From an uncultured Acidimicrobiaceae bacterium (lineage in GTDB: Bacteria; Actinomycetota; Acidimicrobiia; Acidimicrobiales; Bog-793): a stretch of DNA of 64,000 nucleotides. Both the position numbers and the translations under genes were made by a program. The notes under the pieces were generated by a model, which saw only the letters and a list, made by a program, of their open reading frames with translations, searched no databases and was not told the DNA's origin. Shown here in pieces: positions 1-64,000 of this stretch (the stretch's first letter is position 1; every line of letters begins with the position of its first letter). Where the stretch lies: NCBI GenBank assembly GCA_963836935.1, contig CAWILM010000030.1, positions 20,148 to 84,147 of the forward strand, given 5' to 3'.

Positions 1-46
1 AGGACCCGACGAGACCGAGCCGCCTGCCCCTCCGCACACGGTACGA

Positions 47-808
47 GTGGATGGGCATCGGCTGACCAGCCAAACTCTGGCGATGGACGACATGCTGACT
101 CCGACCAGCGATCCCCTCGTCGTCGAGGCACGGTTGGCCATGCCGCTGGCAGAGGCAATGCTCACCCAGCGCGCGGTCCGCCGGGTCCTGCCGGACCCGG
201 TCGATGACCGCGTCGTGCTGCGATGTCTGGAATTGGCGCTCGAGGCACCGACGGCGTCGAACGGCCAGAACTGGGAGTTCGTGGTCGTGAAGGATCGGGC
301 CGTAAAGACAGCGCTCGCCGCGCAGTATCGACGGGCGTGGAGCGTTTACGGCGGGGCGTCACGGCTGGTCAAGACCGACGAGCAGACCTCCAGGATGTTG
401 AAGTCTGTGCTATGGCAGGTCGAGCACTTCGCGGAGATCCCGGTTCTCGTCGTCTGCTGTGTGCGCGGCGCCCGGGTGCCTCTTATCCCGAGACCTCCGA
501 TAGCCGTGTCGAGCCGCTACGGGTCGGTTTACCCCAGCGTGCAGAACCTCCTTCTGGCAGCGAGGTCCGTCGGCCTCGGTGGTGCGCTGATCACGCTCCC
601 GCTGTGGTCCCACACCGTGGCGCGCAGGATCCTCAAACTGCCCCTGCGCGTCGAGCCGTGCTGCATCGTGACCCTCGGGTGGCCGAAGGGACGCTACGGC
701 CGCAAGGCTCGCAAGCCGGTCGGCGCGGTCGTTCATCTCGACCGCTACGGCCATCAACCCTGGAGTGGCCGCGCGGGCCTGACTCAGCGCGCCCTCTGGG
801 AGAGCTGA
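47..808 (+). CDS. nitroreductase family protein
   Basis: 253-aa ORF with nitroreductase-fold stretches (QRAVRRV, EAPTASNGQNWEFVVVKD, GLGGALIT, TLGWP). The exact start among several in-frame start codons is not resolved. Confidence 0.7.
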   Translation: MDGHRLTSQTLAMDDMLTPTSDPLVVEARLAMPLAEAMLTQRAVRRVLPDPVDDRVVLRCLELALEAPTASNGQNWEFVVVKDRAVKTALAAQYRRAWSVYGGASRLVKTDEQTSRMLKSVLWQVEHFAEIPVLVVCCVRGARVPLIPRPPIAVSSRYGSVYPSVQNLLLAARSVGLGGALITLPLWSHTVARRILKLPLRVEPCCIVTLGWPKGRYGRKARKPVGAVVHLDRYGHQPWSGRAGLTQRALWES

Positions 809-1351
809 CTCCGCCGCGATCGGATCGGGCACAAATTGCGGCGAGCGGCCGCCACAACGCATGTCCTTCCCGAAGCGGACGATCGTCGCACCGGGCCGGC
901 AAGTCCCCATGAGCTTCGGAGTTGCCCCTGGGCCTAGCGAAGGGACGGCAGAAGGCGCTCACGCCGCGTGCGGGCGACTTCTCGCCGCCAGCGGTGGGGC
1001 AGGAACGCGGTCGTCACGGCCTCCATCAACTCATTGACTGGGTGAACCCGACATCCTCACCCCTCTTGGACAAGGCAACCTGGAGTGACGTAATCCCGCC
1101 TCCTTGACGCCTCACTGCTCACGCCCGCACCAAGAGAGGCGTCCCCCGTCAATGCGCAACTGAGGTGAATGTCGGGGCTGAAAGCGCGCCGACCACCTGA
1201 CGAACGGGTGCAATGATCGCTAGGTGCGCAGAACGGCGGTGTCCGGAGCGATCCCCGCGGCCCGTGGCGTCGGCGTTGGCTCCGGACGGTATGACCCCGA
1301 GCCAGCGTTCGGGTCCATTTCGAGGGCGCACGAGTCGCTGGCAGCCCACTC

Positions 1352-2137
1352 GTGACGAGCGAACACCCGAGCGACAAGGCCTCCACGGGCGACGCGAGTG
1401 CTCGCAGAAGGACCGCCGGCGACGATCGTGACATGCGGGGCACCTTGTACGGAATCGCCTTCTGGGTTCTGCTCTGCGGTTTCGGGGTCCTCGTCTGGCC
1501 TGCCCTCCTCGTCCTGCCGAAGCTCACCTGGCGCTGGAAGCTCACCCGGGTGGCGGCGCGGCTGCTATGCAGGTGCCTCGCCATCCCCTTTGAGACCAAC
1601 GGTGGTCCGCTGGTCGGGAGACCGTGCGTGTACGTGGCTAATCACGAGAGTTTCCTCGACTCGTTCGCGATCGGTCTGATGTTCGCGGAGCCGGTCGTGT
1701 TCGTGGCAGGCGGCGTCCTCTCGCGCCAGCGAGTCGTCGGCTCGTTCCTCCGCCGGATCGGGGTCGTCTTCGTCCGCGACCAAGCGGGAAAGGGGCCGTC
1801 GTCGGTTGAGCCCCTCCTCGCGGCGCTGGAAGACGTGGTGCGCTCCGGGCGCTCCCTGGTCTTGTTCCCCGAGGGTGGACTCACGCTCACTCCCGAGCTT
1901 CGGCGCTTCCACCTCGGGGCGTTCGTCGTTGCCGCCAGGACGGGCTGCCCCGTCGTCCCCGTGGGGATCATCGGCACGCGAGCAATTCTTCCTGCAGGTC
2001 GGCACCTTCCCCGCCGGGGCGCGATCCGCATTGTGGTCGGGCAGTCCCTCCTGCCCGCGGGCGACGGTTGGAAGGCCGCCCATCAGCTCGCAGACGAGGC
2101 GCTGGCGACGGTCCAAACCCTTCGCGACGGGTGTTGA
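1352..2137 (+). CDS. plsC: 1-acyl-sn-glycerol-3-phosphate (lysophospholipid) acyltransferase
   Basis: 261-aa ORF with an N-terminal TM helix, the HX4D motif (NHESFLD) and the FPEGG motif of the PlsC/AGPAT family. The start may instead be the internal ATG near 1433. Confidence 0.8.
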   Translation: MTSEHPSDKASTGDASARRRTAGDDRDMRGTLYGIAFWVLLCGFGVLVWPALLVLPKLTWRWKLTRVAARLLCRCLAIPFETNGGPLVGRPCVYVANHESFLDSFAIGLMFAEPVVFVAGGVLSRQRVVGSFLRRIGVVFVRDQAGKGPSSVEPLLAALEDVVRSGRSLVLFPEGGLTLTPELRRFHLGAFVVAARTGCPVVPVGIIGTRAILPAGRHLPRRGAIRIVVGQSLLPAGDGWKAAHQLADEALATVQTLRDGC

Positions 2138-2254
2138 GCTCGCCCGTCGCTTCGGCCAGCGATGGAACCTCGCGTTGCCCAACATCGGCTTTGACAGGCT
2201 GACGCAACCCACCGGCACCTTCGCGGGACGCCTGCGCCGGGTACGTTTTCGCCC

Positions 2255-3134
2255 ATGACCACCGTCGTGTTCCTAGGCGTCACGACAGGCTCGTCCCTTA
2301 TCCATCAGGCCATCTCCGCGTGGCGGTCGATCCTGGCAACGCAGTGCGAAATCCGCGGCATAGACATCTCTCTCGACGCCAGTGACGCCACCTACATCCG
2401 GTTCCTCGAAAGTCTTGCGAAGGACGAGAGCGCGGCAGGGGCCGTCATCACCACTCACAAGGTCAGGCTGTTCAGCGCAGGGCGAAGCCTGTTTGCCGGC
2501 CTCGATCCCCTCGCCCTCGCCTGTGGGGAGGTCAACGCCATCAGACGGACCAGCGCTGGGCTGTGCGGCTTCGCCCGTGATCCGGTCTCGGTCGGGCGGG
2601 TCGTCGACCGAATCTGGCCAGAGTCGGAGGGAGAGGTCGTGTGCCTCGGCACAGGGGGCACGGCCCGCGCCCTCGCCGCGCACTTGTTCGCGACCCGCCG
2701 CACCGTGCGGTTCGTCTGCGCCGATCCGATCCGCGCCTCGGTCGAGCAGCTCGCGGCAGGTAGCCGGACACCCGGTCACCGGACACGTTGGCGATCGGCC
2801 CTGGGATGACCTCGTCGAGCAGGCGCCGCCCGGCTCCCTGATCGTCAACGCAACCGGCCTGGGCAAGGACCGGCCCGGTTCACCGATCACCGGTCGGACA
2901 CGGTTCCCACCGCGCGCAGTCGTGTGGGAGCTGAACTACCGGGGTGAGCTCGAGTTTCTCGGCCGGGCCCGGGCTCAGGCAGGGAACTTGGGGCTTCAGG
3001 TGCACGACGGTTGGCAGTTGTTCTGCCACGGGTGGGCAGCCGCGCTCACCACGGTGCTCGACCTGGCCGACGACGACCAACTCGGTGAGCGATTTGCCAT
3101 GGCAACGCGGCCGTTGCGGCCCGGGATCGTCTGA
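2255..3134 (+). CDS. shikimate dehydrogenase-like (AroE family) protein, frame-disrupted as assembled
   Basis: The N-terminal half is in the 2255 frame (GVTTGSS..., TTHK, GTGGTARA Rossmann motif). The C-terminal half is in the 2382..3134 frame (LIVNATGLGKD..., VWELNYRG). The two halves join only with a 1-nt frame change near 2758-2762. Confidence 0.6.
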
Positions 3135-3179
3135 CCGGCCATGCCGAGCTCGCCAAACTGAAACAACGACCGGAGGATC

Positions 3180-3618
3180 GTGGAAAAGGTCTTCGAGTTC
3201 TACATCCGCCCTACGCCGGAACGCCGCTGGGAAGCGATCACCACGCCCGAGATCAGGCGCAAGTACAACTTTGGCACCGGAGTCCACTCGAACTGGGTGC
3301 GCGGATCGCGTCTGGAGCTGGTCGCCCCGAGGCCGGCCCGATCCTCGTCGAGGGCGACGTCCTCGAATTCGATCCCCGGCGGCGGCTCGTCCACACCATG
3401 GTCGCGCCGAAGAGGTGCGGGCCGAAGGTCCTTCCAGGGTCACCTGGCACGTCGAGCCTGTCGCCGACTCGTGCCATCTGACCGTGACCCACGACGAGCT
3501 CGCCGAGGGAGCCAACGCCGAGCTCTACCAAGGCTGGCCCATGATCCTGTCCGGCCTCAAGACCTGGCTCGAGACGGGCGCGCCGCTCACAACTCCCGGC
3601 TCACTCACGTACGGCTGA
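3180..3618 (+). pseudogene. SRPBCC/AHSA1-like (START-fold) protein with two frame changes
   Basis: N-terminus MEKVFEFYIRPTPERRWEAITTPE... is in frame 0. The middle GPILVEGDVLEFDPPRRLVHTMVA is in frame 2. The C-terminus EGPSRVTWHVEPVADSCHLTVTHDELAEG...GWPMILSGLKTWLETG is in frame 1. Junctions are near 3330 and 3408. Confidence 0.6.
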
Positions 3619-3773
3619 CCGGGAAGGTCACTCGGTGCCGGGACGAGCGGCCTCTCCTGCCCACAATGGCGCGAAGGGGCAAGTTGGCGTCGTTCGTTAA
3701 CATGTCCTGAGGGCCCAAGTTTGCTTTCGGAGTTGGCGCGCACTCCTGCCGGGCTGCGCAACCCGAATGAGGT

Positions 3774-4277
3774 GTGGCGATGGTTTCGAAGACGAGCAGC
3801 TCCTACGTTCCTTGGTCCCGGGAGCGGGCGGTCGCCATCGTCGAGAGGCACAGAGACGAACGCGGCGCGCTCCTGCCGATCCTGCATGAACTGCAGGACG
3901 TGTTCGGCCATGTCGATCCTCGGGCCATCGACCTCGTGGCAGAAGAGGTGAACCTGTCCAGGGCCGAGGTCTACGGCGTCGTCAGCTTCTACAGGGACTT
4001 TCGCACCGAGCCGCCGGGCCGGTCGGTGGTGTACGTGTGTCGCGGGGAGGCCTGCCAGTCCATGGGTGCCGAGCGCCTCGCCCAGCACGCGCGTGAGCAT
4101 CTGGGCGTCGCGTTCGGTGCCACGACCTCCGATGGCGAGGTGACCCTAGAGCAGGTGTTCTGTCTCGGCAACTGCGCGCTCTCTCCGGCAGTGATGATCG
4201 ACGGCCAGCTGAAGGGCAAGATCGACGAGGCCGGCTTCGACGAGCTCGTCGCCACATCCAGGACCGGGGCGAGCTGA
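3774..4277 (+). CDS. fdsG: NAD-dependent formate dehydrogenase gamma subunit (NuoE-like 2Fe-2S protein)
   Basis: 167-aa ORF with the NuoE/thioredoxin-like [2Fe-2S] pattern (CRGEAC...CLGNCALSP). Its stop overlaps the fdsB start (TGATG at 4275-4279). Confidence 0.85.
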   Translation: MAMVSKTSSSYVPWSRERAVAIVERHRDERGALLPILHELQDVFGHVDPRAIDLVAEEVNLSRAEVYGVVSFYRDFRTEPPGRSVVYVCRGEACQSMGAERLAQHAREHLGVAFGATTSDGEVTLEQVFCLGNCALSPAVMIDGQLKGKIDEAGFDELVATSRTGAS

Positions 4278-5830
4278 TGCAACCGGTCGTCGTCTTCGTG
4301 CCTGTCGACGCCGCCGCCCGGTCGGTCGGCGCCGATGACGTAGCCGACGCGATCGTGCGGGAAGCAGCCGCTCGCCGACGCGACGTCCGCCTCGTGCGCA
4401 ACGGCTCCCGCGGGATGTTCTGGCTCGAACCGCTGGTTGAGGTATCCACGCCCACAGGGCGCGTCGCCTACGGCCCAGTGCGGGCCGGGAGCATCGGTGA
4501 GCTACTCGACGCCGGCATGCTCGACGGTGCGCCCCACCCGCGCTTCCTCGGGCGGACCGAGGAGATCCCGGAGCTGAGACGCCAGACGCGTTTCACCTTC
4601 TCGAGAGTCGGGGTGAACGACCCGCTGTCGGGCGCGGACTACGAGGCGACCGGTGGCCTCGCCGGACTGCGCCGGGCCCTCGAGATGACGCCACAGGAGA
4701 TCGTGACGGCGGTAACAGATTCCGGCCTCCGCGGTCGGGGCGGGGCGGGCTTCCCAACAGGCATCAAGTGGCAGACGGTCCTGGACATGGACTCCGACCT
4801 CAAGTTCATCGCCTGCAACGCCGACGAGGGCGACAGCGGCACCTTCGCCGATCGCATGCTCATGGAAGGTGACCCTTTCCTCGTGGTGGAGGGCATGGCC
4901 ATCGCCGGACTCGGAGTCGGAGCGAGCGAGGCTTACATCTACGTCCGCTCCGAGTACCCCGATGCCGTTGCAACCATGGCGGCGGCGATCGACATCGCCC
5001 GCCTGAACGGCTGGATCGGAGCCTCGGTGCTCGGGACGGACCACGCCTTCGACGTGCACCTGCGCGTCGGTGCCAGCTCGTACATATGCGGCGAGGAGAC
5101 CGCCATGCTGGAAAGCCTGGAGGGCCGGCGCGGCATGATCCGGGCCAAACCTCCTCTGCCTGCAATCGCCGGGCTCTTCGGGAAACCGACGGCCGTGAAC
5201 AACGTCCTCTCGCTCGCCACGGTCCCTCCGATCCTCGCCCACGGCGCCGAGGCCTTCCGGGAGCTCGGCGTGGGGCGCTCGCGGGGAACCCAGGTCTTCC
5301 AGCTCGCAGGCAACATCAAGCACGGCGGCATCGTCGAGATCGCCTTCGGCGTCACGCTCGGCGAGCTCGTGGACGACTACGGGGGCGGGACCGCGAGCGG
5401 CCGGCCGGTGCGGGCAGTCCAGGTCGGCGGACCCCTCGGTGCTTACCTGCCGAGGAGCCGTTTCGGCCTGCCGATGGATTACGAGGCTTTCGCGGCCGCA
5501 GGCGCCATGGTGGGGCACGGAGGCATCGTGGTCTTCGACGACACGGTCGACATGAGTCGGCAGGCGCGCTTCGCGATGGAGTTCTGCGCCGAGGAGTCGT
5601 GCGGCAAGTGCACGCCCTGCCGAGTGGGATCGGTGCGGGGTGTAGAGGTCATCGACCGCATCATCGCCGGGGACAGTCGCAAGGCCAACCTCGAGTTGCT
5701 CGAGGACCTGTGCGAGACGATGGTCGACGGTTCGCTGTGCGCCCTGGGCGGGCTCACTCCCCTGCCGGTACGCAGCGCCTTGGAGCACTTCCCCGAGGAT
5801 TTCGATCGTGCCGGGGCGGGCCCGCTGTGA
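4277..5830 (+). CDS. fdsB: NAD-dependent formate dehydrogenase beta subunit (NuoF-like, FMN/NAD/4Fe-4S)
   Basis: 517-aa ORF with GRGGAGFPTGIKW (FMN site) and ESCGKCTPCR (4Fe-4S). It lies between fdsG and fdsA. Confidence 0.9.
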   Translation: MQPVVVFVPVDAAARSVGADDVADAIVREAAARRRDVRLVRNGSRGMFWLEPLVEVSTPTGRVAYGPVRAGSIGELLDAGMLDGAPHPRFLGRTEEIPELRRQTRFTFSRVGVNDPLSGADYEATGGLAGLRRALEMTPQEIVTAVTDSGLRGRGGAGFPTGIKWQTVLDMDSDLKFIACNADEGDSGTFADRMLMEGDPFLVVEGMAIAGLGVGASEAYIYVRSEYPDAVATMAAAIDIARLNGWIGASVLGTDHAFDVHLRVGASSYICGEETAMLESLEGRRGMIRAKPPLPAIAGLFGKPTAVNNVLSLATVPPILAHGAEAFRELGVGRSRGTQVFQLAGNIKHGGIVEIAFGVTLGELVDDYGGGTASGRPVRAVQVGGPLGAYLPRSRFGLPMDYEAFAAAGAMVGHGGIVVFDDTVDMSRQARFAMEFCAEESCGKCTPCRVGSVRGVEVIDRIIAGDSRKANLELLEDLCETMVDGSLCALGGLTPLPVRSALEHFPEDFDRAGAGPL

Positions 5831-5928
5831 CGCGCCCGGACGGTTTCGTGGCGCCACGATGCCATGCTGAATCCGGCTCGCCAGCAGTCGGATCGGGGGG
5901 GATGGTCGATGACCCGAGGAGACCAGCC

Positions 5929-8787
5929 ATGACGTTGCTCAGAGAGCACGACCTCGGAACGCCGGCCCAACCGGGGCCGGCCACGATCGAGCTCGAGATC
6001 GACGGGCTGGCCGTGACCGTGCCCGCGGGCACCACGGTCATGCACGCCGCCGGGCTCGTCGGCATCGACGTGCCGAGGCTTTGCGCGACCGACAGCCTCG
6101 CCGCCTTCGGCTCATGCCGCCTTTGCCTGGTGGAGATTGACGGCCGCCGTGGCACGCCCGCCTCGTGCACGACCCCGGTAGAGGCCGACATGAGGGTCTC
6201 CACCCAGACTCCGCGGCTCGAAAAGCTGCGCCGCGGAGTCATGGAGCTGTACATATCGGACCACCCCCTTGACTGCCTCACCTGCGCGGCGAACGGCGAC
6301 TGCGAGCTCCAGGACATGGCGGGTGCCGTCGGTCTGCGAGAGGTCCGCTACGGCTACGCGGGAGAGAACCACCTCGACGCCTCAAAGGACGAGAGCAACC
6401 CCTATTTCACATTCGACGCCTCCAAGTGCATCGTCTGCTCGCGCTGTGTGCGGGCTTGCGAGGAGATCCAGGGGACTTTCGCCTTGACGATCGCAGCCCG
6501 TGGCTTCAGCTCCAGGGTCGCGCCTGGCGCAGGCGACTTCCTAGGCTCCGAGTGTGTCTCCTGCGGCGCATGCGTGCAGGCGTGCCCGACGGCGACGCTC
6601 GAGGAAAAGACTGTGATCAATCTGGGCGTGCCCGGCCGATCTGTGATCACGACCTGCGCCTACTGCGGGGTCGGCTGCTCGTTCAAGGCAGAGCTTCGTG
6701 GGGACGAGGTAGTCCGCCTGGTGCCCTACAAGCACGGGGGCGCCAACGAAGGCCACTCCTGTGTAAAGGGCCGTTTCGCCTGGGGTTACGCGACTCACAA
6801 GGAGCGTGTGCTGACGCCGATGGTCCGTGAGGCCATCACGGACGCGTGGCGTGCCGCGAGCTGGGAAGAGGCCATCTCCTCCACGGCTGATCGCCTGAGA
6901 TCCATCCAGGCTCGCCACGGCATAAGTGCGATCGGGGGGATCACCTCCTCGCGTTGCACCAACGAAGAGGTGTTCGTCGTCCAGAAGATGGTGAGAGCCG
7001 CCTTCGGCAACAACAACGTCGACACCTGCGCGCGGGTGTGCCACTCCCCGACCGGATTCGGCCTGAAACAGACCTTTGGCACATCGGCCGGCACGCAGGA
7101 CTTCCGCTCGGTCGACAGCTGTGACGTCATCGTCGTCATCGGCGCGAACCCGACCGAGGCGCACCCCGTGTTCGCCTCCCGCATGAAGCGCCGGCTCCGG
7201 CAGGGCGCGAAGCTCATCGTGATCGACCCCCGGCGTACCGAGATCGTCCGCTCGCCGCACGTCGAGGCCGACTATCACCTGCAACTGCAACCAGGCACCA
7301 ACGTGGCCGTCGTCAACGCCTTCGCGCATGTCGTGGTGACCGAGGACCTCATGGACCACGAGTTCGTGGCCGAGCGCTGCGAACCGGACGACTTCAACAG
7401 GTGGGCAGCGTTCATCTCGGCGCCGGAGTACAGCCCCGAGGCGACAGCGGTGATCACCGGCGTGCCGGCCCCGGACCTGCGCGCGGCCGCCCGCCTCTAC
7501 GCGACTGGTGGCAAGGCTGCGATCTACTACGGCCTCGGCGTCACCGAGCACAGCCAGGGATCCACCATGGTGATGGGTCTGGCGAACCTCGCCATGGCAA
7601 CGGGCAACATCGGCCGGCAAGGTGTCGGAGTCAATCCGCTGCGGGGACAGAACAACGTGCAGGGCTCCTGCGACATGGGCTCGTTCCCGCACGAGTTCCC
7701 GGGCTATCGCCACGTGTCCGACGACACCGTCCGCCACATGTTCGAGGAGACGTGGGGTCGACCGCTCGACTCAGAGCCGGGCCTGCGCATCCCCAACATG
7801 TTCGACGGGGCGATCGAGGGGACCTTCAAGGCCCTCTACGTGCAGGGCGAGGACATCGCCCAGTCCGACCCGAACACCCACCATGTGCAGGCGGCGTTGG
7901 CCTCCCTCGAGTTGTGTGTGGTTCAGGACCTCTTCTTGAACGAGACGGCCAAGTTCGCGCACGTCTTCCTGCCGGGAACATCGTTCCTGGAAAAAGACGG
8001 GACCTTCACCAATGCCGAGCGACGCATAAACCGGGTCAGGCCCGTGATGGCGCCGCGCAACGGCAAACAGGAATGGCAGGTGGTCTGCGAGCTTGCCACT
8101 GCGATGGGCTACCCCATGCACTATGGGACCTCCAGCGAGATCATGGACGAGATCGCGAGGACAACGCCCACCTTCGCCGGCGTTTCGTTCGCCAAACTGG
8201 ACGCGCTCGGGAGTGTGCAATGGCCCTGCAACGACGCCGCGCCTTTCGGTACGCCGATAATGCACGTAGACAAGTTCGTCCGCGGCAAGGGGCGATTCGT
8301 CGAGACCCCGTTCATACCGACGGACGAACGGACGAACCGCCGCTATCCGCTCATCCTCACGACCGGGCGCATCCTTTCCCAGTACAACGTCGGATCACAG
8401 ACGCGAAGGACGGAGAACGTCGCGTGGCATCCGGAGGACCTGCTCGAGATGCACCCGTACGACGCCGAAGAGCGCGGCGTGGTCGAAGGCGGCTGGGTGA
8501 CGCTCGCGAGCCGCTCCGGTGAGACCGCGCTCCGCGCCCACCTCACCGATCGCGTGCCCCAAGGGGTCGTGTACACCACGTTCCACCACCCCGTCACCGG
8601 TGCCAACGTCGTGACTACCGAGTATTCGGACTGGGCAACGAACTGCCCTGAGTACAAGGTGACTGCTGTGCAGGTGCGGGCACGCGTGCCCGCGAGAGGT
8701 GCCGACGCGTCCCCGGGCGTCCCGCCGGACCAGGCGCACGCCGACGTTCCGGCCCTGCGTGGAGGAGGCACCGATGGTAAGGGCTGA
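5929..8787 (+). CDS. fdsA: formate dehydrogenase alpha subunit (molybdopterin, Cys-type)
   Basis: The long 5086..8787 ORF is only believable from ATG 5929 (MTLLREHDLG...); 5902 is an alternative. It has an N-terminal 2Fe-2S/4Fe-4S cysteine cluster, a molybdopterin oxidoreductase core, the active-site stretch ARVCHSPTG (Cys, no in-frame TGA) and a CPEYKVTAVQV C-terminus. Confidence 0.9.
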   Translation: MTLLREHDLGTPAQPGPATIELEIDGLAVTVPAGTTVMHAAGLVGIDVPRLCATDSLAAFGSCRLCLVEIDGRRGTPASCTTPVEADMRVSTQTPRLEKLRRGVMELYISDHPLDCLTCAANGDCELQDMAGAVGLREVRYGYAGENHLDASKDESNPYFTFDASKCIVCSRCVRACEEIQGTFALTIAARGFSSRVAPGAGDFLGSECVSCGACVQACPTATLEEKTVINLGVPGRSVITTCAYCGVGCSFKAELRGDEVVRLVPYKHGGANEGHSCVKGRFAWGYATHKERVLTPMVREAITDAWRAASWEEAISSTADRLRSIQARHGISAIGGITSSRCTNEEVFVVQKMVRAAFGNNNVDTCARVCHSPTGFGLKQTFGTSAGTQDFRSVDSCDVIVVIGANPTEAHPVFASRMKRRLRQGAKLIVIDPRRTEIVRSPHVEADYHLQLQPGTNVAVVNAFAHVVVTEDLMDHEFVAERCEPDDFNRWAAFISAPEYSPEATAVITGVPAPDLRAAARLYATGGKAAIYYGLGVTEHSQGSTMVMGLANLAMATGNIGRQGVGVNPLRGQNNVQGSCDMGSFPHEFPGYRHVSDDTVRHMFEETWGRPLDSEPGLRIPNMFDGAIEGTFKALYVQGEDIAQSDPNTHHVQAALASLELCVVQDLFLNETAKFAHVFLPGTSFLEKDGTFTNAERRINRVRPVMAPRNGKQEWQVVCELATAMGYPMHYGTSSEIMDEIARTTPTFAGVSFAKLDALGSVQWPCNDAAPFGTPIMHVDKFVRGKGRFVETPFIPTDERTNRRYPLILTTGRILSQYNVGSQTRRTENVAWHPEDLLEMHPYDAEERGVVEGGWVTLASRSGETALRAHLTDRVPQGVVYTTFHHPVTGANVVTTEYSDWATNCPEYKVTAVQVRARVPARGADASPGVPPDQAHADVPALRGGGTDGKG

Positions 8788-8989
8788 CCTGGTGCGAATG
8801 GCCAACCAGATTGCGGCGAACTTCCGCCACCACCCGCAGGCGCAAGCCGCCGCCGAGGTGGCCGATCACATCCGCAGATTCTGGCCGCCTCTGATGCGCC
8901 GCGAGCTTCTGGACAACGTCCACGACGGCCGCTTCGACCCGCTCGTGGTCGTCGCTGCTGATCTTCTCGCGGAGGCGACGCCGGCCTAA
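8774..8989 (+). CDS. fdsD: formate dehydrogenase delta subunit
   Basis: Small ORF (MVRADLVRMANQIAANF...IRRFW.P.MR) typical of FdsD. I placed the start at ATG 8774, which overlaps the fdsA end by 14 nt. Confidence 0.7.
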   Translation: MVRADLVRMANQIAANFRHHPQAQAAAEVADHIRRFWPPLMRRELLDNVHDGRFDPLVVVAADLLAEATPA

Positions 8990-9021
8990 CGCCGTGCACC
9001 GGCCCGCCGCCAGATGACAGG

Positions 9022-9924
9022 TCAGGCCTCGAGATCCACCCTTTCCGGGTGGCAGTACACGTTGAACTTGTCGTCGCGCAAGAACCCGACAACCGTCATG
9101 CCGAGCCGTTCGCCCGCTTCGACGGCGAGGCTCGACGGCGCCGAGACCGCACAGGTGATCGGGATGCCGGCCGCGGCCGCCTTCTGGACAATCTCGAAAC
9201 TCACGCGTCCCGACACGAGCAGCAACCGGTCTCTGAGCGGCATGCTGCCAGAGAGAAGGCCGTGGCCGATGAGCTTGTCGACCGCGTTATGGCGCCCGAC
9301 ATCCTCCCGTGACTCGAAAAGACGCCCGTCCGCGTCGAACAGCGCGGCGGCATGAAGGCCGCCCGTCTGCTGGAAGATGTGCTGGGAGCTGCGCAACACC
9401 TCGGGCAACGAGACGATGGTCGAGCGGGCGACCACCGGCCCGGGCTCGATCACCGGACAGTTGATCTCGACTTGGTCGAGGGAAGCCTTTCCGCAGATCC
9501 CACAGCTCGACGAGGCAAAGAAGTGCCGCTTGGCGAAGTCCATGCTGAACGGCACGGTGAGATTCACGGTCACCACGTTGTAGTGCTGCTCCTCGGGTGC
9601 GACATCGCAGTAGCGAATGCCAGCAATCTCTTGGAGTCCGTGGACGAGCCCTTCGCTCACGAGGAACCCGGCGGCGAGCTCGAAGTCGTTGCCCGGCGTG
9701 CGCATCGTCACCGCGACGCTCACCGGGTCCTGGCGCCTGCCCCTGACCTGAATCGCCATCGGCTCCTCGGTGGCAAGACGATCCGGTCGTACGAAGCCGG
9801 CGCCGGTGCCATGCGCCGCCAGCACCTGGACCATTGTGGTCGCGCGACGGGTAGCAGAACGGGTCAACGACGGTTCCTGCAGCTGAGCCGACGGGCGGGA
9901 GGCCTCAGCTGCCGGCTCGCGCAT
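9022..9924 (-). CDS. fdhD: formate dehydrogenase accessory sulfurtransferase FdhD
   Basis: SSSCGICGK and GRHNAVDKLIG motifs. It is convergent with fdsD. The ORF-track start (10134) is too long; ATG 9924 or ATG 9834 are plausible. Confidence 0.85.
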   Translation of the reverse strand: MREPAAEASRPSAQLQEPSLTRSATRRATTMVQVLAAHGTGAGFVRPDRLATEEPMAIQVRGRRQDPVSVAVTMRTPGNDFELAAGFLVSEGLVHGLQEIAGIRYCDVAPEEQHYNVVTVNLTVPFSMDFAKRHFFASSSCGICGKASLDQVEINCPVIEPGPVVARSTIVSLPEVLRSSQHIFQQTGGLHAAALFDADGRLFESREDVGRHNAVDKLIGHGLLSGSMPLRDRLLLVSGRVSFEIVQKAAAAGIPITCAVSAPSSLAVEAGERLGMTVVGFLRDDKFNVYCHPERVDLEA

Positions 9925-10042
9925 GGCCGGAAGTCTAACGAGCAGGGTCCGGGACTCTTCCTGCTCGCTCGGCTCAGACCTTTCGTCACGCCGTGCGCAC
10001 CGGTGCTGGCCCGATGCGCTTACAAGCCCTTTGGGCCTGGTG

Positions 10043-10948
10043 TCATTCCAGCGCGGACTCGACTGGCTGCCGATGCCGGGCGGCCACAATCGCGATGGCG
10101 GCGAGTCCCGCAAGGCCACAGCCGACCTGAACAACCGTCAGGGGCTGGCGGAGGATGACCACCGCGGCTGCGGCCGCGACGATCGGGTTGCTCGCTCCGA
10201 TGACCGACGAGACCGAAGCGTCGACGTACTTGTGAGCCCAGTTCATCACCAGATGGGCCCCTCCCGGCACGACGGCCAGCAGAGCTATCCACAACGAGTC
10301 GCCGGCGTGCACTCGTGCAAGGGACTGCGCGGACACCAACACGACCAATGTCAAGGTGGCCGCGGCCACGATCGTCACGACGGCGGTGTACTCCAACGCG
10401 TTCTGCTTCGCCCTCGCGTGCTTGGACACGAGCCAGTAGGCAGACCAGGACAGCATGGATCCGGTGGCAAGCAGGTCTCCGAGCAGCTGGTGGTGGCTCG
10501 TCACTCCCGGACCGATCACGGCGGCCGAGACTCCGACCATGGCCACAAGGATCCAGAACACGTCCCAGCGTCCCATCCGCTCGCCGAACAACGGTCGCGC
10601 GACCATGAGCACCAAAGCCGGCTGAACGGCACCGATGACCGTCACGTCGACCACGCTCGTGAGCTTGAGAGCACAGAAGAACATGGCCATGTCCCCGGCC
10701 AGGAACAGACCGCCGAGCCAGGAATCGCGAAAGTGATCCCAGCTCAGTCGGCGGCCGGACGCGTACACGGCGATCGAGAGAAGTGCGGCGCCGAGCCACA
10801 AGCGATAGAAGCACAGCACGAGGCCGGGCGCCGAGGCGAGCCTCGCGAAGATCGCCGCGAAACCCCAACCGACCGACGCCAGCCCAGAGGCACCGAGGCC
10901 GACCGCCTGATGCCTAGAGCGGGTGGGCGGGGCTGCCAGGGTGGTCAT
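10043..10948 (-). CDS. EamA/DMT family transporter
   Basis: 301-aa ORF, about 10 hydrophobic helices throughout, with the two-EamA-repeat layout. Confidence 0.75.
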   Translation of the reverse strand: MTTLAAPPTRSRHQAVGLGASGLASVGWGFAAIFARLASAPGLVLCFYRLWLGAALLSIAVYASGRRLSWDHFRDSWLGGLFLAGDMAMFFCALKLTSVVDVTVIGAVQPALVLMVARPLFGERMGRWDVFWILVAMVGVSAAVIGPGVTSHHQLLGDLLATGSMLSWSAYWLVSKHARAKQNALEYTAVVTIVAAATLTLVVLVSAQSLARVHAGDSLWIALLAVVPGGAHLVMNWAHKYVDASVSSVIGASNPIVAAAAAVVILRQPLTVVQVGCGLAGLAAIAIVAARHRQPVESALE

Positions 10949-11049
10949 CTGAGACGATCGTACCGGGGCACAAACGGGGCCAACGAAGGCGCCTGCAACG
11001 GTGGCACACGCCCGGGCGGCAATTTCAGGTTCCGAGTAGCCTCACCGCC

Positions 11050-11322
11050 ATGAGTCGCCAGCGGCTGCGCGTGGTCGTCACGGGCCGGGTTCAGAACGTC
11101 TGGTACCGCGACAGCTGCCGCAACGAAGCGCTGGCACGCGGTGTCGCGGGATGGGTGCGGAACTGCTCAGCGGGCAGCGTGGAGGCCGTGTTCGAGGGGT
11201 CGCCCGAGGCCTTGAGCCAGATGGTCTCGTGGTGCCGCACCGGCCCTCCGCGGGCGCGCGTCGACAACGTGGAGGTGACAGAGGAGCCGGTGCAGGACGA
11301 GGTCGGGTTCCTGCTCCGGTAG
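11050..11322 (+). CDS. acyP: acylphosphatase
   Basis: 90-aa ORF with the VxGxVQxVxYR signature (VVTGRVQNVWYR) and GWVRN...VEAVFEG. Confidence 0.85.
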   Translation: MSRQRLRVVVTGRVQNVWYRDSCRNEALARGVAGWVRNCSAGSVEAVFEGSPEALSQMVSWCRTGPPRARVDNVEVTEEPVQDEVGFLLR

Positions 11323-11942
11323 TTGGTAGACAGGCTCTTCGTACGACGCTTCACCCTTCGTGGACAAGATCGCGACCGAGCCAGCGCTGTCGCTGCCGTC
11401 AAGGAGTAGGTTTCGCCCGTGGGCTTCATCTTCCGCAAGTTTCTCGCAGTAGTACGGCAACGACGGGAACGCCGAAACCGAGCACGCGGTCGCTGATCTC
11501 GGGGAAGTAAGCGGGGCCGATCGAGTCTTGCGGCCGAGCCCAGTCGTCACCGAAGGCAGGCGTCGTCGCGCCACCAGGGCGTCAGTCGGCGATCCGCGTC
11601 GGCCAAGCTCGCGGTCCTGCTGTCCGAGTGAGGGTGCGTGGTGTCGAGCCTCGGGATCAGGTGGGAGAGAGACCCACCTCCCTACCGTGACTACTGCCGT
11701 TGCTCCGGTGGAGCCGGCGACGAGTACGAAGCCAGCGACGCCGACGTGATCGAAGTGCGTGACTGGACTGAAGCTCAGCGAGCAAGGCAGCCGCGCTTGT
11801 ACGCCTGCGTCCCCCGCGACGGCCTTGGCCTCGCGCCTCTGGGGCACCGATCCCAACGACGCCCACGTGCGGATCAGCCCAGCGGCTTTGGGCCAGGCCG
11901 CGAAACCTTCTCTTCCGCCCGGCCCCAGAGCCGAGGTCTTCG

Positions 11943-11972
11943 CGAACTCGACCGGGCGCGGCGTCGAGTTCG
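11943..11972 (-). terminator. perfect 10-bp stem hairpin immediately after the hydrolase-like gene stop
   Basis: cgaactcgac (11943-11952) and gtcgagttcg (11963-11972) are exact reverse complements with a 10-nt loop. The hairpin abuts the TAG stop at 11973-11975. There is no U-tract. Confidence 0.35.
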
Positions 11973-13100
11973 CTATCCGGTGAACCGCTCGACCGCGGCA
12001 ACGAACGCCGGCTCGTCCTGGGCCATGGCGTCGTATCCCGCCGCGGGAAGGATGTCCAGCGACGCATGGTAGAGCTGGGTGGCAAGCTCAGTCGCGTTTG
12101 CCGAGGGGAACACGACGTCGTCAGCGCCCGAGACCACGAGGACCGGAATCCTCACCCGGGGGAGATAATCCAGCAGCTTGGCGCTGTTCCAGAGGGACGC
12201 TTGGAGCGCGGCCTCCGCTTTGATGGTCGGCGCCGTGAGCCAGTCAGGGCTCCCTTGGAACAGGTAGCTCTGCCACTGCGCTCGCTCCCGCAAGCCCGTG
12301 GTCGTTGGGGGGAACAGGAGCCCTGACAGTTCCGAGGGTGTGTCATCCGGGGTCGCGAGGAGCCGTACGACCGCGGGTGGGGGCCGCGGCGCCCCGGCAC
12401 CCCCGGCCGAGGAGTCGACGAGGACAAGCGAGGACGCGATCTCGGGATGACGCTCCGCCAATGACAGGGCGATCTCGCCGCCGAGGCCCCAGCCCAGCGC
12501 GATGGGATCGGACAGCCCGAGGGTGAGTACCAGTCCAGCGATCATGTCCGCCAGCCATGGCAGGGAGAGTGGGCTCGTCGCCGGCCCTGAGTACCCCGCT
12601 CCGGGAAGGTCGAACATGGTCACGGTGTAGTGACTCGAGAGATCCGACAGCAACGCCGGGTCCCACCACGACATGGTTCCGTCCTGGCCCGCTATGAGGA
12701 GAAGGTCCGGGCCGCTCCCGAATGTCTGGTACGCGATCGGGACCATCTTGGACCAGGCAGCACTCCCCTCCGAAATGGCAGGAAGCGCGACGTCACCGGC
12801 TGGCAGGGCGGCCACCCGAGCCCGGAAGATCGACGTCCCGGCAATGGGCACGGGAAGCGTCGTGGTTGTCGTCGTGGTGGTCGACGAAGTCGTGGTTGTC
12901 GTCGTGGTGGTCGACGAAGTCGTGGTTGTCGTCGTGGTGGTCGACGAAGTCGTGGTTGTCGTAGGGCCGCCTTGGTTCGAGCTGCATGCCGCGGCCAAGA
13001 CAACAAGCGCCACCGACACCGTCAGTGCCGTGAGCCGTTCCGCACCGCGCCGGCGCTCGCGCGCGAATCCGGAGGGTCCGCGCGCGCGCCTGCGGAACAT
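11973..13100 (-). CDS. alpha/beta-hydrolase-fold lipoprotein with a Thr/Ser-rich linker (catalytic Ser and His apparently substituted)
   Basis: Start ATG 13100 gives a signal peptide plus lipobox-like LAAAC. Next comes a (T8SS)n linker, then an alpha/beta fold. The nucleophile elbow reads GWGLGG where GxSxG is expected, and the AGY position reads Y where GH is expected. The start overlaps the upstream stop (TGATG). Confidence 0.7.
   Translation of the reverse strand: MFRRRARGPSGFARERRRGAERLTALTVSVALVVLAAACSSNQGGPTTTTTSSTTTTTTTTSSTTTTTTTTSSTTTTTTTTLPVPIAGTSIFRARVAALPAGDVALPAISEGSAAWSKMVPIAYQTFGSGPDLLLIAGQDGTMSWWDPALLSDLSSHYTVTMFDLPGAGYSGPATSPLSLPWLADMIAGLVLTLGLSDPIALGWGLGGEIALSLAERHPEIASSLVLVDSSAGGAGAPRPPPAVVRLLATPDDTPSELSGLLFPPTTTGLRERAQWQSYLFQGSPDWLTAPTIKAEAALQASLWNSAKLLDYLPRVRIPVLVVSGADDVVFPSANATELATQLYHASLDILPAAGYDAMAQDEPAFVAAVERFTG
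12859..12963. repeat. perfect 30-bp tandem repeat, 3.5 copies
   Basis: The unit gtcgtggttgtcgtcgtggtggtcgacgaa occurs at 12859-12888, 12889-12918 and 12919-12948, plus a 15-nt partial copy. On the minus strand it encodes the TTTTTTTTSS linker. Confidence 0.95.
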
Positions 13101-14227
13101 CAAACGGAGCCCTTCGGGGACCGGTCCGGCCCGGCCCTGGTGCTGAGTTTGGGGAAGTGACCGGCCGGCGGGACCTCGGCCACGTCCTTCCAAGAGATCC
13201 GCGCCAATCGCTTCGCCGACACGTAGTCGTTCTCGGCGTACCAACGCGCCGAGCGCATGATCGCCTCGACGGCAGGCCGGGACCGGTAACCGAGCTCTCT
13301 GCGGGCCCTGGCGTCGCTGAAGATCATGCGGGTCGCGGCCATCCGCGCCCCTTCGAGCGGAACGCTCGGCTCCCGGCGCAGGAGGCGCCCTTCGACCAGG
13401 TCCGAGGCGTGCGCCGCAACGAGGGCGACCTGCCGGGGGACCTTGAAACCGGCCCGGGGCAAGCCGGTTCCCGCTGCAAGCACGTCGAGGATCTGCCGGA
13501 GCGCGAGGTTCTCCCCTCCCAGCACGTAGCTGCGCCCCTGCGCACCCAGCTCGGCCGCGAGCAGGTGCCCGGCGGCGACGTCGTCCACGTCGACGACATT
13601 CAAGGCCGTGTCGAACCAGCCAGGGATACGCCCGTTCAGGAAGTCGAGAATCGTCTTGCCGGTCGGCGTCGGTGCCCGGTCACCGGGACCCAAAGGCAAC
13701 GTGGGTTGTACCAGGACGACCGGCAGGCCCTGGGCGCCTGCGCGAAGGACCTCGTGCTCAGCGACGTACTTCGACTGCTTGTAGAGCCCGAAGAGGTGGC
13801 CAATACGCGCCCAGGCCGTCTCGTCCGCCGCACAGCCGTTCTCGGTCCCGTCCAGGCCGATCGTCCCGACGGTGCTCGTGTAGACGACCCTCTCGATCCC
13901 GGCGGCCTTGGCCGCATCGATCACGTTCAAGCTGCCGCCGACGTTGACGTCGTAGAAGTCCGCCGGGTTGGGTGCCCAAAACCTGTACACGGCGGCGACG
14001 TGGAAAACCATGCGACACCCGACGGCGGCGGCCGCAACGCCACGGGCGTCGCGCAGGTCCGCCACAACGGGCTCCACGGCGAGGCCATCCAGGTTCTCGC
14101 GCGGCACTCCGGGCTGGAGCAGGACGACGACCTGGGCACCGCGTGCCAGCAGCGCCCGGGTGACAGCCGAGCCGATGAAACCGGCCGCGCCCGTGACAAG
14201 CATCCGGTCGCCCGGCCTGATGGCCAT
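13100..14227 (-). CDS. NAD-dependent epimerase/dehydratase (extended SDR, HpnA/dihydroflavonol-reductase-like)
   Basis: MLVTGAAGFIGSAV Rossmann motif and YKQSK catalytic YxxxK. The long N-terminus in the ORF track is Arg-rich out-of-context sequence, so I placed the start at ATG 14227. Confidence 0.8.
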   Translation of the reverse strand: MAIRPGDRMLVTGAAGFIGSAVTRALLARGAQVVVLLQPGVPRENLDGLAVEPVVADLRDARGVAAAAVGCRMVFHVAAVYRFWAPNPADFYDVNVGGSLNVIDAAKAAGIERVVYTSTVGTIGLDGTENGCAADETAWARIGHLFGLYKQSKYVAEHEVLRAGAQGLPVVLVQPTLPLGPGDRAPTPTGKTILDFLNGRIPGWFDTALNVVDVDDVAAGHLLAAELGAQGRSYVLGGENLALRQILDVLAAGTGLPRAGFKVPRQVALVAAHASDLVEGRLLRREPSVPLEGARMAATRMIFSDARARRELGYRSRPAVEAIMRSARWYAENDYVSAKRLARISWKDVAEVPPAGHFPKLSTRAGPDRSPKGSV

Positions 14228-14265
14228 CGGCGGATGCACAGCCGGGCCGCTAAGGCCGGGCGAGC

Positions 14266-15654
14266 TCAGGAGGGCTCCCTGCGGAGTGCGCTCTTGGCCA
14301 GCGTCCGGCCGAACTCGAATAGAAGCGCGGAGTTGCGGTGGGCATCGGCGAGCACGTCGTCGAGTGCTTCGACGAAGTAGTCCACCTCCTCCTGACCGAT
14401 GATCAGCGGGGGAAGAAGCTTGACGACGTTCATGTTGTCCCCGGCGACCTGGGTCAAGATCCGGTGCCGGTGGAACAGCGGTCCGACCACGAGTTGCGAG
14501 AAGAGCCCCTTGCGGGCACCCTCCATCATCTTCCAACGAGACTTCAACCCGAAAGAGCTGGGCTCACCGAAGACGAGGCCGATGATCAGCCCCTTGCCGC
14601 GCACTTCGTGGAAAAGCTCGTACTTCTCGACCAGCGGGGCCAGGCCCTTCAGGAAGGCCTCGCCGCTCACCCGCGCCCGATCGACGATGTCCTCGTCGTC
14701 GATCGTCTGCAAGGTCGCGAGTGCCGCCACCATCGCGAGCTGGCTCCGCCCGAAGGTCGAGGAATGGACGACGGCGCGCTCCATCTTCGAATAAACGCGG
14801 TCGAAGACCTCCGCTGAGCACATCATCGCCCCGACGGGGATAAAGCCGCCCGAGAGCGCCTTCGACACCGTGATGATGTCGGGCCGCAAGCCGTAGTGTT
14901 CATGAGCCCAGAGCTTGCCGGTCCTGCCGAGGCCGGTCTGGACCTCATCGATAACGAACAGAGTCCCGTGCTTTCGACACAGCGCCGCAGCCGCCGCCCA
15001 GTACTCGTCCGAAGCGAGATTCACGCCCTTGCCCTGGACCACCTCGAGGACCAGGGCCGCGACGTCGTCACGCTGGAGCTCTCGCTCCAAGGCGTCGATC
15101 TCCCCGAACGGCACTTCGTGGCAGCCAGGCAGGAGCGCGCCGAAACCCTCCCGGAACTCCTTGCCGCCGTTGAGCGACAGCGCCCCCATGCTGAGGCCGT
15201 GAAACCCGTGATCAGCGTGGAGGATCCGGGGGCGCTTGGTCGCGTACCTCGAGAACTTGATCGCAGCCTCGATTGCCTCCGCGCCCGAGTTGGAGAAGAA
15301 ACACCTTTGGAGACCGTCATGGGTCCTCGCCACCAACGCCTCGGCGAGCAATCCTGGCAGCAGGGCCGCATCGAGCTGAACCAGGTTCGGGAGGTTCATG
15401 TCGAGCGCCTCGTGCAACGCCTTTTTCACCACCGGGTGCCCGCGTCCGAGGGCGAAGACACCGAAACCGGCCAGGAAGTCGAGATAACGCTCGCCGTTGC
15501 GGTCGTACAGGTACGATCCTTCGCCCCTGACGTAGAAGCGGTCGAAGCCGAGCGTCTTCAGCACCTTCACGAGCTGGGGGTTCAGGTACTCACTGTGGAG
15601 GCGGAAATTCTCACCTTGACGCGCCTCGATCAACGAGCTGAGCTCGAAGGTCAT
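14266..15654 (-). CDS. class-III (omega) pyridoxal-phosphate aminotransferase
   Basis: From ATG 15654 (MTFELSSLIEARQGENF...). Family blocks present: GFGVFALGRGHP, DEVQTGLGRTG, ITVSKALSGG (PLP lysine). Confidence 0.85.
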   Translation of the reverse strand: MTFELSSLIEARQGENFRLHSEYLNPQLVKVLKTLGFDRFYVRGEGSYLYDRNGERYLDFLAGFGVFALGRGHPVVKKALHEALDMNLPNLVQLDAALLPGLLAEALVARTHDGLQRCFFSNSGAEAIEAAIKFSRYATKRPRILHADHGFHGLSMGALSLNGGKEFREGFGALLPGCHEVPFGEIDALERELQRDDVAALVLEVVQGKGVNLASDEYWAAAAALCRKHGTLFVIDEVQTGLGRTGKLWAHEHYGLRPDIITVSKALSGGFIPVGAMMCSAEVFDRVYSKMERAVVHSSTFGRSQLAMVAALATLQTIDDEDIVDRARVSGEAFLKGLAPLVEKYELFHEVRGKGLIIGLVFGEPSSFGLKSRWKMMEGARKGLFSQLVVGPLFHRHRILTQVAGDNMNVVKLLPPLIIGQEEVDYFVEALDDVLADAHRNSALLFEFGRTLAKSALRREPS

Positions 15655-15686
15655 CGGTATTCTCCTCAGTGGTTGCGTTTCGCCAA

Positions 15687-15705
15687 AGCGTAGTAGCGAT
15701 ACGCT
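15687..15705. promoter_or_regulatory. inverted repeat AGCGTA-N7-TACGCT in the 57-bp divergent intergenic region
   Basis: agcgta (15687-15692) and tacgct (15700-15705) are reverse complements. The repeat lies between the two divergently transcribed aminotransferase genes. Confidence 0.25.
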
Positions 15706-15711
15706 CCGGTA

Positions 15712-17085
15712 ATGAAAACGACCCAAGATCAGTGCCCTATCGCGCCTGATGAGGTCCGTGCGCGGCTCGCCGAGCACATGCTCGTGGACGGCTTGCCCAT
15801 AGTGCTCGATCTGTCGAAGAGCCACGGGTGCCGGCTCGTCGATGCCAGGGACGGCACCGAGTATCTGGACTTCTACGCCTTCTTCGGCTCGGCGCCCCTC
15901 GGGATGAACCCCCCCGGGCTCTTCGACGACCCGGCGACGCGCGACGAACTCATCGAGGCTGCTTCGAACAAGCCGGCCAACGCCGAGGTGCCGACGGTAG
16001 AGCTCGCCGAGTTCGTCGCCACTTTCACCCGCGTGCTCGGCGACCCGGCGCTGCCCCATCTGTTCCTCATCGAGGGCGGTGCCCTCGCTGTCGAGAACAC
16101 GCTCAAGTGCGCGTTCGACTGGAAGTCCCGCCGCAACGAGGCGGCCGGGCGCTCACCGGAAGCCGGGACACGGGTGCTCCATCTGAGGCACGCCTTCCAC
16201 GGCCGCAGCGGCTACACGCTCTCTTTGACCAACACGGATCCGGTCAAGACCGACCGCTACCCGAAGTTCGACTGGCCGCGGATCTCCTCGCCCGCCGTGC
16301 GCTTCCCGCTCGAGGCCCACCTGGCCGAGGTCGAGGCCTCCGAACAGCTCGCCCTCGCCGAGGCGAAGGCCGCCTTCGAGGCGCACCCGGACGACATCGC
16401 CTGCTTCATCGCCGAGCCCATCCAATGCGAGGGCGGCGATCGCCACCTCCGCGCCGAGTTCCTGCTGGCCATCCAGGACCTCTGCCTGCGCCACGACGCC
16501 TTGTTCGTGGTCGACGAGGTACAGACCGGAGCGGGCGCGACGGGCACGCCCTGGTGCTACCAGCAGCTCGGACTCTCCCCTGACCTCGTCGCCTTCGGCA
16601 AGAAGGTACAACTCGGGGGCGTCATGGCCGGCAGGCGCGTGGACGAGGTCGCCGACAACGTCTTTGTGACGTCCGGCCGCATCGATTCGACCTGGGGGGG
16701 CAACCTCACCGACATGGTGCGCTCCCGCCGCCTGCTCGAGCTGGTCGAAAAGACCGGTGCCATCGCGAACGCCGCCCGCGTCGGCAACCACCTCCTCGAG
16801 AGGCTGGTGGAGCTCGAGCATTCCTGGCCGACGGCCGTCTCCAATGCCCGCGGGCGCGGCTTTGTGGCCGCCATCGACCTGGCGACGCGCGAGCTGCGCA
16901 CCTCTGTACTCGAGAAGCTCTGGAGTGAAGAGCACGTCATAGCCTTCGGATGCGGCGAGCGAACGCTCCGGCTTCGCCCGCCTTTGTCGATGACGGCCGA
17001 AGACGTCGACGCCGGCTGCGCCGCCATGAGCCGCGTCGTCGGGCGTCTGGCCTCGGGTTTGGGTGCCTTCGACGTGCCCGTGTAG
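15712..17085 (+). CDS. lat: L-lysine 6-transaminase (lysine epsilon-aminotransferase)
   Basis: 457-aa ORF. Lat-type N-terminus (VDGLPIVLDLSKSHGCRLVDARDG.EYLDFY.FF.S.PLG), DEVQTG, and FGKKVQLGG (Lat-type PLP lysine context). Confidence 0.8.
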   Translation: MKTTQDQCPIAPDEVRARLAEHMLVDGLPIVLDLSKSHGCRLVDARDGTEYLDFYAFFGSAPLGMNPPGLFDDPATRDELIEAASNKPANAEVPTVELAEFVATFTRVLGDPALPHLFLIEGGALAVENTLKCAFDWKSRRNEAAGRSPEAGTRVLHLRHAFHGRSGYTLSLTNTDPVKTDRYPKFDWPRISSPAVRFPLEAHLAEVEASEQLALAEAKAAFEAHPDDIACFIAEPIQCEGGDRHLRAEFLLAIQDLCLRHDALFVVDEVQTGAGATGTPWCYQQLGLSPDLVAFGKKVQLGGVMAGRRVDEVADNVFVTSGRIDSTWGGNLTDMVRSRRLLELVEKTGAIANAARVGNHLLERLVELEHSWPTAVSNARGRGFVAAIDLATRELRTSVLEKLWSEEHVIAFGCGERTLRLRPPLSMTAEDVDAGCAAMSRVVGRLASGLGAFDVPV

Positions 17086-17092
17086 CTCACCT

Positions 17093-18734
17093 TCATGGGG
17101 CCGATCGCGTCGAGGTCCACCTCCACGAGACAAGGCGCCCGCTCGTGGAGCGCCCTCCGGACTGCGGTCGCGTAAGAGTCGACCGACCTGACGCGCTCGG
17201 CCCGGATCCCGAACGCTTCTGCCAAGCCGCAGAAGTCGGGCCGTCCCAGATCCACGCCGATGCGCGCTTCGCGTGACCCGTACTGGCTCTCCTGGATGTT
17301 CCGTAGTATCCCGTAGCCGCCGTCGACGAAGACGACGACAACGATGGCCAGCCCTTCGGAAGCGACGGTCGCGAGCTCGGCCGCCGAGAGGAGAAGGCCG
17401 CCGTCCCCGACCAGGAGCACGACCGGTAACGCCTGGGAACCGACGGCGGCGCCGAGCGCATGCGGCAGGCCGAGCCCGATCGCGAAATTGTTCGGCAGGA
17501 TCGAGGTCCGCGGGCGCTTCACGGGCATCAGTCGGTTGCCCCACGTGTAGGCGGAGATCGTCGAGTCCTTCACGACGACGGTGCCGGGATCGACCGCTCC
17601 GGCCAACGCGTCGAGGAGGCCGACCTGGGGTCCGAGCGTCTCCCGCAGTCGCTCTCGGGCGGACCTTGTCGCAGCCACGACATGGTCCGACCACAGTGGC
17701 TCGGCGAGAACTTGCGGCGCGCGGAGGCGGTCCAGCTCGTCCAGCAAGGCAGCGGTCGAATGCTTCGCGTCACCGATCACGGCGGCCTGCACCGGGTAAT
17801 TCCTGCCCGGCACGGCGGGGTCGATGTCCAGCTGCACGAGCCGCGCCGGCAGCTCCATCCTCCAGTTCTCCGTGTTCGGTCCCTGAAAGCGCGTCCCGAT
17901 CGCCACGAGCAGGTCCGCCTCGCGGCACAGCGCCCGAACGTCGGGATCCCAGGTGAGGTTGCCGATGCACGCGGCATCGCTTTCGGGGATGACCCCGCGC
18001 CCGTTCGGGCTCGTCAACAGCCCCGCGCCCAGGCGCCGCACGAACCGCTGCACCTCGGCGACGGCATCGGCTGCAACCACCCCTCCGCCGGCCCACACGA
18101 GGGGCCGGCGAGAACCGGCGATGACCGCGGCCGCGCGGGCAACCTCGGCGCCGTCGGGCGAGCCCCCCGGCACGGCGAGGTCCTCAAGCCGGGGCAGCTC
18201 GGGGTCTGAGTCTGTCGGGGCGTACTGGAAGTCGATAGGCAATTCAACCGACACCGGCCCGCGACGGCCCGTCGTCGCCTCCAGGACCGCTCGCCGCGAC
18301 CGTGTCACCGGTGGCGTCGGCCGATGGCGGCCTGTAACTGGCCTTGGACAGCCGCGCCAGCATGCCGAGCTGGTCGGGCACCTCGTGGATGAAGCCCCGC
18401 TGCTCGCCCAGGAACCGGCTGTCGATCTGGCCCGTCAGGTGCAGGACCGGCGAGGAGGACGGCCAAGCCTCGAGCAGTCCCCCCATGGCGTTCGCCGCTC
18501 CGGGACCGGTCGATGTGAGGCACACGCCAAGCCGACCGGTCGTCCACGCGCGTACCCGTCGGCGGCACCAGCGGCGCCTTGCTCGTGACGGACGCCGATC
18601 GCGCGAATCCGGCCGTCACGCCTGATCGCGTCGTAGATCGGGAGGTTGTGAACGCTCGGGATGCCGAAGACGACCTCCACTCCGGCGCCTGCGAGCACCT
18701 CCACGACCACTTCGCCACCTGTTCGCTCAGTCAT
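17093..18734 (-). pseudogene. thiamine-diphosphate-dependent enzyme (acetolactate synthase/benzoylformate decarboxylase family), three frame disruptions as assembled
   Basis: The N-terminus (18734 downward) carries IPSVHNLPIYDA...ADGYAR. The next block, TTGRLGVCLTSTGPGAANA..., is in another frame (junction ~18555). The third block, VTRSRRAVLEATTGRRGPVSVELPIDFQ..., is in a third frame (junction ~18310). The expected end ...VEVDLDAIGP+TGA is restored by removing one G from the G4 run at 17097-17100. As assembled, the ORF runs antisense through lat to 16557. Confidence 0.7.
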
Positions 18735-18807
18735 CTCGCTCCCGTCCGGAGTCTCGCGTGACGAGGATCACCGGTCGGCGATACACCCCACAGGTAGCCT
18801 CACTTTG

Positions 18808-20142
18808 ATGGATGATCCTTCCCGGACGCCCGACTTCAGTTTCGTCCATGCAGCCGACCTGCATCTTGATACGCCTTTCAAAGGCATCGGTTCAACGGCT
18901 CCCCACGTGGCCGCCCAGCTTCGCGAGGCTTCGCTCGCCGCGTTCGACGCCCTCGTCGATCTTTGCCTTCATCGCCACGTTGCCTTCCTGGTGATCGCCG
19001 GAGACATCTACGACGGCCCAGAGCGCGGGCTTCGGGCCCAGCTTCGCTTCCGCGACGGGCTCGCCCGCCTGTCGAGCGCCGGAATCCCCAGCTTTGTCGT
19101 GCACGGCAACCACGACCCTGTCGAAACCGGGTGGTCCGCCCTCAGTGGCGCCTGGCCCGAACACGTCACGGTCTTCGGCACCGGGACGGTGCAGGCGGTA
19201 GCCGTGGAGGTCGACGGCGTCCCAATCGCAACTGTGCAAGGCATCAGCTTCGCCCAGCGCAGTGAATGCGAGAACCTGGCGTTGCGCTTCGCCCGCGCGG
19301 CCGGCCCCGGTCTCCAAGTCGGCGTCCTGCACTGCAACGTGCGAGGGGCCGCCTCCGGCTACGACGACTACAGCCCGTGCACGCTCGAGGACTTGCGGAG
19401 CATCGGCCTCGACTACTGGGCGCTCGGCCACGTGCACACCCGCCTGGTCCTCTCGGGCCGAAGGGGCTGTGACGAGGCCTGGGCTGTCTACCCTGGCAAC
19501 CTCCAGGCCCGCAGCCCCAAGCCGAGCGAACGAGGGCCAAAAGGTGCGGTCGTCGTTCACGTCAGCGCAGGACGGGTCCAAGATGTCGAGCTCGTGGGCT
19601 GCGATGTCGTCCGGTTCGATCTCGTCGAGCTCGACGTGGGCGAGATCGACGATCTCGCCGAGCTGCGCGCCCGACTCGTGAGCACCGCGCGGGATCGGCT
19701 CGCCTGCGCGGACGGGCGCGCCCTTGTGCTCCGCGGGCATCTCGTGGGCCGGTCAGAGCTGCACTTCGACCTCAGGCGCCCGGGAGCACTGGAGGACTTG
19801 CTGTCCGCGTTGCGGGAGGACTTCGAATCGGACCAGCCCTTCTGCTGGTGGGACTCCATCGACGACCAGTCGCGTCCGGCCGTCGACCTCGACGCCACGC
19901 GGGGCGGATCGGACTTCGCCGCCGATCTCATCGCGCTCGCCGACCAGATAAGGCTCAGCGTCGCAAACGACGACGTTGCCGTGGGCAACCTGGCCACAGA
20001 CCTCTCCGATGGGCTCCCCGGACCACTCAGGACCCGGCGCGCCATCGAACAGCTGCTGAAGTCGTCGAGCCTGCCGCCGGCCGAGCTCATAGATCGTGCC
20101 CTCGTGCTCGCGCTCGGTGAGCTCGAGGGCGACAGGCGCTGA
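18808..20142 (+). CDS. SbcD/Mre11-like metallophosphoesterase (DNA repair exonuclease family)
   Basis: Calcineurin-like phosphoesterase motifs in order: HAADLHLD, AGDIYDG, HGNHDP, LGHVH. Start placed at ATG 18808. It is followed 18 nt later by the ATPase partner. Confidence 0.8.
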   Translation: MDDPSRTPDFSFVHAADLHLDTPFKGIGSTAPHVAAQLREASLAAFDALVDLCLHRHVAFLVIAGDIYDGPERGLRAQLRFRDGLARLSSAGIPSFVVHGNHDPVETGWSALSGAWPEHVTVFGTGTVQAVAVEVDGVPIATVQGISFAQRSECENLALRFARAAGPGLQVGVLHCNVRGAASGYDDYSPCTLEDLRSIGLDYWALGHVHTRLVLSGRRGCDEAWAVYPGNLQARSPKPSERGPKGAVVVHVSAGRVQDVELVGCDVVRFDLVELDVGEIDDLAELRARLVSTARDRLACADGRALVLRGHLVGRSELHFDLRRPGALEDLLSALREDFESDQPFCWWDSIDDQSRPAVDLDATRGGSDFAADLIALADQIRLSVANDDVAVGNLATDLSDGLPGPLRTRRAIEQLLKSSSLPPAELIDRALVLALGELEGDRR

Positions 20143-20160
20143 GGCGGGCGGGAACCCCCC

Positions 20161-22989
20161 ATGCGCCTCGTTGGCTTCCACATCGACGGCTTCGGCGCCT
20201 TGTCCGACCTCGGCGTCGACGACCTCTCCCCTGGCCTCGTGATCATCAGCGGGCCTAACGAGGCCGGCAAGTCGACCCTTTTCGACTTCCTCACGGCGAT
20301 GCTGTTCGGCTTCCCCGCCCGGCGCGACAATCCCCGGTTTCGCGCCCCTGTCCGGGGCGGACGCCACGGCGGGCAGCTCACCTTGGCCGAAGGCCGTGGC
20401 AACGGATCGGAGAACGACCTTACGTGGCGAATCGAGCGTTACGCGAGCCCGCACAAGGCCTCGAGCATCCGGCGGAACGACGAAGCCCCCACTAGTGAGG
20501 AGGACCTCCGCAGGGCACTCGGCGGTGCGGACGAGGCACTTTTCCGCGCCGTGTTCGCCGTCGACCTCACCGATCTCGGGAACGCCAACGCCATGAACAG
20601 AGACGATGTTCGGGAGCTGCTCTACTCGGCCAGCATCGTCGGCCAACGCCGGTCCGCGGCCCGCGCCATGGCCAACCTGCAAAAGCAGCGCCTGGAGCTG
20701 GCCCGCCCGCGACAAGACGAGGCGCTGGCGAACCGTCTGCTGGCTGAGCTCGCGCGCGCTCGCCGTGACCTCGCCGAGGCGAGCCACGAAGCCGTCGGCT
20801 ATCCCACGCGACGAGCCGAGCTGGCGCGCCTGGACGGTGAAGTGGCCCAAGCGCGCGAGGCGCTGGACCGGAGCGAGCACCGGACGCGTGACCTCGACCT
20901 CCTGATTCGCCTCTGGGACGTGCTCGAGCGCAAGCGCAAGGCAGAACAGCGCCTCTTGAGTTGGGAGGAACCCGAACCGCTCGCGGCATGGCTCGAGACG
21001 CAGGGCTCAGAGCTGCAGTCCCTGAGATCGGCGTGCTCCGGCCACCTGGAACGCGTGAGCCTGCTCGGCGACCTGCGCAACCAACGAAGCGGGATCGAAC
21101 AATCCATCCGGACGGCGATGGGCTCGCTGGGCCCGGACTGGGACCGTGACCGTGTCTGCACCAGTGAAGGCTGGATCGGGCTCTTGGACGAGGCCCGGCG
21201 CTTCAGAGCCTCGCTCGGGGAACTCGAGACGAGCTGGCGAACGGCCGTCGCGCTCGCCAAGGAGGCCGGCTCCGCGGCGGAGCTCGTCGGCCTCGGCGAC
21301 GAGGACAATGGCGCAACGGCCACGCTCTCACGCGGCGTGCCCGGGCCGGACCCGGAACAACAAGCGAAGTTCGTAGGCGAGCTGCGCAAGAACCTCGCCG
21401 AGCAGCGCCTGTTGTCCGCGCAAAGGCAGGCGAACGGCGCCCGCGCGGGTGCGTCTGCCGGCGCGCTCTGGGCTACGAGCGGTGCTTCGATCGCGCTCGT
21501 GGCCTTCGCCATCGTCGGCCTCGCACTCCTCGCCGCCTTTGCCCCTGGTCACGCGGCCGTGCGCGTCCTGTGCGCCGTGCTCGCCGGCGCGGGGTGCGTG
21601 CTGCTGGCCGAGGCGGTCGCATCACGGCGACGGCTGCGCGTCGCCGCGCCGGCACAAGAGACGGGCCTGAGCCAGGCCAGCGCGCGCGTGAACGCACGCG
21701 TGGCCGAGCTTCGCCGCGTGTCTGGGCCTGCCCAAGATGCCGAGTGACTCCGACGTCGAGACGGCCGCAGAGGCGATCGAAGACGCCCGCGCGCTCGCGT
21801 GGGCGCGCGAGGAAGAGCGCCGCCGAACCACCGCGGCGCGGAGCGTCGCAGGGTGACCCACAAGTCGCTGCAAGAGGCGGCGGACAGCCTCGACGCCGAG
21901 CTTTCGGCGTTCACCGCTTGGAAAGTCGCTCTCGGGCTGGCACCGGTGCTTTCACCCGACGGTGTCCTCGAGAGCGTGGCTGCGCTCCAGACGGCTTGGA
22001 AGGACTTCGCGGCGCTCGGTCGCGTCGACACCAAGATCGACCAGCTGAGTGTGGAGGTCTCCGAATTCGAGGCACGTCTCGGCAAGCTCGCGGCAGGGCT
22101 CGACGAGCTCGGCGGTGACGGTGACTCGCTCGAGACGGATCCGGCACGGGGTCTCGAAGAGCTGCGCACCTCGCTCGCCGAAGTAGTCGAGCTTCGCGCG
22201 GCCGGGGCGTCGCTGCTGCGGGTCGTCGAGGACGCGGACGCGGAGCTGGAGCGCTCGTTCGGCCTCGGCGCCCAAGCGCGCCTTCTGCGCGCGGAGCTCG
22301 AGACCGGGGAGCTGCTCGCCTGGAACCAAGAGCAGGAAAACCTCACCGTTGCGCGGTCCGAGGCCCGCGACCGTCTGGAACGGCTCCTGCGGGCCCACCA
22401 GGACGCCTCGAACGAGCTGCGGGACATCGCCGGGTCGGCCCGAGTGGCCGAGCTCGAACAGACACGACTCGCGCTCGAGCAAGAACTCGACGGCGTGCTC
22501 AGGTCCTGGGCCGTCCTCGGATGTGCGCGGCTGCTCCTCGAACGCACGCTGAAGCGCCACGAGCAGGAGCACCAACCCGCCGTGCTCGCCCGTGCAGGTG
22601 ACCGCTTCGCAAAGGTGACCAAGGGGCGCTACACGCGCCTTCTTCCGTCGCTCGGGGACGAGGGTGGCCACGAGACCATCAGGGTCCTCTCGTCTGCGGG
22701 AACCGAGATCGACGCCGGCGACTTGAGCCGTGGGAGCGTCGAGCAGCTCTATCTCTGTCTGCGACTCGGGCTCGCGGAAACCTTTGCCGAGCGCTCCGAG
22801 CCCCTCCCGCTCATCTTGGACGATGTGCTCGTGAACTTCGACCCCGGGCGCGCGGTGCAGGTCGCGGAGGCGCTCGCGGAGACGGCCGAGCACGCTCAGG
22901 TGCTGTTCATGACCTGCCACCCGCACCTCGAGGAACTTGTCCTCAGCGTCGAGCCGCCCGCCCAGGTCGTACGGCTCGAAAGGATCTGA
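20161..22989 (+). CDS. SbcC/YhaN-like AAA (ABC-type) ATPase with coiled coils and a central TM hairpin, interrupted as assembled
   Basis: N-terminal Walker A (GPNEAGKST), long coiled-coil sequence, and two hydrophobic helices (~21470-21630). The C-terminal head has the signature LSRGSVEQLYL and Walker B PLILDDVLVNFD. An in-frame TGA lies at 21745. Sensible sequence (LGLPKMPSDSDVETAAEAIEDARALAWAREEERR) continues in the +1 frame from ~21720 to ~21852, then returns to the original frame. Confidence 0.75.
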
Positions 22990-23005
22990 GGAGCGGCGAG
23001 CCCGC

Positions 23006-24265
23006 TCAGAAGTGGGTCATGCAGAACGGCGCCCGCCGAACACCGAACATCTCGTCGGCGCGTCGCGCGGCGCCCTCGGTGCACTGACCGATGCGGCCCA
23101 CCTCGGCCATGGCGGCGAAAGGGACACCTCCCAGATACAAGGCCCCTAACGCCTCTACCGACAGCACGAGGTCGGGCGTGGCCTCGACGTGCTCCACGTT
23201 CCCGATGCCTTGGCCGTCGACCGACAGGCGGAAACGACCCTCGTTCCAGGGGCAGAACGCGTCCTCCACCTCCATGACGAGGGCATCTCCCCCTTCGTAG
23301 CGACGCCGGGCGAGGGCACCCGCGACGTCCACCAGGCGGACCCAGGTGCGGTCACCCCAGCTCACCGTGCGAAGGCGTCGTTGGTCCTCGAGCAGGTACC
23401 GCAAGGGCTCGTCGACCGGCCGGCTGGTGGTGCGCAGCTGCTCGGTCAGGTCGATGCCGAGCAGGTAGCGCCACAACGACTTGTAGCTCTCGTCGCTCAA
23501 CGAGCACAGTTCCTCCACGAACACCGCCCGGCGCCAGTGGTCGGCGGGGTCGATCGGGCCGACCCGGTACATGGCATAGCCGTCGATGCGGCCGGCCTGT
23601 TCATAACAGGCGTAGAAACGGTGCCTCGCTTCCTCGCTTGCGGCGTTCGGCCTCCCCAGCAGCTCGGCCCACTCCCCGTGCCCGCGGTCGAGCTCGCCGA
23701 CTCTTGTCGGCACATAGGCGCGGTGCACGACGGGGAACGCCTCTGCCGCCTGAGCCGGCTCGAGGAGCCGGACCGAGCCGGGACCGTCACCCGGGCTCGA
23801 GGCGCACGGTATTGCGACCCGTGTCATCGTGCCGGCGCCCCGCTTGTCGACCTCGTAGCGTGCCCCGTAGGTCGCTGGGCCGTAGCCGTAGCGCCCATAG
23901 ATGCCACCTTCGCTGGCGTAGAGCACCGCGAGGATCTCATGCGCCGAACGCAGGTCGTCGAGCTGGCGCCTCATCATCGAGTTGAGCAGCCCGCGCCGGC
24001 GGTGAGTCGGGGCCACCGAGACGTCGGTGACGGCCGTGACCTCGCAGCGGACCAGTCCCGGCAGTGTCATGGGGACAAGGTACGAACTGGTCGTGGCGAC
24101 GAGGTCCCCCCCGTCGAAGACCGCCAGCGTCCGATCGAGCTGCAACTCCTCCGCGAGGCTCTTGAGCTTGTCCGGCGTGTAGCGACCCCCGAACGCGGAC
24201 GCCTGACAAGAGGCAAAGGCGTAAACCTCGTGGGCGTCAATTGGTCGAAGCTCAAAGTCCGTCAT
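23006..24265 (-). CDS. Eis-like GNAT N-acetyltransferase (GNAT plus SCP2-like C-terminal domain)
   Basis: 419-aa ORF with the GNAT acetyl-CoA motif (PTHRRRGLLNSMM) and overall length and layout of the Eis/UPF0256 family. Located directly downstream of ispG. Confidence 0.75.
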   Translation of the reverse strand: MTDFELRPIDAHEVYAFASCQASAFGGRYTPDKLKSLAEELQLDRTLAVFDGGDLVATTSSYLVPMTLPGLVRCEVTAVTDVSVAPTHRRRGLLNSMMRRQLDDLRSAHEILAVLYASEGGIYGRYGYGPATYGARYEVDKRGAGTMTRVAIPCASSPGDGPGSVRLLEPAQAAEAFPVVHRAYVPTRVGELDRGHGEWAELLGRPNAASEEARHRFYACYEQAGRIDGYAMYRVGPIDPADHWRRAVFVEELCSLSDESYKSLWRYLLGIDLTEQLRTTSRPVDEPLRYLLEDQRRLRTVSWGDRTWVRLVDVAGALARRRYEGGDALVMEVEDAFCPWNEGRFRLSVDGQGIGNVEHVEATPDLVLSVEALGALYLGGVPFAAMAEVGRIGQCTEGAARRADEMFGVRRAPFCMTHF

Positions 24266-24305
24266 TGTGGGAGGTCTCCCGCCTTGGACGCAAAGCGCGC
24301 GCCGG

Positions 24306-25562
24306 TCAACCGCCGAGGGGGTGGGGTTCCTGTTCCTGGGCGATCGTCTTTCGGATCATCTGAATCCGTTCGGCGGCGTGGTTGACATCGCTGCCCTTGG
24401 CTTCGAACAGGGCCCTGCGGTCCTCCTCGGCTTCCGACTCGGCGCTCGCGTCCGCGGCCGCCAGGCGAGCCTCGATGCCTTCTGTCACAAGCTTCTCCGC
24501 CTCGGCGACGAGCGCCTCGACCATCTCGTCCTCGGGCACGACCCGCACGATCTTGCCCTTGATGAAAAGGTGCCCCTTGTGGCGTCCCGCCGCGATTCCG
24601 AGATCGGCCTCGCGGGCCTCCCCCGGCCCGTTGACGACACAGCCCATCACAGCCACCTGCAGCGGCAGCGAACGTGACTCCAAGGCCTCTTGGGCCTGGC
24701 GTGCGATCTCGATCACGTCGATCTCAGCGCGGCCGCACGATGGGCACACGATGAGGTCAAGGCCCTTGCGTTCCCGCAGCCCGAGGGCTTCGAGCAACTG
24801 GCGACCGGCTCGCGCTTCTTGAACCGGGTCGGCCGTCAACGAGTAGCGGATCGTGTCCCCTATGCCCTCGGCGAGCAGGGTCGCGATCCCGGCCGTGCCC
24901 TTGATGAGACCGGCAGGAGGAGGACCGGCCTCAGTCACGCCCAAGTGAAGCGGATGATCGAAGGTCTCCGATGCCAGCCGGTAGGCCTCGATCATGAGCG
25001 GGACGTTGGAGGCCTTCACCGAGATCTTCACGTCTTCGAAACCGACTTCTTCGAAGTAGGCGAGCTCCATGCGTGCGGACTCGACGAGCGCCTCCGGCGT
25101 GGCACCGCCGTACTTCTTGTACAAGCTGGGATGCAGCGAACCGGCGTTCACGCCGATGCGGATCGGGACGGAGCGGTCGCGCGCCTCAGAGGCGACAAGC
25201 TTGATCTCCTCCGGCTTGCGAAGATTGCCCGGGTTCAGCCGCAGGCCGTGCACCCCGGCCTCGAGGGCCGCGAGGGCCATCTCGTAGTGGAAGTGCACGT
25301 CGGCCACGATCGGCACGGGCGAGCGTGGGACAATGACCGCCAAGCCCTCCGCCGCCTCCTGCTCATTGCACGTGCAACGCACGATGTCGGCCCCAGCGGC
25401 GGCAAGCGCGTACACCTGGGCGAGGGTGCCTTCGGCATCCGCCGTCTTCGTCACCGTCATCGACTGCACCGACACGGGCGCGTCCCCCCCGACGGCGACC
25501 TTTCCTACCTTTATCTGGCGGGTCTTGCGCCGTTCGGCCAACGTCGTGCCTGTTCTGGCCAT
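24306..25562 (-). CDS. ispG: 4-hydroxy-3-methylbut-2-en-1-yl diphosphate synthase
   Basis: Strong IspG/GcpE sequence (VGGDAPVSVQSMT, RINPGN-like LRLNPGNL, CPSCGR, MGCVVNGPGE). Start placed at ATG 25562. Confidence 0.92.
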   Translation of the reverse strand: MARTGTTLAERRKTRQIKVGKVAVGGDAPVSVQSMTVTKTADAEGTLAQVYALAAAGADIVRCTCNEQEAAEGLAVIVPRSPVPIVADVHFHYEMALAALEAGVHGLRLNPGNLRKPEEIKLVASEARDRSVPIRIGVNAGSLHPSLYKKYGGATPEALVESARMELAYFEEVGFEDVKISVKASNVPLMIEAYRLASETFDHPLHLGVTEAGPPPAGLIKGTAGIATLLAEGIGDTIRYSLTADPVQEARAGRQLLEALGLRERKGLDLIVCPSCGRAEIDVIEIARQAQEALESRSLPLQVAVMGCVVNGPGEAREADLGIAAGRHKGHLFIKGKIVRVVPEDEMVEALVAEAEKLVTEGIEARLAAADASAESEAEEDRRALFEAKGSDVNHAAERIQMIRKTIAQEQEPHPLGG

Positions 25563-25653
25563 CGAGGGCCAGCTTAGCGGGGCTGGCGCTGCGGCCCCTG
25601 TGGCCACGCAGGACCTGCTCATCCCACCTGGCAGGTCGTTCCGGCCGCCGCCG

Positions 25654-26980
25654 TCAGCCCCCGGGGAGATGGGCGGGGTTGACGACGTTCATGTAGAGGG
25701 CCCCGAGTCCGACGAGCACCACGAAGAGCAGGAAGACGTAAGCGACCGGCATGAGCTTGGCGACGTCCGCGTGATAGCTGCGCCCTTTGCGCGAGCGCAG
25801 CCGCTCGTAGATCGCGATCGCGACATGGCCTCCGTCGAGCGGCAGCATCGGGAACAGGTTGACGATGCCGACGAACAGGTTGATCGCGGCGAGCAGCACC
25901 AACAACTCCGCCACGTCCTGGCGGGCCGCCTGGGCACCTATCTGGACGGCCCCGACGATGGACAGGATCGTGCCTCCGCCTGATCCGTTCCCGGACGTTC
26001 CCGAGGTCCCCGAGGCCTGGCTGTTGCCGGCTGCGGCGACCTGGTGAGCAAAGTTGCTCAGCCCGTGGAGCGAGAAGACCTGAGCCAGCCCGCTGAAGGT
26101 CTGGCCGAACAGGGAACCGAACTCCCTGCCGGCGTGGCCGATAGCGGTGAACGGCCCGACCGACACGTTCCTCACATTGGTGAGCTCGACGCCGACGACG
26201 CCTTTCGCCGGGCCTGCGGGGTTCGCGGCCCGGACACGCTCGCCGCCGATCTCCTCGACGACATGACGGCCGTCGACGGGTGTGACCCGGAGGGTCAGGT
26301 CGTGGCCGTTGCGCTCCACGACGAAGCTGAGCGCGTCGGCCGGGGTGCTTGTTCACGAGGGTGATGAGCGAGTTCAGGTCGGTGACCTTGCGCCCGTCGA
26401 CGGCCACGATCACGTCGCCGGGCTTGAGGCCCGCACGCTGGGCCGGGCTCAGGCCCGTCGAGAATTGCCCGAGGCTCGAGATCGTCGGCGATGTCAAAGT
26501 CGGCGCCCCGGAAAAGGCGTAAAGCGAGAACAGCAGCACGAAAGCGATGATCATGTGCATGCCCGACCCGGCGAATGCGACCAGCAGCCGCCGCGGGAAC
26601 GACGCCTGGCGGTAGCTGCGCGCCTCATCGGATGGATCGACCTGCTCGAGCATGGTCATGCCCACGATGCGGACGTAGCCGCCTGCCGGGATCGCCTTGA
26701 CGCCGTACTCGGTCTCTCCCCGGCGTATCGACCAGAGCCTCGGACCGAAGCCGAGGAAGTACTCGGTGACCTTCATCCCGCTCCACTTGGCGGTGGCGAA
26801 ATGGCCGAGCTCGTGGAGCATGATCATGGCGACGAGGGCGAGCACAACGACCAGGACGGGCAACGCGCCGAGCGCGATCGAGGCGGCAACGCCGGCGGCG
26901 ACGACGACCGCCAGCCGCAGCAACGGCCCGATCCCGGCCGCCCACGAACCGGGCAAACCAGCGCCTTTGGCGTCGTCCAT
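25654..26980 (-). CDS. rseP: site-2 (M50) RIP metalloprotease RseP/Rip1, one frame disruption as assembled
   Basis: HELGH zinc motif, a PDZ-like middle (GLKPGDVIVAVDG) and a C-terminal NLFPMLPLDGGH. The N- and C-halves are in different frames and join at the G4 run 26342-26345 (...LVNKHP|ADALSFVVERNGHDL...). Confidence 0.82.
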
Positions 26981-27017
26981 CAGGACAAGTCTCCCGCTTC
27001 CTAGCCCTGTTTCCTCG

Positions 27018-28234
27018 TCACGCCATGTGCTCGCGTGCGACGACCGCACACGTCGCTCGCACCCACACGTGCGCGTCCGCCTCCAAGACGTCCTCCACCC
27101 GCACGAGGTCGCTGGGCTCGTGCGCCTCGAGCGTCTCGGCTACGACCGCGGCGATGGCAGTCCAGGGGATGCGACCGGACAGGAAGGCCGCCACGGCCAC
27201 CTCATTGGCTGCATTCAGCCACGCCGGAGCGCTGCCGCCCACCCGGCCTGCCTCGTAGGCGAGCCGTAGACAGGGAAAAGTCTTGAGGTCCGGGGGCTCG
27301 AAGTCGAGATGGACCGGTGCGCTGAAGTCGAGTGAACCGTAGGGGTGGGCGAGGCGGTCCGGAAAGCCCAGGGCGTAGCCGATCGGGAGGCGCATGTCAG
27401 GAACCGACAGCTGGGCGATCGTCGTCCCGTCGCAGAACTCCACCATGGAATGCACGATCGACTGCGGGTGGACCACAACCTCGATGCGGTCGTAGTCGAC
27501 GCCGAACAGCTCCCGGGCCTCGATGACCTCGAGGCCCTTGTTCATCAGCGTCGAGGAGTCGATCGTGATCTTCGGCCCCATCTGCCAGGTCGGATGGGCA
27601 AGGGCATCGGGTACGGTCACCGATGCGAGATCCTCCGCCGTCCTACCCCGGAATGGTCCTCCGCTCGCTGTGATCACGAGCCGCGCCACTGCCTCCGGAC
27701 GCCCGCATGCAAGGCACTGGTGGATGGCACCGTGCTCGGAGTCGACCGGGACAGCTCGGCCCCGACGACAGAACGGGCGCGCTGCACCACGGGCGCTCCG
27801 GCCACGAGCGACTCCTTGTTGGCGAGAGCGAGCCGACGACCCGCCCGCAGCGCCGCGACGGTCACGCCGAGGCCGGCAAACCCGACGACGGCGTTGAGCA
27901 CCACGTCCGCGGTCTCCACGAGCGACGACAGCGCGCCGGGACCGGCGCGCAGCTCGATGCCGGTGGGCAGCAGGTCTGCGAGCTTTCGTTCGTAGGCGCT
28001 GTCGGCTATCGCGACGACCCGGGGGTGGAACTCCTCTGCCTGGGCGGCAAGGAGCTCGACCGACCTCGACGCCCCGAGGGCGCTGACAACGAAACGGTCC
28101 CGCGCCGACCGGAGGACGTCGAGCGTCTGGGTACCGATCGAACCGGTCGAACCGGCGACCGCCACGCGTCTTGGCGAGTCGCCCCCGGCCGAGGTGGTCC
28201 GGACCGGCACCGGCTGGTCCATCGTCACCGTCAT
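27018..28234 (-). CDS. dxr: 1-deoxy-D-xylulose 5-phosphate reductoisomerase, one frame disruption as assembled
   Basis: GSTGSIG NADPH motif, LANKESLV, then ...GAEL|VPVDSEHGAIHQCL... requires a 1-nt correction near 27752. The C-terminal half (ITASGGPFRG..., HPTWQMGPKITIDS) is in the 27018..27689 frame. The start overlaps the cdsA stop (TGATG). Confidence 0.88.
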
Positions 28235-29796
28235 CACACGTGCGCCAGGCGAACGAAGTAGTAGGCCGCCGGGAGAACGAACAGCAGGGCGTCGATCCGG
28301 TCCAGCATCCCGCCGTGGCCGGGCAGCAGCGACCCCATGTCCTTCACACCGAGGTCGCGCTTGATCATGGACTCGACAAGGTCGCCGCACGGCGCCACCA
28401 CCGCGACGATGAGGCCCAGCTCGAGAGCCGTTGTGAGATGCCAGGGGTGGATCTGGCTGGTGATGCCCGCCGAGGCCGCGATCGCCACCACACAACCGGC
28501 CACGAGGCCCTCCCAGGTCTTGTTCGGGCTGATCGTAGGGGCGAGGCTGTGCCTCCCGAAGCGGCTGCCGATCACGTAGCCGCCTATGTCGTAGCCGACG
28601 GCGGCGATGATCGCTCCCAGCATGAACGCGATCCCGTGACGGTCAGGGAAGACCTTCGGGTCGACGAGGAGCCCGGCGAACGCGGCCAGCACTCCCGTCC
28701 AGCCGAAGGCGAAGACGGTGACCGAGAGATTCGTGAGCGGAGAGCGGCGCGTGATCCCCGCGAGATACCAGAGCGTCGAGGCAATGAGGAAGCTCGCGAA
28801 GGCGAACGGGATTGCCTCCGGCCCCTTGAAGTAGGCCGCGACGATCACTGCCGGCACGGCCACCACGCCCAAGAGGGTCGCGGGCCTGTAACCGGCGAGC
28901 CGCAATGAGTTGAAGAGCTCTGCTGCCGCAAGCGTCACGGCCACGACCACGAGGGCGAGCACTGCGGGCGGCCCGGCAAGAAAGCACAGCAGCAGGACAG
29001 CGGCCAGCACGACGCCCGTGATGGTGGCGACCACCGGATTGCGGGAAGGGGCTTCGGTGCCCTTCCTCGCGACGGCGCCCGACCGCTGAACCCGCCGGCG
29101 AACCCGGCGTGCGACATGGCGCCGGCGCCGGATAGGCGCGACAGGCGCCTCTTCGAAGTCCTCGTCGGCGCCCGGGCTCGCCTCCCCGGCGTCCGGGCCG
29201 TCCCGCGCGTCCGGCAGATCGACGAAAGGCGCCGGCGCTTCGGCCTCCGGCGAGGAGTCCCCGGGACGCGGTGGCGGCGCGGCCGTGTCGGGGGCCTCGT
29301 TCCGCGCGACCCAGGAGGCCTCGCCGCCGTCGTCGAGAAAGTCGTACGCGAACGGGTCGTCGGAGGAGGACTCCTCCGAGGCCGTGACCCTGAGGCCGGC
29401 CTTGGCCAGGTCGGCAAGGACGGCGTCGCTGTCGCTCCAGTCCTCTTCGCGTTCGCGCCACACGGGCCCCCCGGGCGGGGTTGGGAGCGGGCCACCCCGC
29501 TCGATCGCCGCCTCCTGCTCGAGGTCGCGCAGTACGCGGGGAAGCTGCAACGTGGGCGGGTCCGTCCAGTCGGGCAGCTCGTAGGAGGTGAGCATCTCGG
29601 CCACCGACGGCGGAGCGAGGGCCTGCGGAGCTTGGTCGCCTCCCGCTGGGACCACGTCCGCGACCGGCTCGGCAGGACGGGCCGCTGCCTCGGGCGAAGG
29701 TACCAACCCAGCCGCCACTCCGGCCTCCACGCCGGCAATCCGGGCCCGTTCGGTAACCGGCTCGCCGGTCCCCGCAGGCTCTTGTCCGTCCTCCAC
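28234..29796 (-). CDS. cdsA: phosphatidate cytidylyltransferase with ~230-aa acidic/Pro-rich N-terminal extension
   Basis: The C-terminal ~280 aa form a multi-TM CdsA core with GDLVESMIKRDLGVKDMGSLLPGHGGMLDRID. The N-terminal region is low-complexity apart from the island YELPDWTDPPTLQLPRVL. The start within the extension is uncertain. Confidence 0.8.
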   Translation of the reverse strand: MEDGQEPAGTGEPVTERARIAGVEAGVAAGLVPSPEAAARPAEPVADVVPAGGDQAPQALAPPSVAEMLTSYELPDWTDPPTLQLPRVLRDLEQEAAIERGGPLPTPPGGPVWREREEDWSDSDAVLADLAKAGLRVTASEESSSDDPFAYDFLDDGGEASWVARNEAPDTAAPPPRPGDSSPEAEAPAPFVDLPDARDGPDAGEASPGADEDFEEAPVAPIRRRRHVARRVRRRVQRSGAVARKGTEAPSRNPVVATITGVVLAAVLLLCFLAGPPAVLALVVVAVTLAAAELFNSLRLAGYRPATLLGVVAVPAVIVAAYFKGPEAIPFAFASFLIASTLWYLAGITRRSPLTNLSVTVFAFGWTGVLAAFAGLLVDPKVFPDRHGIAFMLGAIIAAVGYDIGGYVIGSRFGRHSLAPTISPNKTWEGLVAGCVVAIAASAGITSQIHPWHLTTALELGLIVAVVAPCGDLVESMIKRDLGVKDMGSLLPGHGGMLDRIDALLFVLPAAYYFVRLAHV

Positions 29797-29852
29797 AGTT
29801 CCTCCCTCGCGGGCTCCTTCGCTGTCGCCGGCACCGTTGTGGCGTCACGGCA

Positions 29853-30473
29853 TCAAAGGCTCCCGGCGCGGTGACGGCTAGTTGCCGGACCGCCGATGCT
29901 CAGAGCTTCGAGCAACTCCCGTTCCTTGTGGCTCAACAGCCTGTCGATTTCCGCGATCTGCTCGTGGGTCAGGCTCTCCAACTCCTTTTCCGCCCGCTCG
30001 AGGTCGTCCGAGGAGATGTCACCGTCCCGCTCCAGGGCTTCGAGGTCGTGGCGGGTCGACCGGCGGACGTTGCGCACCGCGACGCGTCCCTCCTCGGCGC
30101 GATGCTTGACGACCTTCACGAACTCCTTGCGCCGCTCTTCGTTGAGCTCGGGGAACACGAGCCTGAACACCTGGCCGTCGTTGGACGGGTTGATACCCAG
30201 GTCGGAGCTGATCAGCGCTCTCTCGACGGCCTTCATGGCGCCCTTGTCGTAGGGGTTGACCACGAGCACGCGGGGCTCGGGGACGCTGAACCCCGCTATC
30301 TGCTGCAAGGGGACCTCGCTGCCGTAGTAGTCCACCTTGAGCTTCTCGACGAGAGCCGGTGAGGCGCGTCCGGTGCGGACCATGGCGAAGTCGGCCTTGG
30401 TGTGTTCGACCACCTTGTGCATGCGTTCGGTGGTGTCGGAGAGCGCGGCTTCAATGAGCGAGTCGTCGGTCAC
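29853..30473 (-). CDS. frr: ribosome recycling factor
   Basis: Full-length Frr similarity ([20 protein letters not shown]..., NPYDK, RNVRR). There are ~20 extra C-terminal residues after ...KERELLE. The GTG start overlaps the pyrH stop (GTGA). Confidence 0.92.
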
Positions 30474-31225
30474 CTGATCAGCGTACCTATCCGCTCGCCC
30501 ACGAGGGCTGCTCGAATGTTGCCCTCCTGCATCAGGTCGAACACGAGGATCGGGATCCCGTTGTCCCGGCAGAAAGTGACCGCGGTGTGGTCCATGACGC
30601 GCAAGTCCCTCGACACGACCTCCAGGAACCCGATCTCCTCGTAGCGGGTCGCATTCGGCTCCGCGCGGGGATCAGCGCTGTAGACGCCGTCCACGCCGGA
30701 ATGGGTTCCCTTCAAGATGGCGTCGGCCTCGATTTCGGCGGCCCGCAACGCGGCGGGAGTGTCCGTTGTGAAGTATGGGTTTCCCATCCCTGCCGCGAAG
30801 ATGACGACGCGACCCTTCTCGAGGTGCCTGATCGCGCGACGCCGGATGTAGGGCTCGCAGACCTCCGCCATGTGAATGGCGGACAGCACCCGGGTCGGGC
30901 AGCCGACGCGCTCGAGCGCGTCCTGCAGCGCAAGAGCGTTGATGACCGTGCCGAGCATGCCCATGATGTCCGAGGTCGCCCTGTCCATGCCTTGGCCGGC
31001 ACCGGTCGTGCCTCGCCAGATGTTGCCGCCACCGACGACGATCGCGATCTGGGTGTCCAGCTCGCTCTGGGCGGCGCCGATCTCCTGGGCGAGGCGCCCC
31101 ACGGTCGACGCATCGATGGTCTCGTCGGACAACGAGCTCGCCAGGGCCTCTCCGGAAAGCTTCAGCACGACCCGGTGCCACCGGGGCCGGGCTCCTCCGG
31201 CTTGGTCGAGGGCCACTTCGGTCAC
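30470..31225 (-). CDS. pyrH: UMP kinase
   Basis: [20 protein letters not shown] and [10 protein letters not shown] motifs. The long ORF-track N-terminus overlaps tsf, so I placed the start at GTG 31225 (31216 is an alternative). Confidence 0.9.
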
Positions 31226-31244
31226 CAGTTCCGCGCGGACCCGC

Positions 31245-32057
31245 TCACGAGCCGACAACGGCCTGAGCAAAACGCAGCAGCTGGGCGGCGCCGAGAAGCT
31301 GCCCGATCGAGTACTGCTCGTCGCGCACGAACGGCTGGTCGAGCAGGACGCGCTCTTTGTACCAGCCCTGGAGTCGGCCTTCGACGATCCTGTCGAGCGC
31401 CGCTTCGGGCTTGCCCTCGTTGCGCGCGATCGCCGCCGCGGTCTGGCGGACATCCTCGATCTGCTCGGCAGGCACGTCCTCGCGCCGCAGGTACTCGGGG
31501 CGGGCGAAGGCGATGTGGAGGGCGATGTCGTGCGCGAGCGATTCTGGTCCCCCGACCAACTCCACGAGCACGGCGTTCACGCCGCGGCCGTTCTGCAGGT
31601 GCAGGTAACTGCCGATGATCGCTGCGTCTGGAGCTTCGAAGCGGACCGTCTGGCCAAGGGCGATGTTCTCCTTCGAGACGAGGGTGAGGTCCTCGATTCG
31701 TCCGGCAAACTGTGCGAGCGCGTCGTCGCCCTTCAAGGCGAGCTCGTTCGCGATCTCCTCCACGAGCGATACGAACTCGGGCGACTTCGCGACGAAGTCG
31801 GTCTCGCACTCGAGCATGGCGATCGCCGCAACCGGCTTGTGATCGCCGTGCACCACCACCGCGACCGCTCCCTCGGTGCGCTCGCGGTGCTGACGCTTGG
31901 CGGCGTTGATGATGCCCTTCTCGCGCAGGAGGCGCTCCGCCTCCTCCAGGTCGCCGCCGGTCTCCTCGAGCGCACGCCGGCAGTCCAGGATCCCGGCACT
32001 CGTCTTCTTGCGGAGCGCCTGCACCTCCTTGGCGGTGATTGCTGCCATCTGTTTCAA
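31245..32057 (-). CDS. tsf: translation elongation factor Ts
   Basis: [37 protein letters not shown]... is the canonical EF-Ts UBA-like N-terminus. 270 aa. Confidence 0.93.
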
Positions 32058-32162
32058 CCCTCCGTAACGTGCTCGCTGTCCGGGGCGGGCGTGTCCTGTT
32101 CCGCCTGCTCTTGTGCGATCTCGCCGCTCGGCTCGGCTCGGCTCGCCCCAGCCGGGGTCTCC

Positions 32163-33065
32163 TCACCGTCTGCGCGTGGCTCCGGTTCCGCCGCCTGTTC
32201 GGGGACCGGGAGCTCGATCCACCAAAGGGGCCTGCGCGGCCGCCGGCTCGGCGGGAGCCGCCTTCGCGTGTCCGACCGCGGAAGAAGCCGCAGGTTCGCC
32301 CACGGCGGGCGCGGGCGCCGGCGCCATTGGCTCGGGCGTCGCGCGACGGGCCTTGGTGGCAGCGTCCGCCGCCCGACGCGACGCGATGAACTTGCCTTCG
32401 ACGACGGCGTCGGCGATGACTCTGCACATGAGCCGGCCCGCCCGAATCGCATCGTCGTTGCCGGGGATCACGTAGTCGATGACGTCCGGGTCACAGTTGG
32501 TGTCGACGACGGCCACGACCGGGAGGTGCAACTTGTTCGCCTCGGTGACGGCAATGTGCTCCTTCTTCGTGTCGATCACGAAGATCGCGTCCGGCGGCCG
32601 GTCCAGCCGCCGCAGGCCGCCGAGGTTCCGGTCGAGCTTCTCCAGCTCGCGCTCGTGGGAGAGCGCCTCCTTCTTGGGCATGGCGGAGAAGTCGCCGGCC
32701 GCGCGCGCCGCCTCGAGCTCCTGGAGCTTGCGGACCCGGCCCGCAACCGTCTGGAAGTTGGTCAGCATGCCCCCGAGCCAGCGCTGGTTCACATAAGGCA
32801 TGCCGCAAGCCACCGCGAACTCCGCCACGGGGTCCTGCGTCTGCTTCTTCGTGCCGACGAAGAGGATCACACCACCACCGGCGACGAGATCCCTCACGTA
32901 GGAGTAGGCGGCGTCCACCCGCTCCAGGGTCTGGTTGAGATCGATGATGTAGATGCCGTTGCGCTCGCCGAAGATGAAGCGCTTCATCTTCGGGTTCCAA
33001 CGACGGGTCTGGTGGCCGAAATGCATGCCCGCTTCGAGCAGTTGCTTCATCGTGACGACAGCCAC
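32163..33065 (-). CDS. rpsB: 30S ribosomal protein S2 (with Ala/Pro-rich C-terminal tail)
   Basis: [27 protein letters not shown]... is the canonical S2 sequence. The tail beyond ~250 aa is low complexity. Confidence 0.93.
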
Positions 33066-33140
33066 GCGGTTCTCCTCCCGACGGTTGAGTCAGTCCCGGC
33101 ACCGCGCCCCGAAGGACGACCGTGGGCATGCCAGGACGTA

Positions 33141-33166
33141 CTTTGAAAGAGGCCCGGTCGGGCCTC
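33141..33166 (-). terminator. rho-independent-like terminator downstream of the sigma factor gene
   Basis: On the minus strand, the GAGGCCCG-AC-CGGGCCTC stem-loop (33149-33166) is followed directly by TTTCAAAG. It lies between the corrected sigma stop (33229) and the rpsB start (33065). Confidence 0.5.
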
Positions 33167-33228
33167 GCTGCCATCGTAGCTGGTCAGCCCAAGGCCTTCC
33201 GCACCGGGCCGGCATCGGGCGCGGGGCG

Positions 33229-34009
33229 TCAGGTCAGCTCGTCGCGCAACCGCTGCCTCAGGTGGAGCACCGCCTTGGTGTGGATCTGGCACGCGCTGGC
33301 TCTCGGTCACACCCAGGATCTCGCCGATCTCGGCGAGGTTCAGACCCTCGTAGTAGTACAGCGTGAGCACCTTGCGCTCGCGGTCGTCCAGTCTTTGGAT
33401 CGCCTTCGCGAGCTGTCGCCGGGTCTCCTCAAGCTCGATGGTCGCACCGGGAGCATCTCCTTGGTCCTGCAGGGTGTCGCCGAGCGTCTGGCCACCGCTG
33501 CCCCCCTGGCGGAACAGGACGTCGTCGAGCTGCAGCAGCCCGGCGCGAGAGGTCTGGCGGAGGATGTCGTCGAGGTCGCTCGTCGTCATGTCGAGCTCGT
33601 CGGCAAGCTCGTGATCGGTCGGTGAACGACCGAGCCGGCCTTCGAGCTTGGAGAGCGCGGCATCGACGGCGCGCGCCTTCGCGTGGACCGACCGCGGCAC
33701 CCAGTCGATCGAGCGGAGCTCGTCGAGGATGGCGCCGCGCACGTGGGGCACGCCGTAGGTCTCGAACTTGATCGCCCGCGACGGGTCGAACTTCTCGATG
33801 GCGTCGATCAGCCCGAGGATGCCGTAGCTGACGAGGTCGGAGTAGTCGACATGACTCGGCATGGCGGCGGCGACACGGCCGGCGACGTACTTCACGAGCG
33901 GCGAGTAGTGCAGGATCAGCCGGTCGCGCGCGGACTGGTCCGCGGTCGCCTTGAAATCGGCCCACAGCTCGTCGACGGATTGGATGCGGTCGGTCCCGGT
34001 CTGGGTCAT
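33229..34009 (-). CDS. whiG: FliA/WhiG-family RNA polymerase sigma factor, one frame disruption as assembled
   Basis: Regions 2-4 of a group-3 sigma factor (LILHYSPLVKYVA, YGILGLIDAIEKFD, LTLYYYEGLNLAEIGEILGVTES). The region 4.2 recognition helix ...CQIHTKAVLHLRQRLRDELT+TGA is in the neighbouring frame (junction ~33295). It sits next to rpsB, as whiG does in Streptomyces (from memory). Confidence 0.78.
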
Positions 34010-34893
34010 CAGGCTCTCGGGTGAGCGCTTCGATACGCTCCGACCAGTCGATCGGTGGACACGTGGGTGTAGATCTCCGTGGTTCGCAAGCTCGCGTGAC
34101 CGAGCAGCTCCTGGACGACCCGCAGGTCCGCCCCGCCGTCGACGAGATGGGTCGCGTAGGTGTGGCGGAGCGCGTGGGGATGGGTCGGCACCGGTGAGCG
34201 GCGGTCCAGGACCCGGCGCACGTCGCGCGTGGTCATCTGCCGGCCGCGCCGGTTGAGGAAGAGCGAGCCCGGCGGAGTCGACCCGTTCGCGAGCGCGGCT
34301 CGCCCGGAGGTGACATAGCGGCCGACCGCCTCGGTAGCCGGGTGACTCATGGGCACGCGGCGCTGCTTGCCGCCCTTGCCCCAGACGGTCACCGAGCGGC
34401 TCTTCAGATCGACATCGCCCAAGGCGAGCCCGCAGAGCTCCGCGACTCGCAGACCACTGCCGTAGAGGAGCTCGAGCAGGGCGTCGTCGCGCCTGTCGAC
34501 CGAAGCAGGCAGCTTGGCTCGCGATGGATCCGGCCCGGGCTCGAGGAGAGCCTTCAGCTCCGAAGGTGCCAGCACGCGCGGCAGGCGCGCCTCTCCCTGC
34601 GGGGCCGACAGGCGCCGGGAAGGATCGACACTGATGAGCTCATGGCGGCGCAACCACGCGAAATAACGCCGGATAGCGGCTGCTTTCCTGGCGATCGTCC
34701 TACGGGAGTACCGGCGCGTCGCAAGGTACGCCAAGTAGCGCCGCAGCATGAGGCGGTCGACCTTGCCCGGGTCCGATAATCCGGCCCGCCCCGCCCACGC
34801 CACGAACGCCTCGACGTCGCCCCGGTAAGCCCGGCGGGTCGCCGCCGCGTCCGACGCGAGCGAGCGCACAAAGTCTTCGAGCTCAAAGCCCAC
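34009..34893 (-). CDS. xerC: site-specific tyrosine recombinase XerC/XerD
   Basis: N-terminal SAM-like domain. The catalytic domain has R...HxxR...Y (HALRHTYATHL, LLGHASLRTTEIYTHV). The stop overlaps the sigma start (TGATG). Confidence 0.85.
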   Translation of the reverse strand: MGFELEDFVRSLASDAAATRRAYRGDVEAFVAWAGRAGLSDPGKVDRLMLRRYLAYLATRRYSRRTIARKAAAIRRYFAWLRRHELISVDPSRRLSAPQGEARLPRVLAPSELKALLEPGPDPSRAKLPASVDRRDDALLELLYGSGLRVAELCGLALGDVDLKSRSVTVWGKGGKQRRVPMSHPATEAVGRYVTSGRAALANGSTPPGSLFLNRRGRQMTTRDVRRVLDRRSPVPTHPHALRHTYATHLVDGGADLRVVQELLGHASLRTTEIYTHVSTDRLVGAYRSAHPRA

Positions 34894-34989
34894 AGCTCCA
34901 CGGTACCTGAGACGCGCGCGGAAAGTGCTGTTCCGTCATCAATTCGGTCCTGTCCCCCGAAGACTCAAACTTGAGCGACAATAGAGGTC

Positions 34990-35682
34990 ATGGCCCACAG
35001 AGTGCTGCTGGTGGAGGACGACGAACGGATCCGCGCTTCAATGCGTCTTTCGCTCGAGGATGAAGGCTACGAGGTCGAGGAGGCGGGCACCGGTGAAGAG
35101 GCGATTGAGCTCCAGACTCAAGCGCTCGTCTCGAATCCGTTCGATTTGCTCGTCGTCGACATCATGCTGCCCGGCATGGACGGATTCGAGTGCTGCCGTG
35201 AGCTGCGAAAAGCTAGCGCCGTACCGATAATCATGGTCACCGCCCGGACCGACACCCATGACGTCGTGGCCGGCCTCGAAGCCGGCGCCGACGACTACGT
35301 CACCAAACCCTTCGAGCCCAAGGAGCTCGCCGCCCGCATCAGAGCGTTGCTGCGACGCGCCCGCACCGGCGAACCGGGGCTCGTGCAGCTCGAGTTCGGC
35401 GATCTCGAGATCCTTCCCGAAGCCGGTGTCGTGCGACGCCACGGCGAGGAAGTCCACCTGACGCGCACCGAGTTCTTGCTGCTGTGCGAGCTCGCCTCCA
35501 ACGCGGGCAAGGTGCTCTCGCGTGAGCAGCTGCTCGAACGGGTCTGGAGTTACGACTACTTCGGGGACGGACGGCTCGTCGATGTCCATGTTCGGCGTCT
35601 GCGCACCAAGATCGAGAGTGACCCTAGTGAGCCACGCCACGTGCTCACCGTGCGTGGCCTCGGATACAAGCTCGCTCCGTAG
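34990..35682 (+). CDS. mtrA: OmpR-family response regulator MtrA
   Basis: Receiver domain (LLVEDD, DLLVVDIMLPGMDG, K in TKPF) plus a winged-helix C-terminus (VHVRRLRTKIE). Followed by mtrB and lpqB-like genes. Confidence 0.85.
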   Translation: MAHRVLLVEDDERIRASMRLSLEDEGYEVEEAGTGEEAIELQTQALVSNPFDLLVVDIMLPGMDGFECCRELRKASAVPIIMVTARTDTHDVVAGLEAGADDYVTKPFEPKELAARIRALLRRARTGEPGLVQLEFGDLEILPEAGVVRRHGEEVHLTRTEFLLLCELASNAGKVLSREQLLERVWSYDYFGDGRLVDVHVRRLRTKIESDPSEPRHVLTVRGLGYKLAP

Positions 35683-35684
35683 TC

Positions 35685-37167
35685 ATGCCGGCCGACGTTG
35701 GGGCGACAGATCGCGCTTCGCCAGCGTCCCCGGCCGTTCCGACAAGTGTCCCCAAGCCGGTCCCCCCGCACAAGAAACGCCGCCTCGGGCTGCGCGCCCG
35801 GGTGACGACTGCGTTCGCGCTGGGGGCACTCGCCCTCTCCGGCGTCCTTGCAGGTATCGGCTACCTGGCGGTCCGCAGCTCGATCGTCAACCAGCAGCTG
35901 ACCTCCATGCGGCACCAGGCCCTGGCGAACGCCGTCCTGCTGCGCGGTGAGCTGCGCGTCCCGACGGCCTACATCCCGGCGCTGATCACGACGCTCGATT
36001 CGGGCCCCGACACCGACTCGCTTATCTACAGCTCCCGACACTGGTACCCGTCAGCCGCCACCTTGTCACCGACTCAGGTGCCCGTGGCACTGAGAGGACA
36101 AGTGCTCACGGGCACGCCGGCTTGGCAGGTCGTCGCGTCCGGCGAAGCCGCGGAGCCTCATCGTCGGGGTACCGATCCACGCCCAGTCCAGCGCTCACAG
36201 CGTGAGCGCCGCCTACTTCGAGATATTCGACTTGTCGGACCTCACGAGAACCCTGCACGCCCTCCTTGGCGCACTCATGATCGCAGCCCTGATCACCACG
36301 GTGGCGGGAGCCGTGCTGGGCCGTTGGGCGGCCGCCCGCACCTTGCGGCCGTTGCGCGAGACCACCCAGGCCGCCCTTGCGATCGCGGGAGGACGCCTGG
36401 ACACACGCCTCGAGAGCGCCGACTTCGCGGACCTCGCGCCTTTCGCTTCGGCTTTCAACCAGATGGTGGACCAGCTCCAAGAACGGATCGAACGTGAGGC
36501 CCGGTTCGCCTCCGACGTCAACCATGAGCTGCGTTCCCCGCTCACGACCCTCGCCAACTCGCTCTCGGTGATGGAAGCCCGGCGCGAGGAGCTGCCACCG
36601 CGGGCGCTCCAGGCGCTCGAGTTGCTGGGGGCCGAGGTCCGAAGGTTCCGCCGCCTCGTCGACGAGTTGCTCGAGATCTCGCGCTCTGACGCCACGGCCG
36701 GGGACATATCCTGCGATGAAGTGACAGTGGGAGCACTCGTCGAGCACACCGTCCTGGCGACCGGCGCCGACGTGCCCACGCGCTTCGCGCCCGGGGTCGC
36801 GTCACAGCACATCCTCGTGGACAAGCGCCGTTTCGAACGGATCTTCGCCAACCTGTTCGAAAACGCGCAGCGCTATGCCGGAGGCGTGACGCTGCTGGCC
36901 ATCGAGGATCACGGCAACTGCGTTCGTTTCCTCGTCGAGGATGCCGGACCGGGCATCGCCCCCGAGGAACGGGACCGGATCTTCGAGCGGTTCTCACGTG
37001 GCTCCAGCGGCCGGCGCCGCGGCCTTGGCGACGGCACCGGCCTCGGGCTGGCGATCGTCGCGCAGCACGTGAAACAACATGGTGGCCGGGTCTGGGTCGA
37101 GGACCGGGCCGGAGGGGGCTCGCGTTTCGTGGTCGAGCTCCCGGCTTGGAGCGAGGTCATGGCATGA
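35685..37167 (+). CDS. mtrB: sensor histidine kinase MtrB, one frame disruption as assembled
   Basis: An N-terminal TM helix and periplasmic domain are in the 35685 frame. The second TM, HAMP, H-box (HELRSPLTT) and ATPase domain (GTGLGLAIV) are in the 36202..37167 frame. The junction ...AAEP|LIVGVPIHAQ... is near 36157. Confidence 0.8.
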
Positions 37168-37751
37168 GACTCCGCAGGCTCGTCGCGTCAGGGTGCCTGG
37201 CATTGGTCGTGACAGCCGTTGCGGGTTGCGGGCTCCCCATCAACAGCTCCCCCCAGGCGATGCCCGCCGACGAGATGCCCCTCGCCCTGAGCGAGCCGAA
37301 TGCCACTGTCCCGAGCGTCTCGAGGATCCTCGGCTCCATACCCGAAGAGATCTACCTTCTCGGACCTGACGCCCAGCTGGTGGCGCGAATCCGCTACCTG
37401 CGCCCGCCACCTACTCCCCAAGAAATGCTCGACGCCCTCGAGGCGGGGCCGTCGCCGACGGAATTGGACCAGGGGATCCAAAGCGCCATCCCATCCTCGG
37501 CCAACCTCGTCGCAGGCGCCCCCATGGGGGGCAACCTGACGGTGGTGCTCGACTCCAGTTTCGGGTCTCCGCGACCCGGTCAAGCCACCTACGAGTTCGC
37601 GCAGATCGTCTACACCGTGACGTCTCTCCCGCAGGTCCACGGCGTGTTGTTCGAGTACGGCGGCGCCATCATCTTGCCGGTTATCGGCAATGGATCTTTC
37701 GCGACAAGCTTTGTCGTGTCCCGGTCCGACTACGCGCAACTCGTCCCGTGA
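37164..37751 (+). CDS. lpqB: LpqB-like lipoprotein reduced to a GerMN domain
   Basis: MRLRRLVASGCLALVVTAVAGC signal/lipobox. The remainder resembles a GerMN domain (LDALEAGPSPTELDQGIQSAIP..., LTVVLDSSF, AQIVYTVTSLPQVHGVLFEYGG). The start overlaps the mtrB stop (ATGA). Confidence 0.6.
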   Translation: MRLRRLVASGCLALVVTAVAGCGLPINSSPQAMPADEMPLALSEPNATVPSVSRILGSIPEEIYLLGPDAQLVARIRYLRPPPTPQEMLDALEAGPSPTELDQGIQSAIPSSANLVAGAPMGGNLTVVLDSSFGSPRPGQATYEFAQIVYTVTSLPQVHGVLFEYGGAIILPVIGNGSFATSFVVSRSDYAQLVP

Positions 37752-37872
37752 CACGAGCGCGCCCCGCGCGTCCCCGCTCGCGACGATTTCATCGCGCCGC
37801 GGAACCGAACGGCCCGGATCATCCGGGACCCTCGGCCGGCGGCTTCGGAGTCTCGGACGCGACATGACGCGA

Positions 37873-38379
37873 TCAAGCAGGATGTCGACCTCTGCCACTG
37901 GTCCGGCAACGCCGCAAGCCCTTTTCGGCCCCCAAGACGGGCGGACGGCTCCACCGTCCGACCGGCACCGGCCACGGGCGTTCCCGAAGGTTCGGGGAGA
38001 ACCTTAGGTCTCGACCCCGACGCGAACGAGCCTTCGGGCCGGGTTGGTCCACGCGCGGTGCATCGGACCAGAGCCGCTCCAGGTCGTAGTAACGCCTCGC
38101 CTCGTCCAAGAACACGTGCACCACGAAGCCTCCGTAGTCCAACAACACCCAGCGGGCGTCGTCCAGGCCCTCTACGTAGCGGGGCGAGCCGCCTCCCTGT
38201 GCCTTGACGCGCAGCTCGATCTCCTCGGCGATCGTGCGGACCTGGCGCACGTTGCTCCCGCTCGTGATGACGAAATGGTCTGTGATGCCAAGCAGGTCAC
38301 CGACGTCGAGCACGACGGTCGGATCAAGTGTCTTGGACGAAGCGGCGTCAGCCGCGACGAACACGAAGTCGGCGCGCAA
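37873..38379 (-). CDS. rsfS: ribosome silencing factor RsfS (both ends uncertain)
   Basis: Core DPTVVLDVGDLLGITDHFVITSGSNVRQVRTIAEEIE...RWVLLDYGGFVVHVF....R.YYDLERLW. The only in-frame start near the core is TTG 38379. The ORF continues ~55 aa beyond the usual end. Confidence 0.65.
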   Translation of the reverse strand: MRADFVFVAADAASSKTLDPTVVLDVGDLLGITDHFVITSGSNVRQVRTIAEEIELRVKAQGGGSPRYVEGLDDARWVLLDYGGFVVHVFLDEARRYYDLERLWSDAPRVDQPGPKARSRRGRDLRFSPNLRERPWPVPVGRWSRPPVLGAEKGLRRCRTSGRGRHPA

Positions 38380-38485
38380 CGCTACCGGACGGCCCTTTGC
38401 TCGAGCCGACCGAAGCGGACCGGTCCTGCACGTCGCACAGGACCGGACGCATCTGTCGGTGCGAACCGGAACGTCCCGTGGCGAC

Positions 38486-39097
38486 TCATCTGGGAACAGG
38501 GTACAGGCCGCGTTGGCGGACGACGCGGATGGCTGGCATGGGAACGAGGAAATCCAGGGGGCGCCCCGTGGCAACTCGGTCGCGCAGGTCGGTGCTCGAT
38601 ATCTCCAGTGCCGGCACGTCGACCATGCGGACGTCCCAGCCTTCCAAAGGGCTGTCCGGTCCCGAGGCGTCGATCGTCGTGCCGGGCCGGTTGACCACCA
38701 CCAGGACGACCTTAGACCGAACCTCGTCGATCCGCTCCCAGCCCCCGAGCCCCACGGCAGCATCGGCGCCGACGATCAGGTTGAGCTCGGTGCCGGGCCA
38801 CCGCGCCTTAAGTTCGGCGACCGTATCGGCGGTGTAGGACGGACCGCCGCGCTCGATCTCCATGCCACTCGCCTCGAGGCCTTCGACGCCTTCGACAGCA
38901 GCCTCCACCAGTGCCAAGCGGTCGGCGGCAGGCGTGACAGGGCGGTTGCCCACCTTCTGCCAGGGCTCGTTCGCCACGACGAGCAGGACCCGGTCGAGGT
39001 CGAGCTCATGTCTGGCGTTCACGGCCGCCACGAGGTGACCGACGTGTACGGGGTCAAAGGTCCCCCCGAGAATGCCGAGTCGCCTGAGCCCGCCCAC
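38486..39097 (-). CDS. nadD: nicotinate-nucleotide adenylyltransferase
   Basis: GILGGTFDPVHVGH (HxGH motif) and ISSTDLR. 203 aa, GTG start. Confidence 0.88.
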   Translation of the reverse strand: MGGLRRLGILGGTFDPVHVGHLVAAVNARHELDLDRVLLVVANEPWQKVGNRPVTPAADRLALVEAAVEGVEGLEASGMEIERGGPSYTADTVAELKARWPGTELNLIVGADAAVGLGGWERIDEVRSKVVLVVVNRPGTTIDASGPDSPLEGWDVRMVDVPALEISSTDLRDRVATGRPLDFLVPMPAIRVVRQRGLYPVPR

Positions 39098-39232
39098 GAA
39101 CGAAGCGTAGCGACCGCTCGGAGCCGTCCCGGGCTGCTGTCAGTCCGCGAGCTCGCCGCTGCCTACTCTGGTGAGGTGGCGAGCACATCGGATTCTGTGC
39201 AACAGGGGCTCTTCGGCGACGCCGTCCCGGCA

Positions 39233-40591
39233 ATGCCGGTACCGACGCCCCAAGCGGGATGGCACCCGACCTCGTGGCACACACGCCCCGCCGCCCAGCA
39301 GCCGCCCTGGCCGGACCGCGCGGCCCATGCGGAGGTCCTCGCCCAGCTCGCGAAGCTGCCACCGCTCGTGTTCGCCGGTGAGGCGCGTCGGCTCACCCGT
39401 GCTCTCGGAGAGGTCGCCGCCGGCAAGGCGTTCCTCCTCCAGGCCGGCGACTGCGCCGAGTCCTTCGACGACTTCTCGGCCGACTCGATACGCGACAAGC
39501 TGAAGGTCATCTTGCAGATGGCGGTCGTGCTCACCTACGGCTCGGGCGTGCCGGTCGTGAAAGTGGGGCGCATCGCCGGACAGTTCGCCAAGCCACGCTC
39601 CTCGGCGACCGAGCTCGTCGGCGGAGTCGAGCTGCCCGCGTTCCGGGGCCACATCATCAACGGCGACACGCCGAGCGCGTCGGCGCGGACGCCCGACCCC
39701 CGGCGTATGCTCGCCGCCTACCACCAGTCGGCCTCCACCCTGAACCTGCTGCGTGCCTTCACCAAGGGCGGCTTCGCCGACCTGTCGCAGGTACATCTGT
39801 GGAACCTCGAGTTCCTCGCGACGAGTGCCGAGGGACAGCGCTTCGAGGCGATTGCGGAGGAGATCGACAGAGCGCTCCGGTTCATGAACGCCTGCGGCGT
39901 CGATCTCTCGGTCGACTCGCCCATACACCAGGTCGACCTTTTCACGAGCCACGAGGCACTGCTGCTCGAGTACGAGGAGGCGCTCACCCGCAGGGACTCG
40001 CTCACCGGCGGCTGGTACGACTGCTCCGCCCATCTCGTCTGGATCGGGGAGCGCACGCGCGCCATCGACGGGGCTCATGTCGAGTTCGCGTCGGGAATCG
40101 GGAACCCGGTCGAAGTCAAGCTCGGGCCGAGCGCGACCCCGCCGGAGGCGGTAGCGCTCTGCGAGCGGCTGAACCCGGACCGCGTGCCGGGCAGGCTCAC
40201 CTTCGTGACCCGGATGGGTGTCGACAAGGTCAAGCGCGCCCTTCCGCCCCTTATTCGCGCCGTCAGGACCGCCGGCCACCCGGTGGCCTGGGCGTGCGAC
40301 CCGATGCACGGCAACACCTTCGCCAGCGAGTCCGGCCACAAGACACGTCACTTCGATGACGTGCTCGGGGAGATCCAAGGGTTCTTCGCGGTTCACAAGG
40401 CCGAGGGGACCTGGCCGGGCGGGGTGCACATCGAGTTGACCGGTGACGACGTCACGGAGTGCCTGGGCGGGATCGAGCACATCCGCGAGGCCCAGTTGCC
40501 CTTGCGGTACACGACCACCTGCGACCCGCGCCTGAACGCCCGGCAGTCCACCGACCTCGCCTTTCGCGTGGCCGAGCTCCTGCGCGGATGA
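39233..40591 (+). CDS. aroG: class II 3-deoxy-7-phosphoheptulonate (DAHP) synthase
   Basis: AAQQPPWPD near the N-terminus, FLLQAGDCAESF, and KPRSS...; these are class II DAHPS blocks throughout. The ORF-track start (38204) is antisense read-through, so I chose ATG 39233. Confidence 0.88.
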   Translation: MPVPTPQAGWHPTSWHTRPAAQQPPWPDRAAHAEVLAQLAKLPPLVFAGEARRLTRALGEVAAGKAFLLQAGDCAESFDDFSADSIRDKLKVILQMAVVLTYGSGVPVVKVGRIAGQFAKPRSSATELVGGVELPAFRGHIINGDTPSASARTPDPRRMLAAYHQSASTLNLLRAFTKGGFADLSQVHLWNLEFLATSAEGQRFEAIAEEIDRALRFMNACGVDLSVDSPIHQVDLFTSHEALLLEYEEALTRRDSLTGGWYDCSAHLVWIGERTRAIDGAHVEFASGIGNPVEVKLGPSATPPEAVALCERLNPDRVPGRLTFVTRMGVDKVKRALPPLIRAVRTAGHPVAWACDPMHGNTFASESGHKTRHFDDVLGEIQGFFAVHKAEGTWPGGVHIELTGDDVTECLGGIEHIREAQLPLRYTTTCDPRLNARQSTDLAFRVAELLRG

Positions 40592-40641
40592 GGCCCTGCC
40601 CTGGTAGCAGTGGTGTCAACGATGAGAGAGTGACCAAAGTT

Positions 40642-40671
40642 TTGTATTTGTGACCAGGAGTGGTCTAGAAT
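40642..40671 (+). promoter_or_regulatory. candidate sigma-70-type promoter (TTGTAT-N18-TAGAAT) in an AT-rich island
   Basis: -35-like ttgtat (40642-40647), an 18-nt spacer, and -10-like tagaat (40666-40671). The -10 lies inside the inverted repeat GAGTGG-N8-CCACTC (40658-40677). It is ~120 nt upstream of ATG 40790, which has a GAGGTG Shine-Dalgarno at 40781-40786. Confidence 0.35.
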
Positions 40672-40789
40672 CCACTCTTAGCGTTCGCATCCGCTCCAGA
40701 ATGCACATCGCTCTCCCGGGCCAGGCGGCAGATCGCCGGCAACGCAAGGCCCGCCTCGAAGCAACGGGGACGCCGGACCATGAGGTGCC

Positions 40790-43700
40790 ATGGCAGTGAC
40801 ATCGGTCATGAGTAGACGGCGCCGACCGAGCCGTCTCGCGATGGTCCCTGTCGCAGCGCTCGTCTTCGCGCTCGGCCTCGGCACCGGCGCGTGTTTCGGC
40901 GCCGGTGGTGCCGGCGCCACGCCGCCGCGCGTCTCCAAGCCGGGCGGGAGCATGCCGCTGGCCGTGACGCCCGAGATCGCCTACGACCTGGCGGAGGCCA
41001 ACGGCGAGGTGGAGTCACTCGGCGGAGCCGCCTACTACGGCTCCGCCTACGGCACGTACCTCACCGCTCCCATCGTCGCCATCATCGCCACGCCCGACCT
41101 CAAGGGTTACTGGCTGATCGGCGCCGACGCCAGCGTCTACCCGTTCGGGGACGCCCGCAACGAGGGCGGCGCCGGGGGCAGCGTGCGGGCGGACCCCGTC
41201 GTCGCTGCCGCCGCGACCCCGGACGGCGACGGCTACTGGCTCGTCACCTCGTCCGGCAAGGTGATGGCCTTCGGCGACGCCGTGAGCTACGGCTCGATCA
41301 CGACGCCGATAAGGGCCCACGTCGTCGGGATCGTGGCCACGCCCGACGGGAAGGGATACTGGATCGCCTGCGACACCGGCGGAGTCTTCAACTTCGGTGA
41401 CGCGGTCTTCCACGGTTCCGCCAAGGCCGGCACGCCCGGACTCGGCATCGTCGCGATCGCGGCGACGCAGGACGGCGGCGGGTACTGGCTCGCTGACGCG
41501 GACGGCGCCGTGTTCAGCTTCGGCGACGCGCCCCACCTCACACCGCCATCCCCGGCGCACTTCCCATCTCCCGTCGTGGGCTTCAGCGTCACCCCTGACG
41601 GCGAAGGGGCTTGGCTGGCGGAGGAGAACGGCACCGTCGTGAACCTCGGCACGGCCGCCGCCCACGGCTCGCTCGCCGACTTGCTGGCCACCTCCCCCGT
41701 GACCTCTATCGCCGCGGTCGTGGTGCCGCCTCCGAGCGACGTCGCCTACGACCTGGCGGAGGCAAACGGCAAGGTGGAGGCGCTCGGGGGAGCCGCCTAC
41801 TACGGCTCCGCCTACGGCTTGGCGCTTGTCGCACCCACTGTCGCCCTGGTCTCCACGCCCGACCGCAAGGGTTACTGGCTCGTCGGCGCCGACGGGAGCG
41901 TTTACCCGTTCGGGGATGCCCTCTACGAGGGCAGCGCCGGGGGCAAGGTGAGGCCGGACCCGGTCGTTGCCGCCGCCGCGACGCCGGATGGCGCCGGCTA
42001 CTGGCTGGTCACCTCGTCCGGGGCAGTGCTGGTCTTCGGCGACGCCGTCAACTACGGCTCGCTCTCGCCGACGATCGGGGCGCACGTCGTGTCGATAGTG
42101 GCCACGAAGGACGGAGGGGGGTACTGGATCACGCTCAGCTCCGGGAGCGTGTTCACCTTCGGGGACGCCCAGCTGTACTGGGGGCCGGACGTCGCAGGGC
42201 TCCCGATCGTCGCGATGGCGGCGACGCCGGACGGCGGCGGGTACTGGCTCCTGGCCGCGGACCGCACCGTGTTCAGCTTCGGGGACGCGCAGCAGCTCGG
42301 ACCGCTGTCCCCGGCGAGTGCCAAGTCTCCGGTCGTGGGATTCACCGTCACGCCCGAAGGCACAGGGGCATGGATAGCAGAGGAGAACGGCACTGTCGTC
42401 CATCTCGGCAGAGCGACCGCCCACGGTTCGCTCACCGCTGTGCCGGCCGCCTCGCCGGTCACCTCGATCACCGCCATCCTGATGCCGACCCCGGACACCC
42501 TCGCCTACGACCTGGCGGAGGCAAACGGAAGAGTGGCCGCCGTCGGCAGAGCCGCCTATTACGGGTCGGCCTTCGGCAAGCACCTCGTCGCTCCCATCGT
42601 CGCCCTCGTCTCCACGCCCGATCGCAAGGGTTACTGGCTGATCGGCGCCGACGGCAGCGTCTACGCCTTCGGGGACGCCGGGTACAAGGGCGGGGCGGGG
42701 GGCAAAGTGCGGCGCGACCCCGTCGCGGCCGCCGCCACAACTCCGGACGGCGGCGGGTACTGGCTCGTCACTTCTTCCGGCGGTGTGATCGCCTTCGGTG
42801 ACGCGCGGAACCATGGATCGACGACATGCCCGGCCGCGGGGCACGTCATCTCGCTGGTGGCCACCACTGACGGGCAGGGGTACTGGATCGCCTGCAGCAC
42901 CGGGGGCGTCTTCAACTTCGGCGACGCCAGGTTCTACGGTTCGGTGAACGCCGTCACCGCCGGGCTGCCCGTCGTCGCCATGGCGGCGACGCCCGACGAC
43001 GGCGGGTACTGGCTCGCCGACGCCAACGGGACGGTGTTCAGCTTCGGCGACGCGCGCCGCCTCGCCCGGTTCGCGCCTGTGAGGACCGCCTCGCCCATCG
43101 TCGGCCTCGCGGTCACCCCCGACGGCACCGGCGACTGGCTGGCGGAAGAGAACGGGACCGTCCTCAGCTTCGGCACCGCGGCTGTCCACGGCACGCTCAC
43201 GGGCACGCTCGCGACCTCGCCGGTCACCTCCATCGCCGCCATGCCGGTCGAGACGGTCTCCCCACTCAGATACCCGAGTGGCAGCTTCGGCTACGACATC
43301 AACTGGCCCCAGTGCGCCAGGCCCAGCTCGACCGAGACGGCCGCGCTCCCCGGCCCGCCGTCGTATCCGTCCGGCACCCTCAACTACACCGTCGCGGTCG
43401 TCGGCGTCGACGGATGGGCTGTGGGCGATGACAACCCCTGCCTCGAGGCGGAGGTCAAATGGGCGGCGAGTTCGGTCGGGACCGACGGCGCACCCTACGA
43501 GCTCTACATGTTCCTCAACTCCCCGTCGGCGTCGGACACGACCGACCAGGAGGGCCCGGCCGGCACGTGCTCCGCCGTCGCCGCGGCGCGCCAGCCCGCC
43601 TGCCTCGCCTACAACTACGGCTACAACGCCGCCTTGGACGCCGTGCAGTACGCGAGCTCGCAGGGCGCCTCGTCGCCGGTGTGGTGGCTCGACGTCGAGA

Positions 43701-44053
43701 ACGACCTCTGCGGCCAGTACTGGTCCTGCAACCAGGCGCTGAATTCGCTCACGATCCAGGGTGCGCTCGACTACCTGCACTCTTTGCAGATCACTGCCGG
43801 GATCTACTCGACTTCGGTGCAGTGGCAGGGGATCACAGGCGGCTATGTGCCGCCCGGCCCGCAGATCCCCATCTGGGTGGCCGGCGCCTACTGGACCTCA
43901 CCGCCTTACCCGTCGAGCTACGGCTACTACCCGCCTGCGTACCTCGCACCGTACTGCGGCGCGAGGTACGCCTTTGCCGGCGGCGAAACATGGCTGTTGC
44001 AGGAGACGCCCGGACCGAACGACTACCCCTTCGACCCGGACTACGCCTGCTGA
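40790..44053 (+). CDS. secreted/lipo-protein with 18 'GYW...FGDA' beta-propeller-like blades (3 x 6) and a C-terminal glycoside-hydrolase-like domain; function unknown
   Basis: 1087-aa ORF with a good Shine-Dalgarno. The N-terminus has RRRR followed by a hydrophobic stretch and ...LGTGAC. There are three ~255-aa super-repeats of six ~42-aa units each (consensus ..PDGxGYWLvxxdGxVfxFGDAxxxGS..). The C-terminal ~260 aa carries GYDINWPQC, WWLDVE and IYS..WQ motifs. Confidence 0.85.
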   Translation: MAVTSVMSRRRRPSRLAMVPVAALVFALGLGTGACFGAGGAGATPPRVSKPGGSMPLAVTPEIAYDLAEANGEVESLGGAAYYGSAYGTYLTAPIVAIIATPDLKGYWLIGADASVYPFGDARNEGGAGGSVRADPVVAAAATPDGDGYWLVTSSGKVMAFGDAVSYGSITTPIRAHVVGIVATPDGKGYWIACDTGGVFNFGDAVFHGSAKAGTPGLGIVAIAATQDGGGYWLADADGAVFSFGDAPHLTPPSPAHFPSPVVGFSVTPDGEGAWLAEENGTVVNLGTAAAHGSLADLLATSPVTSIAAVVVPPPSDVAYDLAEANGKVEALGGAAYYGSAYGLALVAPTVALVSTPDRKGYWLVGADGSVYPFGDALYEGSAGGKVRPDPVVAAAATPDGAGYWLVTSSGAVLVFGDAVNYGSLSPTIGAHVVSIVATKDGGGYWITLSSGSVFTFGDAQLYWGPDVAGLPIVAMAATPDGGGYWLLAADRTVFSFGDAQQLGPLSPASAKSPVVGFTVTPEGTGAWIAEENGTVVHLGRATAHGSLTAVPAASPVTSITAILMPTPDTLAYDLAEANGRVAAVGRAAYYGSAFGKHLVAPIVALVSTPDRKGYWLIGADGSVYAFGDAGYKGGAGGKVRRDPVAAAATTPDGGGYWLVTSSGGVIAFGDARNHGSTTCPAAGHVISLVATTDGQGYWIACSTGGVFNFGDARFYGSVNAVTAGLPVVAMAATPDDGGYWLADANGTVFSFGDARRLARFAPVRTASPIVGLAVTPDGTGDWLAEENGTVLSFGTAAVHGTLTGTLATSPVTSIAAMPVETVSPLRYPSGSFGYDINWPQCARPSSTETAALPGPPSYPSGTLNYTVAVVGVDGWAVGDDNPCLEAEVKWAASSVGTDGAPYELYMFLNSPSASDTTDQEGPAGTCSAVAAARQPACLAYNYGYNAALDAVQYASSQGASSPVWWLDVENDLCGQYWSCNQALNSLTIQGALDYLHSLQITAGIYSTSVQWQGITGGYVPPGPQIPIWVAGAYWTSPPYPSSYGYYPPAYLAPYCGARYAFAGGETWLLQETPGPNDYPFDPDYAC
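40976..43258. repeat. three tandem super-repeats of ~765/759 bp inside the propeller gene
   Basis: Units start at 40976, 41741 and 42500 (each ..gcctacgacctggcggaggc.aacgg..). Units 1 and 2 also share ggagccgcctactacggctccgcctacgg. Confidence 0.9.
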
Positions 44054-44829
44054 GCCGGCCGCGATCCGTGTCCTGGGCGCGGGCCGCTGTCCGGCTCCTC
44101 CCGGCGGACCCACGGGGGGGCGGCAATCCGCAGTCCACGCGGCTCCGCCGGCCGGCGCGGATCGAGGTGGGCGGCGTCGTTGAACCGGACGAGCCACCAC
44201 CGGGACCCCGTGAAGGCCCACTCGGTCATCGACGCGTTGTCCGGGAACAGCCGCACCAGGCTCCCGTGCGAAGGCAGGTCGAGGAACCGCACGAGGGAAG
44301 CCTCGATGATGCCTCCGTGGCCCGACACGACCACGAGCTCGCCCGGATGCGCCTCGGCGAGGCTGTACAGGGCGTCCTCGGCCCTGTCGAGGAGCTCGAT
44401 CCAGCTTTCCCCGCCTGGCGAGAGCGGCCGTTCGGGATCGTCCCCCGGCAACAGGCGCCCGTAGCGCTCGTCGAATTCGCTCCATGTGAGCCCGTCCGCC
44501 TCGCCCGGGTGCCGCTCGCAGAGCGCGCACCTTGCCTCGTAGGTGACCTCCCCGAGGGCCGGGAGCAGGATCTCCGCCGTCTCCACGGCGCGCCGGAGCA
44601 CGCTCGAGTACAGCGCCGCGGCACCGTCGAGCTCGCCCGTGCGCTCGAGGCGGCCGGCGAGGGCGCGGACCTGCAGCCGGCCCCGCGCGGTGAGCCCCCG
44701 GCAACCGAGATGCCCCCCGACCAGGTCCTCGGCGTTGCTCACGGCCTCGCCGTGGCGGATCATGACGAGCCGGGTGCCGGGCGCAACGCGCCTTTCGGGC
44801 GCGAACTGCCGCGCGAAGGCGATCGCCAT
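44041..44829 (-). CDS. histidine phosphatase (phosphoglycerate mutase-like) family protein
   Basis: RHGE catalytic motif (LVMIRHGEAVSN) and a second His motif (VVVSGHGGII). Start placed at ATG 44829. The 3' end overlaps the convergent propeller gene by 13 nt. Confidence 0.8.
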   Translation of the reverse strand: MAIAFARQFAPERRVAPGTRLVMIRHGEAVSNAEDLVGGHLGCRGLTARGRLQVRALAGRLERTGELDGAAALYSSVLRRAVETAEILLPALGEVTYEARCALCERHPGEADGLTWSEFDERYGRLLPGDDPERPLSPGGESWIELLDRAEDALYSLAEAHPGELVVVSGHGGIIEASLVRFLDLPSHGSLVRLFPDNASMTEWAFTGSRWWLVRFNDAAHLDPRRPAEPRGLRIAAPPWVRREEPDSGPRPGHGSRPAQQA

Positions 44830-44883
44830 GGCACGAACAATACCGGCTGGTCTCACCGCCAGGGCGCCTCGCGGGCGCCCGCG

Positions 44884-46383
44884 TCACACCAGGTGCTCGA
44901 CGAAAGCCTGCAGCTGGCGCAGGTTCCGGCACTCGTAGGCGGCGTCGCAGTACTGGGCGTACTGCTCGAGGATCGAGTCACCGCTCCCCCAGTACGAACG
45001 GGGCTCCGGGTTCAACCAGAACACTCGGCGCGCCCGGTTGCGAAGCTCGCGGACGACCCAGGCCTGGGAGGCGTGATAGTTGTTCCGGGCGTCGCCGAGC
45101 AGGAGGATGCTCGCCTTCGGCCCGATCTCATGGCCCCACCGTTCGTAGAAGACGGTGAGGGCGTGCCCGTAGTCGGAGTGCCCGTCCACCCAGACCACGT
45201 CCGCCTCGAGGTTGACGCGGTGCACCGCCTCGGTCACGGTGTCGGATCGGTCGAAGATCCCGGTCACCTCGTCGATGCCGTCGATGAACACGAAGCTGCG
45301 CACCTTGGAGAACTGGGATGCGATCGCGTAGACCAGGTGGAGCGTGAAACGGGCGAACGCCGCCACCGAGCCGGAGATGTCTGCGATCACCCAGATCTCG
45401 GGCTTGGACTGTTTGGGATGCTTGAAGCGCGGCTCGGCCGGCACGCCCCCGGAGGAGAGGGAGTGCCGCATGGTCGAGCGGAAGTCCAAGGGTCCTTTGC
45501 GCAGGTGACGGCGCTTGCGGGCAAGGCGGGTGGCCAGCTTGCGGGTGAGGGGCTGGATCGCCTGGCGCATTGACTCGAGCTCGTCGCGCGTGGCGTGCAT
45601 GAATTCCACGTCCTCCGGCAGGGGCCTGCGAACGCTCCGGGCCAGCGCCTCGGCTCCCCGGTCGGCGACCAGCCGGCGCCTTATCTCGGCTTCGATCTCT
45701 TTCTTGAGCTCGTCAACGCGGGCCCGGTACTCGTCTTCGAGCAGCCGTTCCTCCAAGGCGGTCAGGCGGCCCGGGCGCCGGCCTCGCAGCACCGGTCCCC
45801 CCGGGGCCTCCTCTTCCGCGGCGCCGGAGGGGCCGCCACCGTCGCCCGCCAGCGCCCGTGCCTCGGCCACGAGCCGGGCGAGCACGCTGTCGAGGTCGAG
45901 ATTCCGCAACGTCCTGTACAGGTAGTAGGTGCCACCGACGGGACGCCCCGCCTCAATCGCGGCAAAGCGCGCCACCGCGACCCGGGCGACGGCGCCGAGC
46001 AGGACCTGATCGCCGTCCCGGAGGGCTTTGAACAGCATCGCCGCGATCTCCTCGGGCGTGACCGGCTCCGAGCTGCCGGCTTGCGAAGGCGCGCCCTCGC
46101 CCTCCCCCGCGGCCGGCCCGAGGCGCGCCTCGGCAGAACTGTCATCCTCGCTGACCGAGAATTGCGGGCCTCGCATCGAGAAGTAGATCTCGAAGGCGGT
46201 GTCGAAAGCCCGCCAGTGGTTCGCTGATTTCACAAGGGTCGCGCCAAGGGCGAACTTGATCGCTTGTCGGTCCTCGAGCGGCAGGTGGCAGACGGCCTCG
46301 GCCGCGTCGGCCTCCTCGGCCACCGACACGGGAAGCCCGGCGCGGCGCAGCTCCGCCACGAACCCGGTGAGGACGTCAAGCAC
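44884..46383 (-). CDS. VWA domain protein (CoxE-like)
   Basis: The N-terminal region resembles the CoxE family ([20 protein letters not shown]...). The C-terminal VWA domain has the MIDAS motif DISGS (VIADISGSV). The GTG start overlaps the MoxR stop by 8 nt. Confidence 0.8.
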   Translation of the reverse strand: MLDVLTGFVAELRRAGLPVSVAEEADAAEAVCHLPLEDRQAIKFALGATLVKSANHWRAFDTAFEIYFSMRGPQFSVSEDDSSAEARLGPAAGEGEGAPSQAGSSEPVTPEEIAAMLFKALRDGDQVLLGAVARVAVARFAAIEAGRPVGGTYYLYRTLRNLDLDSVLARLVAEARALAGDGGGPSGAAEEEAPGGPVLRGRRPGRLTALEERLLEDEYRARVDELKKEIEAEIRRRLVADRGAEALARSVRRPLPEDVEFMHATRDELESMRQAIQPLTRKLATRLARKRRHLRKGPLDFRSTMRHSLSSGGVPAEPRFKHPKQSKPEIWVIADISGSVAAFARFTLHLVYAIASQFSKVRSFVFIDGIDEVTGIFDRSDTVTEAVHRVNLEADVVWVDGHSDYGHALTVFYERWGHEIGPKASILLLGDARNNYHASQAWVVRELRNRARRVFWLNPEPRSYWGSGDSILEQYAQYCDAAYECRNLRQLQAFVEHLV

Positions 46384-47332
46384 GGGCGCTCTGTCCGTTC
46401 CGGGGTCGGCGGTCAGTACCCGGACAGCGACCGCGAGCCTCCTTTGCCGCGACCTCGATGTCGGACCGGTGCTTCAAGAGCACGTGCAGAGTGGAGCGCG
46501 CCGTGTCGGCGTCGACGGCCTCGATCCCGAGCAGCACGAGCGTCCGGGCCCAGTCGATCGTCTCGGAGATGGAGGGGTGCTTCTTCAAGTCGAGCGCCCG
46601 CAGCGACCGGACGATCCTCGCGACCTGGTCCGCCAGCTCTTCGCTCACTTGCGGGACCTTGGCGAGCACGATCGCCCGTTCGCGCTCGAGGGTCGGGTAG
46701 TCGAGGTGCAAGAACAGGCAACGTCGTTTCAGGGCCTCGGAAAGGTCCCGGGTGTTGTTGGAGGTGAGGAACACGAGGGGGATCTGGGTGGCACGGATCG
46801 TGCCGAGCTCCGGGATCGAGACCTGGTAGTCGGAAAGCACCTCGAGGAGCAGCGCCTCGGTCTCGATCTCGAGACGGTCGATCTCGTCGACGAGCAGCAC
46901 GACCGGATCGGTGGCGCGGATCGCCTCGAGCAGGGGCCGGGTCAAGAGGAACTCCTCGGAGAACAGATCCTCCTCGAGCGACTCCCAGCCGGGCGGTCTT
47001 GCGCCGCCACCTTCTTCGGCCCCGCGCTCGACCTGGATGCGCAAGAGCTGTTTCTTGTAGTTCCACTCGTAGAGCGCCTTGGCCTCGTCAAGACCCTCGT
47101 AGCACTGCAGGCGTATGAGCCGGGCGTGAAGGAACGATGCCGTCGCCTTCGCGAGCTCGGTCTTGCCGGTGCCGGCCGGGCCCTCGACGAGGATGGGCTT
47201 GGCAAGCCTGTCGCCGAGGTACACGACGCTCGACAGGCCGTCGTCGGCGATGTAGCCGGCTGACGCCAGCCCTTGTCGAACCTCGTCGACCGATCGAAAA
47301 CGCGGCGCAGCCTGCCCGGGGCCAGCGATCAC
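46376..47332 (-). CDS. MoxR/CoxD-like AAA+ ATPase
   Basis: Walker A GPAGTGKT, Walker B LLVDEIDR, and sensor/arginine-finger region [16 protein letters not shown]. The ORF track fuses it to proA only because of the proA frameshift. GTG 47332 overlaps the corrected proA stop (GTGA). Confidence 0.85.
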
Positions 47333-48577
47333 GTCCGGATCTGCCCTTCCCCGTAGACGACGTACTTGACGCAGGTCAGCTCTCTCAGGCCCATCGGCCC
47401 CCGTGCGTGCAGCTTCTGGGTCGAGATGCCGACCTCGGCACCAAGGCCGAGCTTCTCCGCCGTCGATGAACCTCGTCGAGGCGTTGACGAGCACGGCTGC
47501 CGCGTCCACCTGCCGGACAAAGCGCGCGGCGGCCCCGAGGTCCGAGGTGATGATGGCCTCCGAGTGCCCTGAGCCGAACCGCGCGATATGCGAGATCGCC
47601 GCATCGATGTCGTCCACGACGCCGACGGCGAGCTCGAGCGCCAGGAACTCCGTGGCGAAGTCCGTCTCGGTCGCCTGCCGGGACCCCGGCAGCAGGGGCC
47701 TCGCGCGATCGTCGGCCGCGAGCACGACGCCTTCCAACGCGCGGCTCATCCGCGGCAGGAACTCAGCGGCCACATCTGCGTGCACCAACAGCGTCTCCGC
47801 CGCGTTGCAGACACTCGGCCTTTGCGTCTTCGCATTGACGACGATGCGCTCTGCCATGTCGAGATCGGCCGCCGCATCGACGTAGACGTGGCAGTTCCCG
47901 TCTCCGTCGAGCACATAGGGAACAGTCGCTTGCTCGAGGATCATCGCGAGCAGCGCCGGCCCGCCCCGAGGGATCAGGCAGTCGATGACACCACGCAACC
48001 GGACGAACTCGACGGCGGTCTCGTGCGCGGTGTCCTCTACCAGAAGGACGGCGTCGGCCGGCAGCCCGGCCTTCTCGAGACCCTGGCGAAACGAGGCGGC
48101 GATGACGCGATTGGACTCGAGAGCCCCGGCTGACCCCCTCAGCAACACCGCATTGCCCGCCTTGAGGCACAGCGCCGCGGCGTCGGCAGTGACGTTCGGG
48201 CGGTTCTCGTAGATGATCCCGACGACCCCGAGCGGGACGCGCACGCGCGCGACGCGAAGCCCGTTCGGGCGCACGTAGCCTTCGACGACCTCACCCACCG
48301 GATCGGCCAGCAGCGCCACCGAGCGCAGGCCCGCCGCCATGGCAGCCACGCGTGCCTCGGTGAGGCGGAGCCGGTCGACCACCGTCGGCGACGCGCCGGA
48401 CGCGACCGACCGTTCGACGTCGCTGGCGTTCGCGCTCAGGATTTCGTCGGACCGGTCGAAGAGGCGATCGGCAGCCGACGCGAGTGCCGCGTCCTTCGCC
48501 GGGGAAGAGAGGGTGGCGACAAGCCGGGCAGCCGTCTTCGCGCGCCGGCCGAGCTCGGGCAGTGACGTCGTCGACAT
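47329..48577 (-). CDS. proA: glutamate-5-semialdehyde dehydrogenase, one frame disruption as assembled
   Basis: ProA sequence runs from [17 protein letters not shown]... through ...[11 protein letters not shown]. The conserved end [40 protein letters not shown]+TGA is in the 47329..47604 frame. The junction is near 47458-47465. Confidence 0.88.
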
Positions 48578-48607
48578 GGGCTCAGGCTACCTGCCGGGCG
48601 GCGGGGA

Positions 48608-49456
48608 CTATTCGGCGCAGAGCCGCTCCACGAGCCGCCCGACCTGCCACGACCGCTCGGCCTCGCCTGCAGACGGGCCGTTCAGGTCGGCCGCGGCCTG
48701 ACGTGAGCGCTCGGCCGCATCGCGCGCCGCCACCCACGACGGCGCGTACTTCGGGCCTGCGCCGCCGACGGCGAAGCGGCCCCAAGGGGTGTCCACCTCG
48801 TCGACTTCGGCCACCTTGCGCTCTTCGTGCACCTCGTACCGTCGCGTCTCGCGCTCGGCAAGGAACGGGAACGCGACATGGCGAACGGCCTCGACCGCCG
48901 CCAGCACGGCGTCACGGGCGGCGGCGAGCGTCTCCCACGCGGGGTCGCTCATGACGTCGACACCTTGGCCTTCGGCCTCAGCGGCGGCGGTGAAGGCGGC
49001 ATCGCCGATGGCCGTGCTCTCACGGCGCAGCCGCCTCGCCGCCGCGATGCGCGAGACGAACCCGAGCCTGCGGGCGTCCGTGCCCGTGCCGTTCTCGAGG
49101 TACTGGCGCGCCGACGCGATGATCTCCCCGAGCGACCCGCCGTCGGGAAGCTCCGCGTCGGCGCTGCCGGGGACAATCTCCAAGATGTGCTCGACACAGT
49201 CGAGCGCGAAGGCCGCAGCCTGCTTCTCCGACCAGGAGGTAGCGGCGACAAGTCGGGCTGCGCCGGCTTCGCCGGCGGGTTCGGCCCGAAAGACGCATTC
49301 ACCGAGCTCGTCCAAGAGCTGGTCCGCGTCGAGCAGCACCAAGGTGCCCTGTTCGTCAGGCTCGACGACGTCGCCCGGCCGCCAACCACCCGCCTCGCGG
49401 TACTGGCAACGGCCACCTCCTGCGATGGCCGTTGTGGTGCTGCAAGCCATCGGCAT
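48608..49456 (-). CDS. hypothetical protein (Ala-rich helical; possibly related to Imm5-like / 'DUF' proteins often mislabelled SbcC)
   Basis: ~280-aa ORF between proB and proA with high third-position GC. I recognise no catalytic motif. Segments GGWRPGDVVEPDE.G.L.L.D...L.DELGE.VF.AEP.GE and WSEKQAAAFALDCVEHIL...ARQYLENG recall an uncharacterised family. Start ATG 49456 or 49450 (TTG 49486 also possible). Confidence 0.55.
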   Translation of the reverse strand: MPMACSTTTAIAGGGRCQYREAGGWRPGDVVEPDEQGTLVLLDADQLLDELGECVFRAEPAGEAGAARLVAATSWSEKQAAAFALDCVEHILEIVPGSADAELPDGGSLGEIIASARQYLENGTGTDARRLGFVSRIAAARRLRRESTAIGDAAFTAAAEAEGQGVDVMSDPAWETLAAARDAVLAAVEAVRHVAFPFLAERETRRYEVHEERKVAEVDEVDTPWGRFAVGGAGPKYAPSWVAARDAAERSRQAAADLNGPSAGEAERSWQVGRLVERLCAE

Positions 49457-49522
49457 CGGTCGCCACGAATCGATCGGACACGGCAAACGACCTCCCGGTC
49501 AGCTCAACAAGGCTGTCACACG

Positions 49523-50611
49523 CTAGAGCACCACGAGGTCGTCCCGGTGAACGACCTCGTGCGGCAGGTCGTCAGCCAACTCACCGCTGTGCAGGCCCAC
49601 CCACTCAGAGGCTCTCGCCGCGGCAAGCCGGACGATGCCCTTGGCGAACATCACATGATCGGCGCCGACGATCTCGACGGCGTCATCGGCCTCAAATGCG
49701 CCTTCCACGGCAAGCACGCCCGCCGGCAGCAGTGACTTGTGCCGTTCGACGACCGCGCGCCGGGCGCCGTCGTCGACGATGATCCGGCCGGCCGGGCGCA
49801 ACGCGAAGGCTATCCAGAGCTTGCGCGCCCCCAAAGACCGGCGGTGCGGCAGGAAGACCGTCCCCACGCCCTGCTGGCCGCTGACGGCTTCCGCCAGGAC
49901 CGAAGGGCGGCGCGCCGAGGCGATCACGACCCGGGAGCCGGACCACACGGCCATCTTCGCGGCGGCGAGTTTCGAGGACATGCCCCCGCGGCTCATGACG
50001 CTCGCGGCGCCCCCTGCGACCTGCTCGAGCTCACGGTCGATCTCGGCGACCTCCTCGATGAGGGTCGCGTCCGAGTTGTGGCGCGGGTCTGCGCTCAAAA
50101 GACCCGCCGTGTCCGTCAGAAGCACGAGCATGTCCGCCCGCAACAGGTGGGCGACGAGGGCGGCCAGCCGGTCGTTGTCGCCGAAACGGATCTCGTCGTC
50201 GGCGATGGCGTCGTTCTCGTTCACGATGGGAACGACCCCGAGCTCCAACAGGCGCAGGAAGGTGTCGCGGGCGTGCAGGTAGCGCTGGCGGTGGGCGAAG
50301 TCAAGCGGAGCCAGCAGCACCTGGCCGGCGAGCAGGCCCTCGACGGCCAGGGCGTCCTCGTAGACGCGCATGAGGCGCGGCTGGCCGATCGCAGACAGGG
50401 CCTGCAGCGTCTTCGGGTCGCTCCGGTACCCGGCGCGCGGCGCGACGGCCGCCACGCCGGCGGTGACGGCGCCCGAGGTGACGACCACGACAACGTGCCC
50501 GTCGCGGCGCAAAGCGGCGACCTCGCGGCAGAGTTTGGAGACCGCGGCCGTGTCGACAGAACCGTCGCTCGCGGTCACCGAGCTCGTGCCTATCTTCGCA
50601 ACCACGATCAC
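49523..50611 (-). CDS. proB: glutamate 5-kinase (with PUA domain)
   Basis: VVAKIGTSSVT, amino-acid kinase fold blocks (FGDNDRLAA, LLTD..GL), and a C-terminal PUA domain (GRIIVDDGA..., LLPAGV). Confidence 0.92.
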   Translation of the reverse strand: MIVVAKIGTSSVTASDGSVDTAAVSKLCREVAALRRDGHVVVVVTSGAVTAGVAAVAPRAGYRSDPKTLQALSAIGQPRLMRVYEDALAVEGLLAGQVLLAPLDFAHRQRYLHARDTFLRLLELGVVPIVNENDAIADDEIRFGDNDRLAALVAHLLRADMLVLLTDTAGLLSADPRHNSDATLIEEVAEIDRELEQVAGGAASVMSRGGMSSKLAAAKMAVWSGSRVVIASARRPSVLAEAVSGQQGVGTVFLPHRRSLGARKLWIAFALRPAGRIIVDDGARRAVVERHKSLLPAGVLAVEGAFEADDAVEIVGADHVMFAKGIVRLAAARASEWVGLHSGELADDLPHEVVHRDDLVVL

Positions 50612-50616
50612 TGCGC

Positions 50617-51933
50617 TCAGCGCTCCGACTCGTAGGTGAAACTCAGCTCGCCGATGTGAACCGTATCCCCGTCACGCGCCCCAGCCCGTGCGAGAGCCCG
50701 GTCGACGCCGATCCGCTTCAGGCGGCGGTGGATGTGCTCGAGCGCGTCCGGGTCGGTGAGATCGGAGACGGCCACCGCCCGCGCCGCCTCCCTTCCCGCC
50801 ACGACGAAGACCGCTCCCACCCGGTTCACCGTGACGCCCTCCGGTTCGGGACGGTGAACCACGCTCGCGTGGCGAGGCAGCGGCGCCGCGGCACGGGCCT
50901 CGGCGACCAGGACGGCGAGCCGGCCCAGAAGCTGGGGCAGCCCGGCGCCGGTCACAGCTGAGATCTCGAGCTCGGTCACTTCATCGGCCCGGTCGCCGCC
51001 TGCGGGCTCAGCCGAGGCCCCGGGCCCGTCACCGGTCCGCGCCGGGCGGCGGTCGGCCCTCGAGCCGACGATGATCCGCGGACGCTCCATGAGCTCGGGA
51101 CGGTACCGGCGCAGCTCGTCGAGAAGGATGCGGACCTGCTCGGAAGAGACCCGACCCTCGTCTTCCCCGAGGTCGGCGAGGACCACCAGCACCCGCGCCC
51201 GTTCCACGTGGCGAAGAAATTTGTGCCCGAGGCCGCGCCCCTCCGAAGCGCCCTCGATGAGGCCGGGGATGTCCGCGACCACGAACTCGACGGCATCTTC
51301 GTCCTGGCGGCTCGTTCCTCCGAAGCGCACGACGCCGAGGTGGGGCTCGAGGGTCGTGAAGGGGTAGTCGGCGATCTTCGGCCGCGCGGCGGAGATCCGC
51401 GAGACCAACGTCGACTTGCCGGCATTGGGGAACCCGACGACGGCGACGTCGGCCATCAGCTCGAGCTCGAGGTTCAGCCAGTGCTCCTCTCCGAGCTCCG
51501 CCTGCTCGGCGAAGGCGGGCGCGCGCAGGCGGTTGTTCAGGAAGCGGGCATTGCCCCGCCCGCCCCGCCCGCCGGCGGCGGCCATGTAGCGGTCCCCGCT
51601 GGAGGTGAGGTCTGCCAGCACGTCGCCGTTCGGGTGGCGCACGATCGTGCCGACGGGAACGGGCACGACGAGGTCCGCGCCGTTGCGGCCGTGTCGTTTC
51701 TTGCTTCCCCCGTGGCCCCCGTCTCCGGCGCGCCGGTGGGGATGGTCGACGAAGGACAACAGCGAGGCCAGGTTCGTCGTGGCCTCGAGGTAGACGCTGC
51801 CGCCCCGGCCACCGTCACCCCCGTCGGGGCCCCCCTTGGAGACGTGCGCCTCCCGGCGGAATGAGACCGCACCGGCACCCCCGTTGCCACCCTTCACGTG
51901 GATCTGGGACTCGTCGACGAAATCCGATGCCAC
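50617..51933 (-). CDS. obg: GTPase Obg/CgtA
   Basis: Obg fold N-terminus (FVDESQIHVKGGNGGAGAVSFRRE), G1 GFPNAGKST, G3 DIPGLIEGA, and a C-terminal TGS-like/OCT domain. Confidence 0.93.
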   Translation of the reverse strand: MASDFVDESQIHVKGGNGGAGAVSFRREAHVSKGGPDGGDGGRGGSVYLEATTNLASLLSFVDHPHRRAGDGGHGGSKKRHGRNGADLVVPVPVGTIVRHPNGDVLADLTSSGDRYMAAAGGRGGRGNARFLNNRLRAPAFAEQAELGEEHWLNLELELMADVAVVGFPNAGKSTLVSRISAARPKIADYPFTTLEPHLGVVRFGGTSRQDEDAVEFVVADIPGLIEGASEGRGLGHKFLRHVERARVLVVLADLGEDEGRVSSEQVRILLDELRRYRPELMERPRIIVGSRADRRPARTGDGPGASAEPAGGDRADEVTELEISAVTGAGLPQLLGRLAVLVAEARAAAPLPRHASVVHRPEPEGVTVNRVGAVFVVAGREAARAVAVSDLTDPDALEHIHRRLKRIGVDRALARAGARDGDTVHIGELSFTYESER

Positions 51934-52023
51934 GTTCAGCCCCTCCGCTCACAAGGCCCCGACGGGGCTGACGGCCGTCGGCGAGGCAGGCGGAGCGGCA
52001 CCGCCGACAGCCGCACCGGGGAT

Positions 52024-52590
52024 TCAGTTCGACGCCAGGTCAGCCGGGTACAAGGAGAGCACGGCGAGCCACCCGCCCTGACGGCGGAGAACCCGGGACC
52101 AGAGTTTCTCGGGATCGTCCGAAAGAACATCCTGGTCGTAGCCCACGAGCACATGCCACGATCCCGAGCCGATCTCGCTGGCAAGCTGTCCGGGCCCCCA
52201 GCCCGCGTAACCCGTGAACACGCGGATCTCAGAAAAGCGCACCGGGACACTGGTGGGGTCCTCGTGCAGGTCGACGGTGCCGAGACGACCGAGGAGCGGG
52301 GCGAAGCCGGCCGCGGCGGCAACCTCGGGCAGTTCGGTGCGCCCGATGCAGATAGCCGCGCTCGGCTGGACCGGGCCGCCGATGAAAAGGACCGGCGGTG
52401 CGGCCGCGAGACCTCCCCATTCCGGGACGACCTCCGCGACGGGGATGGGGCTCGGCCGGTTGAGGACGACGCCGAGAGTCCCTTCGTCATCGTCGTGGGC
52501 GAGAAGAAAGATGACGCTGCGGAAGAAGTTGGGGTCGACAAGAGTCGGCGATGCGACGAGCAACGACCCCTTGCCGGGAAGGCCGACCAT
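52024..52590 (-). CDS. YqgE/AlgH family protein (UPF0301)
   Basis: LLVASPTLVDPNFFRSVIFLLAHDDDEGTLGVVLNRPS... matches the AlgH/YqgE signature. 188 aa. Confidence 0.85.
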   Translation of the reverse strand: MVGLPGKGSLLVASPTLVDPNFFRSVIFLLAHDDDEGTLGVVLNRPSPIPVAEVVPEWGGLAAAPPVLFIGGPVQPSAAICIGRTELPEVAAAAGFAPLLGRLGTVDLHEDPTSVPVRFSEIRVFTGYAGWGPGQLASEIGSGSWHVLVGYDQDVLSDDPEKLWSRVLRRQGGWLAVLSLYPADLASN

Positions 52591-52603
52591 CTGCCGTCGG
52601 GCG

Positions 52604-52861
52604 TCAGTCCTCGACCGGCACGACGTCCACGAGCCGGCGCCCGTGGCGCGAGCCGAACTTCACCTTGCCGTCCGCCAGGGCGAACAGCGTGTCGTCGCGG
52701 CCGCGCCCGACGTTGTGGCCGGGATGGAAGTGCGTGCCGCGCTGGCGCACGACGATCGTGCCGGCGCTGATCGCCGTGTCGTCGAAGACCTTCACGCCGA
52801 GGCGCTGGGCGTTCGAGTCCCGGCCATTACGGGTGGAACCCCCGCCTTTGGTCTTTGACAT
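52604..52861 (-). CDS. rpmA: 50S ribosomal protein L27
   Basis: [24 protein letters not shown]...[25 protein letters not shown] is the canonical L27 sequence. Confidence 0.95.
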
Positions 52862-52873
52862 GAAACTGCTCCT

Positions 52874-53260
52874 TCAGTCCTCGACGACCGCGGTGGGCTC
52901 GTCCTCCAAGTCCGCCGGCACCTGCGGCGCGGCGCTGTCTCTCGCCGCCCCGGGGAAGTCGATCGCAGTGATCTCGACGGTCGTGTACCACTGACGGTGC
53001 CCATAGCGGCGCCGGCCTCGTGCCTTGGCCTTGTAGGTGAACCCGACGATCTTCGGTCCCTTCGCCAGGCCGATCACGCGGCCCTTGACGCTCGAGGCCT
53101 CCAACGGGTCGCGTTCGGTCACGATGTGGTCGCCGTCGACAACCAGCTTGGGCACGAAGCTCACCTCGTCGCCCGGCCCAGCGCTCAAGAGCTCGACGTC
53201 GAGCTGTTCGCCGACCTGGACACGTGCCTGCTTGCCACCTGCGTCAATTACCGCGTACAT
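52874..53260 (-). CDS. rplU: 50S ribosomal protein L21 (acidic C-terminal tail)
   Basis: From ATG 53260: MYAVIDAGGKQARVQVGEQLDVE...KGPKIVGFTYKAKARGRRRYGHRQ. Confidence 0.92.
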   Translation of the reverse strand: MYAVIDAGGKQARVQVGEQLDVELLSAGPGDEVSFVPKLVVDGDHIVTERDPLEASSVKGRVIGLAKGPKIVGFTYKAKARGRRRYGHRQWYTTVEITAIDFPGAARDSAAPQVPADLEDEPTAVVED

Positions 53261-53285
53261 ATGCCGGCAACGATAGCGCAGGGAA

Positions 53286-55143
53286 TCACAAGTCCTGATC
53301 GGGGAAGATAATCCCCCGTCCAGCGCAGGTCGGGCACGTCTCCGAGAGGGCCTCGACCAGGCCTTCTCCCACACGCTTGCGCGTCATCTCCACGAGGCCC
53401 AGCTCCGAGATCTCATAGACCTGCGTCGGTGTCTTGTCACGCGCGAGCGCCGCCTTGAACGCCGCCAGCACCGCGGTGCGGTTCGCCTTGATCTCCATGT
53501 CGACGAAGTCGATGACGATGATCCCCCCGATGTCCCGCAAACGCAGCTGGCGGGCGATCTCCTCGGCGGCCTCGAGGTTGTTCTCGAAGACGGTCTCCTC
53601 GAGGCTCGAGGAGCCCACGTTCTTGCCGGTGTTGACGTCGATGACCGTGAGCGCCTCGGTCCGCTCGATGATGAGCGACCCTCCCGAGGGCAGCCAGACC
53701 TTGCGGTCGAGCGCCTTGTGGAGCTGCTCGTGGACGTGGTGCCGCTCGAACAGCGGCAGCGGTTCGTTCGAAAGGTCGTAAAGCTCGACGCGCTCGGCGA
53801 GCTCGGGGTTGAACTGCGAGACGTAGTCCCGCACGATCACGAACAGCTCGGGATCGTCGATGAGGACCGACCGGTGCTCGTCGGTCAGCTCCTCGCGGAT
53901 GATCCGCACCGCCATGTGCGGCTCTGAGTACAAGAGTGCCGGCGCAGGCAGCTTGCGCGTGCGCTCGTCGATCTCACGCCAGCGGCCGACGAGCATCTCG
54001 ACGTCGCGGCGCAGGTCCTCGGCGCTGGCCCCGGCCGCGGCCGTCCGCACGATGAGGCCGTGGCCGTCCGGGCGGACGTCGTCGAGGATCCTTCGCAGCC
54101 TGCGGCGCTCATTGTCGTCGAGCCGACGTGAGATCCCGTAGGTAGCCGACTCGGGCACCAGCACGACGAAGCGGCCGGGAATCGACACCTCCTGGGTCAG
54201 CCGAGCCCCCTTCAACCCGATCGGGTTCTTCGTCACCTGGCAGACGATCGTCTGGCCCGGCCGGAGCAGGTGCTCGATCCGATCGGCGCCGGCTTGGCGC
54301 TCGACGTCGTCCCGGTCGTAGGAAACGTCACCCCAGTAAAGGACGGCGTTCTTGGGGGTCCCGATGTCCACGAAGGCGGCTTCCATGCCCGGGAGCACGT
54401 TCTTCACACGCCCGCGGTAGATGTTGCCGACAATCTGGTTCGCGTCGTCCTGCGGACGCGCCACGAAGTGCTCGATGAGAGCCCGGCCTTCGAGCACGGC
54501 GATGTGGGTCGCCTCCTGCTCGACGTGCACACACATGAGGTAGCGGCCGACCGGCCGGCCCCGCCGGTCCCGCGCCAGCCTCTGCACCGGACCCGCATCG
54601 GACCCGGCCAAAGCCGCCGCGTGCACGGGCGCCCGCCGCGACTGGGTGTTGCCGGCGCCTTTGTTCCTCGATGCACGTGGAGCGCTCGTGCGGTTGGAAA
54701 CTGCGCCGACGTCAGCCCCGGAGCCGTCGGACCCGGCCCCGTTCGCCTCGGTGGATGCCGCCGAAGAACCGGCGCTGCTGCTCCCACGGCGTGACCGCCC
54801 CCGCCCGCCGCGCCGTCGTCGGGACGAGCCGGCGCCCGGTGCAGTTGCGGCGGCGGTGCCATCACCGTTCTCGCCGCGCGACAATTCGCCCTGTTGGCCC
54901 GACGGTGCCCTGCGCCCGTCACCTGCGGGCGCCGCAACCGGCTCGGCCGGCTTAGAGAACGGCGGTGCGGGCCTCGTATCGCCGATCTTCGGCCTTTGGG
55001 GCACCGCTGTGGCGCTTGTGCCGCTCGCAAGCGGGCCGGGCGGCTCTTCGTTGCGCCGCGCCGCTCGCCACCTCGGGCGCACCGGCGGCGCGTTCGGGCG
55101 CGTCCGGTACAGACGCCGGGCGGCCGGTCGTCGGATCCAACAT
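53286..55143 (-). CDS. rne: ribonuclease E/G (N-terminus uncertain, probable frame disruption)
   Basis: S1 and catalytic core (GNIYRGRVKNVLPGMEAAFVDIG, LVPES..YGISRRL, DFVDM, CPTCAGRG) are preceded by an Arg/Ser-rich region. A high-GC3 ORF in another frame (MLDPTTGRPASVPDAPER..., ATG 55143) looks like the true N-terminus and would join near 55000-55090. Confidence 0.8.
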
Positions 55144-55552
55144 CGGGGAGATCCCTTCTAAAGGTCGCGCCAGCAAGCGGCGCGGGCGGCCTTCCTCGAG
55201 CAGCACCGCGGTGAGTCGCCTCTCCGGTGCACTCGGACAGAGGGCCGAGACTGAATGCGAAAGCACGTTCTTTGTCGTCTCGTTCGCGGGGCCCCGCGAA
55301 AATTTGGGAGACGTTACGGTCGGTGACAGCGAAAATGACGTAGCAGGCTACGGCCGCAGCAGCAATCGAAAAGGCTCGAGCGACCGAGCTCGATTGTGTG
55401 AAGGCCCTTGACGTCGTCATCCTGGCCTGCAGTTTAGTCGAGCCCCTGCGCCGCCCCGCGCCAGCCGGCGAGTTGACGTTCTTCAGAAACCTCCGCCGAG
55501 CCCGACCGACGGCTGCACCAAGGCGAGAGCGGGGCACGTGCCCGCCTGGCGA

Positions 55553-57697
55553 TCAGGGAACGTTCGCCGGGGGGCGCAGGTCCGAAAAACCGACGGGGTG
55601 GTTGGTCAGGTAGGTGAAGATGTCACGCGCCACAGGTGCTGCCGCGGCCGCGCCGTAGCCCGCCTGGTCGATCACCACGGCGACCACATAACGCGGGGCG
55701 CTCGTCGGTCCGAAAGCGACGAACCACGCGGTCGGCTGCACGTTGGTATTCGAGCTCTCCGTGGCCGTGCCGGTCTTGCCCGCCAGCGGCATCCCGTTGT
55801 AGCCCTGGAACGTGGCGTAGGCAGTGCCGTTCGAGGAGTAAATGGCGCCCTCGAGGCCGCTCAAGAGCTGTTGATACGTGCTCGGTGGCAACTCGACGTG
55901 CCCCGTTGCGCGCGGCTTGAACTGTCTCAGAACCTTGCCGGTCGGCGAGACGATCGCGTTGACGACCTGCGGGGCGTATCGGGTGCCGCCGGCCGCGAAC
56001 GTCCCGTAGGCGACAGCCTCCTGCAGCGGGGTGACCAGGGTCTCGCCCTGCCCGAAGGCCATCTCGATGTTGTCGGCGATACCGTAATAGGTGCTGGGGA
56101 AGGCCTGCGGTGCCTCGGAGTGCTGGACCTGGCGCAGCCGCGGGCTGTCGACCTGGCCGGAGTACTCGTTCGGGAGGTCGATCCCGGTGAGGCGCCCGAA
56201 GCCGTACTGCTCGGCGGCGTCCTGGATGGGCGTCCGCCCGTAGGTGCCCGAGTCGTACCAGTAGTCGGCCCCGAGGGTGTAGAAGAACACGTCGTCGGAG
56301 ACCGTGAGGGCCGTCGTCACGTTGATCGGCCCCTGGCCCTTCTCGTTCAGGTTGTTGTGGTAGAGGCATTGTCCGCTGCAGGGCGGGCCGATCTGGTAGT
56401 AGCCCCGGTCGTCGATGTAACCCCCGAGGCTGGCGAGAAGGCCTTCGTTCAGGGCCGCGGTCGCAGTCGCGAGCTTGAAGGTGGAACCGGGAGCCCAAAG
56501 GCCCTGGATCGCTCGGTTGAGCAGAGGCTCGTGATCAGCCTGGCTCGTCAAGAGCTGATAGTGCTGGTCGGAGATGCCGCCCACCCACCATGACGGGTTG
56601 TAGGAGGGGACCGACGCCATGGCGAAGACGGCTCCGGTCTCGGGGTCGAGCACGACTGCCGCGCCAGAGTCGGCCGGCAGGCCACTCGCCTGCAGCTTGA
56701 GGATCTGGTTGGTCAGAGCCTGCTCGACCTCCTGCTGCAGATTGAGGTCGATGTTGAGCACGACGTCGTCACCGCTCGCCGGGGGCACGGTCTTCACGGT
56801 GCCGACGGGGTTGCCGGAGGCGTCGACCTTGATGACCTCCGATCCGGGCCGGCCCCGCAGCCACAGCTCGTCGGTCGCCTCGACACCGGATTGGCCGACG
56901 ACATCGTTGGAGTTGTAGCCGTACTTCGCCAATATGTGGAGCTCGGCCGCGTCGATATCGCCCGTGTAACCGAGGACTTGCGCCGCGGTGTCGCCGCGCG
57001 GGTAGGTCCGTTCGGCCGTGAAGTTGACCGAGACCCCGGGGAACATGCCCCTGTGCTCGGACAGGTAGACGATGGTCGACTGGGGTACCCCGATCGCTAT
57101 CGGCACCGGTTGGTAGGGGCTCGCCTGCGGGTTCGCGAGGGAAGTGTCGACATCTGCGACGCTCTGGTCGAGCAGCGCCGCCAAGCGCCCGATGACCGCC
57201 GGGGTCGCCTCCGAGCGGCTGAGCGTGACGACCGGGAGCACCTGGTCGCCCACGAGAACCTGTCCTCCGCGAGCGATGATCAGGCCGCGCGCCGGCGTGA
57301 TCGGGACCGTCTGTTGTTGGAAGACGAGAGCGGCGTTGCGGTAGTGCGAGCTGTGAAGGACTTGGAGGGACCAGAGCCGGACCAACACGGCCGAGAAGGC
57401 AACCAGCACGACAAGGCCCATGACCGTGAGACGAAGACCGAAGCGAGCGCTCTCCTGTCGGCGCTGCTGCTCGCGCTCCTCCTCCTCGAGGCGCTTCAGC
57501 GGGCTCGAGCTCACGATCCTGGTTCTGTGCCGCTCGCCTTCTTCGTCGGCTGGGAAGTACGGGGCCTTGGCCGGCTTGGGCAGGCGGGTACGGGCCGGAT
57601 CCGCGGGTCGCGCGAAGGCCGCTGGTCGCGGGGTTGGCGGGGAGGGTGGGACCGCTCCGGCGGCTCGGGACCTCTGCCCGAGGCGCTCACCTGGCAC
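55553..57697 (-). CDS. mrdA: penicillin-binding protein 2 (elongasome D,D-transpeptidase)
   Basis: N-terminal TM anchor, PBP dimerisation domain, and transpeptidase motifs STFK (APGSTFKLAT), SSN and KTGT (AGKTGTA). Start placed at GTG 57697, overlapping the mreD end. It follows mreBCD. Confidence 0.85.
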   Translation of the reverse strand: MPGERLGQRSRAAGAVPPSPPTPRPAAFARPADPARTRLPKPAKAPYFPADEEGERHRTRIVSSSPLKRLEEEEREQQRRQESARFGLRLTVMGLVVLVAFSAVLVRLWSLQVLHSSHYRNAALVFQQQTVPITPARGLIIARGGQVLVGDQVLPVVTLSRSEATPAVIGRLAALLDQSVADVDTSLANPQASPYQPVPIAIGVPQSTIVYLSEHRGMFPGVSVNFTAERTYPRGDTAAQVLGYTGDIDAAELHILAKYGYNSNDVVGQSGVEATDELWLRGRPGSEVIKVDASGNPVGTVKTVPPASGDDVVLNIDLNLQQEVEQALTNQILKLQASGLPADSGAAVVLDPETGAVFAMASVPSYNPSWWVGGISDQHYQLLTSQADHEPLLNRAIQGLWAPGSTFKLATATAALNEGLLASLGGYIDDRGYYQIGPPCSGQCLYHNNLNEKGQGPINVTTALTVSDDVFFYTLGADYWYDSGTYGRTPIQDAAEQYGFGRLTGIDLPNEYSGQVDSPRLRQVQHSEAPQAFPSTYYGIADNIEMAFGQGETLVTPLQEAVAYGTFAAGGTRYAPQVVNAIVSPTGKVLRQFKPRATGHVELPPSTYQQLLSGLEGAIYSSNGTAYATFQGYNGMPLAGKTGTATESSNTNVQPTAWFVAFGPTSAPRYVVAVVIDQAGYGAAAAAPVARDIFTYLTNHPVGFSDLRPPANVP

Positions 57698-58275
57698 TCC
57701 CGCTCGCGAACGCGCCCGCGTCACGGTAGGCCCCCGGGGCGACGGCGAGGGTCCACTCGATGAGGCGGTACGCGGGATTGGCGAACAGCACACAGCCGGC
57801 CGCAACGACCACCGCGATGACCACGAGCTGGTGGTGAGGCACGCTCGGCTGACCGATGAGAGTCCCGAGCCCGGCGAAGAGCAATGTCCCGCCCACCCCG
57901 CCGAGCAGCGCCGTCGCGGCCTGCAAACCGAAGGTCGGCCGCGTGGTCACCGTCCCGGCCGCCAGACCCACGGCGAAGGCCACAAGCACGTAACAAAGCG
58001 AGGACAAGCCGTAGGGGGTCGGCACGAACACATCGGCGACGAGCCCCGAGCGCGAAACCCAGCACGGCCCCGCGTTGCGGGCCGGCCACGAGGCCGGCCG
58101 AGATTGCCAGCAGCAGGAAGGCGTCAGGATGGGCGCCCCCGATCACGATCTGGTTCAGGACGCATACCTGGACGAACACCACCGCCAGGGTGATGACCAC
58201 GAGCCGGCCCCAAGTCCGAATACTCACGACGGAGCCGCCCCGCCTCGCCCCGCCGGCTTTGGCGCGAGCCCACAT
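57687..58275 (-). CDS. mreD: rod shape-determining protein MreD, one frame disruption as assembled
   Basis: Hydrophobic multi-TM protein directly after mreC. The N-half is in the 58275 frame (...LLLAISAGLVAGPQRGAVLGFALG). The C-half is in the 57687..58031 frame (LVADVFVPTPYGLSSLCYVLVAF...). The junction is at the C4 run 58044-58047 (G4 on the coding strand). Confidence 0.72.
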
Positions 58276-58285
58276 CGGGGCCTTG

Positions 58286-59119
58286 TCAAGCCGGCGGGAA
58301 CCACTGCAGCACGGCCACGTACTGGAGGACCAGGAGGTTGACGAACGGTGTCACGAGGACCTGGGACGTGAGCGACCCACCAGTGTGATGCACCGACGCC
58401 ACGGTACCCACCGGGATGCCCGATGGGTAGGCGGCAAGCTCGAGGCCGCTCGTGACGACGGCCGCGCCGCGGCTCGTGACGCTCGTCTCGGACACGTCCT
58501 GTAGTTGCAGGGGATCGCCCTCGCCCTGGCCGACGGCGACGGCAACGTTCCCGGTCCCGAAGCGGACCCCGACCTCAGATCTGGGATCGGTCAACACTTG
58601 GACGATCGCCGTGTGCTGCCCGGCCGAGATCACCGATCCGACCAGCCCGACACCGGACACGACGGGCATCCCCACGCCGACCCCGTTCGAGGTGCCAAGG
58701 TCGACCTCGATCGTGAGGTCGAAATTGGACGAGGGGGAGGAGATCACCTCACCCAGCACCTCAGGGATCCCATCCGCGAAAGGAAGGTTCTGCTCCGAGC
58801 GCAACTGGTCGAGCTGGCTTTGAGACTGTGCAGCTTCGATCAGCTGGCGACGGAGATGGCCCACCTCGAGTTGCAGCCGCTGGTTCTCGCCGAGAACGCC
58901 GCCGTAGCCCGCCATGCCGGCAAAGAGGTTGCCGATCGGGTGCAGGGCGGCCGCGACGCCGCGCTGGAGCGGGGCGACCACGTCCGCCGCGCCGTTTCGG
59001 ACCGAGCCGATGGCGCGTCGTGCCTCGCCCTTGTAGGCGACCGTTATCACCGTGATCGAGGCGAGAAGCAGGATGGCCAGCGTAAGGCGCTGGCTGGTGT
59101 TGCGGCGAGAGGCGGCCAC
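58286..59119 (-). CDS. mreC: rod shape-determining protein MreC
   Basis: N-terminal TM, coiled coil (ENQRLQLEVGHLRRQLIE), and beta-barrel domains (GMPVVSGVGLVGSV, GIPVGTV). Confidence 0.88.
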   Translation of the reverse strand: MAASRRNTSQRLTLAILLLASITVITVAYKGEARRAIGSVRNGAADVVAPLQRGVAAALHPIGNLFAGMAGYGGVLGENQRLQLEVGHLRRQLIEAAQSQSQLDQLRSEQNLPFADGIPEVLGEVISSPSSNFDLTIEVDLGTSNGVGVGMPVVSGVGLVGSVISAGQHTAIVQVLTDPRSEVGVRFGTGNVAVAVGQGEGDPLQLQDVSETSVTSRGAAVVTSGLELAAYPSGIPVGTVASVHHTGGSLTSQVLVTPFVNLLVLQYVAVLQWFPPA

Positions 59120-59133
59120 CGCGACCCCGGAGG

Positions 59134-60165
59134 TCAGCGGTTGGTCGAGGAGATGAGGACCTGCTTCAGGGCCTCGAACTCCTCAAGGCACATGCCGCTG
59201 CCGAGCGCAACGCAGTTGAGGGGATCCGGAGCCACGACGATCGGCATGTGCGTCTCCGCCTGGAGCCTGCTGTCGAGCCCGTGCAAGAGCGCGCCGCCGC
59301 CCGTGAGCACGATGCCTTGTTCCATGATGTCCGCCGCCAGCTCGGGCGGAGTGCGGTCCAAGGTGACCTTGACCGCGTCGACGATCGCCGAGACAGGCTC
59401 TTCGATGGCTTTACGGATCTCCTCGGTTGTCGTGACAACGGTCTTCGGAAGGCCGGTCACGAGGTCGCGACCACGGATCTCGGCATGGAGCTCTTCTTCG
59501 AGCTCATAGGCCGAGCCGAGAGCGATCTTGATCTCCTCTGCCGTCCGCTCACCGAGAGCGAGGCTGTACTCCTTCTTCACGAACGAGATGATCGCCTCGT
59601 CGAGCTCGTCCCCACCGATCCGGATTGACTGGCTGACGACGATGCCGCCGAGCGATATCACCGCGACCTCTGTCGTGCCGCCGCCGATGTCGACGACCAT
59701 GTTGCCGGTCGGCTCGTGGATGGGGAGGCCCGCACCGATGGCGGCCGCCATGGGCTCCTCGATGATGTAGGCCTTGCGGGCACCGGCGTACTCGGCGGCC
59801 TCCTGCACAGCGCGCTTTTCGACCCCGGTGATGCCCGAGGGCACGCAGATGACCATGCGCGGCTTGGAGAAACGATGGGGGTGGACCCGGCGGATGAAGT
59901 AGCGCAGCATCATCTCGCAGATCTCGAAATCGGCGATCACGCCGTCCTTGAGGGGCCGGATCGCCTGGATGTTGCTCGGCGTCCGGCCTATCATCCGCTT
60001 GGCCTCGACGCCGACGGCGAGCGGGTGGCCGTCCTTGACGTTGATCGCGACGACAGACGGCTCGTTGAGGACGATCCCGCGACCACGGACGTAGACGAGC
60101 GTGTTGGCGGTGCCGAGGTCGACGGCCATGTCACGACCGATGAAGGAGAACCTGCTTTCAGGCAT
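59134..60165 (-). CDS. mreB: rod shape-determining actin homologue MreB
   Basis: [10 protein letters not shown], ...[23 protein letters not shown]. Full-length canonical MreB, 343 aa. Confidence 0.95.
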
Positions 60166-60390
60166 ACAAGTGCTCCAGGACTAGGCGGGCTTGTGGCACC
60201 AGGCTACGGGATGCGTGCCCAGGTCACAAGAGCGGTCCGGGCCGGCGGCCGCCAACGTCCGTCCGGCGCCGGCCCCCAACCGGCCCGCGGCACCGCCGGA
60301 GCTCGGGGTTGGCCGGGCGAGAGTGGCACCGGACGACGACGGCAACGGGACCTTCGGCCCTAACGCACGACGGGCGCGACGGCTTTCATC

Positions 60391-61815
60391 ATGGCAATGA
60401 CGCTTGATCTTTCGCGCTGGCAGTTCGGGATCACGACCGTCTTCCACTTCATGTTCGTCCCGCTCACGATTGGCCTCGCCCTGCTCCTTGCGATCATGCA
60501 GACGGCGGCTTATCGGACCCGTCAAGACGTGGAGAGGCACGACAAGTGGGACCGCATCACGCGCTTTTGGCGGCGCCTGTTCCTGATCAACTTCGCCATC
60601 GGCGTGGTCACAGGCATCGTGCAGGAGTTCCAGTTCGGCATGAACTGGTCGCTCTATTCACGCTATGTGGGCAGTGTCTTCGGCGCCCCGCTTGCCGTCG
60701 AGGCGTTGCTGGCCTTCTTCTTGGAGTCGACATTCCTCGGGGTCTGGATCTTCGGCAAGGGCCGGGTCTCGGCGCGGGTCCATTTGGCGTCCATCTGGCT
60801 CGTCAGCGTCGGGACCATGCTGTCCGCCCTGTTCATCCTGGCGGCGAACGCCTGGATGCAGCACCCGGTCGGCTACAAGGTCGTCGGTAACCGTGCCGTG
60901 ATGACCAACTTCTGGGCGGTAATGACCAACAGCACCCTGATCGGCTCGTTCCTGCACGTCCTGTTCTCGGCGCTCGTGACCTCGACGATTCTCATCTTGG
61001 GCGTGAGCGGCTGGCACCTGTTGAAGGACCGGCGCGCCGGTCATGCACCCCGGCCGGTCTTCGCCACCTCGGCCAAACTGGCCCTCGTCGTAGGGGTGGT
61101 CGCCATTGTTGCCACGATGTTCTTCGGCGACAACCAGGCAAGGATCATGGAGCGTCAGCAGCCCATGAAGATGGCCGCCGCCGAGGCCATCTACAACACC
61201 CAGAACGGGGCAAGCTTCTCGCTACTCACGATCGGGGATCTGTCGGGCAACCCGATCTTCCAGATCCGGCTCCCCCACATGCTCTCTGTGCTGGCCGACA
61301 ACAACTGGGACGGTGCGGTGCAGGGCCTCAACCAGATCCAGGCCCGGGAAGTCGCCAAGTACGGACCGGGCAACTACAAGCCCATCTTGTGGGTCACCTA
61401 TTGGACCTTCCGGATAATGGTGGGCTGTGGGATCCTCATGCTCGTCTTGCTGGCCGCGGGCCTTTGGCTCATGCGCCGACGGCGTCTGGAGCAGTCGGCT
61501 TGGTTCTTGAGGATCTCGGTCTTCGCGATAGCGCTCCCCTTCGTCGCCAACACGACGGGTTGGATCTTCACCGAGATGGGGCGCCAGCCGTGGGTCGTCT
61601 ACGGGCTGCTCAAGACCTCCCAGGCCGTGTCGCACATCGGCACCGGCTATGTCGTGACGACGTTGGTCGGTTTCACGGCCATCTACAGCCTGCTGGCCGC
61701 GGTCGACTTCGGGCTCATGGCCCGGTATGCCCGCGACGAGGGGACGAGCGAAGAACACGACGACGAGCCTGAGCCCGAGCCCGGTGACGACCGGGTGCCG
61801 GCGCTCGTCTACTGA
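60391..61815 (+). CDS. cydA: cytochrome bd ubiquinol oxidase subunit I
   Basis: LSRWQFGITTVFHFMFVPLTIGL N-terminus, Q-loop, and GWIFTEMGRQPWVVYGLLKT. Canonical CydA, 474 aa. Confidence 0.93.
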   Translation: MAMTLDLSRWQFGITTVFHFMFVPLTIGLALLLAIMQTAAYRTRQDVERHDKWDRITRFWRRLFLINFAIGVVTGIVQEFQFGMNWSLYSRYVGSVFGAPLAVEALLAFFLESTFLGVWIFGKGRVSARVHLASIWLVSVGTMLSALFILAANAWMQHPVGYKVVGNRAVMTNFWAVMTNSTLIGSFLHVLFSALVTSTILILGVSGWHLLKDRRAGHAPRPVFATSAKLALVVGVVAIVATMFFGDNQARIMERQQPMKMAAAEAIYNTQNGASFSLLTIGDLSGNPIFQIRLPHMLSVLADNNWDGAVQGLNQIQAREVAKYGPGNYKPILWVTYWTFRIMVGCGILMLVLLAAGLWLMRRRRLEQSAWFLRISVFAIALPFVANTTGWIFTEMGRQPWVVYGLLKTSQAVSHIGTGYVVTTLVGFTAIYSLLAAVDFGLMARYARDEGTSEEHDDEPEPEPGDDRVPALVY

Positions 61816-61829
61816 GGCAAGGAGGAGCA

Positions 61830-62990
<1,161 letters not shown>

Positions 62991-63031
62991 CTACGTCGGA
63001 GCGACACCTGGGGGAGCTCATCGATTCCCGC

Positions 63032-64000
63032 TTGGCCCGCAAGACCGCCGTCACCCGCCGCCATCTCGCCCCAGCCGCGGCCGTCGGAGCCGCTGCGACC
63101 CTGTGCCTGGTGCTCCAGGCCGTCCTCATCGGTCTCATCGTCCAGCGGGCATTTCTCGAGCACCGCCCTCTCGGTCGGCTGGTCGGTTTGCTCGCCTGTC
63201 TCGGCGGCGCGTTCCTCACCCGGGCGGCGTTGGCATGGCTGGGCGAGTTGGCGGCGCACCGCACCTCGGCGAGCGTGACCTCCGCGTTGCGCCGTCAGCT
63301 GTTGTCGCGGGCCATCGCGCTGGGACCGTCGTGGCTGGCCGGCGAGCGCACCGGCGAGCTTCGCCTCGGTGACGACGCAGGGCGTCGCAGCACTAGAGGT
63401 CTATTTCGCCCGCTACCTGCCGACCGCCGTGGTGGCCGGCCTCGCGCCGCCGATGCTGCTGGCGTGGGTGCTGTGGTCCGACTGGCGCTCGTTTCTCATC
63501 CTCGCGGTGACAGTGTCGGTTATCCCACTTTTCATGGTCCTGCTGGGCCTCGAGGCCAAGCACCACGCCGAACGTCAGTGGAAACGCCTCTCCGGCTTGG
63601 CGGCCGCCTTCTTCGACCTGCTCCAGGGCCTGCCCACCCTGCGGGCCTTCAACCGCGCGCGCGAAGGGCGTCGCACGCTCGAAAGGGCTGCGGAGGACTT
63701 CCGGCTCGCCACCATGAGCACGCTGCGGCTCGCCTTCCTCTCGTCCCTGGCCCTCGAGGTACTCGCCGCGGTGGGCACGGCGCTCGTGGCGCTGTTCCTG
63801 GGGCTGAGGTTGCTGGACGGCTCGCTGCACCTCGCGGTCGGCCTTGCGGTCCTGGTGCTGGCTCCTGAGGTGTACCTGCCCCTGCGGCGAGCGGCGTCCG
63901 AGTTCCACGCCAGCACCGCGGGTCAGGCGGCAGCCGACCGGATCCTGGACATCCTGGACGAGCCGGTGCCAGCTGCGCCTGTTCGAGCGCAGACCGGGAC
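63032..64000 (+). CDS. cydD: thiol reductant ABC exporter CydD (partial, runs off window; one frame disruption as assembled)
   Basis: The TM domain of CydD begins just after cydB; the start is uncertain (TTG 63032 or earlier). Near 63360 the sensible sequence moves to frame 0 (ASVTTQGVAALEVYFARYLPTAVV...LAPEVYLPLRRAASEFHA...). That frame stays open to 64000, so it is absent from the ORF track. Confidence 0.8.

Follow-up and report, generated by a model that had tools for sequence, protein, structure and literature searches.

A syntenic Acidimicrobiales gene for a predicted secreted protein with three six-bladed propellers and a GH25-fold domain

Results

The forward strand of the window—that is, of the whole stretch of 64,000 nucleotides analyzed—contains at 40790..44053 an open reading frame for 1087 aa with an ATG start, whose host is an uncultured Acidimicrobiaceae-type soil or peat actinobacterium, and whose GC3 of 0.90 is as in the real genes of the window (68–70% GC). 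A Shine–Dalgarno-like GAGGTG was read from the sequence at 40782..40787 on the same strand, 2 nt 5' of the ATG (4 nt for the GAGG core), as an earlier note on this DNA had stated. Because a TGA lies in frame at 40781–40783, directly 5' of the open reading frame, 40790 is the earliest possible start; the orthologue L002 begins identically (MAVTSIM...). We found upstream of the gene no Rfam RNA, riboswitches included, and for the gene neither a consensus promoter nor an intrinsic terminator. The gene is a syntenic core gene of the Acidimicrobiales: among 80 loci of species-level genomes, 47 have it between the genes for the DAHP synthase and a His-phosphatase/VWA protein.

Hydropathy analysis, along with an N-terminal pattern kept in the orthologues, delimited a predicted signal peptide at aa 1–43 (40790..40918, forward strand), composed of the Arg-rich n-region SRRRRPSR, a hydrophobic core at aa 16–31, and an A-G-A at aa 41–43, which tripeptide is likely, as judged from its sequence, to be the signal-peptidase-I site. 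The signal-like N-terminus previously proposed was accordingly recovered; the AF2 model left aa 1–63 disordered, and hydropathy disclosed no second hydrophobic segment in the 1087-aa protein beyond that core. The lipobox-like element also attributed to this region did not hold, since Cys35 (TGAC) is shared by only the window protein and its closest relative L002, being missing in most of the other full-length orthologues (e.g., L003, L004, L005, L007, L008, L010) and also in P0001 and P0003, so that a lipoprotein reading was ruled out. The Tat-signal profiles of Pfam and NCBIfam had no match in the N-terminus, and the segment SRRRRPSRL contains the RR but not the two hydrophobic residues expected after the RR-x of a Tat signal.

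An HMM of the blade unit identified 18 copies of ~42 aa each in the protein and none elsewhere in the window. Twelve of these units are canonical (PDGxGYW...FGDA...GS), the remaining six, which are degenerate, constituting the first and the last blade of each of three super-repeats that extend over aa 63–317, 318–570, and 571–825 (255, 253, and 255 aa) and are 66–70% identical to one another in amino acids and 73–78% in nucleotides. When the DNA of the gene was compared with itself, identity peaked at offsets of 759, 765, and 1524 nt, which figures correspond to the 765/759-bp period anticipated in the earlier note and, together with the HMM and the identity comparison, agree with its description of 18 ~42-aa units arranged in three ~255-aa super-repeats. 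The first 60 nt of the first and second super-repeats—the coding stretch of the most conserved motif—are 90% identical, and the longest identical run between the two is 30 nt. The repeat pattern and the C-terminal motifs described below far exceed chance.

For each super-repeat AF2 produced six strand triplets, with three clear strands per blade. Propeller 1 (aa 63–317; 40976..41740, forward strand), consisting of six blades of which the first and sixth are degenerate, the strand SPVTSIAA, and a Pro-rich linker, had the lowest pLDDT among the three (60–85); propeller 2 (aa 318–570; 41741..42499, forward strand), with six blades plus a closing strand, was mostly >90 and displayed six regular strand triplets; and propeller 3 (aa 571–825; 42500..43264, forward strand), with six blades and the closing strand SPVTSIAAMPV, was at about 90. 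A Foldseek search with the propeller model matched tandem propellers (E 1e-21 to 1e-15), those characterized being WD40 proteins, Aip1, and UTP proteins, at TM <0.3. The model and these matches support the three six-bladed propeller-like modules seen at the outset: as modeled, the 255-aa unit is a six-bladed beta-propeller, which designation does not separate a propeller from a beta-pinwheel strand topology. Since an extra conserved strand follows blade 6 in the single-propeller orthologues (which have no conserved N-terminal first strand) and in the AF2 model just two strands belong to blade 1 itself, each propeller is probably closed by a C-terminal "velcro" strand.

In Pfam and NCBIfam nothing exceeded the cut-off, whether the query was the entire protein, one super-repeat, the N-terminus, or the C-terminal domain; and in neither the protein nor the single super-repeat did the blades reach the gathering score of WD40, RCC1, NHL, Kelch, PQQ, YVTN, Reg_prop, or Tectonin, so that none of the well-studied families named beforehand as possible homes (RCC1, NHL, Kelch, PQQ) received them. 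Scattered matches by E-value alone to short repeat models appeared among 37 orthologous propellers compared with Pfam (Reg_prop in 8, RCC1_2 in 7, Tectonin in 3); a weak profile similarity linked the blades to the GyrA C-terminal domain (3no0, E 6.9e-5) and the HERC2 RLD (E 3.6e-3); and a PDB sequence search with the protein returned YVTN-type chains only (E 0.06–0.15). The GyrA C-terminal beta-pinwheel and the RCC1-like, Reg_prop, Tectonin, and YVTN domains are likewise six-bladed all-beta toroids of ~40–50-aa units. As far as sequence criteria go, the blades, with their GYW / FGDA / GS signature and 42-aa period, form a family of their own that lacks a curated model, and these negatives and our family survey agree with the initial impression of a motif outside curated families and abundant in uncharacterized actinobacterial proteins.

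That family comprises at least 7,600 clusters. Elsewhere its blades are joined to domains of the peptidoglycan type (CHAP, Amidase_3, Amidase_2, SpoIID, Amidase_6), and also to GH43, cellulase, subtilisin, kumamolisin, lipase, beta-lactamase-like, and adhesin-like domains; because of this latter group, the blades may have a general role in surface retention or substrate binding, not one specific to peptidoglycan. Some MAG proteins have repeats that are 96–100% identical.

The C-terminal part of the protein (aa ~831–1087; 43280..44050, forward strand) was delimited through AF2, Foldseek, and family conservation as a putatively catalytic GH25-fold domain, and its model (pLDDT 86.6, pTM 0.89) contains eight beta-strands and five helices. 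All seven top Foldseek matches in the PDB were GH25 lysozymes at probabilities of 0.99–1.0, the named ones being 2wwd (LytC), 1jfx (cellosyl), 2x8r, 1oba (Cpl-1), and 2nw0 (PlyB), with modest TM-scores of 0.35–0.66; the top 19 matches in BFVD were all phage lysozymes; and no Rv2525c entry occurred among the best 50 PDB matches. According to the model, the domain therefore has a (beta/alpha)5-beta3 barrel fold like that of the solved GH25 enzymes, in line with the GH25/Rv2525c-like barrel suspected from the letters alone.

Sequence profiles, for their part, gave little: the query drew no PF01183 (GH25) match even when E was allowed to reach 10, and no match to PF08924 (Rv2525c-like), so that the check with these two profiles recommended in the earlier note turned out negative. 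Of 114 representatives of the catalytic family, PF01183 touched three (best E 1.2e-3) and PF08924 six (best E 3.6e-5), all nine below threshold, with member P0224 attaining 16.3 bits to PF08924 against a cut-off of 27.2 bits. NCBI and JGI annotate some members of the family as GH25, and the sole result of a Pfam scan of those members was a 16-bit PF08924 match. A PDB sequence search with the C-terminal profile had no match, and hhalign of the C-terminal family against Cpl-1 was non-significant (probability <2%), the GH25 side of that alignment being narrow, since both the homologue search and the scan of viral contigs that started from Cpl-1 gave only relatives at least 80% identical and the PDB added one partial sequence. 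As the domain likewise found no match in PHROGs or in a tblastn of 50,697 phage genomes, nothing points to a recent phage-endolysin origin. The catalytic family has 2,433 representatives; other members bear in the place of the propellers CWB2, LysM, SH3_3, or CBM modules, and some a second lytic domain (Amidase_2, M23).

The C-terminal motifs originally listed—FGYDINWPQC, WWLDVE, and AGIYSTSVQW—are all present. Asp836 (43295..43297, forward strand), within GYD-IN at the end of AF2 strand 1, is at least 90% conserved and is a candidate equivalent of Asp10 of Cpl-1. Asp968-Val-Glu970 (43691..43699, forward strand), within WWLDVE at the end of strand 4, is by family conservation the candidate catalytic D-x-E motif, Glu970 being invariant and Asp968 invariant or nearly so; hhalign pairs WWLDVE with LVLDYE (D92/E94) of Cpl-1, in the alignment that was statistically non-significant. 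The motifs run in the same order as in Cpl-1: the strand-1 D, NPCL behind strand 2, the strand-4 D-x-E, the strand-6 W-V-A-G, and finally an F-D close to the C-terminus. Six Cys of the domain, among which is the C-terminal residue, are conserved family-wide. The full or near invariance of D836, D968, and E970 among the ~2,400 representatives of the family speaks for an active enzyme.

The Acidimicrobiales orthologues have one, two, or three propellers, and the form with 18 blades is present in more than 20 species-level genomes. Each super-repeat is 85–93% identical to the repeat at the same position in orthologues from other species and 66–69% identical to its sister repeats, which comparison leaves a recent duplication unsupported and shows the triplication of the propeller to be old. 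The recent duplication or gene conversion that had been surmised from the DNA identity was consequently rejected. Several paralogues occur per genome, including eight non-syntenic loci with 18 blades.

Discussion

The reading toward which we incline, with somewhat better than even confidence, is that of a secreted modular peptidoglycan hydrolase—an autolysin-type muramidase—whose propellers would serve for wall binding. In this scheme the protein would be exported by its signal peptide; the three propellers, each an autonomous six-bladed unit, would bind a repeating wall component multivalently, and would thereby hold the C-terminal GH25-fold muramidase against the sacculus; and the muramidase, with catalysis via the strand-1 Asp and the D-x-E pair, would cut glycan strands during wall remodeling or daughter-cell separation. 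Lineages of the Acidimicrobiales have increased their whole propellers from one to two and then to three.

Export is favored by the six conserved Cys, the signal-like N-terminus, and the lack of any other hydrophobic segment. Wall targeting is favored by the wall-related and second lytic domains that replace the propellers within the catalytic family, as well as by the fusion of blades elsewhere to CHAP, amidase, and SpoIID domains; and catalysis of the GH25 type by the barrel model, the fold matches, the acidic residues, the motif order, and the weak sequence links. Against this reading count the failure of the domain to fall within GH25 or the Rv2525c-like family at the sequence level, the modest TM-scores, the blade fusions unrelated to peptidoglycan, and the case of Rv2525c, a GH25-fold relative that is not known to be lytic.

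One alternative is that the protein is a glycosidase, or an Rv2525c-like non-lytic glycan binder, that acts on an envelope polymer other than peptidoglycan (an exopolysaccharide, for instance, or a secondary polysaccharide of the wall), which polymer the propellers would recognize. Rv2525c (PF08924) of Mycobacterium tuberculosis is actinobacterial like the window protein, and is exported, GH25-related, and endowed with an Arg-rich signal, as the latter is predicted to be, but is devoid of propellers. The slightly greater number of members touched by PF08924 than by PF01183, the RRRR N-terminus recalling the Tat export of Rv2525c, and the occurrence of blades on GH43, cellulase, and other non-peptidoglycan enzymes would suit such a function; nevertheless, the first places among the fold matches go to solved GH25 lysozymes, with no Rv2525c entry in the best 50; most partner domains within the catalytic family belong to peptidoglycan biology (CWB2, LysM, SH3, Amidase_2, M23); the Tat-signal profiles found no match; and six conserved Cys are more in keeping with a protein that folds oxidatively once exported by Sec than with a Tat substrate. 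We consequently consider this alternative unlikely.

That the protein is a secreted bacteriolytic weapon against competitors, comparable to the cellosyl of Streptomyces and with propellers that recognize the wall of the prey, we regard as quite unlikely. The fold is indeed that of this secreted lysozyme (1jfx), the genomes contain several paralogues with those eight non-syntenic 18-blade loci among them, and the varying propeller number and the near-identical repeats of some MAG proteins are as in fast-evolving recognition modules; but the window copy resides in a housekeeping neighborhood that more than 45 species share in strongly conserved form, its immediate neighbors include no gene of the immunity-like or secretion-system type, and the positional identity of the super-repeats between species resembles purifying selection and not diversification. 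Finally, that the propellers constitute a protein–protein platform, surface receptor, or sensor (for divisome or elongasome partners or an S-layer) instead of binding glycans is very improbable: although most of the characterized tandem propellers matched by Foldseek bind proteins and the blades have a weak profile likeness to the GyrA C-terminal domain and RCC1-like domains, those structural matches are generic, the presence of blades on many unrelated secreted enzymes is more easily reconciled with a module for anchoring in general than with one for a specific partner, and the protein has no transmembrane or signaling domain.

With respect to the preferred muramidase reading, the closest known arrangements are those of pneumococcal LytC (2wwd), the best structural match to the C-terminal domain in the PDB, and Cpl-1 (1oba), the lysin of phage Cp-1, within the top five, both of which combine a repeat-built wall-targeting module with a GH25-fold muramidase domain, as is proposed here. 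In LytC the repeats are N-terminal to the catalytic domain, as are the propellers here. The targeting module in those two proteins, however, is a choline-binding solenoid and not a beta-propeller; neither has significant sequence similarity to the window protein, whose barrel, in comparison, is ~60 aa larger, possesses the six conserved Cys, and has strands 1 and 2 separated by a long insertion. The best TM-scores (TMt 0.59–0.66) were those of cellosyl from Streptomyces coelicolor (1jfx) and the fungal 2x8r, these enzymes being secreted (beta/alpha)5-beta3 barrels with a D-x-E motif, but single-domain members of PF01183, which profile the window protein does not match. GH25 muramidases have been described (PMC7954357). 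The claim of a new type of envelope enzyme was accordingly overstated: modular autolysins and endolysins with this layout are known, and the novelty here resides in the kind of targeting module and in the divergent catalytic family.

CWB2, LysM, SH3b, SLH, and the LGFP repeats of Corynebacterium are, like the blades, common to many different secreted enzymes, but their folds are unrelated to the propellers and there is no sequence relationship. LGFP domains reportedly interact with the peptidoglycan layer (PMC12113857), and by analogy may offer a functional parallel for the propellers. A broader and more tentative proposal, to which we would give somewhat less than an even chance, is that the GYW/FGDA propeller is a hitherto unrecognized, lineage-wide surface anchor of the Acidimicrobiia for a group-specific wall polymer, the propeller number tuning avidity or reach, and that the catalytic domain represents a new GH25-related muramidase family; the propeller would then be the functional counterpart of SLH, CWB2, LysM, and choline-binding repeats.

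Soils, peat, and waters harbor abundant Acidimicrobiia, of which almost none has been cultured; next to nothing is known of the biology of their envelope. The locus, which unites two large families without a curated model—the blades and a catalytic domain with ~2,400 representatives—suggests how these bacteria might keep secreted enzymes on the wall. If the propellers bind the wall, they would furnish a handle on the wall polymers of the Acidimicrobiia, engineered lysins would gain a new class of targeting domain, and thousands of "hypothetical proteins" would become annotatable. In addition, the stepwise gain of whole propellers in a syntenic orthologue provides a clean natural example of the evolution of domain number.

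The propeller gene and its repeats

The gene at 40790-44053 (+ strand) was found exactly as the earlier note had described it, with an ATG start and 1087 codons plus the stop. A GAGGTG sequence (40782-40787, + strand) lies ahead of the ATG, and an in-frame TGA at 40781-40783, directly 5' of the ORF, rules out a longer N-terminus. The GC3 of 0.90, the top value among the long ORFs of the window, is as expected for a real gene in a genome of 68-70% GC. At its 3' end (stop 44051-44053) the gene overlaps by 13 nt (44041-44053) the 3' end of a convergent His_Phos_1 gene (44041-44856, - strand), and no intrinsic terminator-like hairpin was predicted between the two.

A blade profile, run against the six-frame translation of the window, matched 18 units, all within this protein, with a period of 41-46 aa. 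Twelve of the 18 blades are canonical (P-h-V-A-h-A-x-T-P-D-G-x-G-Y-W-h...G-x-V-h-x-F-G-D-A...G-S); the other six are degenerate and always the first (AYDLAEANGxV..LGGAAYYGSA) or the last (GAWLAEENGTV..LG.AAAHGSL) of a super-repeat. The three super-repeats, at aa 63-317 (255 aa), 318-570 (253 aa) and 571-825 (255 aa), share 66-70% identity in protein and 73-78% in DNA, and the DNA self-identity of the gene peaks at offsets of 759, 765 and 1524 nt, which values bear out the arrangement and the 765/759-nt period previously proposed.

The full-length AlphaFold2 model (mean pLDDT 79.7) has regular strand triplets in every ~42-aa unit, six units per super-repeat, with pLDDT above 90 across most of super-repeats 2 and 3, values of 60-85 in super-repeat 1, and disorder at the signal region and the Pro-rich junctions. 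In Foldseek the repeat region matched tandem multi-propeller proteins (E 1e-21 to 1e-15) with low TM-scores, which matches are generic propeller matches. These results agree with the suggestion of three six-bladed propeller-like modules. In single-propeller orthologues the sequence opens with strand 2 of blade 1, and a further conserved strand comes after blade 6. Our model gives the same picture: blade 1 of each super-repeat supplies just two strands, and blade 6 is followed by a strand modelled with confidence, SPVTSI[AT]A. From these features each super-repeat would close on itself as an independent propeller by a velcro strand at its C-terminal end, with either propeller or pinwheel strand topology.

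The earlier note could name no characterised family for the blade motif, and indeed no curated repeat family in Pfam or NCBIfam matched those of this protein above threshold. A profile of 37 orthologous single propellers gave faint matches to the GyrA C-terminal beta-pinwheel (E 6.9e-5), to the HERC2 RCC1-like domain (E 3.6e-3) and to UTP4, and per-member Pfam scans gave scattered, E-value-only matches to DUF4859, DUF5818, Reg_prop, RCC1_2 and Tectonin.

The C-terminal domain

Used as the sole query, residues ~819-1087 retrieved a family of their own, of 399 clusters in a word-indexed search and of 2,433 representatives at 50% identity in an exhaustive profile search, essentially none of them with a Pfam annotation. 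The family alignments conserve GYDISWPQC (its Asp at 90% or more), NPCL, AYNYGYN, WWLD[IV]E (with little or no variation at its two Trp, its Asp and its Glu), GIYST..QW, WVAG and a C-terminal D.DYAC, along with six Cys, one of which is the final residue of the protein. An extra Cys pair, DLCGQYWSC, occurs just after the D-x-E motif (aa 974-980, window 43709-43729); that segment is missing from many of the more distant members, and so the pair may form an additional disulfide close to the active site.

The AlphaFold2 model built from the family alignment (mean pLDDT 86.6, pTM 0.89) has eight beta-strands alternating with five helices. Its best seven Foldseek matches in the PDB were all GH25 lysozymes—LytC, cellosyl, the Aspergillus fumigatus enzyme, Cpl-1 and PlyB (probability 0.99-1.0, TM-score 0.35-0.66)—and its best 19 in a viral structure library were all phage lysozymes. 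The GH25- or Rv2525c-like character proposed for this region accordingly holds at the level of the fold but not at that of sequence-profile membership: the protein matched neither PF01183 nor PF08924, and of 114 family representatives three matched the former and six the latter, all under the cut-offs. An hhalign comparison with Cpl-1 had no significance; the resulting alignment paired WWLDVE with LVLDYE, which holds the catalytic D92 and E94 of Cpl-1, IWVAG with LWIAG, and FDPD with FDKN (Cpl-1 D182). We place the domain in the GH25/Rv2525c-type barrel superfamily, as a divergent branch that lacks a curated model but keeps the acidic residues an active enzyme should have; it would presumably be catalytic. 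An alternative, a glycosidase acting on something other than peptidoglycan or an Rv2525c-like non-lytic protein, appears unlikely.

P0241, an 818-aa protein and the best-scoring family member outside the clade of the propeller gene, has three repeats of the CWB2 (cell wall binding 2) type and matches the GH25-like profile over two stretches, which shows classical wall-binding modules to be partners of the catalytic domain as well.

Predicted export

Residues 1-15 contain five Arg (SRRRRPSR), residues 16-31 form the sole strongly hydrophobic segment of the protein, and a signal peptidase I site is plausible at A-G-A (aa 41-43). The Tat consensus requires two hydrophobic residues after RR-x, from which pattern the RRRR run departs, and no Tat-signal profile of Pfam or NCBIfam matched; to judge from the sequence, export would more probably proceed through Sec than through Tat. 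The lipobox-like Cys35 that had been remarked on occurs only in this protein and its nearest relative (L002), being missing from most other full-length orthologues and from two two-propeller homologues (P0001 and P0003), so that lipidation is not a family property. The mature protein is acidic, with 87 Asp plus Glu vs 38 Lys plus Arg.

Distribution and genomic context

The blades are highly abundant: of the 8,000 candidates scored in the blade search 7,648 were significant, most of them in metagenome bins of Acidimicrobiales or Actinomycetota. When one genome of each GTDB species was scanned, 317 loci of the C-terminal family were located; almost all of the best 80 belong to MAGs of Acidimicrobiaceae or Acidimicrobiales recovered from peat, soil and water, each genome having several paralogues. 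Reconstructed genes have the same architecture with 6, 12 or 18 blades, and more than 20 species representatives have the 18-blade form (~1,100 aa); the architecture is widespread, not unique. In 47 of the 80 loci the gene order of the window is kept, with a class-II DAHP synthase upstream and convergent His-phosphatase, VWA (CoxE) and AAA genes downstream, irrespective of blade number: 29 of these loci have six blades, 3 have twelve and 15 have eighteen. Eight 18-blade loci sit elsewhere and are paralogues. The genes around L002 share 94-96% identity with their counterparts in the window, which assigns the latter to an Acidimicrobiaceae lineage.

Proposed function

We consider it moderately probable that the protein is a physiological, modular autolysin-type enzyme, in which the repeat-built propeller module would place a GH25-fold muramidase on the wall and the three propellers would bind multivalently. 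Two independent domain swaps support a wall-targeting role of the propellers: other proteins of the catalytic family have CWB2, LysM, SH3_3 or CBM modules in the accessory position, some of these proteins carrying Amidase_2 or M23 domains in addition; and the blades are attached elsewhere to CHAP, Amidase_3, Amidase_2, SpoIID and Amidase_6 domains, as well as to GH43, subtilisin, kumamolisin, lipase and adhesin-like domains. A secreted bacteriolytic weapon is a rather improbable alternative, since the synteny is conserved in a housekeeping neighborhood (proB, obg and RNase E/G being near) and each propeller appears to be under purifying selection, both of which favor the physiological autolysin. 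The pattern of blade partners resembles that of SLH, CWB2 and other modules for general surface retention. That the propellers serve in protein docking or as a receptor seems very improbable.

The structural guesses of the earlier note were good and its finding is real, but its "new type of envelope enzyme" goes too far: a targeting repeat module joined to a GH25-fold hydrolase is a known kind of system, whose layout the protein has in common with modular autolysins and endolysins. What is new is that the targeting module is a beta-propeller family absent from family libraries, used one to three times, and that the family of the catalytic domain is large, divergent and without a curated model; we found no coverage of either family in the searchable literature.

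History of the super-repeats and neighboring ORFs

The super-repeats of the window protein are 85-93% identical to those at the same position in the relatives L002, L003 or L005, vs 66-69% to their sister repeats, and the nearest neighbor was the positional orthologue for 31 of 36 repeats, so that the triplication is older than these species. The DNA identity remarked on at the 5' ends of units 1 and 2 is real, if modest (90% over the first 60 nt, the longest identical run being 30 nt); it falls on the stretch coding for the best-conserved peptide motif and needs no recent conversion. A recent triplication or gene conversion in this gene is not supported, given the positional orthology. Among the 18-blade loci L002-L028, some MAGs have two super-repeats 96-100% identical within one protein, which points, outside the lineage of the window, to a recent duplication of whole propellers or to gene conversion, or else to a collapse during assembly. 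Blade ORFs separate from the downstream GH25-like ORF (L013:852-2531, L017:3336-4802 and L029:3498-5651) are frameshifted or truncated copies, either pseudogenes or MAG assembly errors.

In the upstream DAHP synthase ORF (38204-40591, + strand; 795 aa) the Pfam domain covers only aa 353-790, and the first ~350 aa, without a family match, could stem from a wrongly called start, be an N-terminal extension or represent a separate gene lying upstream in the same frame. Downstream, adjoining the VWA/CoxE gene (44884-46383, - strand), a 733-aa ORF (46376-48577, - strand) has a partial aldehyde-dehydrogenase-like region at aa 11-284 and a MoxR-type AAA ATPase at aa 462-620; many MAGs keep this unusual fusion, or ORF-calling artefact, beside the propeller gene. 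A tyrosine recombinase of the XerC/XerD type (Phage_integrase plus a SAM-like N-terminal domain; 34009-34893, - strand), 6 kb upstream of the propeller gene, is probably a chromosomal dimer resolvase and not a mobile-element integrase.
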